A DNA stretch of 64,000 nt, from contig OY729431.1 in the NCBI GenBank assembly GCA_963422395.1, positions 896,001 through 960,000 of the forward strand, given 5' to 3'. This DNA is from Vicinamibacteria bacterium (lineage in GTDB: Bacteria; Acidobacteriota; Vicinamibacteria; Marinacidobacterales; Marinacidobacteraceae). This document shows positions 1 to 64,000 of this stretch, in pieces. The notes below the pieces were generated by a model, which saw nothing but the letters and a program-made list of their open reading frames with translations, made no database searches and was not told the origin of the DNA. The translations under genes and the position numbers were made by a program. How positions within the stretch are numbered: the stretch's first letter is position 1; each line of letters opens with the position of its first letter.

Positions 1-255
1 CCGCTCGACGCAGGGGGGCGTCCGGCCGACATGGCAACACGGTTCGAGATTTACGAAGAGCGTCGCCCCCATCACCGCCGGTCCCGCTTCCAGCACCTGG
101 GCCTCGGCGTGAGGGCCGCCCGCGCGGGAGTGGAAGGCTTCGGCGAGCACCCGCCCCCCGCGTACCAGGACGGCTCCGACCGCCGGGTTGGGCGGCGCGG
201 TGTACCTTCCGAGCGCGGCGAGCTCGAGCGCCCGCCGCATGAAGACTTCGTCCAC
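1..255 (-). CDS. ribD: Riboflavin biosynthesis deaminase/reductase RibD, N-terminal part (runs off the window edge; absent from the ORF track)
   Basis: Manual reverse-strand translation from GTG at 255 gives VDEVFMRRALELAALGRYTAPPNPAVGAVLV...HAEAQVL...TLFVNLEPCCHVGRTPPCVER, with the RibD HAE and PC-x8-C zinc deaminase motifs. Confidence 0.93.
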   Translation of the reverse strand, partial: MDEVFMRRALELAALGRYTAPPNPAVGAVLVRGGRVLAEAFHSRAGGPHAEAQVLEAGPAVMGATLFVNLEPCCHVGRTPPCVER

Positions 256-329
256 GGGCGGATCGTATGGGCGCGCTCGGTCGTTGGGGCGGTTGCACGG
301 AGCGGGCGGCTCGGTCAGTCTCCCGGCTC

Positions 330-956
330 ATGTTCACCGGATTGGTCCTCGGCGTCGGCGAGGTCTGTGAGGCGCGCCCGCTCGCCGGAGGCGCGCGGCT
401 TCTCACCGTCTCCGATCCGGCGGCGCTGCTCGACGAGGTGTCTCCGGGACAGAGCGTCGCGGTCGCCGGCGTCTGTCTGACCGCAACCGCAACGGGACGC
501 GCCCGGGTATCCTTCGAGGTCTCCACCGAGACCCTCTCCCGAACCACTCTCGGCGCCTTCCATCCGGGCTGTCCGGTGAACCTCGAGTTGCCGCTGCGCG
601 CTTCGGACCGGCTCGGCGGCCATTTCGTACAGGGGCATGTGGACGGGGCCGGGGCAGTCCTCGCCGCCGGCGGCGAAGACGCTGACTACCGAGTGCGGAT
701 CCGGCACGGCGAGCCTCGCTGGATCGTCGAGAAGGGCTCGGTGGCCCTCGATGGAGTGAGCCTCACCGTCGCCGCTTCCCTCCCCGACGAGGCGTGCTTC
801 GAAGTGATGCTGATCCCGCACACCCGGCAGGCGACCACGCTCGGCCGACTGCGGGCAGGCGACACGGTGAACCTCGAATACGACATCCTCGCCAAGTACC
901 TGGCCCGATTCGTTGCCGCTACGATTCCAGTGCCCGGCCCGGTTCCCCGGGGATGA
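330..956 (+). CDS. ribE: Riboflavin synthase (alpha chain)
   Basis: N-terminus MFTGLV; [30 protein letters not shown] and VNLEYD motifs; ATG at 330. Confidence 0.95.
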
Positions 957-2239
957 AGGCCGAGTCCCCCGGAGTTCGAGAAGTGGCTGACCCCAAAGCG
1001 CCCCCCGCCCGGCTTCCCGGCGAGGAAACCCCGGTCCCGCCGTTCCTCTCGGTAGAACAGGCAGTCGCGGAGATCGCTACCGGCCGGATGGTCGTCGTGG
1101 TGGACGACGAGGACCGCGAGAACGAGGGAGACCTGACGGTCGCGGCGGAAAAGGTGACCCCCGAGGTGGTGAACTTCATGGCTACCCACGGCCGGGGCCT
1201 GATCTGCATGCCGATGATCGGGGAGCGGCTCGACGCGCTCGACATCCCGCTCATGGTGGAGGAGAACACCTCGACACTCAGGACGGCTTTCTGCGTCTCC
1301 ATCGAGGCTCGCGAGGGAGTCACTACCGGGATTTCGGCGGCCGACCGCGCCCGAACGGTGCTGGCGGCCATCCATCCCGACACCGCGCCCACAGACCTCG
1401 TGCGTCCCGGCCATGTCTTCCCGCTCCGCGCCCGTCCCGGAGGGGTGCTGCAGCGGGCCGGGCAGACGGAGGCCGGGGTGGATCTCGCCCGAATCGCCGG
1501 GCTCTACCCCGCGGCGGTCATCTGCGAAGTGATGAAGGACGACGGGACGATGGCCCGCCTGCCGGATCTCATGGCCTTCGCCGGGCGCCACGGGCTCGGC
1601 ATCGTCAGCGTCGCCGATCTGATTCGCTATCGGCTGCGCACCGAGTCGCTGGTGCGGCGGCTGGCGGAAACGGTGTTGCCCACCCGGTTCGGCACCTTCC
1701 GTACCGCCGCCTACGAAAACACCCTCGACCAGACGAAGCATCTGGTGCTGCAGCTCGGCGAGGCGAGACCCGATCGGCCGGTGCTGGTGCGAGTCCACAG
1801 CCAGTGCCTCACCGGCGAGGTCTTCGGCTCCCAGCGCTGCGACTGCGGTCCGCAGCTCGAAGCGGCGCTCTCGCGAATCGGGGACGAAGGCGCCGGGGTG
1901 CTGCTCTACCTGAACCAGGAAGGCCGCGGCATCGGCTTGGTGAACAAGTTGCGAGCCTACGCCGCGCAGGATGCCGGGCTCGACACGGTGGATGCGAACA
2001 CCCACCTCGGGTTCCGGGCCGACCAGCGCGAATACGGGGTGGGCGCGCAGATCCTCCGCGATCTCGGGGTGGGCCGCATCCGCTTGCTCACGAACAATCC
2101 CCGGAAGTTCGTCGCGCTCGAGGCCCACGGGTTGGTCATCGAGGAGCGGGTTTCCATCGAGGTCCCGGCGACCGAGCACTCTCGCGACTACCTGCGCACC
2201 AAGAAAGAACGCATGGGGCACCTCCTGACGGAGGTTTGA
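953..2239 (+). CDS. ribBA: Bifunctional DHBP synthase / GTP cyclohydrolase II
   Basis: [50 protein letters not shown] and EGRGIGL motifs; ATG overlaps the ribE stop (ATGA). Confidence 0.96.
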
Positions 2240-2242
2240 TCT

Positions 2243-2458
2243 CTAGCAGTCCGTGGATAGAGTGGCGCGAGCACCGAGACCGGGCCAGTTCTCCCGGTGG
2301 GGGCGGCGCCTGGCGGACAAGGCGCGAATCGGGAGGCATACCGGGCGTATTCCGACGGATTCGCAACGAAGAGCGAAGCGGTTCAGCCAGGGCCCCCACC
2401 GGGAGGACTGGGCATCGCTGGTCGGATGCCGTGTGACTTTGTCCGCGGGCTGCTCTAG
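2243..2458 (+). mobile_element. MITE-like repeat, copy 1 (full length, with an extra 20-bp inverted insert)
   Basis: Terminal inverted repeats AGCAGTCCGTGGATAGAGT / ACTTTGTCCGCGGGCTGCT with CTAG at both flanks; near-identical to 22390-22584 and to the reverse complement of 27038-27233. Confidence 0.85.
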
Positions 2459-2608
2459 GGCGGGACTCTCCGGAGTCCGCTCCGCTCCCCGCAGGAAGCG
2501 GTGGCGGGACAGGTGCCCGGCGGGGGCTTTCCGGTGCGCTCCGGCGGGAAATCGGCGCTCCCGCTGTTACCATCCCTTCCCCGTTCCACTGCCAGGGGAT
2601 CGATCAGC

Positions 2609-3181
2609 TTGGCCAATACCTACGCCACCAACGAGTTTCGAAGCGGCCTGAAAGTCCTGCTCGACGGCGATCCCTCGGTCCTGCTCGACTGCGAGTTCGT
2701 CAAGCCGGGAAAGGGACAGGCGTTCACCCGCATCCGCTACCGGAACCTGAAGACCGGTCGGGTGCTCGACAAGACGCTGAAGTCTTCGGAGAAGGTCGAA
2801 GCCGCAGATGTGGTGGACACCGAGATGCAGTATCTCTACTCCGACGGCGGAGAATGGCATTTCATGGATCCGCGCAGCTACGAGCAGTTCGTTGCCGCGA
2901 AGGCATCGTTCGGGGGCACCGAAAAATGGCTGCTCCAGGGAATGAACTGCTCGGTCACTCTCTACAACGACCAGATCCTGCTCGTGAGCCCGCCGCACTT
3001 CGTCGAGCTTCGGGTGGTAGAGACCGAACCCGGAATTCGGGGCGATACTGCGACCGGCGGCTCCAAGAACGCCACCCTCGAAACCGGGGCAGTGGTGCGG
3101 GTGCCGCTGTTCATCGGAAAGGACGAGGTGCTCCGCCTCGATACCCGTACCGGTGAATATGTTTCCCGGGTGAAGAACTGA
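2609..3181 (+). CDS. efp: Elongation factor P
   Basis: TTG start gives [16 protein letters not shown]; VKPGKGQAF loop with the modifiable Lys; [13 protein letters not shown]; VPLFI...[11 protein letters not shown]. Confidence 0.96.
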
Positions 3182-4128
3182 GCGGGGAAACGCCCCCGAA
3201 CTGGCAGCCCTCGGCCCCGGCGGCGAATCTACGGGAGCGCGCCCGCATCGTTTCCCGTCTGCGCGCCTTTCTGACCGCGCGGGGGTACCTCGAGGTTGAG
3301 ACCCCGATCCTGGGGCCGAGCGCGGTCCCCGACCGGAACCTGGAATCGATTCCGGCAGGAAGCGGTTTCCTCCAAACCTCGCCCGAATACGCGATGAAAC
3401 GGCTGCTCGCGGCGGGAAGCGGTCCGATCTTCCAGATCGTCAAGGCCTTTCGCGCCGGAGAGACGGGCCGGCGGCACGCGCCGGAGTTCACTCTCGCCGA
3501 GTGGTACCGGCTCGGACCGCTTGCCGGACTGCTCAGCGAAATGGAACTGTTGCTCGGCCACCTGCTCGGAACGCCGCGCGCCGCGGTCAAGAGCTATCGG
3601 GAGCTGTTCCTTGCGGCGGTCGGTGCCGATCCGCTCAGTGCCGGCGACCAACAGCTGGCGGTGCTCGCCGAGGCCCACGGCCACCCGGGGCGGCCGCTGG
3701 ATCGGGCGGAGGCGCTGGATTTCCTCTTCTCGCGCCTCGTGGAACCCAGCCTCGGCGAAAGCGCAGCGCCCACCTTCGTGGTTCGCTTCCCGGCGCCGCT
3801 CGCCGCGCTCGCGCGCCCAACCGAGAGCGATCCCCGTACTGCGGAGCGCTTCGAGGTCTTCTGCCGCGGCCTCGAACTCGCGAACGGATACGACGAACTG
3901 CAGGATCCGGAGGAACACCGCCGCCGCTTCGCCGCCGAAAACCGCGCCCGGGAATGCGCCGGTCGGCGGCCCGCTGCACTCGACGAGCGCCTGCTCGCCG
4001 CCCTCGAAAGCAGGGGCCTCCCCCGCTGCTCGGGGGTAGCACTCGGCGTGGACCGACTGGTCATGGCGGCGCTCGGCGCGTCGAGTCTCGAAGAAGTGGT
4101 CGCCTTCCGCGAGTCTCGGCTCCCCTGA
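3178..4128 (+). CDS. epmA: EF-P lysine aminoacylase EpmA (GenX/PoxA); start uncertain, probably CTG at 3178
   Basis: NWQPSA...RERARIV...[55 protein letters not shown] and GVALGVDRL motifs; adjacent to efp. Confidence 0.92.
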
Positions 4129-4230
4129 GATCCTGCGGGGGGATCGGGGTTCCGGCCGGCCGCATCCCCCGACTGCGTCCGCCCGGTACACTCGGTGCGT
4201 TTCCTCGTCTCTCATCCCCGGAGGTCCTTC

Positions 4231-7200
4231 ATGAATATCCGACGCCTCGTGATCCTGCTGTCCGCCGGAGTCTTCGCCGGGGTGCTGTCTGCCCCGCGGG
4301 CGCTCGCCCAGGGCAGCCATCGCGACTACGACGAACACTTCGACGAAGCGAATGTCACCGTGCCGCCCGAGTACTACGAGGGCATGGAGTTCCGGGCGGC
4401 CGGTTTCACCCGCGGCGGGCGCTCCACCGCGGCGGCCGGGGTGACCGGCGATCCGCTGACCTATTACTTCGGCGGCACCGGCGGCGGGGTGTTCAAGACC
4501 AGCGACGCGGGCCACAACTGGACGAATGTCAGCGACGGTTTCTTCGGGGTGGGCGCGGTGGGCGCCATCGCCGTCGCTCCGTCCGATGCGAATGTGGTCT
4601 ATGTAGGCACCGGGTCCGTGTGTCCGCGCGGGAACATCTCGGTGGGTGACGGCATCTACCGCTCGACGGATGCCGGCAAGAGCTGGAAACACATCGGGCT
4701 CCGGCACGCCGGACAGATCGGTGCCATCGCCGTCCATCCCGACGATCCAGAAGTCGCGTTCGCCGCCGTGCTCGGCTATATCTTCGGACCCAACGAAGAG
4801 CGCGGGATCTTCCGCACCGAAGACGGCGGGGAGAGCTGGGAACGGGTGTTCTTCCTCTCCGACCGCACCGGTTTCGTGGACATCCAGATGGATCCGACGA
4901 ATCCCCGCATCCTCTACGCCGGCGCCTGGCGCGCCGAGCGGAAGCCCTGGACGATGATCTCGGGGAGCGAAGACGGCGGCATCTACCGCAGCCGGGACGG
5001 CGGCGACAGCTGGGAAAAGGTCGAAGGCGGCCTGCCGTCGGGGCTTTTGGGAAAGACCGCGGTCGCGATTTCGCCGGCCAACCCGGACCGCATCTGGGCA
5101 CTCATCGAAGCGGAAGGCGACGACGGCGGGCTCTACCGCTCGGACGACGGCGGCGAACGCTGGACCCGGATCAACGGCGACGCGAATCTGCGCCAGCGCC
5201 CCTGGTACTACATCCACATCTATGCCGACCCGAAGGACGAGAACACCGTGTACGGCTTGAATGTGGGTTTCCACAAGTCCATCGACGGCGGCAAGACCTT
5301 CTCCGAGCGCATCCGGGTACCCCACGGCGACAACCACGACCTCTGGATCAACCCGGATGATCCGAGCAACATGATCAATGCCAACGACGGCGGCGCGAAT
5401 GTCTCCTTCGACGGGGGACAGAGCTGGACCGACCTGATGGGGCAGGAGACCTCGGAGATCTACCGGGTGTTCGTGGACGATCAGTGGCCGTACCGCATCT
5501 ATGGTTCGCAGCAGGACAACTCCACGATCTCGATCCCCTCGCGCGGCGGTTTCGGGGTAGTGCCCGACTGGTATTCGGTGGGCGGCTGTGAAAGCGGCCA
5601 CATCGCGGTGGACCCGCGCGATCCGGACATCATCTACGCCGGCTGTTACGGCGGTTCCATCTCCCGAGTGAACCGCAAGACCGGCGAATATCGGCAGATC
5701 CTCCATTACCCGCAGCTGCAGCTCGGGCAGGCGGCGCGCGACCTGAAGTACCGCTTCCAGTGGAATGCGCCCATCCGGCTCTCCCCGCACGACCCCGACA
5801 TCCTCTACCACGCTTCGCAGGTCGTCCACCTGTCCCGCGACCAGGGGCAGAGCTGGTCGGTGGTGAGTCCGGACCTGACGACGAACGACCCGGAACACCA
5901 GGATTACGCCGGCGGTCCGATCACCCGCGACAGCACCGGCGTCGAGGTGTACAACACTGTTTTCGCCTTCGAGGAATCGCCGCACACCCCGGGGGAGCTA
6001 TGGGCCGGGAGCGACGACGGCCGCGTCCATATCTCCCGCGACCGGGGCGATACCTGGACCGAGATCACTCCGGCGGACATGCCCGAAGGCGGCACCGTCA
6101 ATGTGATCGAACTCTCGGTGCACGACCCGGCGCGCGCCTTCCTCGCGGTGTACCGGTACCGTGAGAACGACTTCCGCCCTTACATCTTCCGCACCGGGGA
6201 TGCCGGGGCGAGCTGGGACCTGCTGACCGACGGCACGAACGGGATCCCGCCCACGCATCCTACCCGCGCCATTCGCGAAGACCCGGATCGGATGGGGCTG
6301 CTCTACGCCGGCACCGAGTTCGGCCTCTACATCTCCTTCGACGACGGCGCCCATTGGCAAAGGTTCCAGAACGACCTGCCGGTCACCCCGATCACCGACC
6401 TCCGGGTGCACCGGAAGGACCTGGTGGTGTCCACCCAGGGCCGTTCCTTCTGGGTGCTCGACGACCTGAGCCCGCTCCACCAGCTCGACGAGGAAACCAC
6501 GACCGCAGAGTCCGTGCTCTACGCACCGCGCACCGCGCACCGCGGCGGTTTCGGCGGTGCGGCCCGGATCCAGTATCACTTGAAGAACGAGCCGGAATCG
6601 GCCATCACCCTCGAAATCCTCGATTCCGCAGGGAATACGGTGCGAAAGCTCACCGGACAGCCGGGCGCTGGTGCTCCGAGCGGGCCGGTCTCGCCGTTCG
6701 CGGCGTTCTTCGGCGGCGGGGGACCCGAAAGGCTGCCGGCGAAGGCAGGGCTCAACTCCTTCCGCTGGAACCTGCGCGGTGAGCGGATCGAGCGACCCGC
6801 CGGAGTCGTCCACTGGGGCGGGACGCCGGGTCTCCCGGTGCTTCCCGAGACATATGAAGTGCGTCTCACCGTGGGCGAGGAAACCCATACCGCGCCACTC
6901 GAAGTGGCGATCAACCCGAGCCTCTCCTCCACCGCCGCAGATCTCGCGAAACAGCGCGAGCTCGGCGAAACCGTCGCCGGTGAGATCACGAAACTCTTCG
7001 ACGCGCTCACCCGCCTCCGCGAGGTGAAGTCCCAGGCCGAAGACATCACCGCCCGCCTGCGGAAAGCAGACCGGGAAGACGAGGAACTCGGAGAACTCTC
7101 GAAAGCGCTCGGCGACCGCCTCACCGCGATCGAGGAAACGATCACCCAGACGAACAGCAAGTCCTCCCAGGACCCGATCAACTTCCCGCCGCAGATCGAC

Positions 7201-7422
7201 AACCAGCTCGTCACTCTCTACGGATATATCGTCCAGGCCGATTACGAACCCACCGCGGGCGCTTATGAACGCTTCGACGACCTGAAACCCGAGCTCGACG
7301 CCATCCACACCGATCTCGATGCGGCCATCACCGAGCACCTCGTCCCCTTCAACGCGCGGATCGCCGCCCTCGGCGTCCCGGCGGTCGTGGTGGCGGAGGA
7401 GGAGGAAACCCCGGGCAATTGA
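4231..7422 (+). CDS. Secreted VPS10/BNR-repeat (sortilin-like) glycosyl hydrolase family protein
   Basis: Signal peptide; many SxDxGxxW Asp-box repeats; HGDNHDLWINP, NDGG and YRFQWNAPI motifs; C-terminal coiled coil. Confidence 0.85.
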   Translation: MNIRRLVILLSAGVFAGVLSAPRALAQGSHRDYDEHFDEANVTVPPEYYEGMEFRAAGFTRGGRSTAAAGVTGDPLTYYFGGTGGGVFKTSDAGHNWTNVSDGFFGVGAVGAIAVAPSDANVVYVGTGSVCPRGNISVGDGIYRSTDAGKSWKHIGLRHAGQIGAIAVHPDDPEVAFAAVLGYIFGPNEERGIFRTEDGGESWERVFFLSDRTGFVDIQMDPTNPRILYAGAWRAERKPWTMISGSEDGGIYRSRDGGDSWEKVEGGLPSGLLGKTAVAISPANPDRIWALIEAEGDDGGLYRSDDGGERWTRINGDANLRQRPWYYIHIYADPKDENTVYGLNVGFHKSIDGGKTFSERIRVPHGDNHDLWINPDDPSNMINANDGGANVSFDGGQSWTDLMGQETSEIYRVFVDDQWPYRIYGSQQDNSTISIPSRGGFGVVPDWYSVGGCESGHIAVDPRDPDIIYAGCYGGSISRVNRKTGEYRQILHYPQLQLGQAARDLKYRFQWNAPIRLSPHDPDILYHASQVVHLSRDQGQSWSVVSPDLTTNDPEHQDYAGGPITRDSTGVEVYNTVFAFEESPHTPGELWAGSDDGRVHISRDRGDTWTEITPADMPEGGTVNVIELSVHDPARAFLAVYRYRENDFRPYIFRTGDAGASWDLLTDGTNGIPPTHPTRAIREDPDRMGLLYAGTEFGLYISFDDGAHWQRFQNDLPVTPITDLRVHRKDLVVSTQGRSFWVLDDLSPLHQLDEETTTAESVLYAPRTAHRGGFGGAARIQYHLKNEPESAITLEILDSAGNTVRKLTGQPGAGAPSGPVSPFAAFFGGGGPERLPAKAGLNSFRWNLRGERIERPAGVVHWGGTPGLPVLPETYEVRLTVGEETHTAPLEVAINPSLSSTAADLAKQRELGETVAGEITKLFDALTRLREVKSQAEDITARLRKADREDEELGELSKALGDRLTAIEETITQTNSKSSQDPINFPPQIDNQLVTLYGYIVQADYEPTAGAYERFDDLKPELDAIHTDLDAAITEHLVPFNARIAALGVPAVVVAEEEETPGN

Positions 7423-7499
7423 TCGAATCGAACGACCCGTATCCGAGAGGTTCGGGTGCCTCCGGTCGGCGCCCCTCCGGGCCGTGAATCGGGGAAGAG

Positions 7500-8105
7500 A
7501 TGAAGGGTCGAAAGGTTTTCTCCTCCGTGTGGCAGCGCCTGCTGGCGGAACCGAGCCCTCGTCTCGAAGAAGCCCTCTCGGATGCAGTCGAGAAGAAGAC
7601 CGGGGTGCCGCCCGACCGGGGCCTGGTGGCGGCCTTCTTGCGCGAGCAGGCGGAGGCGGCCCCGATCGAGGAGGGGCAGGATCGGCCAGCGCCGAGCGGA
7701 CCATTGCCGGCCCCTGCGCCGTCGAGGGGCGGAGGCCCGTTTTCCTTCAGCTTCGCTGGCGAGACGCGTTCGTTTCGGTATGCGAAGGATTTGCTCGTAG
7801 CCGTCTTCCGGAAGCTGGCGGCCCGTGATCCGGGCTTCTGCGAGCGGTATGCGGGCCGTTACTACGGCACGAAGAGGCGGTACCTGGCCACTCGCAGGGA
7901 GGACCTGTTTCCGGACACTCCCGAGCGGATCGCCATCGGAGCCGTCTCGGTCGCATCCGGCTGGTGGCTCGGAACGCATATGGGAAACTCTCAAAAGGTG
8001 CTGCGGATCCGCGAAGCCTGTGAGGTCGCCGGGCTCCGCTTCGAGGAGGATCTCGTCGTCGACTTTCCCATTCGACCGAGAAGAAGACGCGGCGGCCGAT
8101 CCTGA
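7500..8105 (+). CDS. Hypothetical protein with a SeqA C-terminal-like DNA-binding domain (resembles the C-terminal half of HsdR_N-type restriction proteins)
   Basis: GTKRRYLA...WWLGTHMGNSQKVLRI resembles SeqA-C (GRTRVYFA...YWVITNTNTGRK); helical N-terminal part followed by a Pro-rich linker. Confidence 0.5.
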   Translation: MKGRKVFSSVWQRLLAEPSPRLEEALSDAVEKKTGVPPDRGLVAAFLREQAEAAPIEEGQDRPAPSGPLPAPAPSRGGGPFSFSFAGETRSFRYAKDLLVAVFRKLAARDPGFCERYAGRYYGTKRRYLATRREDLFPDTPERIAIGAVSVASGWWLGTHMGNSQKVLRIREACEVAGLRFEEDLVVDFPIRPRRRRGGRS

Positions 8106-8197
8106 GTGCGGCAGTTTTGCGTCTTCGAGTGGTCCTCGCGGCCGAGACACCGCATCCCCCGAGCAACTGATCCGACCGGACCGGCGGGGCCGAACCC

Positions 8198-9370
8198 ATG
8201 CGGATAGAGAGCATCGAACTCAAGAACTACCGGGCGTTCCGCCGTACGGCGTTTCGTGGGCTGCCAGACATGGCGGTGGTGGTGGGCGCCAACGGATCGG
8301 GCAAGTCCACGCTGTTCGATGTGTTCACCTTCCTGAAAGATGCGTTGAGCGGGAATGCCGCTACCGCAGTGGCCCGCCGGGGCGGGTTCCGCGAATTGGT
8401 CAGCCGAGGCGAATTGGGCACTGTCGAGATCCAGATCAAGTTTCGTGAGACGGGCGGCCGATTGGCCACCTACATTCTGGAGGTGGCCCAGGATGGCGGG
8501 CGCGTCGTCGTGGAGCGTGAAGTGCTTCGCTACCGCCGGGGTCAGAAGGGAAAGCCGTGGCATTTCGTGGACTTTTCGCGCGGCGAGGGCACAGCGATCA
8601 CGAATGAATCCGTCTATGGTCAGCAGGGCGCCGTCGAGAAACGGGAGCGATACGAGCTGGACGACCCGAGCATCCTCGCCATCAAGGGGCTGGGACAATT
8701 CCGTGAGTTCCGGGTGGTCTCGGAGTTTCGCAGCCTGATCGAGAACTGGTACATCTCTGATTTCCACATCGCCGACGCCCGCCCGAGCGCGGAAGCCGGC
8801 TTCGCCGAGCACCTTTCCTCTCGCGGAGACAATGTCGCCCAGGTCGCGCAGTACCTCTTCGAGAACCACCCTGATCGTTTCGCCCGGATTCTGGAAGCGA
8901 TGCGCCAACGCGTACCCGGTGTCGAGTCTGTGGAGGCGAAACCCACCGAGGACGGGCGTCTCGTCCTCCGCTTCCGGGACGGCCACTTCCGCGATCCCTT
9001 CATCGCCCGTCATGTCTCAGACGGCACGATCAAGATGTTCGCCTATCTGGTGCTGCTCCACGATCCGAAACCGCACCCGTGTCTCGCAGTGGAAGAACCG
9101 GAGAACCAGCTCTACCCCGACCTGCTGATCGAACTCGCGGAAGAGTTCCGCGACTACGCGCGGCGCGGAGGCCAGGTGTTCGTCTCCACCCATTCTCCGG
9201 TTTTCCTGAACGGGGCGAAACTGGAAGAGATCTTCTGGTTGGTCGAGGAGGGCGGATTCACGACGGTGCGGCGGGCGTCCGAGAACGAAACGCTGCGGAA
9301 TCTCATGCAGGAAGGCGACTCTCCCGGAGCGCTCTGGAAGCAGGGACTCTTCGAGGGGGCGGGTCTGTGA
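8198..9370 (+). CDS. ABC/AAA_21-type ATPase (putative defence ATPase)
   Basis: Walker A GANGSGKST, signature-like VSDGT, Walker B/D-loop AVEEPENQLYP, H-loop STHSP. Confidence 0.88.
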   Translation: MRIESIELKNYRAFRRTAFRGLPDMAVVVGANGSGKSTLFDVFTFLKDALSGNAATAVARRGGFRELVSRGELGTVEIQIKFRETGGRLATYILEVAQDGGRVVVEREVLRYRRGQKGKPWHFVDFSRGEGTAITNESVYGQQGAVEKRERYELDDPSILAIKGLGQFREFRVVSEFRSLIENWYISDFHIADARPSAEAGFAEHLSSRGDNVAQVAQYLFENHPDRFARILEAMRQRVPGVESVEAKPTEDGRLVLRFRDGHFRDPFIARHVSDGTIKMFAYLVLLHDPKPHPCLAVEEPENQLYPDLLIELAEEFRDYARRGGQVFVSTHSPVFLNGAKLEEIFWLVEEGGFTTVRRASENETLRNLMQEGDSPGALWKQGLFEGAGL

Positions 9371-9931
9371 CCGGCCGAATCGGCTTTCTGCTGGAGGAGC
9401 GCTCGATGAAGGTTCTTCTCGAGGAACTGCTGCCGCGATCGTTCCCGGATGTTCGGTTCCTCTGTCTGGCGCACGAGGGCAAGCAGCATCTGGAGAAGAG
9501 CGTGCCGCGGAAACTCCGGGGGTGGCGCGAGCCGGGCGTTTCGGTTTCTGATAATGCGAGATAACGACGGCGCCGATTGCCGTGCCCTGAAGAACGGGCT
9601 TCTCGAGCTGCGTCCCCTAGGCGCCGGACGGGATGCTCTCGTGCGGATCGCATGTCAGGAACTCGAAGCCTGGTATCTCGGGGAGCCGGACGCTTTGGCG
9701 GAGGCGTTTTCCGACGAGAAACTGCGGTCGATCGGACGACAGGCCCGTTATCGTGATCCGGACACCGTTGTGAACCCTTCCCGAGCGGTCCGCCAACTGG
9801 TTCCTGAGTTCCAGAAAGTCTCCGGTGCTCGCCGGATGGGGAAGCGGCTCACGCGGGAGAGAAACCGTTCGGCGAGCTTTCGTGCATTGCTGCGGGGAAT
9901 CGAGAGGCTGCGGGAGGAGGCTCCGGCATGA
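9367..9931 (+). pseudogene. DUF4276-family (TOPRIM-like) protein with a +1 frameshift at about 9539-9541
   Basis: GTG overlaps the ATPase stop; FLLEERSM...HEGKQHLEKSVPRKLRGWREPGV continues in another frame as RFLIMRDNDGADC...RIACQELEAWYLG...NRSASF; one extra T in GTTT. Confidence 0.8.
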
Positions 9932-10029
9932 GGCATGGCGCCAACAGGCGCATGGTGTGCAGTGCGTCGTGGTCGGTGGATATTCCAGGTGGAGAAATGG
10001 TCAAGATCGTCTGCGTGCACCTCCCAGCC

Positions 10030-11191
10030 GACAACAACGGCGGTTCCGGCAGTTCCAGGCGAAGCTCGCCAGCCTGACGTTCTTCGACCCCGCATGCGGC
10101 TGCGGCAACTTCCTCATCATCGCCTACCGGGAATTGCGGCTGCTCGAAATCGAGATCATCCGTGAGATACGGGACGCCACCGCCGCGACCGGTCAGGCGG
10201 TACTCGATGCAGCGTGGCAGTCGGTGGTGGACGTGGATCAGTTCTACGGGATCGAGCTTGGCGAGTTCCCGGCCCGCATCGCGGAGACCGCGCTGTGGAT
10301 GATGGACCACAGGAAAGCGCGCCGATCAACGGTATGGGCAGATTGATTATCGGCTCCAAGCCCATCGACGGCAGAAGCTACATATTCGACTCGGCGGAAC
10401 GTGACGCGTTTCTGGATGCGGAGCCGGAGGCCGCGCCCTGGCTCCGACCGTTCATCGGGGCACGCGAGTATTTGCAGGGAGGCGAGCGCTGGATTCTGGC
10501 GCTGCACGATGCACCGCCCGAACTTCTTGCGTGGCTACCGGGAGTGCGGGAGCGAATCGCCGCCGTCCGCGCCTACCGCGAGGCGAGCAAGAGCGCGCCG
10601 ACGCGCAAGCTTGCGACGACGCCGACGCTCTACCATGTCAACGTTATCCCGACCACACCATTTCTGGTGATTCCGAAGGTCAGTTCGGAGCGGCGCGAAT
10701 ACGTGCCGGTGGATTGGCTGGAGCCGCCGACCGTCCCCAGCGATCTAGTGTTCGTCCTTCAGGACGCTTCGCTGGTCGATTTCGCGCTGCTGACCTCGAC
10801 GATGCACATGGCATGGCTGCGCCATATCGGCGGACGGTTGGAAAGCCGCTACCGCTATTCCATCGGCCTCGTCTACAACACCTTCCCGACACCGCCCGAA
10901 GGCGCGGATATGTCGAAGCTGGCACCGCTCGCCCAAGCAGTGCTCGACGCCCGCGCCGCTCATCCGGACGCGACTCTGGCCGATCTCTACGATCCCGATC
11001 TGATGCCGCCCACCCTGCGCCGCGCCCACCAAGCCCTCGACCGCGCCGTGGACCGCCTCTACCGCCGTACTGGCTTCGCGTCAGAGCGCGAGCGGGTAGA
11101 ACATCTGTTTGGGGTGTATGATAAGGTGCAGTCGCCGCTCGGGGCGGGAATCAAGGCACGTTCAAGACGCCGAACAAAAGCAAGTGAATGA
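10030..11191 (+). pseudogene. MmeI-like (type IIL/IIG) restriction-methyltransferase remnant; N-terminus missing and large internal deletion at about 10310
   Basis: FFDPACGCGNFLIIAYRELR...QFYGIEL...AETALWMMDH is joined out of frame to the TRD/C-terminal part (GSKPIDG, PKVSSERREY, GRLESRYRYS, TLADLYDP, HQALDRAVD); the NPP(F/Y) motif region is absent. Confidence 0.88.
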
Positions 11192-11233
11192 CCAGAAAAG
11201 GGCACACCCATGACCGGACAAGATGCTTTGCAG
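11031..11233 (+). repeat. Direct repeat copy A (MmeI 3' tail plus start of the next gene, MTGQDALQ)
   Basis: Aligns with 11905-12114; shared blocks include CCGCGCCGTGGACCGC, GAACATCTGTTTG and GGACAAGATGCTTTGCAG. Confidence 0.85.
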
Positions 11234-11845
11234 AAAAAATCGGAACTGCGCCTTGTATTGACCGAGAAATTCACCGAGACCGATGCCTTGGAGATTCGAG
11301 CAGCGCTCAATCGACACCTGCGGATCAGCAAGCCAGAGAGGTATTATCGAGCCTCGATAGACCCGCCATCGGTCATCAAGATACTAGGTGAGGCCGCGCT
11401 GTGGCTGCCTCTGACCGCAGCCACGGTCTTCTTCAAGTCCTTCGTCAGTACTCTCGGGAAGCGAATGGCCGATGCGGCATGGGACAGTTTGGCAGCACGG
11501 AAGGAGAGCAAGGACATCGAACCATTGGTTGATGTCGTAAACACGCTCGTTTCGGCTGCTGATCGTGTTGGAGGACGGGTTTATATCGAGGTTGGTCTCG
11601 ACATTCCAGATGACTTCTTCGGAACGGCGATCACGACCGAGTCCCGCGATCCCTTGGAGTTGGCGCGGATCCTATCGTCTTTCATCGTGCGTGCGGAGAA
11701 AATCTCCGACGCGGTACAGGCCGAGATCGAACGCGGGTACAAACCGCTCGGGCAGTTCGTCATGGAGCTGGAGCAAGACGGAAGCATGACGATCCGATGG
11801 ACTGCTGCGTCCGACTCCAAGACCTACGAGAAGCACATACCGTAG
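11210..11845 (+). CDS. Hypothetical protein, 211 aa, visibly lower GC than the backbone
   Basis: Intact ORF with protein-like composition and one amphipathic/hydrophobic stretch (ALWLPLTAATVFFKSFVSTLG); no family recognised. Confidence 0.7.
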   Translation: MTGQDALQKKSELRLVLTEKFTETDALEIRAALNRHLRISKPERYYRASIDPPSVIKILGEAALWLPLTAATVFFKSFVSTLGKRMADAAWDSLAARKESKDIEPLVDVVNTLVSAADRVGGRVYIEVGLDIPDDFFGTAITTESRDPLELARILSSFIVRAEKISDAVQAEIERGYKPLGQFVMELEQDGSMTIRWTAASDSKTYEKHIP

Positions 11846-11904
11846 ATAACTGTCAGTGGACGTTTTAGGATGGGATCACTCTGCGACCAACCCCAGCCCT
11901 CGCT

Positions 11905-12114
11905 AGGCCCTCGGCCGCGCCGTGGACCGCATCTGCCGGCATGGCGGCTTTGCGTCGGAGCGCGAACGGGTGGAACATCTGTTTGAGTTGTATGAGAAAA
12001 TGATGTCGCCGTTGACGATGGGAGTGGGAATGAAGGAAAAACGCCGGAGACGCCGGACAAAAAGCAAACGAATGGCAGAAGAACACACTCATGATGGGAC
12101 AAGATGCTTTGCAG
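11905..12114 (+). repeat. Direct repeat copy B (diverged MmeI 3' tail plus MMGQDALQ gene start)
   Basis: Encodes RAVDRICRHGGFASERERVEHLFELYEKMMSPL, a second MmeI C-terminus, then ATGATGGGACAAGATGCTTTGCAG. Confidence 0.85.
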
Positions 12115-12200
12115 GAAACGGTTGCCGCCCTTATCAATAGAAAAGCCGAAGGGACCTATTGGGATTTCAAACGTATCCATCACCGCAATAAAGGTGACAT
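12091..12200 (+). pseudogene. Schlafen/AlbA_2-domain protein, N-terminal fragment truncated by the integrase remnant
   Basis: LINRKAEGTYWDFKRIHH matches the AlbA_2 E-x4-(D/E)FK opening motif; similarity stops where the integrase sequence begins. Confidence 0.6.
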
Positions 12201-13085
12201 GACCGCTTGGCTTGCGGCGGTGTGCCGAAGATCGTGCAGACGCAGGCTGCCGAGCTTCGCGTCGTTGCATACCTTTCGCCAGCACGTCGTAAGGCTATAG
12301 GTGCCTCGGCCTTCGGCATAGTACGGAAACAGGAACGCATCGGGATCGCGCGCACCGGGCAGCGCGGCGACATGCGCCCGCGCGGCCTCCCCGAGCGGCA
12401 CGGCGCGCGGTCCGGTCTTCGAATCCTCAAGATTCAGCGCGTCGGTACCGACGTTCCGCCAGCGAAGATTGAGCACTTCGCTGCGGCGGCACCCGGTGAG
12501 TGCGAGCAGCCGGATCGCCGCGACGGCCTCGGGCCATTCGGCCTCGCGGGTGTCGAGAGCGCGCCCGAGCCGCGCGAGTTCGTCCGCGTCCAGGAACCGG
12601 GCGAGCTTCTTTCTCGGGTTCTTCGCGATGCCGAGACAGGGCTGCTGCCGCGCTCGCGCAATCCCCATTCTTCGGCCCGGAACATCATCGCGCGCAGTAT
12701 CTCGAAGGCGCGGTTGGCCGCGCCGGGCTTGTCCTTGCTCGCCGCGTCGAACCACGCGGCCACGTCCTCCGGGCCGATGCGGTTGAGGGGCATTTTGCCG
12801 AAGGCGGGGAGGATGCGGGCCTTCAGATAGATGCGCACGGTCCTGCGCCCCGAGGGCTTCCAGTGCGGCTCGCAGCGGCCAGGTACTCGTCCGCGAACTC
12901 CCGGAAGGTCGGGGTCTTCTTCTCGCGCTGGATGTCGTCTGCGGGATTGTCGCCCGCGCGGATGCGCGCGAGCATGTCGCGGGCGCGGCGGCGGGCCTCG
13001 GCAAGCTCCATCTCGCCGTGCCGGGCGATGACGATGCGGCGGCTCCGCCCCTCGATACGGGTCTGCACGATCCAGACATTCCGTG
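12195..13085 (-). pseudogene. Tyrosine recombinase/phage integrase with arm-binding domain; two frameshifts, truncated at both ends
   Basis: WIVQTRIEGRSRRIVIARHGEMELAEARRRAR (arm binding), then shifts near 12880 and 12645 to LLALTGCRRSEVLNLRW, DSKTG and LRLHDLRHTAAS; the LGH...Y catalytic tail is missing. Confidence 0.88.
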
Positions 13086-13711
13086 GAGGGAGCTTTGGTT
13101 GATGCTGGCAAGGCTCCATCGGGCGTTTCGGTCAGCACCGCGTTGTCGGTTGTCGACGGACCTCGCGGCCTCATTCGCCAGCGGCGCAGTGCACCCCCGC
13201 GCGCTTTTCGAAAGGGATGCGTCAGGAGCCGCTCGGCGGCCACCTCACGGATGCGGGCGCGATCGTGCACGGCCACCCACCCGCGGGCGTCGTCTTCGAG
13301 CAAGACGCTGTATGGAAGAATCAGCGCCTCGGAAATAGTCCAACAATTACGCTGGGTTACGGTCTAGGCTCTCTCCTTTCGGCGAGTTCGAGAAATACGA
13401 GGAGAACGGAGTGTTCCGAAGCCTCGAGGAGCCGGCATGGAAGGACTGAGCGGATGTCTCAGAACCGGGTGGGTTTCGAAGGCGTCGGCGACCGTTCTGC
13501 CGACTGACAGGAAGTGCCGCTGCTCGAGTTTGCCGGAAGCGGTGCCGTTGTAGCTCGCCTTTCGTTTCCTCGAATCCGGGGCGGGCGGCGTCCACCGAGA
13601 TACGGCGGCATCCCGCCCGGGCCGGGTCGGAACGGCTCGAGAACGCTCGTTGCGGCCGTTTCCGCAGTCGACAGGGAGCATGGGGGCGGCCCACGGGACC
13701 GCTTTGAACGG

Positions 13712-15151
13712 TCAGCTCTGCGCCATCTCCGCCCGCGCATCGAGTTCCACCCGGTGACGGCTCTGCGGAGGCAGGACGGCGGTCTCGTTCCCCGCATCTG
13801 GGGGAGACATCGCGCCGAGTCGATCGTAGAGGACTTCGGTCGCGGCCTCCCGGTCTTCCGGAGTGCGCGCGCGCACCCGAATCCGCCCCGCATCCGCCAG
13901 CGCGGCGCCCAGCGAACCGAGCGCGCCTTCCAACCGGTCCAGGGCGCAATGGGTCTCGGCGCGGGCGTCGCCGCCGCCGAGGAGCCGGCCCCGGTGGAAC
14001 GGAGAGGCGCCGGCGATTCGGATCCGGCGGCCGATGCGAACCGCCTCCCGGAATCCCGCTTCCGCCGGGAGTTCGTATCCGCGCCCGGTCTCCCGCGAGA
14101 TCCAGGGCGCCGGCAGTTCGGTGAAGTGGTGGCTGAGATCGCCGGAAGCGGTGAGATAGGGGGGGCGCCGGTATTCGTCGCCGGAGTCTCCCGGGATCGG
14201 GTCGAGCTCCGCCTGTGCCTCGGCCAGTTCCTCCCGCGACCGCTCGTCGAGCGAGAAGGCGCCGAGCCGCAGGTTGTCTTCGAGGTGGCCGGGCGCTCCG
14301 GGGCGGGCGCCCACGATCACTCCGGCGACGCCAGGCTGTTCCAGTACTTGGCGGCAGGCGGCATTCGCAATAGAGACGCCGAGCCGATCCGCCACCCGGC
14401 GGATCGAGCGGAGCAGGCGCTGGAAGCGGTCCCAGCCCCCCGCCTGTTCGATGAAGCGCAGATACTTCATCTCCGACCAGGTGCGGGATTCGTCCATCGG
14501 GGGCGCTGCCCGTCCGAGCCAGCGGTCGCTCAACAGCCCGCCGGCGAGGGTCCCGTAGGCGAGGAGCCCGACTCCGTGCGTTCGGCAGACGCGGGTTAGC
14601 CCCCCTGCCGGACGCCGGTCGAGGAGTGAATAGCAGACCTGGTTCGAGACCAGCGGAATCCCGCTTCGGAGTGCGAGATCCCAGTGGGCGGCGTCGAAGT
14701 TCGTGACTCCGAGGTGCAGGATCCGCCCGGCGGCGCGCTGCTCCCGGAGTTCGAAGAGACAGTCCAGCCAGTGCGGGTCGGAATAGCTCCAGGCGTGGAA
14801 TTGGAGGAGGTCCAGCCGCCCCCCGCCGATCCGGTCGAGCGACCGCGTCACCGCGGCCTCCACCTCCTCGGGCGACGAGACCCCGGGCGGGGGCACCCAC
14901 TTGGTGAGTACCCGGACTGCAGCGCGCGGTTCCGGGCGCTGCCGGCGGAGGGCTCCCGCGACCCGTTCCGCCGAGCCGTAGTGATCCGCGACATCGAAGC
15001 CGCACAGGCCGGCGTCCACGAGCGGCGTGAGCGCCCGGGCGGCTGCTTCCGGATCGAGCAGCGCCCCTCCCCGCTCCTGGTCGGCGACCTGCCACAGCCC
15101 GGTGAGCACCCGCGGCAGTTCGAGCCCGGGAGCGAGCCGCGTCCGTCCCAC
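13712..15151 (-). CDS. Aldo/keto reductase fused to a C-terminal RidA/YjgF-like domain
   Basis: FDVADHYGSAE, TKW, LDLLQFHAW, LGVTNFD, SNQVCYSLLDRR and YGTLAGG motifs; C-terminal AVRIGRRIRIAG...VELDARAE. Confidence 0.85.
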   Translation of the reverse strand: MGRTRLAPGLELPRVLTGLWQVADQERGGALLDPEAAARALTPLVDAGLCGFDVADHYGSAERVAGALRRQRPEPRAAVRVLTKWVPPPGVSSPEEVEAAVTRSLDRIGGGRLDLLQFHAWSYSDPHWLDCLFELREQRAAGRILHLGVTNFDAAHWDLALRSGIPLVSNQVCYSLLDRRPAGGLTRVCRTHGVGLLAYGTLAGGLLSDRWLGRAAPPMDESRTWSEMKYLRFIEQAGGWDRFQRLLRSIRRVADRLGVSIANAACRQVLEQPGVAGVIVGARPGAPGHLEDNLRLGAFSLDERSREELAEAQAELDPIPGDSGDEYRRPPYLTASGDLSHHFTELPAPWISRETGRGYELPAEAGFREAVRIGRRIRIAGASPFHRGRLLGGGDARAETHCALDRLEGALGSLGAALADAGRIRVRARTPEDREAATEVLYDRLGAMSPPDAGNETAVLPPQSRHRVELDARAEMAQS

Positions 15152-15158
15152 CGGTGCG

Positions 15159-16640
15159 TTACTCGCGGGGCAGGGTGCGGAAGATCCGGTCGATATCCAC
15201 CCCGCGGCGGCGGAGCCGCGCCCGCTCGCGCAGGAAGAGCAGCGAAGCGGCGCCCATCACGAGCAGCCATACCGGAGTCGAGTGGAAGTACCAGGCCTTC
15301 GCGCCGGTTCCCAGATCGCTGGCGATGTGGAGCGCGAGGAACGCTCCGAGGATCGCCGTGCCCGCGCCGCCCACGAGGTTCCGAGCAGCGGGGCTCAGCA
15401 CCTTCAACTCTCGGGCGAGGGCTGGATTGCGCCGGGGCAGGACCAGCAGCGAGAGGCAGATCAGCCCGAAGTTCACGAGCATCGAAGTGACCAGGATGTC
15501 GATGCCGAGGAAGAAGTCGCCGGCGAGGTGGCTCCCGAGGATGCCCACCGTCGCCATCAGTCCGCTCAGCAGGATCGCGGCCCAGGGAGTGTGGAAGCGG
15601 CGGTGGACCGCCGCTACTGCCCGAGGGAAGATGCCGTCCTCGGCCCAGGCGAACATCATCCGCGACACCGCGAGCAGCATCGCGGGAAGGTCGTTGATGA
15701 GCGCGACGGCGGCCCCGGCGAGGATGGCCGTCGTCCCCGCCGCCGGCAGGAGATAGCCGAGGAGGCCCGGAGCGGTCACATCCCGGACCGCCGCTTCGGC
15801 CGCCACGAAGGTCCAGGGGACCGCGTGGTACATCGCCGCAGTGAACAGGAAATAGAACCCGCCGACTCCAGCGATGGCGATTCCGATGGCGAGCGGCAGG
15901 TTGCGGGCGGGGTTTTTCGCCTCGCCGCCGGCCTGGGCGATCGAGTCGAACCCGATGAAGGTAGCGAAGAGAATCACCGAAGCGGTCAGGAGCGGGACGA
16001 GACGCAGCGGCGGGGTGGGGGTCTCGGGGACCGCCCGACTCTCGCTCGCGGCGAGAGCGGCGGCGAAATCCCCGTGGTCGAAGGAGAACCCGGCGACGAT
16101 CACCACGGCGCCGAGGGCGAACATGAGGATGGTCAGCGGGATCAGCGTTCGCTGGTAGAGCGCGAGTCCGCGGAGGTTGACCAGAACGAAGGTCCAGAGG
16201 AAGGCGATCGAGAGGCCGACCCGGATCGGGCCGCGTTCCAGCGCCGCGGCGGCCCCGGCGAAGTCGAGGGCGGCGGCGATGTCGCGCAGGAAGGGGATCA
16301 GCAGATAGGACACCACCCCGATGGCGATCGAGAGTCCGAACCACTGCGAGAAACTGGCGACGAAGCCCCAGAAGGGGCCGAGCGCTCGGCTCGCGTACAC
16401 ATAGCTGCCTCCCGCGCGCGGCATCGCCGAGCCGAGGCTCGCGTAGGCGAGCGCCGCCAGCACCGCCGGCAGCGCGGCGAAGGCGTAGGCGGGGAGGACA
16501 TGGGGGCCGATTTCCGGGATACCCCGCAGCAGCATGAAGGGCATCACCTGGATCGCCGCCCCGAGCATCGAACAGATCCCGGTAGCAGCGAGCCCGGCGA
16601 GGCCGAGGCTCCGGGTGAGTCCGGCGGGCGGATGCGTCAT
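15159..16640 (-). CDS. APC-family amino acid permease
   Basis: About 12 TM segments; MPRAGGSYVY, FIGFD, GGEAKNPARNLP and HRRFHTP motifs. Confidence 0.9.
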   Translation of the reverse strand: MTHPPAGLTRSLGLAGLAATGICSMLGAAIQVMPFMLLRGIPEIGPHVLPAYAFAALPAVLAALAYASLGSAMPRAGGSYVYASRALGPFWGFVASFSQWFGLSIAIGVVSYLLIPFLRDIAAALDFAGAAAALERGPIRVGLSIAFLWTFVLVNLRGLALYQRTLIPLTILMFALGAVVIVAGFSFDHGDFAAALAASESRAVPETPTPPLRLVPLLTASVILFATFIGFDSIAQAGGEAKNPARNLPLAIGIAIAGVGGFYFLFTAAMYHAVPWTFVAAEAAVRDVTAPGLLGYLLPAAGTTAILAGAAVALINDLPAMLLAVSRMMFAWAEDGIFPRAVAAVHRRFHTPWAAILLSGLMATVGILGSHLAGDFFLGIDILVTSMLVNFGLICLSLLVLPRRNPALARELKVLSPAARNLVGGAGTAILGAFLALHIASDLGTGAKAWYFHSTPVWLLVMGAASLLFLRERARLRRRGVDIDRIFRTLPRE

Positions 16641-16773
16641 CAGGGGTATCGGCCTCGATGCCGCCTCACCTCACCAACCATTGGAGCGGGGGAAGGGACC
16701 CAAAGGATCCGGCCGGCGGGAGAACGACGAAGGCCGGGCATCGAGGATGCCCCTCGATCCGTTCGGTCTCATC

Positions 16774-17526
16774 TCAGGACTCGGGTTCGCGGCGTTCCGG
16801 TTCCGGGACCTGTTCCGAGGTTTGGACCGGTTGAAATCCCATGTGCAACACCCCGCTTTGGTAAACGCCGCCTGGCATCAGGATTTGCTGCCAAACCGGT
16901 GAGCTGGCAGTGATCTGGTGACTAGGGCGCTTCAGAGTTTCTGAATCCAGATCGAAACTAGCGGTCAAGCATCGATCGTCGAAGAACTCGTCCTCTTCGT
17001 TAACTTTGACATGAATCGTATCCCCGGGGAACACTTGGAGAACTGCATGAGTACCTTCGTATCTCGATGATCCAGCCGTGGCGAACGAAGTCCGCATGGC
17101 TTCTCGCCGCGCCGAAATCCGCGCGACTTCTGTGCTCAGATCGGATCGAACCTCTCCATGCGGCACCTGGCTTTCCTCTTCCTGGAGCACCCGCAGTTTC
17201 CCGATCTCTTCTTCCAATCGATCGATTTCCTGTTGTAGCCCGTCGATGGGAGATCGGTCGACGACCATGTAGTAATCCGAAAAGGAAAACACATCGCCAC
17301 AAGAAACCGTTGACATGTCCGCTGTCATGTTCATGATGTAGGGAACATATTCGGAATCGAACGAATCCTCCACGAAGAGAGAAAGGACGCCGAGCGCGCC
17401 GACGCCGGCCGCTACATAGAGACAGCTGCTCGACAGCAGGAGCAGTGGGCAGGAGACGAGCGCCGCGAGTCGCGATCCTCGACTGCAGCGAGTGCCCGTC
17501 GCTGGCTGGACATCTAGTGTTTTCAT
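16774..17526 (-). CDS. Hypothetical lipoprotein/exported protein with a coiled coil and possible C2-like motifs
   Basis: Hydrophobic N-terminus with LLLSSSC; coiled coil LQQEIDRLEEEIGKL; visibly lower GC. Confidence 0.65.
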   Translation of the reverse strand: MKTLDVQPATGTRCSRGSRLAALVSCPLLLLSSSCLYVAAGVGALGVLSLFVEDSFDSEYVPYIMNMTADMSTVSCGDVFSFSDYYMVVDRSPIDGLQQEIDRLEEEIGKLRVLQEEESQVPHGEVRSDLSTEVARISARREAMRTSFATAGSSRYEGTHAVLQVFPGDTIHVKVNEEDEFFDDRCLTASFDLDSETLKRPSHQITASSPVWQQILMPGGVYQSGVLHMGFQPVQTSEQVPEPERREPES

Positions 17527-17580
17527 GATTCGTAGCTCATCGAGATAGCAAGGAAGAGGGAGCCGAGTGCGGACTCCCCC

Positions 17581-19467
17581 TCAGAGCACGCCGTGCAACG
17601 GCCCGCCTGGCGCGGCGAGCGCATCTACCCGGCGGCTGACCGCGGGATCCTCGACAAGCGGCGGAGCGTGGTGGGGTTTTCGACGGGCATCGAGGACGAT
17701 GGGTTCGACGCAGCTCCAGTGCTTGTGCACGGTGGCCGCGCGGCGGCCGTGGACATCGTGGGACGGGTTGGACCTGGTGAAAGCCACCCAGAGCAGATTC
17801 CGCAGGCTCTCGGCGGCGAAGCGTGGATCGTCGCAGAGGACGACCAGCGGGACCCCGCGGAGGTCGGCACCGTTCCTTTCCACCGCGTCGAGAGCGCCGA
17901 AGAGCGGAACGAGTTCTCCCGCTACCGCTTCGTAGGAGGAAAAGGCCGGCCCCCCCAGGACGAACAATCCCGGCAGCACCGCCTGCATTCCCGAGAAGCC
18001 GGGAGGCAGAACCGGGCCGACTTCCTCCGGTAGCGAGGCGGCGAGGGTCCGCCGCGCCGGCCCCGCTCCGGCGATCACCAGCTTCGAGCCGGAGTTCAGA
18101 CCAGTCCCGGAGTAGTCGAGGGTGTCCATCGTGGTGCGGGTCTGGAAGTGGAGGTCGGTCGAGAGGTCCACCCGGCGGAGCACATGACCGAACATCCCGG
18201 GGATGTCGTGGGCGGCGAGGTCGGGGTCGTCTTCGCGTGCGGCGAGAAAGAGGTACTTGGCCAGCGAGCACTGCCCGAACCCCAGGATCGCGTTGGCGAT
18301 GGTCCAGAGTTCCTGCGGGCGGCGCTCGAGGAACGGCGCGTACCGTTCGCTGCCGACCGCGAGCAGCAGTGGATGGACTCCGGCGGCATCCACTGCGTGG
18401 ACCGAATGAACCCCGGGCAGCGTGGTCGGAACCATCGGCTCGGTGATCTCGTGGATCAGCTGCCCGAAAGTGGTGTCCTCCTGCGGTGGTCGGCCGACGA
18501 CAGTGAGCGGCCAGACGGCGCCGGGCCGGTGGTGGACCGCGCTCACCCGGAGCACTGGGAACGGATGAGTGAGGCTGTAGTACCCCAGGTGGTCGCCGAA
18601 CGGTCCTTCGGGGAGGGTGCGCGCCGGATCCACCCAGCCGGTGATCGTGAAATCGCTGTCCGCCGAAACCACGAAGCCGTCCGCCCGCCGCTGCCAGCCG
18701 AAACGCCGCCCAGCGAGCATCCCGGCGAAGAGCAGCTCGCTCAGACCCTCGGGGAGCGGCATCACCGCGGCCAGGGTGTGTGCCGGCGGTCCCCCGACGA
18801 AGACGCTCACCCGAAGCGGCTCGCCCCGGCGCTCCGCCGCGGTGTGGTGCACGCCGATCCCGCGGTGGATCTGATAGTGCATCCCCGCTTCTTCCGGGCC
18901 GTACTCGCCGCCCCCGAGCTGGATGCGGTACATCCCGAGGTTCGACGCGAGCGGAGCGCCGAAAGGTCCTCCGCCGATCGCGGCGTCCGGATCTTCGGTG
19001 AAGACCTGCGGCAGGGTGATGAACGGCCCGCCGTCGTCCGGCCAGGAGGTGATGCGCGGAAGGCCGGCGAGCGCGATCCGGTGCGTCTGGCTCGAAGCGG
19101 AGCGCCGCACCCGGCGGGGGAGGGAATGCACTGCGGCTTCCGCAGCGTGGAGCAGGGAGCCGGGCCGGCGGCGCAGATCGGCGAACACCCGACCGGGTTC
19201 CGCCCGGTAGCGCACCGCCGCCTTCGCCCGGTCGAGCCCGTGCCGCAGCAGGAAGCGGGCGCGCTCCATCGTCCCGAAGAGGTTCGCAACGCAGGGGAAG
19301 ACAGACCCTCGAACCCGCTCGAAGAGAATCGCCGGCGCCCTTGCGGCATAGGCTCGCCGCTGGATTTCGGCGACTTCGAGATGCCCGTCCACCTCGTCGG
19401 GAACCCGAACGAGCATCCGGTTCCGTTCGAGATCACGGATCGCATCGGCGAGCGAGCGGTAGGCCAT
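17581..19467 (-). CDS. UbiD-family (prFMN-dependent) decarboxylase
   Basis: Start MAYRSLAD; NLFGT, WPDDGGPFITLP, NLGMYRIQ, PEGPFGDHLGYYS and VVGRPPQED motifs. Confidence 0.92.
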   Translation of the reverse strand: MAYRSLADAIRDLERNRMLVRVPDEVDGHLEVAEIQRRAYAARAPAILFERVRGSVFPCVANLFGTMERARFLLRHGLDRAKAAVRYRAEPGRVFADLRRRPGSLLHAAEAAVHSLPRRVRRSASSQTHRIALAGLPRITSWPDDGGPFITLPQVFTEDPDAAIGGGPFGAPLASNLGMYRIQLGGGEYGPEEAGMHYQIHRGIGVHHTAAERRGEPLRVSVFVGGPPAHTLAAVMPLPEGLSELLFAGMLAGRRFGWQRRADGFVVSADSDFTITGWVDPARTLPEGPFGDHLGYYSLTHPFPVLRVSAVHHRPGAVWPLTVVGRPPQEDTTFGQLIHEITEPMVPTTLPGVHSVHAVDAAGVHPLLLAVGSERYAPFLERRPQELWTIANAILGFGQCSLAKYLFLAAREDDPDLAAHDIPGMFGHVLRRVDLSTDLHFQTRTTMDTLDYSGTGLNSGSKLVIAGAGPARRTLAASLPEEVGPVLPPGFSGMQAVLPGLFVLGGPAFSSYEAVAGELVPLFGALDAVERNGADLRGVPLVVLCDDPRFAAESLRNLLWVAFTRSNPSHDVHGRRAATVHKHWSCVEPIVLDARRKPHHAPPLVEDPAVSRRVDALAAPGGPLHGVL

Positions 19468-19586
19468 CTTCCAGAGGGGGAGAGAGTAGTCCCGCCGCCC
19501 GCAGAACCGTGGTCCGATTCGGGCCGGCGGGGGCCGGAACGACGAGAATGGCTCGAGGCTGCCGGCTCGGAAGTAGGATCGCTCGG

Positions 19587-20510
19587 GTGAGCGAGAAAGC
19601 CGTCTGCCTGCTCGGGGTTCCGTTGGACCTGGGTGCCGGGCGTCGCGGAGTGGACATGGGGCCGTCGGCGATGCGGCGGGCGGGAATCGCGGGGAGGCTT
19701 CGGCGGCTCGGCTTTTCGGTAGCGGATGGCGGCAACCTCGAGGCGCCGGTCGCGGAGGCGCTCGACGGCCCCGGCGGGGGGAACGCGCACTATCTCGGCG
19801 AGGTGGTGCAGGTGCTCGAGGCCCTCGCGCTCCGGGTGCGGCGGGAGCGGGAACGGGGCTTTCTCCCCGTGGTGCTCGGCGGCGATCACTCGATCGCGCT
19901 CGGAACCGTCTCCGGGATGACCGGCGGGGGCGCCGGGCGGCTCGGTCTCTTGTGGGTGGATGCCCACGCCGATGCGAACACTCCGGAAACCTCTCCGAGC
20001 GGCAACCTCCACGGGATGCCGGTGGCGGCGCTCTTCGGCCGGGGCCCCGAGGCGCTGACTCGGGTCGGCGGTTTCGCCCCCGGATCGACGCGCCTCGATC
20101 CGGCGAACACCGCGCTGATCGGCGTGCGGAGCGTGGACGAGCCCGAGGCGGAGGTGGTCGCCGGGCTCGGAGTGCGGGTGTACACGATGGAAGAGGTGGA
20201 CCGGCGCGGCATCGGCCCGGTGGCGGACGAGGCGGTGGCCCGGGCACTCGACGGAACTCTCGGATTCCACCTGAGCCTCGATGTGGACGCCCTCGATCCG
20301 AGCGTCGCCCCCGGCGTCGGGACCCCCGAACCGGGCGGACTCACCTACCGAGAAGCCCACACGCTCATGGAAGCGGCGGCGGCGAGCGGCGGACTCCGCT
20401 CCCTCGAAGTGGCCGAGGTGAATCCCATCCTCGACATCCGCAACCAGACTGCCGAGGTCGCGGTGGAACTCGTGGCCTCCGCGCTCGGCAAGCGGATTCT
20501 GCGCGGGTGA
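19587..20510 (+). CDS. rocF: Arginase
   Basis: GAGRRGVDMGPSA, LGGDHSIA, DAHADANTPETSPSGNLHGMP, SLDVDALDP and EVNP motifs. Confidence 0.95.
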   Translation: MSEKAVCLLGVPLDLGAGRRGVDMGPSAMRRAGIAGRLRRLGFSVADGGNLEAPVAEALDGPGGGNAHYLGEVVQVLEALALRVRRERERGFLPVVLGGDHSIALGTVSGMTGGGAGRLGLLWVDAHADANTPETSPSGNLHGMPVAALFGRGPEALTRVGGFAPGSTRLDPANTALIGVRSVDEPEAEVVAGLGVRVYTMEEVDRRGIGPVADEAVARALDGTLGFHLSLDVDALDPSVAPGVGTPEPGGLTYREAHTLMEAAAASGGLRSLEVAEVNPILDIRNQTAEVAVELVASALGKRILRG

Positions 20511-21253
20511 ATCCTGTCCGAGCCTGCCCGATGACCGCCGTCGTTCGAGAGGTCCGGCTTTCCGACGGGGCCGGGGGGTCGGTGAGCGGCCGGATCCACG
20601 AAGCGGCGCCAGGAGCCGGGAAGCGTCCGGAGCCCACTCTGGCGCTGACCCACGGGGCCGGGGGTGATCTGGAGACGCCCGGCCTCGTTGCTCTCGGTGC
20701 CCAGCTGGCCTCCCGGGGGATTCGAGTGCTGCGCTTCAACCTGCCTGCCGCCGAAGCCGGCAGAAGGCGTCCCGACCGACCTGCCGCCGCCCTCCGGACG
20801 ATCACCGCCGCTGCGGGCTGGGCGCGGGAGGCCTTCGACGGACCGCTCTTTCTGGGCGGACGTTCCTTCGGGGGGCGGATGGCGTCCCTGCTGCTCGCCG
20901 ACCCGGCGGCCCCGATTTGCCGGCAGGTGGCGGGGGCGGTGTTTCTCGCCTATCCGCTGAAGCCGCCGGGAAAGCCCGAAATTCCGGCCCAGCGCGTGGC
21001 GCACCTGAGCCGCATCGGGCTGCCGATGCTCTTCGTGAGCGGCGACCGGGATCCCTTCGCACCGCCGCTCCTCCTCGAACGGGCGGCGGTTGAAGCGGGC
21101 GCCGAGGCCGAGGTCTGCCGGATCGCGGGAGGCGACCACGGATTCCGAGTGGCGAAGCCGCTGCTCGCGGCTTCGGGACGCTCCCCGGAGGAGGTCGAGG
21201 GGGAGATCGCCGGGGCAGTCCTCAGCTTCGTCACCCGCACGACCGAGGCCTGA
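20507..21253 (+). CDS. Alpha/beta hydrolase (KANL3/Tex30-like)
   Basis: HGAGG, GGRSFGGRMAS, LAYPL, GDRDPF and GGDHGF motifs; start is 20507 (GTG) or 20531 (ATG). Confidence 0.85.
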   Translation: MNPVRACPMTAVVREVRLSDGAGGSVSGRIHEAAPGAGKRPEPTLALTHGAGGDLETPGLVALGAQLASRGIRVLRFNLPAAEAGRRRPDRPAAALRTITAAAGWAREAFDGPLFLGGRSFGGRMASLLLADPAAPICRQVAGAVFLAYPLKPPGKPEIPAQRVAHLSRIGLPMLFVSGDRDPFAPPLLLERAAVEAGAEAEVCRIAGGDHGFRVAKPLLAASGRSPEEVEGEIAGAVLSFVTRTTEA

Positions 21254-21382
21254 GAACGCCACCGATCCTGCCCGCGCGCCAAAGTCGGGAGCCCTCGCAG
21301 GAGTCCGCCGACTCCACGACCCCATCCTCCGAAGAGCCGGACCGGCGAACCGCCGGGGCCGCGGCGATGCGCTCGGGAGCTT

Positions 21383-22378
21383 CTACTGCCCGGCTTCGGC
21401 GTTTTGGAGTGCGTAGCGGGCGACTTCTTCATGGGTGGCGTACCAGACGCCGCCCACTGCGTTCATGTGTTCGATCAGCCGGTCGAGCATCGCTATCCGC
21501 GAGCGGTGTCCGATGACATGGGGGTGCATGGTCAACAGGAACAGGCCCCCCTCGGCGTGTGCCATGTCGAACTCCGCCCGCCAGATGGAAAGCACATCGT
21601 CCGGAGTGGAATGGGGGCGGATCGCCGAGTAGCGGCTGAATCCGAAATAGGGCGCGTCGTCGAGGATCCACTCCACCGGCAGCTCGACGAGTCCGGTAGC
21701 CTCGCCGTTCGCGACCACTTCGTAGGGCCAGTCATCGGCCATCAGGCTGGAGTCGTAGAGGAACCCGAGGTCCCGAACGATCTGGAGCGTATTCGGGCTG
21801 TAGTCCCACGACGGAGTGCGAAGTCCCACCGGGCGCCTGCCGGTGAGCTCGGTGAGGGTGTCCACCGCCTGCTGGATCAGCCGGCGTTCCTCGTCTCCGG
21901 GGAGAAGGGAGTTGCGCTCGTGGATCCAGCCGTGGACGCCGATCTCGTGCCCGCCGGCGACGATCCGCGACACATCCTCCCGGTAGAGCAGCGCGCTGAC
22001 CGCGGGAATGAAGAAGGACGCGCGGATTCCGCGGCGTTCGAGCAAGTCGAGCACCCGGGGGAGTCCGGCCCGCGACCCGTACTGCCCGCGCGAGAGGTTG
22101 GAGGCGGTCGTGTTGCCGTCCCGCAGAGACACCGTTTCGTTGTCGAAATCGAAGGAGAGCGCGACGGCCACCCGCGCGCCCCCGGGCCACGACGAGGGAG
22201 CGAGCCGCCGGCCGGCGCGCACTGCCTCGATGGGTGCCCGCCACTCGGCCTCGGTCCATTGCCAAGGCGGCCGTTCGGCCTCCTCTCCGGGTCCCGAGCG
22301 TTCGCCGGAGGCACAGGCGGCGAACCCCGAACCGAGAACGAGCCCCGAACCGAGAACGAGATTCGCTACGCCGCGCAT
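21383..22378 (-). CDS. Polysaccharide deacetylase (CE4) family lipoprotein
   Basis: SFDFD, HEIGVHGWIHE, GLRTPSW, YDSSLM and TMHPH motifs; lipoprotein-like signal with a tandem 18-bp LVLGSG repeat. Confidence 0.88.
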   Translation of the reverse strand: MRGVANLVLGSGLVLGSGFAACASGERSGPGEEAERPPWQWTEAEWRAPIEAVRAGRRLAPSSWPGGARVAVALSFDFDNETVSLRDGNTTASNLSRGQYGSRAGLPRVLDLLERRGIRASFFIPAVSALLYREDVSRIVAGGHEIGVHGWIHERNSLLPGDEERRLIQQAVDTLTELTGRRPVGLRTPSWDYSPNTLQIVRDLGFLYDSSLMADDWPYEVVANGEATGLVELPVEWILDDAPYFGFSRYSAIRPHSTPDDVLSIWRAEFDMAHAEGGLFLLTMHPHVIGHRSRIAMLDRLIEHMNAVGGVWYATHEEVARYALQNAEAGQ

Positions 22379-22389
22379 GAGGACGGATT

Positions 22390-22584
22390 CTAGTAGTCCG
22401 TGGATTAAGTGGCGCGAGCACCGAGACCGGGGAGACGCCTGGCGGACAAGGCGCGAATCGGGAGGCATACCGGGTGTATTCCGACGGATTCGCAACGAAG
22501 AGCGAAGCGGTTCAGCCAGGGCCCCCACCGGGAGAACTGGGCATCTCCGGTCGAATGCCGTGTGACTTTGTCCACGGGCTGCTA
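22390..22584 (+). mobile_element. MITE-like repeat, copy 2
   Basis: CTAGTAGTCCGTGGATTAAGT ... ACTTTGTCCACGGGCTGCTA; core nearly identical to copy 1. Confidence 0.85.
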
Positions 22585-22641
22585 TGCCCGACGCGGTCAT
22601 CGCCGGCCTCGCCTTCCCCGGGGGATACTCGGTATTGCCGG

Positions 22642-23922
22642 TCAGCGCGGTCCGAAGATCCAGGACATTCCGATCGTGAAGGTATCTTGGCTCTTCGAAA
22701 GGCCCTCGGAGCAGCCGGAGCAGCTGAAGAAGTCGGCGTCGGACCAGTCACGCCGATACTCGAAGCGGGTGAGGAAGCGCGGGTCGCTGGCGACCGGCTG
22801 GAACTCGAGAGTCAGAGTGTTCTCCATGAGCATCTGTTCGATTCCGGTAGAGCGCGCCTCCCGGTCGTTCATGAACTCGTAGCGCTCTGCGATGCGCACC
22901 CGATCGTTCAGGTGGTAGCGGAGGTACCCGCCGAGCCCCCAGGAGGCGGCAGCAGTCCCGGTCTCGTCGGTCGCGGAGATGTAGTCCATGTTCACCATGG
23001 CCTCGAACCGCTCGCTCGCCCCGAACCAGGCGTTCCAGCTCAGATCCCGAAGCCAGCCGTCGTTGGTCCCGGCGTTTTCGGGGCCGTTGATCCAGGTCAT
23101 GGTGGTGTTGAATCGGTCGTTCGGCGCGAGGGAGCCTTGGAGGCCGTAGGATTTGCCGCTGTTCTGGTCCCAGGCGTTGTCGAAGCCGTTGACCAGCAGC
23201 AGGGTTCCGCTGAAGGTTTCGGTCAGCGGCACTCCCAGCCGCGCTCCGAGGTGGGAGAACGGCTCGTTCCAGGCCCAGAGGATGCCCCGGGTGTAGTTCC
23301 AGTTGAGGTGTGACTCGGCGACCTCCAGCCCGGCGATCGTCCCGAACAGCCCCACATCGAGCTGTGCGCCGCCGCTGAATCGGTAGTAGCCGTATGCCTG
23401 CTGCAGGTAGAGCACATCGGCGAGCGGCCCCGGCTCGAGGCCGTCCCGGAACAGGCGGGCTCCCGAGCCGAACCAGATGTCCGAGCGAAAACCGAAGGGG
23501 CCGTCACCGACGGTCTCGATCTCGAGTTTGACCTGGTTGAGCCCGAATCCGCGAGCGTTGGGGTTCGTGTAGTAGAGAGTGTTCGTCCCGTCCTCGGGGG
23601 CCCCCGCGTTGTGGGTGTAATAGGTGTCCACGAGGCCGGTGATGGACAGCGGTTGTCCACCGGTGCTGGCGAGCCCTTCGGGTAGGGGCGCGGGGGCCTC
23701 CTGCGCCGGGGCTGCCGCCTCCGCCCTGCGGGCGGCCGCGAGCGTCCCGAGCATCGCCTCGAGATCCTCGATGCGCTCCCTGAGCGACGCGAGTTCGGCG
23801 CGGATCTCGGCCTCGATGGTCGTGGCGGAAGCGGCTGCCCGCACCTCTTCGGCGGCAGCCGATGCGGCGGCGAGCGCACCCCCGGTGAGGATGACGAGAG
23901 TGCGGGGAAAGCTGCTGTTCAT
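22642..23922 (-). CDS. Outer-membrane beta-barrel porin (BBP2/DUF1597-like)
   Basis: Signal peptide, short coiled coil, then GLVDTYY, LQQAYG, NWNYTRG, EPFSHLG, RYE and RFEYRRD strands; GGAGG RBS. Confidence 0.75.
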   Translation of the reverse strand: MNSSFPRTLVILTGGALAAASAAAEEVRAAASATTIEAEIRAELASLRERIEDLEAMLGTLAAARRAEAAAPAQEAPAPLPEGLASTGGQPLSITGLVDTYYTHNAGAPEDGTNTLYYTNPNARGFGLNQVKLEIETVGDGPFGFRSDIWFGSGARLFRDGLEPGPLADVLYLQQAYGYYRFSGGAQLDVGLFGTIAGLEVAESHLNWNYTRGILWAWNEPFSHLGARLGVPLTETFSGTLLLVNGFDNAWDQNSGKSYGLQGSLAPNDRFNTTMTWINGPENAGTNDGWLRDLSWNAWFGASERFEAMVNMDYISATDETGTAAASWGLGGYLRYHLNDRVRIAERYEFMNDREARSTGIEQMLMENTLTLEFQPVASDPRFLTRFEYRRDWSDADFFSCSGCSEGLSKSQDTFTIGMSWIFGPR

Positions 23923-24008
23923 GATCCTCCTACCTCTACCCGGAGATACGGCCGGCTGTGGGCCGGACGAGAGGCGAGAACGGTAAACTGTATCGTCTCC
24001 GCTGCGCC

Positions 24009-24587
24009 GTGCACGACCCTTCCGCCCTTGCCGTGAACCTGCCGGCAGTGTCCCCGGGGGGAGAGCGAATCGCCGTTGCGGCCGACGGGGATGCACTCGA
24101 ATTTTCGAAAGCGGACTTCGCTGTCGAAGGCTCTCTCCGTCTCGACGGACGGATCGAGCGGCTGGATCGCGACGGTTTCCGGCTTCGGGCGCGCCTCGGC
24201 GGCATCCTGCAACTGGAGTGCGGGCGCTGTCTCGGCCCGGTCGAGCGACCTCTCGACGAGGCCCTCGACCTCGTGTATCTGCCCCAGTGTCCGGTGCCGG
24301 CCGCGAGCGGGTCCCGGCCCCGGGAGAACGGCAGCGAGCGACCGCTCGAAGCTTCCGACATGAATGTGTCGTTCTACGAGGGCGACTCGCTCGATCTCCG
24401 CGCGACTTTTCGGGAGCAGGTCCATCTCGCAGTGCCGGTGAAACCGCTCTGCTCCGAAGACTGTCTCGGCCTTTGCCCATCGTGCGGCGCCGACCAGAAC
24501 CGCGGCCCCGGTTGCCGCTGCGGCGATCTGGCCACGCGCCCGACAGGCGGACTCGCCGGGCTGCGAAACCTGCTGGCGCCGCGGTAG
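24009..24587 (+). CDS. yceD: DUF177 (YceD) family protein; start uncertain
   Basis: ECGRCL and PLCSEDCLGLCPSCG motifs; lies upstream of rpmF. Confidence 0.88.
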   Translation: MHDPSALAVNLPAVSPGGERIAVAADGDALEFSKADFAVEGSLRLDGRIERLDRDGFRLRARLGGILQLECGRCLGPVERPLDEALDLVYLPQCPVPAASGSRPRENGSERPLEASDMNVSFYEGDSLDLRATFREQVHLAVPVKPLCSEDCLGLCPSCGADQNRGPGCRCGDLATRPTGGLAGLRNLLAPR

Positions 24588-24591
24588 AGAC

Positions 24592-24714
24592 GCCGGCCCG
24601 CCCCGATCTACCCGCTGCGATTCCGTCACTCCCGGTATGCCTCCCGAATCGCGCCTCGTCAGCCGGGCGCCTCCCCGACCTTGGGGCTCGCGCCACTTCA
24701 TCCACAGGCTGCTA
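24592..24714 (-). mobile_element. MITE-like repeat, copy 4 (partial, diverged)
   Basis: CCCGGTATGCCTCCCGAATCGCGCCTCGTCAGCC...CGCGCCACTTCATCCACAGGCTGCTA matches the end of copy 3. Confidence 0.78.
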
Positions 24715-24744
24715 ACCGCTCATCCGTTCAGAGGAGTTTCTGCA

Positions 24745-24927
24745 ATGCCCCAACCCAAAAGGCGCCACTCCCCGGGCCGCCGGAATCGCCGCCGGGCGCA
24801 TGACGGATTGTCCCCTCCCGGCTTTTCGATCTGCACCGAGTGCCAACGCCGGATCCGCCCCCATGTGGTCTGCCCGCACTGCGGCCACTACAAGGGCAAG
24901 AAGGTCGTTGAAGTCGACGCTTCGTAG
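24745..24927 (+). CDS. rpmF: 50S ribosomal protein L32
   Basis: MPQPKRRHS...RRRAH...CTEC...PHVVCPHCGHYKGK; GAGGAG RBS. Confidence 0.96.
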   Translation: MPQPKRRHSPGRRNRRRAHDGLSPPGFSICTECQRRIRPHVVCPHCGHYKGKKVVEVDAS

Positions 24928-25014
24928 CGGGACCGGCGCGGCTTCGCCGAAAATTGTTTTTCGAACGGTTTGGGTGCTCCCCCGGTTTCCGGTGCGGGCG
25001 GTGAGGAGCCTTTC

Positions 25015-25953
25015 GTGAGCAGCACCGCCTTCCTCTTCCCCGGGCAGGGCTCCCAGCGCCCGGGAATGGGCCGTGCGCTCGCGGAGGCGTTCCCCGAGTC
25101 GCGGGCGGTCTTCGAGGAAGCCGACGATGTTCTGGGTGAGCGATTGTCCACCCTCTGTTTCGAGGGGCCCGCCGAGGATCTTTGCCGGACCCGAAACACC
25201 CAGCCCGCGCTGCTCGCGGTGAGCGTGGCGGCGTTTCGGGCGGTGGCCGCCCGCGGCGCCCTCTGCGAGATGGCGGCGGGGCACAGCCTCGGGGAGTATT
25301 CGGCGCTCGTCGCCCTCGGTGGTCTCGATTTCGCCGACGCGCTGCGGCTCACTCGCCGCCGGGGGGAATTCATGCAGGCGGCAGTCCCCGAAGGCGAGGG
25401 AGCGATGGCCGCGGTTCTCGGCCTGCCCGCCGCTATCGTGGTCCGGATCACGGAAGAGCGAAGCCGGCGCGGCCCGGGAGTCGTCGAGATCGCGAACCGG
25501 AACGGCGGCGGCCAGACGGTGATCGGCGGCCACGCCGCAGCGGTCGCCGATGCCGGCGAGGCGCTGAAGGCGGCCGGCGCTCGGCGGGTGGTTCCGCTTC
25601 CGGTCAGCGCGCCCTTCCACACCAGCCTGATGGCTCCGGCCGCCGCTGCCATCTCCCCCGAACTCGACGCCGTTTCCTTCGGCGATCTCTCGGCGCCGCT
25701 CTGGACCAATGTGGAGGCCGCGCCCATCCGCGCCGGCGTCGAAGCCCGAGAAGCCCTCCGCCGTCAGGTAGTTTCCCCGGTTCGTTGGGAAGACACTCTC
25801 CTCGGCATGGAGGCGGCCGGCGCTCTGCGCTTCGTCGAGATCGGCGAGGGCCGGGTGCTCACCGGGCTCGTCCGCAAGGTGGTGCGCGGGGCGGAGACGC
25901 TCTCCGTTTCGGATCCTACGGGGGTCGAAACTCTGTGCGGAGCCCCGGCGTGA
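25015..25953 (+). CDS. fabD: Malonyl-CoA:ACP transacylase
   Basis: FPGQGSQ, TQPAL, GHSLGEYSAL and VSAPFHT motifs. Confidence 0.95.
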   Translation: MSSTAFLFPGQGSQRPGMGRALAEAFPESRAVFEEADDVLGERLSTLCFEGPAEDLCRTRNTQPALLAVSVAAFRAVAARGALCEMAAGHSLGEYSALVALGGLDFADALRLTRRRGEFMQAAVPEGEGAMAAVLGLPAAIVVRITEERSRRGPGVVEIANRNGGGQTVIGGHAAAVADAGEALKAAGARRVVPLPVSAPFHTSLMAPAAAAISPELDAVSFGDLSAPLWTNVEAAPIRAGVEAREALRRQVVSPVRWEDTLLGMEAAGALRFVEIGEGRVLTGLVRKVVRGAETLSVSDPTGVETLCGAPA

Positions 25954-26702
25954 GCCGCTTCGAAGGCCAGACGGCGTTGGTCACCGGAGGCACCCGGGGG
26001 ATCGGCCGCGCGATCGCGGCGCGGATCGCCGCCGAGGGCGCCCGAGTGTGGTTGACCGGCACCGATGCGGCCCGCGCCGAAGCCGTCGCCATCGAAATCG
26101 CCGCCGAACTCGACGACGACCGCAGCCGGGTGCGGGGGCTCCGCCTCGACTTCGCCGATCCCGAATCGGTGAAGCGATGTTTCGGCGAAGCGGGCGCGGA
26201 CGGCGGGCTGCAGGTGCTGGTCAACAACGCCGGCATCGCTCGCGACGGCCTGCTCGTGCGCCAGTCGGCCGCTGCATGGCGCGAGGTGCTCGGCACGAAC
26301 CTGGACAGCCTCCACACTTGCTGCCAGGAGGCGGTCCGGCCTATGATCCGCGCTCGTTACGGCCGGATCGTCAACCTGAGTTCCATCGTGGGACTTCGCG
26401 GTGGGGCTGGTCAGACCGCCTACGCGGCCTCGAAAGCCGGGATCGTCGGGTTCACCAAGGCGCTCGCCAAGGAACTGGCGCGGCGGAACATCACCGTGAA
26501 CGCGGTCGCGCCGGGTCTGGTCGCGACCGACATGACGAAGTCCCTGTTGGAGTCGGGCCGCGATTCGTTCTCGAGTTCGATCGCGATGGCGCGCCCCGGA
26601 ACCCCGGAGGAGGTCGCTGCCGCGGTCGCATTCCTCGCTTCCCCGGAGGCGAGTTACATCACCGGCGCGGTGCTCGAAGTCACCGGAGGGCTCGCGCTCT
26701 AG
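25950..26702 (+). CDS. fabG: 3-oxoacyl-ACP reductase
   Basis: TGGTRGIG, LVNNAGIARD, YAASKAG and VNAVAPG motifs; lies between fabD and acpP. Confidence 0.93.
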   Translation: MSRFEGQTALVTGGTRGIGRAIAARIAAEGARVWLTGTDAARAEAVAIEIAAELDDDRSRVRGLRLDFADPESVKRCFGEAGADGGLQVLVNNAGIARDGLLVRQSAAAWREVLGTNLDSLHTCCQEAVRPMIRARYGRIVNLSSIVGLRGGAGQTAYAASKAGIVGFTKALAKELARRNITVNAVAPGLVATDMTKSLLESGRDSFSSSIAMARPGTPEEVAAAVAFLASPEASYITGAVLEVTGGLAL

Positions 26703-26756
26703 CCTTACCCGACGGGGCCACGGGCCCCGAAAAGTACGATTCAGGAGAAATCCGCC

Positions 26757-27041
26757 ATGACGGACCAGTCGAAGGAAAAAGACGGCGCCCCGGAAGTCGA
26801 GGAGTTGCCGGTGGACGAGCGCGTCCGCGAGCTGATCTGCGATCAGCTCTCGACGGCGCCCGACGAGGTGATTCCCGAAGCGAGCTTCGTGAACGATCTG
26901 AACGCGGACTCGCTGGACATGGTCGAGCTGCTGATGGCGCTCGAAGAGAATTTCGGCATCGACATCTCGGAACACGAGGCCGAGCGGATCCAGACCGTGG
27001 GCGATGCGGTGGCTTTCATCGAGCAGCGGCTCAAGGCCTAG
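26757..27041 (+). CDS. acpP: Acyl carrier protein
   Basis: [20 protein letters not shown] phosphopantetheine motif. Confidence 0.95.
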
Positions 27042-27233
27042 CCGCCCGTGGCCAAAGTCACACGGCAGTCGACCGGCGATGCCCAGTCCTCCCGGTGGGG
27101 GCCCTGGCTGAACCGCTTCGCTCTTCGTTGCGAATCCGTCGGAATACGCCCGGTATGCCTCCCGATTCGCGCCTTGTCAGCCAGGAGCCTCCCCGGTCTC
27201 GGTGCTCGCGCCACTTCATCCACGGACTGCTAA
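27038..27233 (-). mobile_element. MITE-like repeat, copy 3 (inverted orientation; overlaps the acpP TAG stop)
   Basis: Reverse complement of copies 1 and 2; ends are CTAGCCGCCCGTGGCCAAAGT ... ACTTCATCCACGGACTGCTAA. Confidence 0.85.
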
Positions 27234-27323
27234 GCGTCCGGCGCTGGGCACCCACGATCGGAGCCAGCCGGGAGAGTCCCGGCGAGCCGGAGATTTCGAA
27301 GCCCGCCCGAGACCGGAGGTGAG

Positions 27324-28574
27324 ATGACCGCCCGCCGGGTGCTGGTTACCGGGGTAGGGCTGGTGTCGCCCTTGGGGGTGGGGACTCGCGCGACCTGGAC
27401 CGGAATCGCCGCCGGAATTTCGGGGGCCGGCCCCATCACCCACTTCGACGCTTCCGGCTTCTCCTCGCGGATCGCCGGTGAAGTTCCGGGCTTCGACCCG
27501 CTCGACTACGCCGACCGGCGCGAAGCGCGCAAGATGGACACCTTCATCCACTACGCGCTCGCCGCTTCGCTCTTCGCGGCCGAGGACGCCGGCCTTTCCC
27601 TCCCGGTGGAGCATCCGGAGCGAACCGGGGTCATCGTGGGCTCCGGCATCGGCGGCTTCGAGACCATCGAACGGGAGCACCGCAAGCTGCTCGAACGCGG
27701 CCCGCGCCGTATTTCGCCTTTCTTCGTGCCCGCGATGGTCGTCAACCTGGCGGCGGGGCAGGTCTCCATTCGGCTCGGTGCCAAGGGGCCGAACGCCGCG
27801 CCGGCGACCGCATGTTCTGCGGGGGCGCACGCGGTGGGCGATGCCTTCCGACTCATCCGCTACGGCTACGCCGACGCGATGGTGGCCGGCGGGGCGGAGG
27901 CGACGATCACTCCGATGTGCATCGGCGGCTTCGCGTCGCTCCGCGCGCTTTCCACGCGGAACGAGGACCCGGCGCGCGCCTCGCGCCCCTTCGACCGCGA
28001 CCGCGACGGTTTCGTGGTCGGGGAGGGAGCGGGGATCCTCGTCCTGGAAGAACGGGAGCGCGCCCTCGCCCGCGGCGTCGCTCCCTATGCGGAGATCGTG
28101 GGCTACGGGATGACCGGCGACGCTTTCCACATCACTGCGCCTGCCGAAGACGGGGACGGAGCGGTCCGGGTGATGCGGGCCGCACTCGCCGAGGCGAACG
28201 CTTCGCCGGAGGAAGTGGACGCAGTGAATGCGCACGGCACTTCCACCCCGCTGAACGACAGGATCGAGACGGCGGCTATCCGGCGAGTTTTCGGCGAACA
28301 CGCCGACCGGCTCGCGGTCAGCTCCACGAAGTCCATGACCGGGCACCTGCTCGGCGGTGCCGGCGGCCTCGAAGCCGGTATCGCCTGTCTCACCCTTCGC
28401 CACCAGCTGCTGCCGCCGACGATCAATCACGAGACGCCGGACCCGGATTGCGACCTCGACATCGTGCCGAACACCGCCCGTCCGGCGGAAGTTCAGGCAG
28501 TACTCTCCAACTCGTTCGGATTCGGCGGGACGAATGCCTCGCTGCTGTTCCGCCACCCCGACGCATCCGCCTGA
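27324..28574 (+). CDS. fabF: Beta-ketoacyl-ACP synthase II
   Basis: ATACSAG, NAHGTSTP, STKSMTGHLLG and SNSFGFGG motifs. Confidence 0.96.
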   Translation: MTARRVLVTGVGLVSPLGVGTRATWTGIAAGISGAGPITHFDASGFSSRIAGEVPGFDPLDYADRREARKMDTFIHYALAASLFAAEDAGLSLPVEHPERTGVIVGSGIGGFETIEREHRKLLERGPRRISPFFVPAMVVNLAAGQVSIRLGAKGPNAAPATACSAGAHAVGDAFRLIRYGYADAMVAGGAEATITPMCIGGFASLRALSTRNEDPARASRPFDRDRDGFVVGEGAGILVLEERERALARGVAPYAEIVGYGMTGDAFHITAPAEDGDGAVRVMRAALAEANASPEEVDAVNAHGTSTPLNDRIETAAIRRVFGEHADRLAVSSTKSMTGHLLGGAGGLEAGIACLTLRHQLLPPTINHETPDPDCDLDIVPNTARPAEVQAVLSNSFGFGGTNASLLFRHPDASA

Positions 28575-28588
28575 TCCGGTACCTGGCC

Positions 28589-29617
28589 GTGGAACCTCTC
28601 TTTCGCTATCTGCGGGACCTCGTCGACATTCCGTCGGTCACGGGCGACGAATGGACGCTCGCCGAGCGGGTGGGTGCGGACCTCGAAGCCGCCGGTTTCC
28701 AGGTGACGCTCGAAGAAGCGGCGCCGGGGCGGCCGAACCTCGTGGCCCGCGCTCGCGGGGACGCCCCGCGCCTCTGGTTCTGCACCCACCTCGATACCGT
28801 GCCGCCCTTCTTTCCCTCGAACGAGACGAAAACCCACATCGGCGGGCGCGGCTCCTCGGATGCCAAGGCGATGCTCGCGGCGATGGTCTTCGCTGCGCGC
28901 AGCCTGCTCGAGGACGGGGTCTCGGGGTTCGGCCTCGCCTTCACCGTGGGAGAAGAGGTGGATAGCCTGGGAGCGAAGTTCCTCGAAGAGCGCGGCCCGG
29001 CCCGCTTCGGCAGCGATCCTTCGGCGAAGCTCCATCTCGTGGTCGGTGAGCCGACCGAGGGCGTTATGGCCAGTGGGCACAAGGGGACGCTCCGGGCGCG
29101 GATCAGCGCCTGCGGCAAGGCGGCGCACTCCGCCTATCCCGAAGCGGGAGACTCGGCGATCCACCGCCTGCTGGAGCTCATCGCCCGACTCCAGGCGCTG
29201 GATTGGGGCGTGAGCGAGGTCCTCGGCTCCTCGACCTTGAATGTGGGCCTGATATCCGGCGGGGTGGCGGGCAATGTGTTCGCGCCCGCTGCCGAGGCAA
29301 CGCTCTACTGGCGCCTCGTCGGCGCCTCGGCGCCCGCCCGCGCCCGCCTCTCCCGGATCGTCGCTGCCGACGAAGACCTGCGCTGGGAGCTCATCGGGGA
29401 GAACGACGCGGTGTTCTGCCGCACGCTCCCCGGCTTCCGGGTCGCCCCGATGTCCTATTCCACGGATATCCCCTTCATGCCTTCGTGGGGGACCCCGATC
29501 CTCATCGGCCCTGGCAGCATCCACGACGCCCACACCGCCGAGGAACGGGTTCCGAAGAGTGATCTCGTGGACGCGGTCGCTTACTACCAGCAGATCGCCC
29601 GCGAGCTCCTCGCCTGA
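28589..29617 (+). CDS. M20 family metallopeptidase/deacylase (ArgE/DapE-like)
   Basis: THLDTVPP, GRGSSDAK, VGEE, VGEPT, GKAAHS and GPGSIHDAHT motifs. Confidence 0.9.
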   Translation: MEPLFRYLRDLVDIPSVTGDEWTLAERVGADLEAAGFQVTLEEAAPGRPNLVARARGDAPRLWFCTHLDTVPPFFPSNETKTHIGGRGSSDAKAMLAAMVFAARSLLEDGVSGFGLAFTVGEEVDSLGAKFLEERGPARFGSDPSAKLHLVVGEPTEGVMASGHKGTLRARISACGKAAHSAYPEAGDSAIHRLLELIARLQALDWGVSEVLGSSTLNVGLISGGVAGNVFAPAAEATLYWRLVGASAPARARLSRIVAADEDLRWELIGENDAVFCRTLPGFRVAPMSYSTDIPFMPSWGTPILIGPGSIHDAHTAEERVPKSDLVDAVAYYQQIARELLA

Positions 29618-29620
29618 AGC

Positions 29621-30541
29621 TCACCCGGGTCCGGCTCCTTCCGGTCCGGTCTCCACCGGCCGCTTCGGATCGGCGCACCATTCCGACCACGATCCCGAAT
29701 AGACGGCGGCTCCCTCGATGCCCGCGCGCTCGAGGGCGAGCGCATTCAGCGCCGCGGTGAGCCCGGAGCCGCAATAGCAGACGATCCGCCGACCGTCTCG
29801 TTCGTGGTTCCGTTCGTCGGCCCGGTTTTCTCCGTCCGCTGCGGCCGCCGGTTCGAGGCCGAGCGCCCGGAACCGGGCCCGAAGCTCTTCCGGCGCGCGA
29901 AACCGACCGTCTTCACCGATGTTGCCCGTCCAGGGGTGGTTCTTCGCGCCGGGGATACGCCCTGCAACCGGATCGATGGGCTCGACCTCCCCGCGCCAGC
30001 GCGCCGGCTCGCGCGCGTCCAGGAGCAGCTGTTTCCGTCCCTCCAGCCCCGCCTCCACCGCCGGCGCAGCGAGCGCCATTTCCGGGGCTTTTCGAGGAAC
30101 GAAGGTCCGGGCGGGACGGGTTTCCTCTCCGGAGCGGAGCGCGCCGCCGACTTCGAGCCACGCGGGGAGCCCGCCGTCGAGGACCGCTGCGCCGGAGTGG
30201 CCAAGATAGCGCAGCATCCACCAGAGCCGCGCCGCGAACATCCCGGAGCGGTCGTCGTACGCCGTGACGAAGGAGTCCGGCCCGATTCCGAACCGGGAGA
30301 AGACCTCCGCCATCCGAGGCGCCGAGGGCAGGGGATGGCGTCCGTTCGTTCCCGTCTTCGGCGCCGACAGGTCGCGCTCCAGGTCGGCGAACACCGCCCC
30401 CGGCAGATGACCTTCCCGGTAGCGTGCCCGCCCCCAGGCCGGGTCGCCGAGGTCCGCGCGCACATCCACGAGCACCAGCCCGGGATCGCTCGCTGCAACT
30501 AGCGCCCGGAGCCATTCGGCAGAAACGAGCGGCCCGGACAT
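29621..30541 (-). CDS. sseA: Two-domain rhodanese / 3-mercaptopyruvate sulfurtransferase
   Basis: GHLPGA, GRHPLP, AARLWW, CYCGSGLTA active-site loop, YSGSWSEW. Confidence 0.9.
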   Translation of the reverse strand: MSGPLVSAEWLRALVAASDPGLVLVDVRADLGDPAWGRARYREGHLPGAVFADLERDLSAPKTGTNGRHPLPSAPRMAEVFSRFGIGPDSFVTAYDDRSGMFAARLWWMLRYLGHSGAAVLDGGLPAWLEVGGALRSGEETRPARTFVPRKAPEMALAAPAVEAGLEGRKQLLLDAREPARWRGEVEPIDPVAGRIPGAKNHPWTGNIGEDGRFRAPEELRARFRALGLEPAAAADGENRADERNHERDGRRIVCYCGSGLTAALNALALERAGIEGAAVYSGSWSEWCADPKRPVETGPEGAGPG

Positions 30542-30586
30542 GCAGACCCCGCCCCGTCGGTCCCCTGGCGGTGAGCCCCCAGGCAG

Positions 30587-30799
30587 CTATTCGAGCGGGG
30601 CGGCGGAGCCCTTTCGGAGCAGGGCTTCCATGATGCCTTCGAGTCGGGCCATGCGTTCACGGAGGCCGCCGATGTACCGATGGAGGCCGCCGATGTCCCG
30701 ATGGAGGCCGGCGATCTCCCGGCGCAGCGACAGGTGGGAAGCCACGATGGCGAGCACGATCGAAATCGTCGGAACCAGGATCTGCACTGCGTCGGACAT
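30587..30799 (-). CDS. Small single-TM coiled-coil protein (70 aa)
   Basis: GGAGG RBS; MSDAVQILVPTISIVLAIVAS TM helix, then heptads IAGLHRD-IGGLHRY-IGGLRER-MARLEG. Confidence 0.75.
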   Translation of the reverse strand: MSDAVQILVPTISIVLAIVASHLSLRREIAGLHRDIGGLHRYIGGLRERMARLEGIMEALLRKGSAAPLE

Positions 30800-30898
30800 G
30801 GACACCTCCGAGCCCGCTCCCAAACGGACTACCGAGGAGTCTAACGAGCCCCCGGCGATAGGACGGTTCGCCGTTGGGCGGCGGTGAGCCCCCGGCAG

Positions 30899-31090
30899 CT
30901 ATTCGAGCGGGGCGGCGGAGCCCTTTCGAAGAAGGGCTTCCATGATGCCTTCGAGTCGGGCCATGCGTTCACGGAGGCCGCCGATCTTCCGACGGAGACC
31001 GGCGATCTCCCGGCGCAGCGACAGGTGGGAAGCCGCGATGGCGAGCACGATCGAAATCGTCGGAACCAGGATCTGCACTGCGTCGGACAT
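30899..31090 (-). CDS. Small single-TM coiled-coil protein paralogue (63 aa)
   Basis: Same as 30587-30799 but one heptad shorter. Confidence 0.75.
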   Translation of the reverse strand: MSDAVQILVPTISIVLAIAASHLSLRREIAGLRRKIGGLRERMARLEGIMEALLRKGSAAPLE

Positions 31091-31126
31091 GGACACCTCC
31101 GAACCCGCTCCCAAAACGAAGCTCCG

Positions 31127-32473
31127 TTACCAGCCGCCAGCTGAAGCCGATTCCTCCGGAACTTCGGCGCAATGCGCTGCATACACATCTCGATTCTGCC
31201 GTGACTCCTCGCCACAGTAGTCCGTGGATCGGCTCAGGAAACCGATATGGGTTGCTCCATACGCGTACAGAATCGCCAGGCGGCCATCCGGCGTCCAGGT
31301 CATGTCCCGTATCGGAGCGCCGATTTCGATTTGCTCGACATATTTCACTGCGGTGCCGGAGCGGCGAACCCGGAGTAAGGATCTCGCCTTCAGTGAGGCG
31401 ATCAGAAAGTCGTCTTTCCAGAGTGGGAACCGGCGTTCGTCGTTCACCACGATGCTGGTAGGGGCGATGGACGGCACCCAAGAGAAGACCGGCTCGTGGA
31501 ATCCGTCGTGCCCTCCCACGGTCTCGTTTTCCATCGGAAGCGGCGACTTGCGGCCGTAATCGACTCCATAGCTGACATGAGGCCAGCCGTAGTCGCGGCC
31601 GGTTTCCAGGAGATTCAGCTCGTCCCCGCCTCGCGGCCCATGCTCGACTGCCCACAGGGCTCCGTCATCGTCTCTTGCGAGTCCCTGCGGGTTCCGAAGG
31701 CCGGCCGCCAGGATTTCCACTTCCCCGGTTGCGATCGTGACCCGAACGAGCTTGCCCAGGTGCGAATCGGGATCGGCAGCGACCGGAGCCCGGTTCGCCC
31801 AGGGCAACCACCCATCCCTCGCGTGATCCCCGATCACGACCAGCAGGTGATCCGGTCCGTCACGCAGCATCCTGCCGGCGGACCGATCCCCTGAGAGCCA
31901 GGATTCGAAGCACGGATCCGCTTCGAAAATCGTTCTCCATGACCCCGAGCGAGTTGCAGTCCCCGGACGCTCCAGGATCGTCGAAGACAGCCTGAACCGA
32001 ACACACTCGCCGGTGAAATAGTGATGGGTGACGAACAACTCGAAGCGCTCCGGCGACAGTTCCTTCAACAGGATGCCCGCGGTGCGGAAGTTGCTGCTCT
32101 CCTTGCCGGTGAAAGTCTCGTCCTGGACCCAGGCAGACACATTCATCGGAACTCGCTCCGCAAGAGGTTCCACGGCGCCTTCCGGCGTGATCAAGACCAG
32201 GTTTCCCGCTCCCGAGACGACCAACAGGTCATCGCCCAGGTTTGCCATCGCTCCGCCGTTCGGCTGGCGTCTTCCAAGGGGGATCACGGTGCTTTCCAGG
32301 GCGTACAGATGTGTCCGGATCTCGGATGTCTCGGAACTCCCGTTCTGTCCGTTTGGCGTCGAAGCGGCGAGATCCCGCCCCCAAGCGGCCAGAGACAGGG
32401 CGGCGAGAGGAATCGCGGCGGCGGGGCCGATCGCCCTCGCCCGGCTGCCGGGGAATGCTCTCGCCGTCGTCAT
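31127..32473 (-). CDS. PQQ-dependent glucose/sorbosone dehydrogenase family protein
   Basis: GLRNPQGL, EHGPRGGDELN, DYGWP and WVPSIAP motifs; signal peptide. Confidence 0.85.
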   Translation of the reverse strand: MTTARAFPGSRARAIGPAAAIPLAALSLAAWGRDLAASTPNGQNGSSETSEIRTHLYALESTVIPLGRRQPNGGAMANLGDDLLVVSGAGNLVLITPEGAVEPLAERVPMNVSAWVQDETFTGKESSNFRTAGILLKELSPERFELFVTHHYFTGECVRFRLSSTILERPGTATRSGSWRTIFEADPCFESWLSGDRSAGRMLRDGPDHLLVVIGDHARDGWLPWANRAPVAADPDSHLGKLVRVTIATGEVEILAAGLRNPQGLARDDDGALWAVEHGPRGGDELNLLETGRDYGWPHVSYGVDYGRKSPLPMENETVGGHDGFHEPVFSWVPSIAPTSIVVNDERRFPLWKDDFLIASLKARSLLRVRRSGTAVKYVEQIEIGAPIRDMTWTPDGRLAILYAYGATHIGFLSRSTDYCGEESRQNRDVYAAHCAEVPEESASAGGW

Positions 32474-33534
32474 TTCTCATTCCTCTTCGCCGCGAGACGG
32501 GCGATCCGGTCGCAGAGCTTTGGGAACGAGATCCCCAGAACCGCAGCCGATTGCGGTAGCAGACTGCGCGTGGTCATTCCCGGAAGGGTATTCGCTTCGA
32601 GGACCGAAGGGCAGCCGCCGGCGTCCAGGCGGAAGTCCACCCGCGAGAAGTCGCGCAGGCCGAGCGCCCGATGGGTTTCGATCGCCAGTTCGCCGAGCCG
32701 GCGCGCCAGCGTTTCGGGAATCTCAGCGGGGAAGATCTCCTCGGCCATCCCCGGGGTGTACTTCGCCTGGTAGTCGAAAAGGCCGGAGCGGGTGACGATC
32801 TCGCCCACGCCGAGGGCCTCGGGCGTGCCGTCCGCGGCCGAGCCGATCACTCCGACAGTGAATTCGCGCCCCGGCAGGTTTTCTTCCACCAGAACCCAGC
32901 GGTCGTGTAGCGCGGCTTCGGCGACCGCCTCCCGGATCGCCTCGAAACCGCCGGCCTGCCGCAGCCCCACCGAGGAGCCGACCCGTGACGGCTTGACGAT
33001 GACCGGGGAACCGAGGGCTTCGATCGCCGCGCGGCGGACGCTGGGGCCGAAGGACGAAAGGAGTGCGAAGCGGGGAGTCGGAATGCCGGCGCCGCGCAGG
33101 ACCCGCTTCGCTGCGGCCTTCTCCATGGCCAGCGCGCTGGCGAGCATTCCGCTTCCGGTGTAGGTCTTGCCCCCGAGTTCGAGGACCGCTTGGAGCCGTC
33201 CCCCTTCGCCATCGAGCCCGTGGAGCACCAGGAAGGCGAGTTCGGCTTCCCGGAGCGCCGGAAGGCGAAGGAGGCCCGGGACATCTTCGCGCTCGCGGCA
33301 GCGGGCCAGCACTTCGTCGTCGGGCGGCTCCCGGTCCACTCGCAGCGAAAGCAGCCGGCCTTCCTGTTCCGGGTCCAGCGCGCCGTGGACGGTGTCCACC
33401 ACGGTGACCTCGTGCCCGGCGATCCGCAGCGCCCGCAGCACTTCTCCGGCCCCGGCGAGCGCCACTTCCCGCTCCGGAGTGGAACCTCCGGTGATCAGCG
33501 CGATGCGAAGCGCCGGACCGTTCGCTCTCGTCAT
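32470..33534 (-). CDS. ddl: D-alanine--D-alanine ligase
   Basis: GGSTPEREV, LHGLDGEGG, VKPSRVGSSVG, FDYQAKY and EANTLPGMT motifs. Confidence 0.93.
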   Translation of the reverse strand: MTRANGPALRIALITGGSTPEREVALAGAGEVLRALRIAGHEVTVVDTVHGALDPEQEGRLLSLRVDREPPDDEVLARCREREDVPGLLRLPALREAELAFLVLHGLDGEGGRLQAVLELGGKTYTGSGMLASALAMEKAAAKRVLRGAGIPTPRFALLSSFGPSVRRAAIEALGSPVIVKPSRVGSSVGLRQAGGFEAIREAVAEAALHDRWVLVEENLPGREFTVGVIGSAADGTPEALGVGEIVTRSGLFDYQAKYTPGMAEEIFPAEIPETLARRLGELAIETHRALGLRDFSRVDFRLDAGGCPSVLEANTLPGMTTRSLLPQSAAVLGISFPKLCDRIARLAAKRNEK

Positions 33535-33586
33535 GTCTTCCCCGTGGACCGCACCGCAGGCGGCGGCTTTCGCGTCGGACGCCGGG

Positions 33587-35263
33587 TCACCGGTTCGGCG
33601 GCAGCAGTTCCGCCGCGATGCGGTCCAGCTTTTCGCACACTTCGGGATGGATCTCTGCCGGCGTCATCACCGCCGCCAGCCGGTGCAGATCCGTCTTCTT
33701 CTCCGGCCTGCCGACGCGCTCCAGCATCGGGAGGAGCAGTTCGTCGCTCGCCTTCACGCGCGAAAGCGCTGCGATGTCGCTGAACAGGTCGGCGTCCGGC
33801 GGTATCTGACGGCGGAAATCCCGGTCCACTTCCAGGAGTGTGGGCAGCGGCCCGCCGAGGTAGCGCTTGATCGCCTCCGGTTGCAGCAGGTAGTTCTCGA
33901 TTTCGTATCGAGTCCATCGGAGCACGACCAGACCCTGCTGCCGCGTCTCTTCCTCCGGTTCGTCGAGGTTGTCGCCGTCGAGGAGGCAGATGCCGGGAAG
34001 TTCCGGGAATTCGATGCGCAGAGCGTCGAAGTGGTGCCGCGCTTCCTTCAGGTTCCTGCCCCCGAGCCACTGGACATTCGCTCGACCGAAGAACTTCTTC
34101 GCCCGGTGGTCGAGGATTTCCGCCCACTGCCGCAGCAGCTCCTCATCGCTCCGACCTTCCAGATAGAGGATCGCGCCGCATTCCCGGGCTCGCAGGAGCT
34201 CGGTGGTAGTGAGGCGGCGCAGAGCTTCCCGAAGCCTGTTTCGATCCTGAGACGAGGCGAGCGCGCGCGGTCCGGCGCTGAAGAAGCCGATGACATCGCA
34301 AGGATCCGTGGCGTCGAGCAGGACTTCCGAATGCGTCGCGGCGATCAGCTGTCCTCGGCGCTCTTTCGCCGCGCCGCGGATGCGTTCGTACACCTGCTTT
34401 TGGAGCACCACATGCTGGTGCGCATCCGGCTCATCGAGCAGCAGGACCGAAGCGCGCCGGGCGTACAGGAAGGCCAGCAGCACGAGCACCTGCAAGGTCC
34501 CGCTTCCGGCATTCGAGAGATCGAGCGGCCGCCGGCGGCCGGGTTCGCTGTATTCGCAGACGATGTGGGGCTGTGCCGGCGAGTAGGACGGATGCCTGAT
34601 GTCGATGCCGAACATGCTGCGGACATGTCCGGTCAGTGACGACCAATCGTCCTCGCTCTCCCGGCTCGCGATTTCCCAGAGCAGGTTGCGCAGGATGTTC
34701 CCGGGCCGCCCCATCCCCACCAGGAGGTCCTGCATCCCCCGGTCGCGGCGAGGTTCGTCGCGCACGATTCCGGAGAGCGCGGGGACATGGATGACATCCA
34801 GGGCGCCGGCTGCTTCGGGAGGAAAGGAATCGAAAGCTTCTCGGGCCATGTTCTTCGCGCCCAGCGGCCTCACATACAGCAGCTCCGGATTCGCATACTG
34901 AAACTCCATTCCGCAGGACCACGGGTTGCTCGCCTCCCCGCCGTCGAGCTGGATCTCGATGCGGCGGGGAAGGCTGGTCCCCTCCTGGGTGACGCGGCGC
35001 TGCTCCCAGAGCAGGTTCATCTCCCGGAGCGGAACCGCAGTGAACCGGTCGCGGGTGACCGCGACTCCCGAGCGTTCCCGCGCCCTGCTGCCGCTGCTGC
35101 GCTGTTCGCGCCAGCGGTCGAGTCCGAATTTCCAGGTGGAAATCGCTTGCAGCAGTGTCGATTTGCCAGAGTTGTTGGCCCCGGCGAGCACGACCGAATC
35201 GCCGAGCTCGAAGACCTGCTCCTCGAACCGCTTGAAGCGGCGCAGCGTGACCCGGCGGATCAT
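33587..35263 (-). CDS. ABC-ATPase fused to a TOPRIM-like domain (OLD-family-like ATP-dependent nuclease)
   Basis: GANNSGKST, GSG signature, LLDEPDAH and THS motifs; C-terminal LYLEGRSD...LLDGD...YEIENYLL TOPRIM acidic motifs. Confidence 0.82.
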   Translation of the reverse strand: MIRRVTLRRFKRFEEQVFELGDSVVLAGANNSGKSTLLQAISTWKFGLDRWREQRSSGSRARERSGVAVTRDRFTAVPLREMNLLWEQRRVTQEGTSLPRRIEIQLDGGEASNPWSCGMEFQYANPELLYVRPLGAKNMAREAFDSFPPEAAGALDVIHVPALSGIVRDEPRRDRGMQDLLVGMGRPGNILRNLLWEIASRESEDDWSSLTGHVRSMFGIDIRHPSYSPAQPHIVCEYSEPGRRRPLDLSNAGSGTLQVLVLLAFLYARRASVLLLDEPDAHQHVVLQKQVYERIRGAAKERRGQLIAATHSEVLLDATDPCDVIGFFSAGPRALASSQDRNRLREALRRLTTTELLRARECGAILYLEGRSDEELLRQWAEILDHRAKKFFGRANVQWLGGRNLKEARHHFDALRIEFPELPGICLLDGDNLDEPEEETRQQGLVVLRWTRYEIENYLLQPEAIKRYLGGPLPTLLEVDRDFRRQIPPDADLFSDIAALSRVKASDELLLPMLERVGRPEKKTDLHRLAAVMTPAEIHPEVCEKLDRIAAELLPPNR

Positions 35264-35411
35264 GGAGCCGGCCGATCGGTTCTCTCCGACGTTCCGTTCG
35301 CTTTGCGGTCCGGGAGGATCACCGGGGGAGCGTATCCGCGCGGCGGCGGCGCCCGCCCCATCCCTCTGCTAACCCGCCCCGGGCCCGCCCCGGGAGGGAG
35401 TGCGGCCGGTC

Positions 35412-36095
35412 TCAGCCCCGCGGGGCGGATCCGAACGATTTCCGCAGCCCGGGGGCGTTGACGATCAGTTCTCCGAGATCGGTCATGGAGTTCTCGATGG
35501 CGATCTCTGCTGCGGCGGAGAGGAGCTTCGCCCCGGCTCCGCAGCTCATGCCGCTCCCGGCCTGGACCGCATTTCCCATCACGACCTCGCGGAACAGGAG
35601 GCCGTCTTCGGTGAAGACCGACACGGCGAGAGAGAGTGCTGCCGCCGCCTCCATCCGGAAGAGCCCGCCTCCGGTGAGAGTCACATCGAAGACTTCCGCC
35701 CGCACCGCGATCACCGTGTCGATCCCCAGACGGTCCATGTCCTCGCGCGCTATCCGGGATTCGCTCAGCCGCACCTCCTCGATCAGGGGCTCGAGCGTGC
35801 CCAGAATGGATTGTTCGAGCGCATCCCGGGCGTCGATCGGGTAATTGGAGTCGGCGCAACGGTTGTCTCGGGCGATCATCCCGGCATTGCGCCACAGTTG
35901 GTCGCCGTCCACGAAGATGCCGGCGCGCGCCGGGAGCCGGTCCTCGAACGCATACGCCTGATGCGACGGGGCGGCGCGGACCGCCACCCGATAGGTGCAA
36001 GAAGCCGCGGTGAGCACGGCGAGGCCGAGCGCCAGCATTCCGCAGCGCTTCGCCAGCCGGGTGAGTCGGTCGGGACTGGGGCTGATCCTGTTCAT
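35412..36095 (-). CDS. Hypothetical lipoprotein
   Basis: GAGGAAGAG RBS; hydrophobic signal ending in AASC; globular alpha/beta sequence. Confidence 0.65.
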   Translation of the reverse strand: MNRISPSPDRLTRLAKRCGMLALGLAVLTAASCTYRVAVRAAPSHQAYAFEDRLPARAGIFVDGDQLWRNAGMIARDNRCADSNYPIDARDALEQSILGTLEPLIEEVRLSESRIAREDMDRLGIDTVIAVRAEVFDVTLTGGGLFRMEAAAALSLAVSVFTEDGLLFREVVMGNAVQAGSGMSCGAGAKLLSAAAEIAIENSMTDLGELIVNAPGLRKSFGSAPRG

Positions 36096-36202
36096 CTCGA
36101 TCTCTTCCTCCCGCTGCTGCGGGGTCGGGTGATGCGGCGACCGCTGCCGACCGCCGGTGCGGAGATGCGCAACCGCCGTGCCCGAAGGCTGCTTCGAGAG
36201 CC

Positions 36203-37660
36203 TCACAGGGTCAGCACCAGGCGCACCGGTTCCGGCAGCGGCGCCGGCCGGGTGAGCAGGCTTGCTCCGGCGAGGACCGCGAATCCGGCCGCCATGGCCA
36301 CTGCGGCCGCCGGGGCTTCGAGGCCGGGAGCGAGGAGTTCGAGCCCGAGCAGCACGAGCGGGCCTGCCGCCATCGAGGCGGCCGCCGCCCGGGCGGTGAC
36401 CCGCTGCCAGGAGAGCCCGAGGAGAAGCGCGGGAGTGAGCGCCGCCGCGAACGCTCCGAAACCGAGGGTCCCCAGAAAGGCGATCAGGCCGCCTCCGGCC
36501 AGGTGGACGGCCGCCACCCCGAACGCCGCCAGACCGACGAGCAGCGATCCGGCGCGCGCCGTACCGAGGCCGGCGGACTCCAGCCTTCCCAGCGCCCGAG
36601 GCAGGTCTCGCGCCAGCACCGCCGCTCCGAGGTTCAGGAAGGCGTCGCTCGTGGACATGATGGCGGCGAGGACGGCCGCGGTGAGCAGGCCGGTGAGCAG
36701 GCCGGGGGTCCCCGGAAGCGCGAGCGCCGCCAGCGCGGCGTCGTCGGGGTGGCCGAGCGGGCCAAGACGCCCGTCGGCGGTGAAGACGAGCACCGCCGTT
36801 CCGAGGCCGATCCACACCAGCAGGCTCAGCCCCTGCGCCCCGCCGATGACCATCGGCAGGTAACGCAGCGCATCCGGGCTCCGGAGCATCAGGAACTTGT
36901 GGAGCAGATGAGGCTGGCCGAGCGTCCCGAGCGAGAACAGCAGCAGCAGGCCGAACCCCCGGGCGGGCGCCATCGAGCCGAGCGGGTGCAGCAGCTTCGC
37001 TCCGTCCGGGCCGGCAGCCGAAAGCGCCTCCGCTGCCCCCCAGGGTCCCGAGACCGCCGCCATCGCCCAGACGAAGACGACTGCCGCCGCCCCGGCCATC
37101 ACGATCCCCTGGAGCACATCGGTGTTCACCGACGCGGTCATCCCCCCGGCCAGCGAGTAGGCGAGCACGACCCCGGCCCCGAGCACCAGGGCGTGGAACA
37201 GTCCGATTCCGGGGAAGGCGAACTGTGCGGCGAGAGCGAGCGCCGCGAGCTGGACCCCGAGATAGATGATGCTGCCGATGAGGATCCCGCCGGCGGCCAG
37301 CCCGGCGGCGAGCCGCGCCCCCGGTTGCGCCCCGAAGCGGAAGGCGAGGACTTCCGGCAGGGTCAGCGCGCCGCTCGCCGCGGCCGTCAGCGCCAGCCGC
37401 CGCCCGACCGTGCGACAGAGCAGCGCTGCGGTGAAGCCGGCCGGGACGACGATGAACAGCGATCCGAGTCCGACCTGTCCCGTCAGGCCCGGACCGCCGA
37501 GGAACACGAAGCCGCTGAACGCCGATGCCGCCACCGCCAGCCCGGCGCGGAGAGCTCCGAGGCGGCGCCCGGCGGCGAAGAAGTCGGCGGCGTTCCCGGT
37601 GCGGCGGAGCGCGAGGAGCCCCACCGCGAGCGTCACCAGCAGGAGGATCGCCGGGATCAT
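36203..37660 (-). CDS. Sodium:solute symporter (PutP/PanF-like)
   Basis: DFFAAGRRLG, SGFVFLGGPG, GGMTASVNTDVLQG, LGQPHLL and AAIMSTSD motifs. Confidence 0.9.
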   Translation of the reverse strand: MIPAILLLVTLAVGLLALRRTGNAADFFAAGRRLGALRAGLAVAASAFSGFVFLGGPGLTGQVGLGSLFIVVPAGFTAALLCRTVGRRLALTAAASGALTLPEVLAFRFGAQPGARLAAGLAAGGILIGSIIYLGVQLAALALAAQFAFPGIGLFHALVLGAGVVLAYSLAGGMTASVNTDVLQGIVMAGAAAVVFVWAMAAVSGPWGAAEALSAAGPDGAKLLHPLGSMAPARGFGLLLLFSLGTLGQPHLLHKFLMLRSPDALRYLPMVIGGAQGLSLLVWIGLGTAVLVFTADGRLGPLGHPDDAALAALALPGTPGLLTGLLTAAVLAAIMSTSDAFLNLGAAVLARDLPRALGRLESAGLGTARAGSLLVGLAAFGVAAVHLAGGGLIAFLGTLGFGAFAAALTPALLLGLSWQRVTARAAAASMAAGPLVLLGLELLAPGLEAPAAAVAMAAGFAVLAGASLLTRPAPLPEPVRLVLTL

Positions 37661-38112
37661 CGCCGGGGGTTCCTTGCGGAGTTCCGGTTCCGCAGGCGGC
37701 GCAGCGCCTTCGGGTCCGGAGGCCGGAAGGACAGCGCGAACCCGGCGCCGGTGAGCACCAGCGGCACTCCGAAGACGCCGAGGAGCAGCCCCCAGAGCGC
37801 GAGCGGCAGGCCTGCCGGACCCGTTGCTGACGGCGAGGCTGCGAGCAGCGTTCCCGCCCCGAGCGAGAGCGCGAAGAGGGCGCCCGACCACGCCCCCCAG
37901 GAGCTCCGGCTATCCGAAGAGCCGCAGGCCCAGACCGCGGCGACCGCGGCGGCGACCGCAATTGCCATCGCCGCCGCCCCGCCGGCGAGCAGGGCGCCCC
38001 CGGCGAGGCCGATCAAGAGAGCGGCGGCCGGCGGGCGCCGGGAACCCCGGGGAGCGAGACCGGCGTTACCGGCGGCGCGGGGACTTCGCTCATGCGAGAA
38101 GCTCTCGTTCAT
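37657..38112 (-). CDS. Small membrane protein coupled to the SSS transporter (accessory-subunit-like); start uncertain
   Basis: Three or more hydrophobic helices; stop overlaps the symporter ATG. Confidence 0.55.
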   Translation of the reverse strand: MNESFSHERSPRAAGNAGLAPRGSRRPPAAALLIGLAGGALLAGGAAAMAIAVAAAVAAVWACGSSDSRSSWGAWSGALFALSLGAGTLLAASPSATGPAGLPLALWGLLLGVFGVPLVLTGAGFALSFRPPDPKALRRLRNRNSARNPRR

Positions 38113-38127
38113 CGATATCACATATCG
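38113..38127. promoter_or_regulatory. Palindrome CGATAT-CAC-ATATCG (candidate RHH operator)
   Basis: Perfect 6-bp inverted repeat filling the gap between the divergent starts at 38112 and 38127. Confidence 0.45.
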
Positions 38128-38440
38128 TGCGTACGATCATCGCTCTCCCGGACGAACAGGCGAAACGGCTGGCCGAAGTGTGCCGGAGACAGGAGATTTC
38201 CCGAGCCGAGGGGGTCCGGCGCGCGGTCGCGCGGTACCTCGACGAACACCGACTGTCCGGCTCGTGCCGTTGGACGAGGCGGTGAGCGAGCTGGCGGTCG
38301 TCATCCGGCGCAAGCATCGCATTCGCCTCCCCGACGCCATCGTCTGGGCCAGCGCCACCGCATCGAAGCCCTGCTCGTGACCCGGAACACTCGGGATTTC
38401 CCGGCGGACGATCCGGGCGTCCGGATGCCGACTCGATCTG
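38127..38440 (+). pseudogene. Internally deleted vapBC toxin-antitoxin locus (RHH antitoxin N-terminus joined to PIN toxin C-terminus)
   Basis: VRTIIALPDEQAKRLAEVCRRQEISRAEGVRRAV (CopG/RHH), then in other frames LDEAVSELAVVIRRKHRIRLPDAIVWASA and LLVTRNTRDFP (VapC end). Confidence 0.8.
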
Positions 38441-38466
38441 AAGTCGGTCTTCTCCCGCCTCCCGAT

Positions 38467-39075
38467 TCATCTGGACACTGGACTGGGGAGACGGACCCGG
38501 GCGATCTCCACGAACCGGCAGAGGGCGTTCGCGAGGCGCATCTGCCACGGGGTGCGGCACTCGGGCGCCAGCAGGGCGGGGCTCGCGACGATGGCGGCGA
38601 CGCAGCGGGCACGGGAGGTGGCCACATTCAGCCGGTTCAGACCGTAGTGGAACTCCATCCCGCGAGGCGCGTCCTCGGCGGTCGAATCGTCCGAATGGCG
38701 GCGGAACATTCGCGGTTCCAGTTGCACAACCGGCAGTGGTCCACCGGCTCGGGACAGGTGTCCGGCGGGTCCTGGACCCGTTCGAGAAACTGCTGCTTCA
38801 CCGAGCGGAGGAAGGCGGCGTAGTGGTCGTAGCGGAAGGTTTCCTTTCTCGGGTTCCTCCCCTGAGCACGAGGAACATGACCTCGGGCGCGGCTCCTTGC
38901 ACCCCGGCGAGCAGTTCGGAATAGACGCTGAGCTGCAAGACGGCGCCGGCCGTCGCGGAGCGGGCCAGCTTGGCGTCCATCGCTGCGTATGACCAGGCCC
39001 CCAGCAGGCTCGGACGCGCCATGCGGAGCAGGAAGTCGGGGGACCCGTCCCAGGCGTCGGCTGCGAGGAATCCTG
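38467..39075 (-). pseudogene. TM0106-family RecB-like nuclease / DNA2-like helicase remnant with frameshifts and a large central deletion
   Basis: PDFLLR...WSY..MDAKLARSATAGAVLQLSVYS (PD-(D/E)xK), then PEPVDHCRLCNWNREC, joined to the helicase C-terminus APRGMEF..LNRLNVATSRAR...QMRLANALC. Confidence 0.78.
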
Positions 39076-39511
39076 TCCCGCCGCCGCTCAGAGTGCTCTC
39101 GCCGGCGGATGGTCGCCGGCGCGGCTCGGGATCTCGCCCTCTACCGGCACGAGGCGCTGGATTTCGGCGATCCGGTTCTGCGTGATGTTCACGGTGTCGA
39201 GATGATGGAGGAAAACCCATTGCTCCCGTGGGGATTCGAGGAAGTCATCACCGAAGAGTCGTTCCATCGGCTCGAATCGGCGTTTCTTCGTTTCATGAGA
39301 CCGATTGCAAGCGTTTCCTCATGATCCTGCGTATGGCTGGATTCCGTGGATGCGTCCAGGATTCGTTCACGGAATACCGTCGATTTCGGCGACATCCTCT
39401 ATCGGACCTTGGGCGCACAGCGCACGAATCCGGCGCACCGGCTGTATGGGGGGCGCTCCCAGCATTCCAGACTACTGGCGGAGGGATAGCATTCCTCCCG
39501 TGGGTTTTTCG

Positions 39512-40366
39512 ATGCCGGGCGGGCCTCGCACACTTCCCGTCTTTTCCGCTCTCGCCCTCGCGGTGCTCGCTTGCAGCGCTCCGCAGGCGCCGCCCGAGCC
39601 GGCACCCTCCCTCGGGCCCGAAACAGTGGCCGGCTGGCGGATGGTGGACCTGAGCCATCCCTACGGGGAAGACACGCTCTACTGGCCGACCGACGCCCGC
39701 GGCTTCGAGCTCGCTGCGCTGGCCGAAGGAAGGACGAAAGCGGGGTTCTTCTATGCCGCGAAGGAATTCGCCTCCGCCGAGCACGGGGGGACCCACCTGG
39801 ATGCGCCGTATCACTTCGACGAAGACGGCGCGTTCGTCGGGGAGATCCCGCTCCGCCGGCTGATCGCCCCCGGGGTGGTGATCGATGGAAGCGCTGAGGC
39901 CGAGGCCGATCCGGACTATCGGATGAGCGCCGAGGACATCCGCGCCTGGGAGGAAATCCACGGCGCGATTCCTGCCGGGGCTGCGGTGCTCTTCCGCACC
40001 GGCTGGGCGGACCGCTGGCCCGATCCGCTCGGCTATCTGGGCGGCGGCGAGCCGGGCAGTGCGGCGAACCTGCACTTCCCGGGGCTCGGCGAGGACGCGA
40101 TGCGCCTCCTGGCGGCGCGCGAAGTCGGCCTCGTCGGGATCGACACCGCGAGCGTGGATCACGGGCCCTCCACCGATTTCATCGTCCACCAGCTGGGCGG
40201 TGCCGCCGGAATTCCCAATCTGGAGAATGTCGGGGACCTCTCGGAGCTTCCGCCGACGGGTTTCCTGCTGATCGCCCTGCCGATGAAGATCGAGAAGGGC
40301 ACCGGCGCTCCGGTCCGGATCGTGGCGCTCATTCCGCCCGGCAGAGCCGGATCGGATTCGAACTGA
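39512..40366 (+). CDS. Cyclase family (kynurenine formamidase-like) lipoprotein
   Basis: LAC lipobox; DLSH, EHGGTHLDAP, FRTGW, GIDTASVD and GTGAPVR motifs. Confidence 0.9.
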   Translation: MPGGPRTLPVFSALALAVLACSAPQAPPEPAPSLGPETVAGWRMVDLSHPYGEDTLYWPTDARGFELAALAEGRTKAGFFYAAKEFASAEHGGTHLDAPYHFDEDGAFVGEIPLRRLIAPGVVIDGSAEAEADPDYRMSAEDIRAWEEIHGAIPAGAAVLFRTGWADRWPDPLGYLGGGEPGSAANLHFPGLGEDAMRLLAAREVGLVGIDTASVDHGPSTDFIVHQLGGAAGIPNLENVGDLSELPPTGFLLIALPMKIEKGTGAPVRIVALIPPGRAGSDSN

Positions 40367-40475
40367 GCCGGATCGAACCCGGACAGAGCGCGCTGGGCGG
40401 TCCCCGCATTTCGCCGCTTCCTCCGCCGGGGTCTCTCAGCGGGCGGCGGTTTCCGAACCGCATCCCTCGACCCGG

Positions 40476-41876
40476 GTGACCGAAACTCCTCCGCCGAGAT
40501 CGGGTCGGTTCGCGCTTCTACTCGAAGCGCTGCGCGGCTCGAACCGGGACCTGACCTCGGGCCCGCTCGCCCCGGCGGTGTTCGTCCTCGCAGTGCCGAT
40601 GGCGCTCGAAATGGTGGGGGAGTCCATCTTCGCGGTCGTGGACGCTTTTTTCATTTCGCGGCTCGGAGCGCCCGCGCTCGCTTCGTCGGGACTCACCGAA
40701 ACCGCGCTCGATCTCGTGTACGCGGTGGCCATCGGTTTTTCGATCGCGGTCACCGCGGTGGTCTCCCGCCGCTGCGGCGAAGGAGACCGGCGGGGGGCGG
40801 CGCGCACCGGAGTCCAGGCGATCGGACTCGGGCTCGCAGCTTCGCTCGGGCTCGGGGCGCTCGGGGTGGTCTTCGCCCCCCAGGTGCTGATGCTCATGGG
40901 AGCCGACGCCGAGACGGTCGCGATCGGCGTTCCGCACGCCCGGATCATGTACGCCGGGATGGCGACGATCATCCTGCTCTTCCTCAACAACGCGATCCTG
41001 CGGGGAGCAGGCGATGCGCAGGCGGCGATGCGGGCGCTGTGGCTCTCGAACGCGATCAACATCGTGCTGGACCCCTGCCTGATCTTCGGGCTCGGGCCGT
41101 TCCCCGAACTGGGTCTTCCGGGTGCGGCAGTGGCGACCACCATCGGGCGCGGAACCGGAGTGATCTACCAGTTCTGGGTGCTCGCCCGCGGCTCGCGCCT
41201 CCGCATCCGCTCGGAAGACCTCCGGGTGCAGTGGGCGGTGCTGCGGAATCTCTGCCGGGTGTCGGTGGGCGGCGTCGGCCAGATGCTCGCCGACATGCTG
41301 CCCTGGATCCTGCTGATCCGGATCATCGCCAGCTTCGGCACCGTGGCGGTGGCGGGCTGGGTGATCGCCATCCGGGTGGCGCTCTTCGTGATCCTGCCCT
41401 GCTGGGGCCTCTCGAACGCCGCCTCGACCCTCGTCGGACAGAACCTCGGCGCCGGGAAACCGGAACGCGCCGAGCGCGCGGTGTGGATCACCGGGGGCTG
41501 GAACATGGCGTTCATGGGGGTGGTGACCGGCCTCTTCGTGGTTTTCGCGCCCGAGATCGCAGCGTTCTTCAGCGCCGACCCTGCGGTGCGGGCCATCGCC
41601 GCCACCGCGCTGCGGATAGTGAGCTACGGGTATGTCTTCTACGCTTGGGGGATGGTGACCCGGCAGGCGTTCAACGGGGCGGGGGACACCCGCACTCCGA
41701 CCGTGATCGACTTCGTCTGCTTCTGGCTCTTCGAAATCCCGCTCGCCTGGCTGCTCTCCCGCACCGCGCTCGGGGTCGATGGAATCTTCTGGGCGGTCGC
41801 CATCGCCTACTCGCTCTCTGCAGTGGTCAGCACCCTGTGGTTCCGCCGGGGCGGCTGGAAGACGCAGCAGGTCTGA
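40476..41876 (+). CDS. MATE family efflux transporter
   Basis: About 12 TM segments; LAVPM, RGAGD, NIVLDP, VGQNLGAG and FNGAGDT motifs. Confidence 0.92.
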   Translation: MTETPPPRSGRFALLLEALRGSNRDLTSGPLAPAVFVLAVPMALEMVGESIFAVVDAFFISRLGAPALASSGLTETALDLVYAVAIGFSIAVTAVVSRRCGEGDRRGAARTGVQAIGLGLAASLGLGALGVVFAPQVLMLMGADAETVAIGVPHARIMYAGMATIILLFLNNAILRGAGDAQAAMRALWLSNAINIVLDPCLIFGLGPFPELGLPGAAVATTIGRGTGVIYQFWVLARGSRLRIRSEDLRVQWAVLRNLCRVSVGGVGQMLADMLPWILLIRIIASFGTVAVAGWVIAIRVALFVILPCWGLSNAASTLVGQNLGAGKPERAERAVWITGGWNMAFMGVVTGLFVVFAPEIAAFFSADPAVRAIAATALRIVSYGYVFYAWGMVTRQAFNGAGDTRTPTVIDFVCFWLFEIPLAWLLSRTALGVDGIFWAVAIAYSLSAVVSTLWFRRGGWKTQQV

Positions 41877-42004
41877 TCCCCCTTCTGCGTACCGGACTCG
41901 CGCTCCCCGCCGGGCTCTGATCTGCCGTGCTCTGATCCGCTGCCCGAGTTCAGCGGACGGAGATTCGCTCGCCTCCGAAGCGAGCGCTTCCCTCGGGAGG
42001 CCTG

Positions 42005-44131
42005 CTATGGGCTTCCCGCCGTCGTTCGTTCGGCGAGGCCGAGCAGGAACGAGTAGATCTCGGCGATTTCCTCGAGGCCGCGGTAGCGGCCGGAGCGGCC
42101 GCCGTGACCGGCATCGAGATTCGTTCGCAGCACGATGACCGCGTCGGGGTTCGTATTCCGCTCCCGGAGCCTTTGGACCCACTTCGCGGGTTCCCAGAAC
42201 TGCACCTGCGAATCGTGGAGGCCGCTGGTCGCGAAGAGGTGCGGCAGGGCGGCCTGGGGGATGTTCTCCTGCGGGGCGTAGCCGGCGAGGAGCTCGAAGA
42301 ACTCCTTCCGGTTCGGATCGCCCCACTCGTCGTATTCGGCGGTGGTCAGCGGGAGGTCCGGGTCCAGCATCGTGTTCAGCACATCCACGAAGGGGACCAT
42401 CGCCACCAGACCGGCGAAGAGTGCCGGTTCCTCGTTCAGCACCGCGCCCATCAGCAGCCCGCCGGCGCTGCCGCCCATGGCGAACAGCCGCTCGGGGTCG
42501 CCGAGCCCGCGTTTTCGCAGGTGGCGGGCGCAGGCGATGAAGTCCTGGAAGGTGTTGCACTTCCGGTGTTGTCTGCCCGCCTCGTACCAGGCGCGCCCCA
42601 GCTCTTGCCCGCCGCGGACATGGGCGATGGCGAAGGTGAAACCGCGGTCGAGGAGGCTGAGCCTCGTGCGGGAGAAAGCGGGGTCCATGGGGATGCCGTA
42701 GGCCCCGTATCCGTAGAGGAGGAGCGGGGTCTCGCTCGCCGGCGGATGGTCCCGGTGATGGACGAGCGAGATCGGGATCCGCACGCCGTCCTCCGCGGGA
42801 GCGGACAGGAGGCGCACCCGGTAGCGGGCCGGATCGAAGTTCGGGACTTCCTCCCGCTTCAACACCCGGCGGCGACCCGTCGTCAACGAGACCGCGAGGG
42901 TGGTCGGCGGGGTTTTCGGGGTGCTCACCACCACCCGGACCGCCGCCGCGCCGGGCTCGGGATTCTCCTCCTCGTCGAGGGCCCGCACCGGTCCTGGAAG
43001 GCGGACTTCGCGGGATGCGCCGGTCCTCCAGTCCACGAGCCGCAGCGTCTGGCGCCCGCTCCGCCGCTCGAAGAGCGCGAGGTGGCTCTCGAATAGCGCG
43101 AAGCCCTCCAGCGGGACTCCCTCCCGCGCCGGGATCCGATCCGTCCAGGCCTCCGGGTTTCCCGGATCGGATTCGGGCGCCTCGACCAGGCGGAAGTCGG
43201 GTGCGTCCCGGTTGGTACGGATCCAGAAGCGGCTCCGGAAGTGGTCCAGCTCGAACTCGTGCGGGCCGCCGCGGGCGACGATCCGGCGTGGCGCGGCCTC
43301 GGGGTCGCTGCTCGGAATCCCCCAGGCTTCGGCGCGGTCGGTCTGCTCACAGTGGAGCAAGAGGAGTTCCCGAGAGCGGCTCTCCGAAACCATGACGGAA
43401 AAAGTCTCGTCGCTCTCTTCGTAGGCGATCTCGTCCTGCTCCGCCGGGGTGCCGAGCCGGTGGCGCATCACCCGGAACCAGCGCAGGGTTCCGGGGTCGA
43501 TGCTGGTGTAGAGCACCGTGGCGCCGTCGCGGGCCCAGACCAGGTTCGGCGCCGCCCCCGAAATCCGGTCTTCGAGCACCCGGCCGGTCCGGGTGTCGAG
43601 GAAGCGGAACTCGTAGCGGCGGCGGCCCACGGTGTCGGCGGCGTAGGCGAGGATCCGGTGATCCGGCGAGATTTCCAGCGCCCCCAGATCGAAGTAGCCG
43701 TCCGCCGACTCGCCGTGCGCCTCGCGCGCCAACCGGTTTCCGTCGAGCAGGAGCTGCTCCGGCCCGGCCCGGCCGCGTCCCCGGTTTTTCACTGTTGTTT
43801 TCGCCGGACGCCGGCAGAACACCGGGTATTCCTCGCCCCGCCGGTAGCGCGCGTAGTAGAGGAACGGACCGTGGCGGACGGGGGGGGAAGCGGAATCGGG
43901 AACGATGCGCGCCTTCATCTCGGCGAGGACCGCCTTCCGGATGCCGTCCCAGGGTGCGAGGCAGCGCTCGGTCCAGGCATTCTCCGCCTCCAGGTGGCGG
44001 AGCACTTCGGGGTCCTCCCGGTTTCGGATCCACGCCCAGGGATCGCTCCAGACCCTTCCGAACTTCTCCCGCCGGACCGGCCGCCGCGCGGCCACCGGAG
44101 GAGTGGGCGGAGGAGTCCCGGTCCCGGCCAT
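42005..44131 (-). CDS. ptrB: Oligopeptidase B (S9A)
   Basis: DPWAW..., YGYGAYG, HVRGG, GGSAGGLL, VPFVDV, EYDEWGDP, HDSQV and GHGG motifs. Confidence 0.92.
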   Translation of the reverse strand: MAGTGTPPPTPPVAARRPVRREKFGRVWSDPWAWIRNREDPEVLRHLEAENAWTERCLAPWDGIRKAVLAEMKARIVPDSASPPVRHGPFLYYARYRRGEEYPVFCRRPAKTTVKNRGRGRAGPEQLLLDGNRLAREAHGESADGYFDLGALEISPDHRILAYAADTVGRRRYEFRFLDTRTGRVLEDRISGAAPNLVWARDGATVLYTSIDPGTLRWFRVMRHRLGTPAEQDEIAYEESDETFSVMVSESRSRELLLLHCEQTDRAEAWGIPSSDPEAAPRRIVARGGPHEFELDHFRSRFWIRTNRDAPDFRLVEAPESDPGNPEAWTDRIPAREGVPLEGFALFESHLALFERRSGRQTLRLVDWRTGASREVRLPGPVRALDEEENPEPGAAAVRVVVSTPKTPPTTLAVSLTTGRRRVLKREEVPNFDPARYRVRLLSAPAEDGVRIPISLVHHRDHPPASETPLLLYGYGAYGIPMDPAFSRTRLSLLDRGFTFAIAHVRGGQELGRAWYEAGRQHRKCNTFQDFIACARHLRKRGLGDPERLFAMGGSAGGLLMGAVLNEEPALFAGLVAMVPFVDVLNTMLDPDLPLTTAEYDEWGDPNRKEFFELLAGYAPQENIPQAALPHLFATSGLHDSQVQFWEPAKWVQRLRERNTNPDAVIVLRTNLDAGHGGRSGRYRGLEEIAEIYSFLLGLAERTTAGSP

Positions 44132-44233
44132 GAGCGCCGGAAGGGTAGCCGCGCTTTCCGGTGCCGCCGCCTTCCTCGTCCGGCTGGAAACTCCTTCCGG
44201 ACGAAACCTGCGTAAAGCCCTTCCCGGTGATGG

Positions 44234-46666
44234 CTATGCGGGGTCGAGCCGCAGGCGGTGTTCGGTAACCGATTCGACTTTGCCGCGGGTGTAGGCGAGC
44301 GGGAAGTACTGGTGGCGGACCCAGAGTTCGAACAGGTCGCGGTAGTGGGGGCTTTGCGGGTCGCCTGCCTGGCCGGGGGCGCTGGTGGCGACCGAGTTGT
44401 CCCAGTTCGAGGGGTCGAGGATCACCCGGAAACTGCCGCCCGAGCGCTGGTTGTCGCCGGCGCCGGTGTTGTTGACGGTGGATTCGTAACCGCCGCGCGG
44501 ATACGGGCCGACCTCCAGCAGCGCACGGGTCTCCTCGTTCACCGCCTCCGCGAGGTAGTGGGTGATGTGGACATGCTTCATGGCCTGCTGGCCGTAGCGC
44601 CAGTTCGCCCGGTCGTCGCCGAGCCGCTCGCGGACATCCTGGACCCCGTCGGCGAACGCTTCGAGCAGCAGCTCGTCCCGCGCCCCGGTCGGGTCGTTCC
44701 CGAAGCGGCCGTCGGGGGCCAGCAGGTGGTCGAGCATCCGCTTCTTGTTCATACCCCGGAGCAGGCCGCGCACCGTCTCGGGAAGGAAGAGATCGCGCAT
44801 CGCTGCCGAAACCCGGCGCTCGAAGTGCAGATAGAGGGTCGCCGCCACCGATTCCTCGTCCATCACGAAATCCCAGGCGGCGAGCGCGTCTCGCTCCGGG
44901 CTCGCTTCGGGCTCGGCGAGCAGGAGCAGCGGGACGAGGTTTCGCGCCACCACGCTCAGCTCGTCATGCTGATACGCCATCATGTCCTGGACGGTGTGGC
45001 GCCGGCCGTTGCGCATCAGCTCGTCCACCCGGAGTCCGCGCATTTCATCGCCCCAGGTGAAGTGGAGCGCCTCGGGATGGGGATAGTGCGATGCAACCGC
45101 CGGAGCCATCAGGTTGTTCGCGGTGCCCCAGAAGCCCTTCTCGGGGTTCTCGACCGAGGGGAGCGCCTTGATGGGGAGAAATCCCTGCCATTCGTAGCGC
45201 CCGTCGCCGGGTACCGGGACCAGTCCGCTCCAGTTCGCGTTCCGGATCGGAGAGATCCCCACTGCCTGGTAGCCGATGTTGCCGTCCACATCGCCCCAGA
45301 TCATGTTCTCGGCGGGAATGCCGCTGTAGTTGCATGCCTCGACGAACTCTTCCCAGGTCTGGGCCTGGTCCATCCGCAGGCTGGCCAGATAGGGGGCGTT
45401 CCCGATTTCCAGCCAGGCGGCGCGGAGCGCGTACGCCTTGTGATTCTCCGTGTCTTCGTACAGCACTGGCCCGTGCCGGGTGTATTTGAGCGTCGCCCGG
45501 TGGTCGTCCTGCCCCTCGACCGCGATCGTCTCGGTGCGCACGGTCATGGCTTCCCATTCTCCGAGGTATCGATACTGGTTCGGGTCGGCCGGGTTCGTGT
45601 CATAGACCATCAGGTCCTCGTTGTCCTGTCCGAACACCGTGAGACCCCAGCCGCCCTTCCGGTTGTGGCCGATGGAAAGGCCGGGGAGCACCGGTTCGCC
45701 CCCGCCGATGACATGCCATCCCGGCGCTTCGAGGTGCACGAAGTACCGCAGCGAGGGCGCCACGATGGAGCGGTGCGGGTCGTTCACGATGAGCGGCAGC
45801 CCGGTCCAGGTGCGTTCGCCGTGGACGACCCAGTTGTTCGAGCCGATGTGTTCGCCGCGCGCCGCCAGGTTCAGTTCGGAGGGGAACTCCTCGAGCAGCG
45901 CCTGCCGTTCCGCGCCGCGGTTCCGATACTCCTCGGCGACTTGGTCGGGTCGGAAGACGACCGGGCTGCGGAAGGCGCGGTAGATGTCCAGGATCTCCGG
46001 TTCGAGCAGCGAGCCGTCGATGGCGGGATCGAGTTCGAGCTGGGGCGTTCCCGGGCGGAACCACTCCATTTCGGCGAGTGCGTCGGCGCCGATCGCGGCT
46101 ACCGCCATTCCGTATCTCAGCTCCTGGTTCGCATTCGACAAGAGGCCCTGGTGGCGGGAGATCACCACTTCCTCGGTCCAGGGTTCGGGAAGGATGCCGA
46201 GCAGCCGGAACTCGAGCGGCAGCGAATCCGGTTCCTGCCGGGCCTGGGCGACGGCGGCGTTCACCCCCCGGACGAACGCGGGGATGATCCGGTCGCCGCG
46301 GGGGTGGTACCAGCGCATCTCCTCGCCCAGGTCCTTGCGGAACCGGTGGAGCCTGGTTCCGATGTCGCGCTCGATCTCCGATGGCCCGAGGATCTCCGCC
46401 ACCGTGCCGGTCGCCTGCCGGCGCCACATCTCGAACTGGAAGAGCCGGTTCTCCGCGGCGCGGTACCCTTGGGCGAAGAACAGGTCGTCCTCGTTCTCCG
46501 CGTAGATGTGGTCGATTCCCCAGCGGTCGGTCAGCACCTCGACGGAGGCGCCGAGCCCTTCGACCTCGCGGGTCTCCTCTTGGGCGGAACCAGCCGAGGC
46601 CAGAAGAGCACCGAGCGCGAAGAGTCCTCCGATGGGGAGCAGGGAATGTCGGGGGTGCGAATTCAT
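44234..46666 (-). CDS. Penicillin acylase family (S45 Ntn-hydrolase)
   Basis: Signal peptide; DRWGIDHIYA, RLFQFE, GSNNWVV (N-terminal nucleophile Ser), NDPH, GTANN and PGQAG motifs. Confidence 0.92.
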   Translation of the reverse strand: MNSHPRHSLLPIGGLFALGALLASAGSAQEETREVEGLGASVEVLTDRWGIDHIYAENEDDLFFAQGYRAAENRLFQFEMWRRQATGTVAEILGPSEIERDIGTRLHRFRKDLGEEMRWYHPRGDRIIPAFVRGVNAAVAQARQEPDSLPLEFRLLGILPEPWTEEVVISRHQGLLSNANQELRYGMAVAAIGADALAEMEWFRPGTPQLELDPAIDGSLLEPEILDIYRAFRSPVVFRPDQVAEEYRNRGAERQALLEEFPSELNLAARGEHIGSNNWVVHGERTWTGLPLIVNDPHRSIVAPSLRYFVHLEAPGWHVIGGGEPVLPGLSIGHNRKGGWGLTVFGQDNEDLMVYDTNPADPNQYRYLGEWEAMTVRTETIAVEGQDDHRATLKYTRHGPVLYEDTENHKAYALRAAWLEIGNAPYLASLRMDQAQTWEEFVEACNYSGIPAENMIWGDVDGNIGYQAVGISPIRNANWSGLVPVPGDGRYEWQGFLPIKALPSVENPEKGFWGTANNLMAPAVASHYPHPEALHFTWGDEMRGLRVDELMRNGRRHTVQDMMAYQHDELSVVARNLVPLLLLAEPEASPERDALAAWDFVMDEESVAATLYLHFERRVSAAMRDLFLPETVRGLLRGMNKKRMLDHLLAPDGRFGNDPTGARDELLLEAFADGVQDVRERLGDDRANWRYGQQAMKHVHITHYLAEAVNEETRALLEVGPYPRGGYESTVNNTGAGDNQRSGGSFRVILDPSNWDNSVATSAPGQAGDPQSPHYRDLFELWVRHQYFPLAYTRGKVESVTEHRLRLDPA

Positions 46667-46766
46667 GGTGTGACTCCTGGCAGCTCGGAGCTCGGCTGCG
46701 GGCCGGCGATGATACGGGTTCGCCGCCCGGATGCCGCCCCCCGCTGATACCGTCGCGCGCCGTTCG

Positions 46767-47981
46767 ATGGCCTCTCCTTTCCGGCGGCTGCCCTCGCTGG
46801 GCGCGCTGATGCTCCTCGGAATGGTCGCCGGGGCCATCGCCGGCGCCGTCTTGGGCGAGCGCGCCGCTTCCCTCGCCTTCCTCGGCGACATCTTCATCCG
46901 GCTGCTGACCCTGGTCGCCGTTCCGCTCGTCTTCTTCAACCTGGCAGCGGCGCTGGCGTCGTTCTCCGCTGCAGAGCGGATGGGCCGCCTCACCCTGCGG
47001 ATCGGGACTTTCTTCCTGCTGACCACGGCGGCGGCGCTTCTCGGGTCGCTTGCGGTGGTGGGGCTCCTCGCTCCCGGCGCCGAGCTCGTCCCGCCGGCTT
47101 CCGGCGGGTCCCCCGCGTCGGTCACGATTCCGCAGTTCGCCGACTTCCTCTTCGCGCTGGTGCCGGACAATGTGTTCGGGGTCTTCGTGGACGGCCGCAT
47201 CACCGCCGTCGTCGTCCTGGGGCTGATGGTGGGACTGGCGGCGCGTCGGCTGGAACGCGAGCAGCGCGGCGAGGTCGTGCGTTTCCTCTCGGGGACGACC
47301 GCGCTGCTTCGGCAACTGGTGGCCGGGGTCCTCTGGGTGGGGCCGATCGGGGTCGCGGCGCTCGCCGCGGGAAGCGTCGGCGAGCACGGAAGTGCGGTAT
47401 TCGGGCCGCTCGGCATCTATATTGCCGCTGTGTGGATCGCCGACGGGGCGATCTTCGTTCTCTATTTCGTCGTCCTGCGCTGGCGCGCCGGCATCTCCCC
47501 GCTGGTGTTCGTGCGGCGGACGGCGACCGTGTGGACGACTACCGTCTCCACCTGCAGCAGCCTCGCCAGCCTCGGTGCTTCGCTGGACGCCGCCGAGCGC
47601 ATGGGGCTGCCCCGCCGGATCTATGCCTTCACTCTTCCGCTCGGCGCCCAGTGCAACAAGGATGGGAGCGCAGTGCTGCTCGCGGGAATCGTCCTGTTCA
47701 CCGCGCAGGCGACGGGAGTGTCCCTCGGCTTTTCCGAGATCGCCGCGGTGGTGCTGCTCGGCGTGCTGCTTTCGGCCGCCGCTCCCGGAGTTCCGGGCGG
47801 CGGCCTCGTGAACCAGTTCCTCCTGCTCCGGGCTTTCGGCCTGCCCGTGGAGATCGGCGTGCTGGTGGCGGGGATCTATCGCCTCGTGGACATGCCGACC
47901 ACCACCGCCAACATCCTCGGCGATCTCGTCGGAACCCTGGTGGTGAGCGGCGGCGAGAGAAGGGAGTCCGAAAGTGCCTGA
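46767..47981 (+). CDS. Dicarboxylate/amino acid:cation symporter (DAACS)
   Basis: TCSSLASL, LPLGAQCNKDG, PGVPGGG and DMPTTTANILGD motifs. Confidence 0.88.
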   Translation: MASPFRRLPSLGALMLLGMVAGAIAGAVLGERAASLAFLGDIFIRLLTLVAVPLVFFNLAAALASFSAAERMGRLTLRIGTFFLLTTAAALLGSLAVVGLLAPGAELVPPASGGSPASVTIPQFADFLFALVPDNVFGVFVDGRITAVVVLGLMVGLAARRLEREQRGEVVRFLSGTTALLRQLVAGVLWVGPIGVAALAAGSVGEHGSAVFGPLGIYIAAVWIADGAIFVLYFVVLRWRAGISPLVFVRRTATVWTTTVSTCSSLASLGASLDAAERMGLPRRIYAFTLPLGAQCNKDGSAVLLAGIVLFTAQATGVSLGFSEIAAVVLLGVLLSAAAPGVPGGGLVNQFLLLRAFGLPVEIGVLVAGIYRLVDMPTTTANILGDLVGTLVVSGGERRESESA

Positions 47982-49179
47982 AAGCCGGGAGATCCGGACC
48001 GCCCGCGGCCTCTTTCCCGCTGCGGAACGCCGCCCATACCTGAATGTGGCGGTGCGGAGCCTGCTCGCCCGCCCGGTACGCGCCGCCTGCGACGAGTACC
48101 TCGACGGGGCGATGGAGGGAGGGCCGGACAAGGAAGGGCTGCTGCGAACGGTGGAGCTCGGCCGGTCGCGCTTCGCCCGCTGGATCGGCGCCGAGGCCGA
48201 CGAGGTGGCCTGGACCCGGAATGTGACCGATGGGCTGAACCTGTTTCTCAGCTCCCTCGACTGGCGGGGCGGCGACGAGGTCGTCTATTGCCCGGACCTG
48301 GAGCATCCGTCGAATGTCCTTCCCTGGCGGAACCTCGCGGTGCGCCGGGGGGTACGGCTCGTCGCCGTGCCGGCGGCCGGCGGCCGGCTGCCGTCGGTCC
48401 GGATGGCGGAAGCGGTCGGTCCGCGCACTCGGGTCATCACGGCGGCGACGGTGTCCTATTCCCCCGGGTTCATCGCCGATCTCGCCCCGCTGCGGGAGGC
48501 GCGGAATCGGCACGGCGCGCTTCTCGTGCTCGACGCCGCGCAGTCCGTGGGGGTGCTTCGCACCGATGTGAACCAGCTCGGCGCCGATGTCCTCGCGGTG
48601 GCCAACCAGAAAGCGCTCTCGGCCTTCTACGGGACGGGCTTCCTGTACTGCCGGCGCGGAGTCGCCGAAACTCTGGTTCCGGCTGCGCTCGGGCGCTACG
48701 GGGTGGACCTGAAGCAGGCTTCCGAAACCGCGCTGCCGGGGGCTGCGCTTCTCTACGCGCCGGGGGCGCGCCGTTTCGACCTCGGCAACTACAACTATCT
48801 CGGCGCGCTGGCCTCCGAGCGAGCGCTGGCCATGCTCTCCGAATTCGGGGCCCCGGAGATCGAAAAGCACACCCTCGGGCTGTCGGCGCGGCTGGCCTCC
48901 GGATTCGCCGCCCTGGGGCTGCCGCCGACCTCGCACGGATCCGGCGCCCGCATCTCCCACATCGTGACCGTCGGAGTCCTGGGCCGGCAGGGGGTGCGCA
49001 CCGCGAGCGACGCCGGGATGGCCGACCTCCATGTCCGGCTCCGGAACGCCGGCGTCGTCCATTCCATCCGCCGTGCCTTGCTTCGCTTTTCGTGCTTCAT
49101 CTACAACGACGAGGCCGATGTGGACCGGGTGCTCGAAATCGCCCGCGAGTGGCGGCGCGGGTTCCGCGGCGCCGCCTGA
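47974..49179 (+). CDS. PLP-dependent aminotransferase class V family protein
   Basis: YLNVA, NVTDGL, LEHPSNVLPW and LDAAQSVG motifs; PLP Lys in NQKAL; YNDEADVDR. Confidence 0.88.
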   Translation: MPESREIRTARGLFPAAERRPYLNVAVRSLLARPVRAACDEYLDGAMEGGPDKEGLLRTVELGRSRFARWIGAEADEVAWTRNVTDGLNLFLSSLDWRGGDEVVYCPDLEHPSNVLPWRNLAVRRGVRLVAVPAAGGRLPSVRMAEAVGPRTRVITAATVSYSPGFIADLAPLREARNRHGALLVLDAAQSVGVLRTDVNQLGADVLAVANQKALSAFYGTGFLYCRRGVAETLVPAALGRYGVDLKQASETALPGAALLYAPGARRFDLGNYNYLGALASERALAMLSEFGAPEIEKHTLGLSARLASGFAALGLPPTSHGSGARISHIVTVGVLGRQGVRTASDAGMADLHVRLRNAGVVHSIRRALLRFSCFIYNDEADVDRVLEIAREWRRGFRGAA

Positions 49180-49273
49180 CCGCTCGGCTGCCTTCCTCCC
49201 CGTTCGATTCCCTGTCGATTCGAGGCATTGCGGGCAGTCTTGGAGCTGGTGTCCTGAAACTGGGGATGGGGCG

Positions 49274-49316
49274 CTAGTAGAAGTGGCGCGAGCCCCGAGA
49301 GCGGGGAGGCGCCCGG
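49274..49316 (+). repeat. MITE-like repeat, short end remnant (copy 5)
   Basis: CTAGTAGAAGTGGCGCGAGCCCCGAGAGCGGGGAGGCGCCCGG matches the reverse complement of copy 4 at about 24663-24700. Confidence 0.65.
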
Positions 49317-49399
49317 GTTCCAAGGCTCCCGTAGAATGTCCGCCCCCGAATCGGGCGGCCGGCGGGCCGACCCCTGATCGAGTCCGAGGAGGACGCCCC

Positions 49400-49897
49400 A
49401 TGAAACGAACGCTTTCCATCGCCGGCGCCGCGCTGGCGGCCGCGGCGCTGGCAGCCGCGCACCCGCACTTCAACAAGACGGTGACGACCACCATCGGTGA
49501 GGTCGAGGTCTCGGTGTCCTACAACTCGACCGACGCCAACATGGAGCGGGTGTCCGCCGTCGAGGCGGGCGCCTTCGTGAGCCCTCGCGGCCCGCGCCTC
49601 CTGGTCGGCTCCGAAGTGACTGCGGGCGACGAGACGATCGCCGCCGGCGAGTACACCATCGGCGTGATGAAGGGAGACGACGGCTCCTGGACCATGGCGC
49701 TCCACGAGGGCCGGATCCCCCGCGGCGAGATGCCCGACATGGGCAAGGTGATGCGGCTGGACTCGCGTTATTCCGAGAGCATGGGCACTGCGGAGCACAT
49801 GCTGATCGACATCACTGCCGGCAGCGGCGACTTCGCCGGCCGCCCGGTGCTGACGATCCACTTCGGCAACATGCACCTCCAGGCCGCGATCGGATAG
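49400..49897 (+). CDS. Secreted protein, DUF2911-like
   Basis: GAGGAGG RBS; signal peptide; VSVSY, IAAGEYTI and LTIHFG motifs. Confidence 0.65.
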   Translation: MKRTLSIAGAALAAAALAAAHPHFNKTVTTTIGEVEVSVSYNSTDANMERVSAVEAGAFVSPRGPRLLVGSEVTAGDETIAAGEYTIGVMKGDDGSWTMALHEGRIPRGEMPDMGKVMRLDSRYSESMGTAEHMLIDITAGSGDFAGRPVLTIHFGNMHLQAAIG

Positions 49898-50139
49898 CAC
49901 TGCTCGGCGGGCCGCCGGTGGAAGCGATCCGTGCCGTTCGCTCCCGGTCCGCCAGCCGGATTCTGCCCCGGGGGTTGGAGGGAACGGGGGAACCTCGCCG
50001 GCCGTAACCCGTGATACTCTTTGCCTTCTGATGCAGCTTGACGGCTCTGCCCAACCTCCCGAACCCGCCCGAGAAAAGCCCCGGGAAACGGTTCGGGGGA
50101 TTGCCGGCTCCGTCGGCGCGCGCTCCCCCGGTACCCGCC

Positions 50140-51498
50140 ATGCCCCTCACCAAGACTCCGTTGCTCGCGGAGACGGTGCGGAAGCTGGTGTCCCGGGGAG
50201 CGTTCGCTAACGCCCACCGCATCCTCGAAAAGCTCCACGCCGCGGATGTGGCGCAGGTTCTCGCCGACCTGCCCGAGGCGTACCGGTTGAAGACCTTCCG
50301 GGTCGTCTTCCAGCGGGATCTGGCGCTCGCCGCTGCCGCCCTGGGAGAACTCGGAACCGACCGGGCGGCCACCCTGGTTCCCCGGCTGGAGCCCGCGGAG
50401 ATCTCCCAGCTCCTCCAGGAGCTCGACCCCGATGACGCGGCGGGTTTCCTGAGCGAACTGCCCGAGGAGCTCCGCGAAGAGGTGCTTCGCGGGATGCGCA
50501 CCCGCGAAGCCTCCGATGTCGAGGATCTGCTCCAGTACCCCGAGGAGACCGCGGGTCGGATCATGAGCCCGAAGGTGTTTTCGATCTCCGAGGACGCCTC
50601 CATCGGCGAGGCGATGAAACGCCTGCAGGAATCGCCCGATGTGGAAATGGTCTTCTACATCTATGTGGTGGACGACCACGGGACCCTGGTGGGCGTACTC
50701 TCGCTGCGCCAGCTCCTGCAGCGGCGCCCGGACGCGCTGCTCTCGGAAGTCATGGTCACCGATGTCCTCCGGGTCCGCACCGAGATGGACCAGGAAGAGG
50801 TCGCCCAGCTGGTCGCCAGCTACAACATCCTGGCGGTGCCGGTGGTGAACCACCAGGGGAAGCTGGTGGGCGTCATCACCGTGGACGATGTGATCGATGT
50901 CCTGAAGGAGGAAGCCACCGAGGACATGTACCGGATGGCGGGGCTCGGCATGGCCGAGAGCGTCTTCACTCGCGCCCGGCGTTCGATCCGCATGCGGATT
51001 CCCTGGCTCACGGTGAACCTCGCCACCGCTTTCCTCGCCGCCTGGGTGGTCAGCCTCTTCGAGCAGGCCATCGCCCGATTCGCGGTGCTGGCGGTGTTCA
51101 TGCCGGTGGTTCCGCTGCTCGGGGGCAACGCGGGGAACCAGACCCTCACCGTGATGGTTCGGGGGATCGCGCTCGGCGAACTGAGCTGGAAGAACAGCCG
51201 GAAGGCTCTGCTCAAGGAGCTCGCGGTCGGGTCGGTGAACGGCCTGGTGATCGGGTTGCTGATCGCCGGGGTGGCCTGGCTCTGGAAGGGCGACCCTCGG
51301 ATCGGGCTCGCTCTCGCCCTCGCGATGCTCGGTACCATGGTGGTCGCCGCGGTCGTCGGCACCCTGATGCCGCTCACCTTGCGCTGGCTGCAGGTGGATC
51401 CTGCGCTCGCCTCCTCGGTGTTCGTCACCACCGCAACCGATGTGGCGGGGTTCGTGCTCTTTCTCGGCCTCGGCACGACGGTGCTGACCTACTTCTGA
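50140..51498 (+). CDS. mgtE: Magnesium transporter MgtE
   Basis: N-domain, YPEETAGRIM, CBS pair, GVITVDDV, RIPWL, GGNAGNQT and DPALASSVFVTTATDV motifs. Confidence 0.95.
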   Translation: MPLTKTPLLAETVRKLVSRGAFANAHRILEKLHAADVAQVLADLPEAYRLKTFRVVFQRDLALAAAALGELGTDRAATLVPRLEPAEISQLLQELDPDDAAGFLSELPEELREEVLRGMRTREASDVEDLLQYPEETAGRIMSPKVFSISEDASIGEAMKRLQESPDVEMVFYIYVVDDHGTLVGVLSLRQLLQRRPDALLSEVMVTDVLRVRTEMDQEEVAQLVASYNILAVPVVNHQGKLVGVITVDDVIDVLKEEATEDMYRMAGLGMAESVFTRARRSIRMRIPWLTVNLATAFLAAWVVSLFEQAIARFAVLAVFMPVVPLLGGNAGNQTLTVMVRGIALGELSWKNSRKALLKELAVGSVNGLVIGLLIAGVAWLWKGDPRIGLALALAMLGTMVVAAVVGTLMPLTLRWLQVDPALASSVFVTTATDVAGFVLFLGLGTTVLTYF

Positions 51499-51527
51499 GC
51501 TGCCGTCCGAAATCCGGGGCCGACCCG

Positions 51528-52301
51528 ATGCCTCTCCGACAGTCGCGATGTTTCGTATTGCGCACCTACCCGGTGCGGGAAGCCGACAAGATCGCCGTCC
51601 TCTTCAGCGGAGAGGAGGGCAAGGTGCGCGGCTGGGCCCGGGGTGCCCGCCGTCCGAAGTCCCGTTTCGGCAGTTCAATCGACACCGGGAACGAAGTGGA
51701 GGTGTCGTGGTTCGAGCGCGAGGGCAGGGAACTGGTGCAGGTGGACCGCTGCGATCTCGTCGCCTCGGCGCTGCCGCTCGTCCGCGATCCGGTCCGCGCC
51801 GCCGCCATCCGCTACCTGTCGGAACTCGTGGACTCCTTCGCGCCGGACCGGGAAGGGAACCCGAAGCTCTACCGCCTGATCGGTGCCAGCCGTGACGCAC
51901 TCCTCGGCGAGCGTCCGGCGGAGCTCGTGGTCGCCTATTTCGAAGCGTGGATCCTGCGCCTGTCGGGGCTCTATCCCCGGCCGGGCCGCTGCGGCTGCGG
52001 TGAGGGGTTCGAAAAGGCAGGAGCGAGCTTCTTCGCCGGCGGGCCGTCGTTCCGCTGCCCTGCCTGCACCGCCCGCCGGGGAGAGCCGACGATGCGGGTC
52101 TCGCCGGGCGCACTGGGCCTGCTGGCCGAATTCTGGGTGCACCCGCCCGCGGCGGTGACTGCCGAACCCCGGGCCGCCGAGGAGCTCTTCCGCTTCCACG
52201 GGCGGCTCGCCGCCGCCTCCGCCGAAAGGGCGCTTCCCGCGCGCGCCACGCTCGAAGAGAGGCTCCGCTCGGCCTCTGGGAGCGTCAGAATTCCGGCGTG
52301 A
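51528..52301 (+). CDS. recO: DNA repair protein RecO
   Basis: [30 protein letters not shown] and zinc-finger Cys residues; upstream of glyQ. Confidence 0.92.
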
Positions 52302-53143
52302 TGACCTTCCAGGATCTGATCCGCACCCTCACCGCCTTCTGGGCGGAGCGGGGCGCCCTGGTCGCCCAGCCCTATGACCTGGAGATGGGCGCCGGCACGA
52401 TGCACCCCGAGACCTTTTTTCGGGTGCTCGGCCCTGCTCCCTGGAAGGTCGTGTATGTCCAGCCCTCCCGCCGCCCGGCAGACGGGCGCTACGGCGAAAA
52501 TCCGAACCGCCTCGGCAAGCACCACCAGCTCCAGCTGATCCTGAAGCCGGCTCCGCAGGACATCCAGGACCTCTATCTCGAAAGCCTCGCTTCCTGCGGA
52601 GTGGATGCCGCGGAGCACGATCTGCGTTTCGAGGAGGACAACTGGGCGGCGCCCACCCTCGGCGCCTGGGGTGTCGGCTGGCAGGTGGTGCTCGACGGTC
52701 TCGAAATCAGCCAGTTCACCTACTTCCAGCAGTCCGGCGGCGTCGAACTCGCCCCCGTCTCGGTGGAGATCACCTACGGCCTCGAGCGCCTCGCCATGTA
52801 CCTCCAGGATGTTGAGGATGTGTACGACCTCGCCTGGGCGCCCGGGGTGCGCTATCGGGAAGTGCGTCGGCGGGACGAGGTCGAGGGTTCGCGCTACGCC
52901 TTCGAAGAGGCGGACCTCGCGGTTCTCGCCCGGGGCTTCGCCGAGGCGGTCGCCGACGGCCGGCGGCTCCTCGAAAGTGGGCTCGTGATCCCGGGGTACG
53001 AGTGCTGCCTCCGGGCTTCGCACCTGTTCAACCTGCTCGATGCCCGCGGCGCGGTCTCGGTGAGCGACCGCCCGGCGCGCATCCTGGCGGTGCGCCGGCT
53101 GGCGCTGCGGGCGGCGGCTCGTTTCCTGGAAGACGCCGCATGA
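52298..53143 (+). CDS. glyQ: Glycine--tRNA ligase alpha subunit
   Basis: [38 protein letters not shown] and [11 protein letters not shown] motifs. Confidence 0.96.
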
Positions 53144-55305
53144 GCGCCTCCGAGTCGGCCGAGCTGCTGCTCGAGATCGGCTGCGAGGAGATCCCCGCCG
53201 ACTGGCTGAGCCCTCTCGTCGAGGGGTTCGGCAAGGCGGTTGCGGACGGGCTGCACGGTGTCGGGCTGCATGGCGCCGCTGGGGAAGTCGAGGGCTGCGG
53301 AACCCCCCGGCGGCTGGTGGCTCGAGCCCGGTCGGCGGCTCTCCGGCAGCCGGACCGCCTGGAACGGATCACCGGCCCTCCCGCACGAGTGGGGCGAGAC
53401 GAAAACGGCTGGACCCGCGCGGCGGTCGGGTTCGCCCGGCGGCACGGAATCGAGAGTGCCGAACTCGACGCTCGAATGCAGCTGGTGTCCACTCCCCGCG
53501 GCGACTATCTCGGGATCGAGCGCCGCGTCCTCGGCCGCCCGGCGATGGAAGTCCTGCCGGGAGTGGTCGAGGGTGCGCTCCGGGCGCTCCCGTTTCGGAA
53601 GACGATGCACTGGGATGCCTCGATCTCCGGCGAGCCGTTCCCTTTCGGGCGGCCGATCCGCTGGATCGTGGCGCTCCTCGGCGGGCAGGTCATTCCGTTC
53701 CGCATCGAGGTCGCCGGGGGCGAACCGGTCGTCGCCGGCAACCGGAGTCGGGGGCACCGGTTCCGGTCGCGCATCGGGAAGCCCGGCGAGTCCTTCGAAG
53801 TGGATTCCTTCGCGTCGCTCCGGAAAGAGTTGCGGGAGCGCTTCGTCATCCTCGACCCGAAGGAGCGGCAGCAGAAGCTGTCGCGGGCTCTAGACGGCGC
53901 CGCCCGCGGAAGCGGCGGCCTTTTCGAAACCCCTTCGCAGCATCACCACCTCGTCGAATACCCGGGTGCGGTGCTCGGCCGCTACTCCGAGGATTTTCGT
54001 GCTCTGCCGATGGAAATCCGGCGCGCCGTGCTGGTGCATCACCAGAAATACCTGCCGGTCGAGGAGGAGTGCGCCTTCCTCGCCGTCGTGAACATGCCGG
54101 ACGATCCGCAAGGGCACATCCGGCGCGGCGTCGAACGGGTCGTGCGCGCTCGGCTCCGCGACGCCCGGTTCTTCTGGGACGGGGACCGGAAGACCCGGCT
54201 GGCGGAACGCCGCGCCGGGCTCGCGGAAGTCGTCTTCCACCAGCGCCTCGGCAGCCTCGGAGAGAAGGCCGACCGGATGGAGCGGCTCGCCCGCTGGATC
54301 GCTTCTCGGATCGGGGCCGCCCACGAGGCGGCGGCGGAGGCTGCCGGACTCGCCAAGTGCGATCTCACGAGCGGGCTAGTGGGCGAATTCGCCTCGCTCC
54401 AGGGGGTCGTCGGCGGGCTGCTGCTCCGCGAGGAGGGCGCGCCGAAGGAGATCTGGAGTGCGGTGTACGACCACTACCGGCCAGCGGGTCTCGACGGCGA
54501 ACTGCCGCGAACAGTGGAAGGCGCGGCCGTCTCGCTCGCCGACCGCGCGGACACCCTCGCGGGCTTCTTCCTCGCGGGAGAGGCTCCCTCCGGTTCGGGA
54601 GATCCCTACGGCCTCCGGCGAGCGGCCTTCTCGCTGCTCCGGACGCTGGCCGACGGTCCGGCGTTGCAAAGCATCGGAGATTGGCCGTCGCCCGCGGCCC
54701 TCCTCGACGAGGCGCTTTCCGGATACCCGAGTCTCGGGGAGGAATCGGCGCGGCGCGCCGCCCGCGCCGACCTGCACATCTTCCTCGAAGAGCGGCTCCA
54801 CCACGCCTTCGGGCGGGATTTCTCGAGAGGCGCCGTCCGCACCGTGCTCTCTCGACAACTCTCTCGACGAGGCGTCGAACTACGGGTGGACGACGCCCGG
54901 ATGCGGATCCATGCCCTCGAGGAAGCAAGCAGCTCCGGGGATCTTTCGGCCCTGTCGATCGCGGCCACCCGGGTGCGCCGTATCCTGCCGCCCGAGGCGC
55001 AGCAGGGCTCGGACCCGCGGCGGGATCTGCTCGCCGAGCCCGCCGAAGAGGCGCTGCTCCTCGGTCTCGAGGTGACCGAAGCGCGGGTGCGGGAGCGCTT
55101 CGGCCGGGACGACTACACCGGCGGTCTGTCCGAGCTGGCGGCGCTCCGGCCGCAGGTGGATCGGTTCTTCGACGAGGTGCTGGTGATGGTGGACGACCCC
55201 GAAGTCCGCGCCAACCGGCTCGCGCTGCTGGCCCGGCTAGACGCCCTCTTCTCCCAGGTGGGAGACTTGCGCGAGCTCGCCGCCACCGCCGCTGCGGAGC
55301 GCTGA
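53140..55305 (+). CDS. glyS: Glycine--tRNA ligase beta subunit
   Basis: [41 protein letters not shown] and FFDEVLVM...NRLALL motifs. Confidence 0.95.
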
Positions 55306-55341
55306 GCAGCTGCGCTCGGGACTCGCCTGCAGGTCGAGCTG

Positions 55342-57114
55342 ATGGCCCGAATCCACCGCCTTCCGCCCGCCGTCTCCAATCAGATCGCCGCCGGGGAGGT
55401 GGTCGAACGCCCCGCTGCGGTGGTGCGCGAACTCGTCGAGAATTCGATCGACGCCGGAGCTTCCGGAGTTTCGGTGCGGGTGCGCCGGGCAGGGAAGGCG
55501 GAGATCCGGGTGAGCGACGACGGCGTGGGGATGAGTCCGGAAGACGCCCGGCTCGCCCTCGAACGCCACGCCACCAGCAAGATCGAATCTGTGGACGATC
55601 TGGCCGCGATCGGCTCGCTCGGGTTCCGCGGCGAGGCGCTGCCTTCGATCGCCTCGGTGTCCCGCTTCCGTCTGCGGACCCGCGAACGGGAGGCAGACGC
55701 CGGCTGGGAGATCCGGATCGAGGGAGGCGGGGAGGGGGCCGGCCGAGAGGGGGTGCCGGCGGGCCTACCGACGGGGATGCCGCCGGGGACCGTGGTCGAA
55801 GTGCGCGATCTGTTCTTCAACACTCCGGCCCGGCGCAAGTTCCTGCGGGCGGAGAGCACCGAGTCGTCGCACATCGTCGCTGCGGTCAGCCATCTCGCGG
55901 TCGCCTGGCCCCAGGTGCGCTTCGACCTCGAAAGCGGCGGCCGGCGGGTACTCGCCCTCGATCCCGCCGGGGATACGGCGTCCCGACTCGCGCAGCTGGA
56001 ACCGCGCTTTTGTCGGGACGCCATCACGGTTGCGCCCCGAGCCGGCGATCCCGCCCTTCGGGCCTTCCTTTCTCCGCCGATGGCGGCGCGCGGCGCCGCC
56101 TCCCGCCTGCTCCTCTTCGTGAATGGCCGCCCGATCCGGGACCGCCGGCTCTACCACGCGGTCACCGAGGCCTACCGCCGGGTGTCGCGCCTCTCGGGAA
56201 CGCCCAAGGCGTATATGTTTCTCGAGATCGCCCCCGAACTCGTGGACTTCAATGTCCATCCGGCGAAGGCGGAGGTGCGGTTCTCCGAACCCGAGGCGGC
56301 CTACCGCGCGGTCTTCCGCGGGGTGCTGGAAGCGCTCGAGGGGTCGCCGAAGCAGGTGGACCTCGGCGCTGCGGCGGGGCCTCCGGGCGCCGGGGGCGCG
56401 GGCGGACGGGGGGACAGTAGGGCGCGCGAACCGGTCGCTTCGCTCGGCAAGGACGGCGGGAGGGACGGGCGGTCGATCGGCGAGCTGCTCTACGGCGCCG
56501 AGACGGGCGAACCCGCCGCTCCCGCGTATCTCGGCTTCGGCGACACCCCGCCGATCGTCCTCGGGCAGTTCCGCCGCACCTACATCCTGGCCGAGGGTGA
56601 CGATGAACTGCTGCTCATCGACCAGCACGCCGCCGAAGAACGGGTGCTCTTCAACGGGCTCATGGAGCGCTCACCAGCCGGCGGGACGCTCTCCCTGCTG
56701 CAGCCGGTTCCGCTGCAGCTCTCTCCGGTGGAGCGGGCGGCGCTCGCGGACGAACGGGAGCGGCTCGCCGCGGCCGGGTTCGAGATCGAGTCGTTCGGCG
56801 AAGATTCCTGGATCCTGCGGGGAGTTCCCGAAGTGCTCGGCGCCGGCCGCGGGGTCGAGGTCCTGATGCGCTCGCTCGCGGTCGAGGAAGGCGAGTGTCC
56901 CTTGAGTGCCGGCCACGACGCCAAGGCCCGGATCATGGCGCGGATCGCCTGCCACGCGGCGATCACCGCGAATGTCCGGCTCGGCGTCGAGCGCATGGAC
57001 GAGGTCCTGCGCTCGCTCTGGGCAGCATCGAACCCCTCCACCTGCCCCCACGGGCGCCCCACCGTCCTCCGCCTCGACCTGCAGTTCCTCGAACGCCGTT
57101 TCCGCCGCAGGTAA
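55342..57114 (+). CDS. mutL: DNA mismatch repair endonuclease MutL
   Basis: NQIAAGEVVERP, ENSIDAG, GFRGEAL, DFNVHPAK, DQHAAEER, ACH and CPHGRP motifs. Confidence 0.96.
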   Translation: MARIHRLPPAVSNQIAAGEVVERPAAVVRELVENSIDAGASGVSVRVRRAGKAEIRVSDDGVGMSPEDARLALERHATSKIESVDDLAAIGSLGFRGEALPSIASVSRFRLRTREREADAGWEIRIEGGGEGAGREGVPAGLPTGMPPGTVVEVRDLFFNTPARRKFLRAESTESSHIVAAVSHLAVAWPQVRFDLESGGRRVLALDPAGDTASRLAQLEPRFCRDAITVAPRAGDPALRAFLSPPMAARGAASRLLLFVNGRPIRDRRLYHAVTEAYRRVSRLSGTPKAYMFLEIAPELVDFNVHPAKAEVRFSEPEAAYRAVFRGVLEALEGSPKQVDLGAAAGPPGAGGAGGRGDSRAREPVASLGKDGGRDGRSIGELLYGAETGEPAAPAYLGFGDTPPIVLGQFRRTYILAEGDDELLLIDQHAAEERVLFNGLMERSPAGGTLSLLQPVPLQLSPVERAALADERERLAAAGFEIESFGEDSWILRGVPEVLGAGRGVEVLMRSLAVEEGECPLSAGHDAKARIMARIACHAAITANVRLGVERMDEVLRSLWAASNPSTCPHGRPTVLRLDLQFLERRFRRR

Positions 57115-57131
57115 CGGCTGTCGAAACCCTG

Positions 57132-57395
57132 ATGGCCCGCCGCCAACGACTCCGGAAGCCGCGCGGTAGGCATTTCGGCAGGAAACCGCTCCCCTCCGCG
57201 GTCACTCTCGCCTGGGTCCGTTACTTCGCCGGGCGGACGCTCCAGCTGGCGGGGATGCTGCTCGTGACCGCAGCGGCGGCGCTCTTCTTCGGGGCCGATG
57301 CCGAACGGCGCATGCTGGCGGCTACCGGCGCCGGAGCGCTGGTCTTCGTCCTCGGCTGGTGGATGGCCAGGAAACGGCCGCCCGCCGCGCGCTGA
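57132..57395 (+). CDS. Small two-TM membrane protein
   Basis: Two hydrophobic helices (RTLQLAGMLLV..., ALVFVLGWWM); start uncertain. Confidence 0.55.
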   Translation: MARRQRLRKPRGRHFGRKPLPSAVTLAWVRYFAGRTLQLAGMLLVTAAAALFFGADAERRMLAATGAGALVFVLGWWMARKRPPAAR

Positions 57396-57459
57396 CCGAG
57401 AAGACCGACCAGGAAGATCGAACGGGAAGACCGACGGAACGAAGGCTGACTGGAAGCGT

Positions 57460-57897
57460 TCAGCCGCCGATGCCGTCGGCGCTGAAGAAGCGGACTACCG
57501 CCTCGAGCTCTTCCTTTTCCTGGTCCAGCTTGTACTGCAGCACATTCCGCACGCTGGCGATGGCGAGCACTCGGTCTCCGTCCATGATCGGCAGATGGCG
57601 GAAGTGGTGGGTGACCATGATTTCGAGCGCCTTCTCGATGGAGGTCTCCTGCGTGATGGTCACCGGGTTCCGGGTCATCGCTTCCCCGACGGTCGTGGTT
57701 TCGGGGTCGAGATGCCGGGCGACCACGCGGGTCATCAAATCGCGTTCGCTGAACATGCCGGCGAGCGTGCCGTCCGGATGCACGACCACCGCGGCGCCCA
57801 CCCGGTCCCGGACCATCGCCTCGACAGCGCCGCAGACGGTTTCCTCGGGCGGAATCCGCGTCGCGGGCCGGTGAGCGATCTTGAGGAGTGGTTCCAT
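57460..57897 (-). CDS. CBS domain pair protein
   Basis: GMFSERDL, VGEAMTRNP and FRHLPI motifs; GAAGGA RBS. Confidence 0.9.
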   Translation of the reverse strand: MEPLLKIAHRPATRIPPEETVCGAVEAMVRDRVGAAVVVHPDGTLAGMFSERDLMTRVVARHLDPETTTVGEAMTRNPVTITQETSIEKALEIMVTHHFRHLPIMDGDRVLAIASVRNVLQYKLDQEKEELEAVVRFFSADGIGG

Positions 57898-58146
57898 GGT
57901 CGTTCCTTCGGTATTTCCGGCGTGCTTTCCGAAAAGCAGCCGAAAAGAACAGCCGAGGAACAGCGGAATCGAGGGCCCGATCCCTCCGGCTCCGCTGCCT
58001 CCCGAATTCGGCAGGCACACCCGGCGGAACCGCCTCCCGGAAAGAACCGACTTCGCGAATCGGAGTTTCGCAGAAGCCGGAGGGGATCGCAATTGCCGCC
58101 TCCCGACACTTCGTCCACAGGTTGCTAGGCTGACCGGCAGGACCTC

Positions 58147-59286
58147 ATGCGGCTGGCCATCGTCTGTCACCCGACCCACGGCGGCAGCGGTGCGGTGGCT
58201 TCCGAGCTCGCTATCGGACTCGCCGACGCCGGCCACGATGTCCATGTGGTGAGTTACGCGGTGCCGTTCCGCCTGCGTCGGTTCCACCCCGGGATTCGGC
58301 TCCACGAAGTGGAGATCGCGTCGTATCCCCTGTTCCGCTATCCGCCGTACACGCTGGGGCTGGCGACCAAGCTCGCCGAGGTCGCCGCCGAGAGCGGCCT
58401 CGATGTCATCCACGCCCACTACGCGGTCCCGAATGCGGTGAGCGCTTTCCTCGCCCGCGAGATCATTGGAAACGGCAGCACCCGGCTGGTGACCACCCTC
58501 CACGGCACCGATATCACTCTCGTCGGAGCCGACAAGTCCTTCGATCGGGTGATTCGCTTCGCCCTCGAAAATTCGGACGCGGTCACCGCGGTCTCCAACT
58601 ATCTCGCAGAACGGACCCGGCGCGATTTCTCTCCCCAGCTTCCGGTGGAGGTGATTCCGAACTTCGTTTCGACCGCGCTGCCGCCGGACGAATCGGATCC
58701 GTGCGTTCGGGAGGCTTGGGCCCCGAACGGCGAGCGCATCCTCATGCACGCCTCGAACTTCCGTCCGGTGAAGCGGGTCAGCGACGTGGTGCGCATCTTC
58801 GACGCGGTGCGGCGCCGTCTGCCGGCGAAGCTGGTGCTGATCGGCGAGGGGCCGGAACGGCTGTTCGCCCAGCAGCTGGTGCGGGAGCTGGAGCTGAGGG
58901 GTGATGTGATCTTCCTGGGGGAGCAGGACGACATCCAGGGACCCCTGGCCGCCGCCGATCTGCTGCTCCTGCCGAGCGAGCAGGAGAGTTTCGGGCTGAC
59001 CGCCTTGGAGGCGATGGTCTCCCGGGTTCCGGTGATCGCCACCACGATCGGCGGCCTTCCCGAAGTGGTCGCCGACGGCGAATGCGGGCGGCTCTTCCCG
59101 GTGGGAGAGGTGGCGGGCATGGCGGCAGAGGCCGTCCGGCTGCTTTCCGACGAGTCGGCGCGGAAGGCCATGGGCGAGGCGGGGCGGGAGCGGGCGATCC
59201 GCTGCTTCGCTCGGGAGATCGTCTTGCCGCGCTATGAGGACCTCTACCACCGGGTCCTCGCGGGCGAGCCGGCGGTGTCCAGCTGA
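58147..59286 (+). CDS. bshA: N-acetyl-alpha-D-glucosaminyl L-malate synthase (bacillithiol pathway)
   Basis: CHPTHGGSGAVASELA, YPLFRYPPY, HAHYAVP, TTLHGTDIT, SNFRPVKR and ESFGL motifs. Confidence 0.93.
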   Translation: MRLAIVCHPTHGGSGAVASELAIGLADAGHDVHVVSYAVPFRLRRFHPGIRLHEVEIASYPLFRYPPYTLGLATKLAEVAAESGLDVIHAHYAVPNAVSAFLAREIIGNGSTRLVTTLHGTDITLVGADKSFDRVIRFALENSDAVTAVSNYLAERTRRDFSPQLPVEVIPNFVSTALPPDESDPCVREAWAPNGERILMHASNFRPVKRVSDVVRIFDAVRRRLPAKLVLIGEGPERLFAQQLVRELELRGDVIFLGEQDDIQGPLAAADLLLLPSEQESFGLTALEAMVSRVPVIATTIGGLPEVVADGECGRLFPVGEVAGMAAEAVRLLSDESARKAMGEAGRERAIRCFAREIVLPRYEDLYHRVLAGEPAVSS

Positions 59287-59338
59287 GCCGCCCCAGGCGG
59301 AGCGCGGTCCAGCCGGATGGGGGAGCCGGTGGAGGTCG

Positions 59339-60325
59339 TCAGGCCCGGTAGATGTCCTCCCGGTAGCGGAGGGTTTCCGGGCGGGCTTCCAGGTATGCCT
59401 GATCCGTGAGGCTCGATACCCGGAGCCGGTGGGCGTGACGCCCGAGGGTGCCCGCCGGAACCGCGAGGGGAACCTGTCGTTCCCGAAAGGCGGTGATCTC
59501 GATGTGGAGTGCCGCCCTCTCTTGGGGATCGAGCCGCCGCTTCAGGTGTCCCGCGAGATGGCGGAGGACATTCTCGTGGGTTCGGATCGAGGGAGGCTCG
59601 GCGAGCCCGGCGGCGAAACCTCTCCGATACGCAGCGAGTGCCGACCGAGCGTCTTCCGCAGCGGCGAGTCGGCGCCCCAGCCGGCGGGCGGCAGTTTCCG
59701 AATGGGCCATCGACACCATCTTCCAGCGGGCGTGGAAGTCGAACAGATCGGACATCGCGGTGTTCGCGGGGTCGAGATCCCGAAGTGCCGCGAAGCCGAA
59801 GACGCGGGTCAGCCAATGGTCGCGGCGCGCCGGATCGTCGAGGGCGGTTTCGGAGATCTGCGGCGGGCTCCAGAGCTCCCTGCCGATCTCCCGATGGAGA
59901 CCGCCGCGGAGAACCGCCGCGAACACTCCGTCTCCCCGCGTGGAAACGACGACTTCGTTCCGGTGCACCTTCGCGTCTCCGGTGCCGCAACTGGGCGAGC
60001 GCGATTTCAGCACGACGCCCGCGATCCGCTCCTGTTGGAACCGCCGCGCCGCCGCCGCGGCGTAGGCGCTCATGACCGGAGTCAGGTCCTCTCCTTCCGC
60101 TCCGACCAGACGGACGCCGTCCCCGGCTGCTTCGAGCCGGATCTTCGGGCGGGGCACCCCGAGGCCGATCCCGACTTCGGGACACTCGGGGACCAGCTGG
60201 AAAGCGCGGCCGAGCGCTTCCGCGGCATAGCGGCTCCGTCGGTGTCCGCCGTCGTAGCGAACCCGCTCCCCGAGGAGACACGCGGACACCGCGATCCGGA
60301 GTTTCGGCTCGGGGCGTTCCGACAT
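59339..60325 (-). CDS. DUF523 (2-thiouracil desulfurase-like) plus DUF1722 protein (YbgA-like)
   Basis: AVSACLLGERVRYDGGH, CPEV and LKSRSPSCG motifs; C-terminal FHARWK, HENVLRHLAGHLK and QAYL. Confidence 0.88.
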   Translation of the reverse strand: MSERPEPKLRIAVSACLLGERVRYDGGHRRSRYAAEALGRAFQLVPECPEVGIGLGVPRPKIRLEAAGDGVRLVGAEGEDLTPVMSAYAAAAARRFQQERIAGVVLKSRSPSCGTGDAKVHRNEVVVSTRGDGVFAAVLRGGLHREIGRELWSPPQISETALDDPARRDHWLTRVFGFAALRDLDPANTAMSDLFDFHARWKMVSMAHSETAARRLGRRLAAAEDARSALAAYRRGFAAGLAEPPSIRTHENVLRHLAGHLKRRLDPQERAALHIEITAFRERQVPLAVPAGTLGRHAHRLRVSSLTDQAYLEARPETLRYREDIYRA

Positions 60326-60423
60326 CGTATGAATCGGGGGAATCCTCGGAGTGCGCATCGGACCGACCGGCGGCCCGGCGGCGGGCTGCGGCGGGAAGAG
60401 CCGCTGCCGGGAGGCGCCGGACA

Positions 60424-61134
60424 GTGAGACTAGCGGGTGATTTCGAGACGCGGGTGACTTCCTGCCGCTCCTGTCCGCGGCTCGCCGCACACCGCGAAGC
60501 GGTCGGCGCGGAACCGCCGCGCCGCCACTCGGGCGATTGCTATTGGGCGCGCCCCGTCCCTTCGCTCGGCGGCGAGGGGTTTCGGCTGCTGATCGTCGGC
60601 CTCGCCCCGGCGGCCCACGGTGCGAACCGGACGGGCCGGATGTTCACCGGGGACCGGTCCGGGGAGTGGCTCTTCGAAGCGCTCCACCGGTTCGGCTTCT
60701 CGAGTGCGCCCCATTCGCCGGACCCGGCGGACGGGCTCCGTCTCGAAGACGCGCGGATCACCGCTGCCGTCCACTGTGCGCCGCCCGGCAACCGGCCGAC
60801 CGCTCGGGAACTCGCTGCCTGCCAACCTTTCCTCGAGGAGGAGATCGCGGCGGCTTCGCGGCTCCGGGTGGCTGTCGCGCTCGGAGCCGTCGCCTTCCGC
60901 GCCTTCCTCCGTGCCTGGGCTGCTGCCTCGCAGCCCGTTCCGGTGCCGGCGCCCCGTTTCGGACACGGCGTCTCGACGGAGCTGGCCCGAGGAGTCCGCC
61001 TGCTGGCCAGCTACCACCCGAGCCAGCAGAACACCTTCACCGGGCGTCTCACCCGCCCGATGTTCCATGCGGTGTTCGCCGAAGCGCGGCGTCTTCTCGA
61101 GAAGCCGCAAGAATCCTCCGAGATTCAGCCCTGA
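60424..61134 (+). CDS. Uracil-DNA glycosylase family 5 (UdgB-like)
   Basis: CRSCPRL, GLAPAAHGANRTGRMFTGDRSG, CAPPGNRP and YHPSQQNT motifs. Confidence 0.92.
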   Translation: MRLAGDFETRVTSCRSCPRLAAHREAVGAEPPRRHSGDCYWARPVPSLGGEGFRLLIVGLAPAAHGANRTGRMFTGDRSGEWLFEALHRFGFSSAPHSPDPADGLRLEDARITAAVHCAPPGNRPTARELAACQPFLEEEIAAASRLRVAVALGAVAFRAFLRAWAAASQPVPVPAPRFGHGVSTELARGVRLLASYHPSQQNTFTGRLTRPMFHAVFAEARRLLEKPQESSEIQP

Positions 61135-61162
61135 CCTGCCTGGGTGCGGTGAACCTCCCGAA

Positions 61163-62017
61163 ATGACGAACTGCCGAACCCGCACCGGTGTTTCGAGAGG
61201 TTCGGAGAGCTCCTTCCTCGAACCCGCGGCACCCGGGCAGGCGCGGCTCGCGTTCCGCTACACCCCGGGCGCGGAGGCGGCCTCCCCGGTCTGGATCTTC
61301 CTCCACGGCCTCGGCTCCGATCGGAACGCGGCGAAGGCCCGCCGCTTCGGCGCCTGGCTGTCGGAGCGGGGTCCGGGGTTCCTCGCCCTCGACTTCACCG
61401 GGCACGGCGCCTCGGGCGGCGACTGCCGCGGCCTCTCCCTCTCGCGGAACCTCGAGGACATCGGGCGGGCGGTTTCGTTCCTCGACCGGCAGGCCCCGGA
61501 CGCATCGAGGATTCTCGTCGGATCCTCGATGGGCGGCATCGCGGCGCTCTGGTTCGCGGCGCGCTGGCCGGATGCCGTCTCGCGGGTCTTTGCGATCGCC
61601 CCGGCGTTCCTGATGGCCGCCCGGCTCGCGGCGAGCCTCTCGGGGCCGGAGCGGGACGGCTGGGCGCAGCGCGGCTTCCTGTCGCTTCCATTGGGGGAAA
61701 GCCCTCTCGAGTTCGGCTGGGGCGCGGTTCCCGACGAGGAGAACTACCCGATGGAACGGCTCGCGGCGGAACTCGATACTCCGGCAGTGCTCGTCCACGG
61801 GACGGAGGACGCGGTCGTGCCGGTTGCGCTCTCGCGCGGCTTTGCCCGGGAGTGTGCCGCCGCCCGGCTGGTCGAGATCGAGGGCGGCGACCACCGGCTC
61901 AGCGAACGAGACCATGTGGACCTGGCGTTCGAGACCTTCTGGAACGCTTCCACCGGGTCCGCAGCCCCCCAGACGGCAGCCTTCTCCCCGGGCTCGCCGG
62001 ACACATCGCCTCGCTGA
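61163..62017 (+). CDS. Alpha/beta hydrolase
   Basis: FLHGLGSD, DFTGHGAS, GSSMGG, HGTEDAVV and GGDHRLS motifs. Confidence 0.88.
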   Translation: MTNCRTRTGVSRGSESSFLEPAAPGQARLAFRYTPGAEAASPVWIFLHGLGSDRNAAKARRFGAWLSERGPGFLALDFTGHGASGGDCRGLSLSRNLEDIGRAVSFLDRQAPDASRILVGSSMGGIAALWFAARWPDAVSRVFAIAPAFLMAARLAASLSGPERDGWAQRGFLSLPLGESPLEFGWGAVPDEENYPMERLAAELDTPAVLVHGTEDAVVPVALSRGFARECAAARLVEIEGGDHRLSERDHVDLAFETFWNASTGSAAPQTAAFSPGSPDTSPR

Positions 62018-62212
62018 TCGTCTCGCTGACGCCTCTCCCGGGTTTTCCCGGCGTCCGCGTTCGCCTCTGCCCCGCGTCGGCAGCGGCTTCTTCCGCTCGG
62101 GCTCTATTTCGGGCCAGTAGTTCTTCTCGATTCGGAGGGCCAGCCCAGCCCTCTCCGGTCTGATCTGACCTCGGAAGCCTCCTCCTCTCCAATCAGGCTG
62201 CGAACGGATCCC

Positions 62213-63424
62213 GTGGAGTATCGGAAAGAGAACGCGCCGGTTCATCGGGTACACTCGCTGCGGATGTCAGGCTCCGGCGAACGGCGCCGCTCCTCTTCAT
62301 CTCTCGGAGCTTCTCTCCCGAGATCCCCGAGGTCGAGGGTGCGCCGGCTCGTTCGGGGGGCGGCGTTCGTGATCACGGTCGGACTCGGGTCGGGCGGGAA
62401 TCCCGCGGGGGCATACCGGCTCTACGACAACGGCGCCCTCGATTACATCGTCGGCTCGGATCAGGCGATCCGTTGGTCCGCGGAAGCGTGGGGACCGGGA
62501 CAGACGCTCGTCTGGCAGGTCGAGGACGGGCCGGACTGGCCTCTCCTGTTCGATTCGACGCAGGACATCGTGCCGCTGGCCGAAAGAGCGCTCGCGGCAT
62601 GGTCGGAGGTCCCGACCGCCGACATCTCCTGGCGGATGGCCGGAGTCGTCGAGCCTGGAGAGGGGCCGCGCTTCGGCGATTCCGCGAATCGAGTGTTCTT
62701 CGATGGGGAATCCGGAATCGGCGGCGCCGTGATCTGGTGGGTCCGGAACCACGCGCTGGACTCATGGGAGATCATGGAATGCGATGTCGGAATTCCCGGA
62801 TATTGGGTGGATTGGGTGGATGAGGATGCCGACGCTGCGACGAGGAATGTGCCCCTTTTTCTGCTTAAGGAATTCGGCCATTGCTTCGGTCTCGGTCGTG
62901 CTGCCCTGCCCCCCGGGTCGATAGGGCTGCGAGCTTCCGCCGAAGACTCCTCCAGGCAGTACTTCACATCCTCAGCTGTGTGGCTGCCCTGGCCAGCCAT
63001 GTCCTGGTGGCGGCGGCCGGATTCTCTCTCACCTTCCTCGGACGATCGCGTCGGCGCATCGCTCCTGCGGCCCCGCACCGGTTGGCCGTCGAGCGTCGGT
63101 GCTCTCTCCGGCACGCTGGAGATGGAAGGGCAGCCGGTGCCGTATGCGCATGTCTATGCGCTTCGGCGCAGCGGGGGCGGGGAGATGCGGCACCCGGTGG
63201 GAGCGTTCGCGAACGCCGGCGGCGAGTTTCTGATCGAGGGTCTTCCGCCGGGTGACTACCTTCTCTGGGCGCACCCGATCCGCTTCTTCCATCAGCATTG
63301 GCCGCTGATCGAAGGAGGCGGGGCGACCGACATGAAAGACACCGTTCTCATGCATCCGGTTCGGGTGGAGGCGGGCGCGGTTACCGGCGGAATCGCGATC
63401 CCCATGCGGCGCGGCCGAAGATGA
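62213..63424 (+). CDS. Secreted matrixin-like protein (degenerate zinc motif) with a C-terminal carboxypeptidase-regulatory-like domain; start uncertain
   Basis: ALAAWSEVP, ECDV, KEFGHCFGL, Met-turn-like PAMS, DDRVGASLLRP; GEFLIEGLPPGDY. Confidence 0.65.
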   Translation: MEYRKENAPVHRVHSLRMSGSGERRRSSSSLGASLPRSPRSRVRRLVRGAAFVITVGLGSGGNPAGAYRLYDNGALDYIVGSDQAIRWSAEAWGPGQTLVWQVEDGPDWPLLFDSTQDIVPLAERALAAWSEVPTADISWRMAGVVEPGEGPRFGDSANRVFFDGESGIGGAVIWWVRNHALDSWEIMECDVGIPGYWVDWVDEDADAATRNVPLFLLKEFGHCFGLGRAALPPGSIGLRASAEDSSRQYFTSSAVWLPWPAMSWWRRPDSLSPSSDDRVGASLLRPRTGWPSSVGALSGTLEMEGQPVPYAHVYALRRSGGGEMRHPVGAFANAGGEFLIEGLPPGDYLLWAHPIRFFHQHWPLIEGGGATDMKDTVLMHPVRVEAGAVTGGIAIPMRRGRR

Positions 63425-63978
63425 CACCCTCCCCGAACCGCTCGGATCCGCTCCCGAAATGGGTGCGCTGCCCGATTTTCCGGCCGATATCGATTACCCG
63501 CGGATTCGTTCTGCCGTGGTTTTTCTGGAGCGTTCTGTCCTGCGGCGGGGGCACATCCACTGTGCCGAGCGGCCCCTCCTCTCCGGGTGTCCCGACTCCG
63601 GCGCCGGCACCGACTCCGGTGCCGCCGCCGATGATCGGAAGCCCGTGCGCCGGTGTGGTGGTGCGCGGCGAGCCGCCCCATCGAGGGTCGTCGGTTACGC
63701 GGGCGACCCTGGTCGTCGAATGGGAGATCGGGTCCGGCGGCGGTTTCGATTGGTCGGGCCCGTACTACGACGACGGCCGTAATGAGTCCCCGCTCCTCGA
63801 AGTCAATGTCGCGGACTGGCGGATCGAGACGACGGCGGCCGCGACCCGGCATATCTTCGAAATCGAATGGCCGCCCTTCCTGGATGCCGGCATGATCTTC
63901 CGCTCCGATGTGGGTGCCTGCGCCCTTCCGGCGCTCCTCTGCTCCAGCAGCGGTTGCGCGCTGCAGGCCTCGCCCTGA
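63421..63978 (+). CDS. Hypothetical lipoprotein with a Pro/Thr linker
   Basis: VLSCGGG lipobox-like site, PTPAPAPTPVPPP linker, Cys-containing C-terminus; ATG overlaps the upstream stop. Confidence 0.6.
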   Translation: MTPSPNRSDPLPKWVRCPIFRPISITRGFVLPWFFWSVLSCGGGTSTVPSGPSSPGVPTPAPAPTPVPPPMIGSPCAGVVVRGEPPHRGSSVTRATLVVEWEIGSGGGFDWSGPYYDDGRNESPLLEVNVADWRIETTAAATRHIFEIEWPPFLDAGMIFRSDVGACALPALLCSSSGCALQASP

Positions 63979-64000
63979 CTCGGCAGGAACTCGACCTGAC

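Follow-up and report, generated by a model that had tools for sequence, protein, structure and literature searches.

Our analyses of a 64,000-nucleotide stretch of an acidobacterial genome (hereafter the window) have identified, at an MmeI-family restriction-modification (RM) gene, a locus that is rather likely to be a fossil of "C-terminal displacement". The ancestral gene order is MmeI, an 18-nt spacer and a PDC-S50/AlbA_2 defence gene, and the succession of MmeI, tail, leader and PDC-S50 is found uninterrupted in another metagenome-assembled genome (MAG; contig C2 of G061); the ancestral MmeI and PDC-S50 genes were probably co-transcribed. A second module, comprising an MmeI tail and the unrelated gene p211, would have recombined into this locus at the conserved MmeI_C coding block ALDRAVDRLY...GFASERERVEHLF, so that the resident tail and PDC-S50 would have been left as an orphan further downstream; at its other end, the recombination would have been illegitimate. 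The intermediate may have been either circular (Campbell-type) or linear (homology-facilitated illegitimate recombination). During or just before the displacement, p211 lost its own ATG and was joined in frame after codons 1–10 of PDC-S50, thereby gaining the PDC-S50 ribosome-binding region and start codon. The composite formed once and has spread horizontally, in an island that also bears a tyrosine recombinase, to at least four lineages (viz. the acidobacterial genome of the window and MAGs titled Thalassobaculaceae, Binatia, and Gammaproteobacteria). Later, the tails may have recombined further with other MmeI alleles, giving rise to mosaic tails and differing downstream flanks. The locus in the window has since decayed by loss of the MmeI 5' half, a deletion of 613 bp, reduction of PDC-S50 to 36 codons and truncation of the recombinase; p211 alone is intact, and no part of the locus now acts as a cassette system. 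The features of this locus are summarized in Table 1.

Table 1. Features identified at the MmeI locus, in coordinates of the window
Feature	Position	Strand	Characteristics
AAA_21 ATPase of HEC-01-type candidate defence pair	8198..9370	+	Pfam AAA_21 5.6e-34; PADLOC HEC-01B 1.1e-175
DUF4276 partner of the ATPase	9449..9931	+	Pfam DUF4276 4.5e-10; PADLOC HEC-01A 7.4e-37
MmeI-family (Type IIL RM) pseudogene	10047..11191	+	Pfam MmeI_Mtase, MmeI_TRD, MmeI_C
Repeat copy A	11022..11237	+	MmeI tail to stop at 11191; spacer 11192-11209; captured PDC-S50 start from 11210
p211, intact 211-aa ORF of an unnamed family	11210..11845	+	PDC-S50 codons 1-10 fused to p211 codon 2
Conserved non-coding junction segment, p211 stop to tail B	11846..11895	+	Identical in L017
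Repeat copy B	11896..12118	+	Displaced MmeI tail remnant, spacer, native PDC-S50 start
5' stub (~36 codons) of PDC-S50/SLFN_AlbA_2 defence gene	12091..12196	+	73% identity over 37 aa to 381-aa ORF of G061 C2
Tyrosine recombinase remnant	12180..13303	-	Phage_integrase in one frame; Phage_int_SAM_3 and Phage_int_M in another
Deletion junction, PDC-S50 stub/recombinase	12196..12198	.	~2.4 kb of L026 absent here

The direct repeat and the MmeI-family pseudogene

A segment of ~200 bp had been reported to occur twice in direct orientation, and our searches confirm this. Copies A and B are 75–85% identical (E 5.7e-35) and are the sole two copies in the 2.9-Mb genome: when copy A was searched against all 2,908,270 bp, copy B was the only significant match (75% identity) and the next best had an E value of only 0.046. 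Two aligned blocks (11022–11137 against 11896–12011 at 79% identity, and 11198–11237 against 12079–12118 at 85%) are separated by an indel-rich stretch. Copy A consists of the final 53 codons of the MmeI-type open reading frame (ORF), the 18-nt spacer and the start of p211; the displaced tip, made up of the last ~53 codons of MmeI_C with a short K/R-rich end, holds no separate domain. The copies lie 874 bp apart and this 874-bp insert encodes p211 only. The tail of copy B retains an MmeI_C match (Pfam 1e-4, profile positions 47–82), contains an in-frame TAG at 11904–11906 and has an extra A that abolishes the stop. An exact run of 18 nt, GGACAAGATGCTTTGCAG, is common to both copies, and it is no outlier because a second exact run, of 16 nt, sits elsewhere in the repeat; for this reason, and because the leader peptide is conserved family-wide, it was dropped as a candidate functional site. 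Comparison of A with B revealed no exact shared core at the repeat ends, and neither inverted repeats nor a matching inverted arm were found in 8000–15000.

Related loci, all of them in MAG assemblies, are denoted here L013–L017 and L026; the genome of the window is itself a MAG-like single contig. The tail of copy A is closest to the L014 (92/107) and L026 (90/107) alleles and that of copy B to the tail following p211 in L013 (92/107). The tail-core identity of A to B, 87/107, falls inside the range among alleles of other loci (77–95/107), as expected from the original prediction that the two copies come from different MmeI alleles.

The MmeI-family gene of the window is a pseudogene because only part of its MTase (MmeI_Mtase profile positions 7–89 of 259), the TRD (MmeI_TRD 9–205 of 207) and the C-terminal domain (MmeI_C 7–80 of 83, 9.1e-27) remain. 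The N-terminal nuclease and helical spacer domains are missing, and the MTase remnant is followed by the 613-bp deletion, with a frameshift at 10311, and then by the TRD and C-terminal domain (window 10047–10311 matches L013 2486–2750, and 10311–11156 matches L013 3363–4220). Intact MmeI genes of 919–963 aa, with all five domains, are present in L013, L014, and L017. No further MmeI_C match was found anywhere in the genome of the window.

The ATPase upstream of the pseudogene, which matches positions 1–392 of the 395 in the HEC-01B profile, occupies the place expected for the MmeI N-terminal half. Its DUF4276 partner covers positions 90–192 of 192 in the DUF4276 profile and 58–186 of 190 in the HEC-01A profile; with its N-terminal ~57 profile positions unmatched, this gene may be frameshifted, and a search with the possible frameshift region (9364–9561) gave no match. 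No tRNA was found in 1–25000.

The leader is the N-terminus of PDC-S50

Downstream of copy B the original prediction had placed an AlbA_2/Schlafen-like protein. The family assignment holds by way of the 381-aa ORF in G061 C2 (Pfam SLFN_AlbA_2 6.6e-9; PADLOC PDC-S50 2e-78), and it is solely on this full-length homologue that the identity of the stub is based. The gene itself is reduced to a stub with neither a full AlbA_2 domain nor the length of a ~380-aa protein: 36–39 residues are left, matching residues 1–39 of the homologue at 69–73% identity. The stub by itself matched no Pfam family, and a protein search for longer homologues gave no match, which is weak evidence because the query was just 42 aa long. 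At the DNA level, window 11905–12197 matches L026 7963–8246.

As judged from the conservation of its homologues, the leader shared by the two copies is native to the PDC-S50/AlbA_2 family, whose N-terminus it forms, and is not a neutral adaptor: among the 120 PDC-S50 homologues listed, EGxxWD[FL]K is located at residue 20 in 106, and M[TIM]xQ[DENGS]xL is the start of 53. This counts against the suggestion that the leader is a generic adaptor. The leader occurs six times in the five genomes searched, three times before p211 and three times before PDC-S50, and its DNA pattern gave three matches in JGI metagenomes, none related (0/3) and none with an MmeI tail or AlbA. In a protein search of 401 genomes of the class, PDC-S50 was represented only by the stub in the window and one gene of 34% identity, and MmeI–PDC-S50 is therefore no common pair in this class.

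p211 is a translational fusion

The protein p211 is a translational fusion behind codons 1–10 of PDC-S50, its own ATG being gone. The joint was compared with the native starts of p211 in L016 and L015 and with the native start of PDC-S50. Native p211 begins ATG-TCG-GAA-CTG (MSEL), and the fused gene of L013 reads ...GAA-ACG|TCG-GAA-CTG across the joint, which the window and L014 share. Sharing of a leader had been correctly noted, with the breakpoint placed after codon 8; comparison with L013, L014, and L026 shows that the genes were originally joined after donor codon 10 (30 nt), the window having since mutated at leader codons 9–10.

Fifty-one homologues of p211 were found. Of the 30 that were aligned, 7 have the extension, whereas in 19 the protein begins at the MSEL-type residues themselves; the ATG was replaced in one subclade, and the gene otherwise normally starts at MSEL. 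The family is characterized by a length of ~203 aa, the start MSELxLxLSEKF and the conserved motifs DPPS...GLDIPDD...SRDP. Residues 11–211 of the window protein align to 29 homologues at 43–90% identity, and it differs from them by its captured N-terminal extension. The dN/dS values for p211 are 0.35–0.61, and dS over the first 100 codons is 0.27 between the window and L013. In accordance with the original prediction, p211 and PDC-S50 are unrelated proteins (BLASTP E 1.3). Searches of Pfam and PADLOC matched no family in p211, and Foldseek of its AF2 model (pLDDT 85.5) against the PDB returned nothing at E <= 0.001. In a wide VIA-align search a ToxR periplasmic domain scored best (Z 6.4, rmsd 2.8, 75 aligned), and tautomerase/MIF-like chains gave Z ~5; because these scores are below the noise range stated for the tool, no function is given to p211. 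In JGI metagenome contigs, none of 312 pattern stretches was related to p211. Among its neighbours in different loci are MmeI, Type I RM, DruA and TIR genes.

From the p211 stop through the 50 non-coding nt into the tail, the window and L017 agree in every letter and L013 departs by a single base, in contrast to the dS of 0.27 over the first 100 p211 codons between the window and L013; the first ~17 nt of the non-coding segment are also present in L014. This segment matched nothing in Rfam, and promoter and terminator scans were likewise negative. A search of 11840–11935 for an attC-like hairpin was also negative (fold z +1.61, with 193 of 200 shuffles folding as well), and no inverted repeat is listed there.

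The recombinase, the deletion junction and read contigs

The presence of a tyrosine recombinase remnant abutting the stub is confirmed. In the window it lies in two frames and lacks the end of its catalytic domain (Phage_integrase 2–139 of 172), while the homologue in L026 covers positions 2–170 of 172; a homologue is also located downstream in L013. The remnant is convergent and lies within 100 nt of the repeat, outside the A–B interval; it adjoins the stub only through a 2.4-kb deletion, beyond which window 12196–13084 matches L026 10620–11509 at 92%. With NF040815 (XerA/integron integrase), for which the cut-off is 220, it reaches 24.3 bits, and with the XerC/D models 22 bits. In L014 and L017, 18 and 12 ORFs of at least 130 aa around p211 were scanned, respectively, and no recombinase was found among them.

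Short-read contigs from two public runs show 0 differences from the window over 11795–12225 and 11921–12225. Contigs of run X1 extend leftward from 12196/12198 with intact recombinase sequence, and run X2 gives no cover over p211. The window's own letters at 11217/11234 (the copy A joint) are absent among the listed matches of the two runs, and contigs of public runs carry the L014-type joint 10954->11185, in which the 34 letters in between are also the same. Two contig joints (11139->12030 and 11147->12030) were considered as excision of p211 and rejected: their shorter side is only 23 letters, and they fit ordinary single-tail MmeI alleles.

Related loci and the distribution of tandem tails

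Two MAGs of other lineages have the same p211 fusion joint, and two have the same junction of the p211 3' end with tail B; therefore the composite arose once and then spread horizontally. Past the common junction each of the three tails departs from the others at a point of its own and is followed by a different flank, the L013 tail matching window B for its first ~40 nt and then resembling L017 and L014. Mosaic tails of this kind point to homologous recombination among MmeI alleles. Displaced tail fragments are stacked downstream of the MmeI 3' end in L013, L017, and L026; this end recurs as a recombination breakpoint, which supports the original prediction in part. L026 has a degenerate MmeI_C piece after PDC-S50 (9395–9510), of which L017 has an apparent, more degraded trace, and L014 has an MmeI_C piece ahead of p211. 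Neither a circle nor a donor with only tail and leader::p211 was seen as an intermediate, and the order and number of events are a reconstruction.

In a survey of the class, MmeI_C was found in 70 of 401 genomes, with two matches within 5 kb only in the genome of the window; this survey misses short orphans, tail B scoring just 21.6 bits and the post-p211 tail of L013 going unreported. In the order of G061, MmeI_C is present in 6 of 63 genomes, none with a pair.

Alternative explanations

One alternative to displacement, which we regard as improbable, is that two complete MmeI systems, MmeI-1 with p211 and MmeI-2 with PDC-S50, stood in tandem in the island and that an internal deletion from the p211 3' flank to the MmeI-2 tail left tail B, the p211 leader being acquired by a separate tail-anchored conversion. 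The end product would be identical, deletions are abundant at the locus, an orphan MmeI tail directly precedes native p211 in L015, and MmeI_C coding sequence aligns weakly to the 50 nt preceding tail B. Against this, as many events or more are required, an illegitimate joint remains necessary for capture of the leader, and no two full MmeI genes in tandem were found among 11 p211 loci or in the class survey. Still less probable is a local tandem duplication followed by divergence, or an artefact of metagenome assembly, and either would be very surprising. The direct repeats and the MAG-like contig are compatible with it, but A and B are each nearer to alleles of other loci than to one another, the same junctions occur in three other assemblies, and the contigs identical over 11795–12225 come from an independent run.

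There are two further explanations. In the first, an integrative element was aimed at the MmeI 3' end by the adjacent recombinase, A and B would represent attL and attR, and the element would have supplied a replacement tail. Direct repeats do flank the insert, with this recombinase nearby and its homologue downstream in both L013 and L026, yet we consider this explanation distinctly unlikely: the insert encodes no integrase, the repeats are diverged by substitutions and indels and lack identical att cores at their ends, recombinases were not detected among the ORFs scanned around p211 in L014 and L017, and the enzyme meets the stub only through a deletion. The other is the reusable integron- or shufflon-like cassette slot of the original prediction, in which many cargo genes would make use of the MmeI tail and 8-codon leader as their fixed adaptor for expression and recombination. 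It gains some appeal from the gene directly 3' of full-length MmeI, which differs in all four related loci, from the stacking of tail fragments in one orientation and from the dependence of p211 on a captured start codon. Tabulation of leaders and cargo largely refutes it, and we hold it to be highly unlikely. The many cargo genes that it envisaged amount to two types, to one of which the leader is native, and other genes 3' of MmeI (256, 242, and 296 aa) start without it. Repeated capture is contradicted by the p211 joint and the p211/tail B junction, which are equal in several genomes and therefore reflect one event. Nor does an integron- or shufflon-like array find a basis in the site itself, where no common core, att site, attC-like hairpin or inverted repeats were found and the recombinase is truncated and far below the cut-off for integron integrases.

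Relationship to known systems and significance

In favour of C-terminal displacement we have counted the precedents for its mechanism. In Rhs arrays, the resident 3' end is displaced by alternatives acquired laterally and persists further downstream, in unchanged orientation, as an orphan; the modules move across taxonomic boundaries, and circular intermediates and homologous recombination have been proposed (Jackson et al., 2009, PMC2935791). Homology is anchored in a conserved gene body or 3' region both in that system (Jackson et al., 2009) and at the present locus. Here, tail B, the post-p211 tails of L013 and L017 and the degenerate pieces of L026 and L014 all lie on the same strand and start inside MmeI_C, and each orphan has its own downstream gene (A with p211, B with PDC-S50, L013 and L017 with other flanks), while the mosaic tails show core and tip to be decoupled in evolution. 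The present locus differs in that the anchor is an RM gene, the neighbouring gene changes and not the activity of the enzyme, and the arrays are short (1–3 tails) and limited to one island lineage. Against displacement we have counted, besides the lack of an observed intermediate and the MAG origin of all related loci, the following: the 53 displaced MmeI_C codons bear no functionally variable domain with a cognate partner (toxin and immunity), unlike the tips of Rhs/CdiA, and tandem tails are rare outside this island lineage.

In Vibrio cholerae, effector-immunity modules of the T6SS are sequentially displaced by homology-facilitated illegitimate recombination, and the arrays then move between strains via ordinary homologous recombination; the authors remark on a resemblance to integrons without involvement of an integrase (Kirchberger et al., 2017, PMC5361080). 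The likeness lies in a one-sided upstream homology anchor, an illegitimate downstream joint and an older gene that is retained but shifted (Kirchberger et al., 2017). No effector/immunity logic is evident at the MmeI locus, where the new gene has moreover acquired codons 1–10 of the displaced gene as an in-frame fusion.

Integrons also have promoterless genes stacked in one orientation beside a tyrosine recombinase, the newest lying nearest the expression signal. The present locus differs from them in having no attC-like element at a cassette 3' end, no attI and no IntI-type integrase beside it and divergent from the cassettes; its recombinase is convergent, outside the repeats and truncated, and its cargo is of two types only. 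In hsdS shufflons and phase-variable Type I RM loci, partial copies of an RM gene beside a tyrosine recombinase serve as recombination substrates, and inverted repeats allow target-recognition domains to be swapped and specificity to be changed. The repeats of the present locus are direct and lie outside the TRD, leaving the enzyme unchanged, and no invertible segment bounded by inverted repeats was found in 8000–15000.

Since the copy in the window is non-functional debris except for p211, the direct biological weight of the locus is small. If the displacement reading is true, anchored displacement, known from Rhs, CdiA, and T6SS loci, also reshuffles genes behind an RM gene, and its products cross phylum boundaries within a community. 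A broader proposal, which is speculative and in our estimation unlikely, is that the conserved 3' end of MmeI-family genes is a general portable homology anchor by which co-resident bacteria of different phyla swap small defence or accessory genes and stack them behind an RM gene, in a displacement array anchored on a defence gene, that incoming genes without a promoter are expressed because they capture the translation start of the neighbour they displace, and that p211 is an RM-associated accessory or counter-defence factor with a new fold. For annotation, a common "leader" and an adjacent recombinase can mimic a cassette system and yet be scars. p211 itself provides a clean natural case of a gene that lost its start codon and was rescued when the first 10 codons of its neighbour were joined to it in frame.

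Origin of the shared start

A direct repeat of about 200 bp, predicted from the sequence, is present in the window: with copy A as the query, copy B is found in the whole single-contig genome (2,908,270 bp) at E 5.7e-35 and 75% identity, and the next match reaches only E 0.046. A repeat search of the window gives 79% identity for 11022-11137 vs. 11896-12011 and 85% identity for 11198-11237 vs. 12079-12118, with indels separating the copies between these blocks and a spacing of 874-881 nt. In copy A the 3' end of an MmeI pseudogene leads through an 18-nt spacer into the beginning of the intact gene p211. In copy B the tail is a remnant that has an in-frame TAG and has lost its stop, and behind it stand the same spacer and the same start. 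The tail cores agree at 87 of 107, inside the span of 77-95 of 107 among alleles, and the copies thus behave like different MmeI alleles, as originally proposed. The longest exact run common to both copies (18 nt, GGACAAGATGCTTTGCAG) calls for no special explanation, since a second exact run of 16 nt is present in their tail part. The GC content is 54-59% at 11000-12400 and 63-73% in the flanks; the low value fits a foreign origin of p211 and the PDC-S50 stub.

The stub behind copy B by itself matches no family. A 381-aa ORF in contig 2 of genome G061 (one of the four genomes searched) shares 73% identity with it over the first 37 residues. This ORF belongs to SLFN_AlbA_2 (E 6.6e-9) and to PADLOC PDC-S50 (2e-78; profile positions 5-306, alignment starting at residue 7), and an MmeI gene with a tail resembling copy A lies 18 nt upstream of it. 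The original prediction that copy B runs into an AlbA_2/Schlafen-like gene is hence correct for the family, but only about 36 codons of the gene are left, after which comes a tyrosine recombinase gene in antisense orientation. Among the best 120 of 411 PDC-S50 homologues (E <= 1e-20), EGxxWD[FL]K is placed at residue 20 in 106, the start M[TIM]xQ[DENGS]xL occurs in 53 and MT[GEK]QDxL in 32. MxGQDALQ is hence the N-terminus native to the PDC-S50 family and conserved in it, rather than a neutral leader.

The start of p211 is borrowed. Of its 51 homologues 30 were aligned, and 19 of these (~203 aa) start directly at MSEL-type residues; the extension MT[EG]QD[AT]L[QL] is limited to seven, viz. the window p211 and its closest relatives (78-90% identity), and four have other upstream extensions. 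The native p211 start is ATG-TCG-GAA-CTG (locus L016), the fused p211 of L013 reads ...CTG-GAA-ACG and then TCG-GAA-CTG, and native PDC-S50 at the same point reads ...CAG-GAA-AC[A/G] and then GTT-GCC. This DNA comparison shows that the fusion joint connects codon 10 of PDC-S50 directly and in frame to codon 2 of p211, whose ATG is replaced. The same joint is found in the window and in L014, codons 9-10 having changed since, which indicates that p211 captured the PDC-S50 start once. Apart from the leader the two proteins are unrelated (E 1.3), as anticipated.

No family in Pfam, NCBIfam or PADLOC includes p211; its AlphaFold model is confident (pLDDT 85.5, pTM 0.81), and a structural search with it gave no clear relative. 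The dN/dS values of 0.35-0.61 speak for a real gene under weak constraint. At 8 of 12 loci (the window and 11 others) p211 or a fragment lies near defence genes, viz. MmeI or its tail in five, Type I RM (L018), DruA (L020) and TIR (L021). The fragments at the last three loci suggest that the p211 family is associated with defence loci in general.

Spread of the composite

A scan with one genome per species identified 11 further p211 loci, and all of the comparison loci are from MAG assemblies. Other phyla carry the composite as well. The stretch that runs from the p211 stop across the 50 nt to nucleotide 30 of the tail shows no difference between the window and L017, and one base differs between the window and L013; this near-identity contrasts with a dS of 0.27 over the first 100 p211 codons (window vs. 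L013). Past this junction the tails of the three loci diverge at different points into different downstream DNA, and the L013 tail is like window copy B for ~40 nt and thereafter resembles L017 and L014. Shared junctions followed by mosaic tails with different flanks point to one ancestral composite whose horizontal spread was followed by recombination with other MmeI alleles within the conserved MmeI_C block. A conserved minus-strand ORF adjoins an old degenerate MmeI_C fragment in L026 and L017, and the L017 ORF starts directly at the truncated p211. The MAG G061 carries two Mrr-MmeI island copies (L013 on contig C1, L026 on C2), 92% identical over 4.2 kb, one with an intact PDC-S50 and a frameshifted MmeI end, the other with an intact MmeI, a PDC-S50 stub, IS110 and p211.

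Features of the window and of related loci
Sequence	Position	Strand	Feature	Remarks
Window	7500-8105		ORF, 201 aa	Island's left edge; no match in Pfam or NCBIfam
Window	8198-9931	+	AAA_21 ATPase and DUF4276 partner	HEC-01-type candidate defence pair
Window	11022-11237		Copy A
Window	11210-11845	+	p211, 211 aa
Window	11896-12118		Copy B
Window	12091-~12196	+	PDC-S50 stub
Window	12180-13303	-	Tyrosine recombinase remnant
L013 (record titled Thalassobaculaceae)			Mrr, intact 935-aa MmeI, PDC-S50 stub (ITEQDVLQATISNFIDRKSEG...), 256-aa ORF, IS110 transposase, 3' part of tail, leader::p211, 50-nt segment, another tail, recombinase remnants	Listed in order
L014 (Binatia)			Intact MmeI, 242-aa ORF, MmeI_C piece, leader::p211, host genes	p211 frameshifted
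L015 (Vicinamibacterales)			Orphan tail, then directly native p211	Own ribosome-binding site
L017 (Gammaproteobacteria)			Intact MmeI, 296-aa ORF, apparent degraded trace of L026 tail fragment, minus-strand ORF, 5'-truncated p211, same 50-nt segment, tail	Listed in order
L017	6423-7001	-	Minus-strand ORF (~190-260 aa)	Conserved; no Pfam match
L026	9448-10227	-	Minus-strand ORF (~190-260 aa)	Conserved; no Pfam match
L026	9395-9510		Degenerate MmeI_C fragment	Behind PDC-S50
L018	6953-7453		p211 fragment	Directly upstream of Type I hsdM gene
L020	7001-7366		p211 fragment	Beside DruA gene
L021	5505-7396		p211 fragment	Split by IS, adjoining TIR gene

Cassette array or displacement

The original prediction described the MmeI tail and leader as a fixed adaptor for variable cargo genes. 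Only two such genes were found: the five genomes searched (G000, G061-G064) hold six leader copies, of which three precede p211 and the others PDC-S50 or its stubs, and the leader pattern gave three matches in the JGI metagenome collection, none of them related. The leader is absent from the genes directly behind the intact MmeI genes of three loci, whose starts read MTKW..., VNLG... and MRLA.... Neither a hairpin nor inverted repeats were found at the cassette ends, and scans found no Rfam family, promoter or terminator. MmeI_C occurs in 70 of the 401 genomes of the class and in 20 of the 27 of the window's family, with no further match elsewhere in the window's genome; two matches within 5 kb were seen in the window's genome only, besides two frameshifted single genes, in a survey insensitive to short orphans (tail B scores 21.6 bits and the L013 tail after p211 was not picked up). 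For the order of G061 the counts are 6 of 63 genomes and no pair. As to alternative junctions, L014-type joints and L026-type arrangements are present in contigs of four public runs and a convincing excision joint is absent from them; contigs with 0 differences span window 11795-12225 and 11921-12225.

The MmeI/p211 locus, whose order of events we infer, matches a displacement model for T6SS effector-immunity modules, in which, according to PMC5361080, homology-facilitated illegitimate recombination shifts the older gene downstream. Three points set it apart from the known models: an RM gene serves as anchor, the tip that is displaced (the MmeI tail) is without function of its own, and the incoming gene (p211) is fused to its neighbour's start. 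Titles and abstracts on MmeI/Type IIL, defense islands and PDC-S50 yielded no description of such displacement for MmeI.

Decay at the island's ends

The tyrosine recombinase remnant does abut the repeat, as predicted, but this contact is a deletion scar. In L026, the second G061 locus, PDC-S50 is followed by the MmeI_C fragment, the minus-strand ORF and a recombinase whose catalytic domain is complete; the match of window 12196-13084 to L026 10620-11509 (92% identity) indicates that the window has lost ~2.4 kb, so that stub and recombinase became fused, and contigs of one public run continue leftward from 12196/12198 into intact recombinase sequence. In the window the recombinase is spread over two frames, and the final part of the catalytic domain is missing (profile coverage 2-139 of 172, vs. 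2-170 in a homologue). In the same public runs, p211 has a summed contig depth tens of times below that of the recombinase (window 12200-13070) and of the MmeI body, both of which are therefore present in multiple copies among the community members.

The MmeI-like ORFs of the window are a pseudogene: Pfam finds only part of the MTase profile (7-89 of 259), a TRD (9-205) and the C-terminal domain, and neither an N-terminal nuclease nor a spacer domain. A frameshift at ~10311 joins the MTase piece to the TRD, intact relatives reveal a 613-bp deletion in the methyltransferase domain at 10311, seen relative to L013 and to L026, and loose contig ends there run on into undeleted MmeI sequence in the public runs. 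Many MmeI_C matches of the class survey come from open frames of just 119-199 aa, a hint that MmeI pseudogenes are widespread in the window's lineage. The expected place of the MmeI 5' half is occupied by the HEC-01-type candidate pair; its DUF4276 ORF, which is without ~57 N-terminal profile positions, may be frameshifted, and a neighbouring frame, 9079-9564, resembles the start that it lacks.
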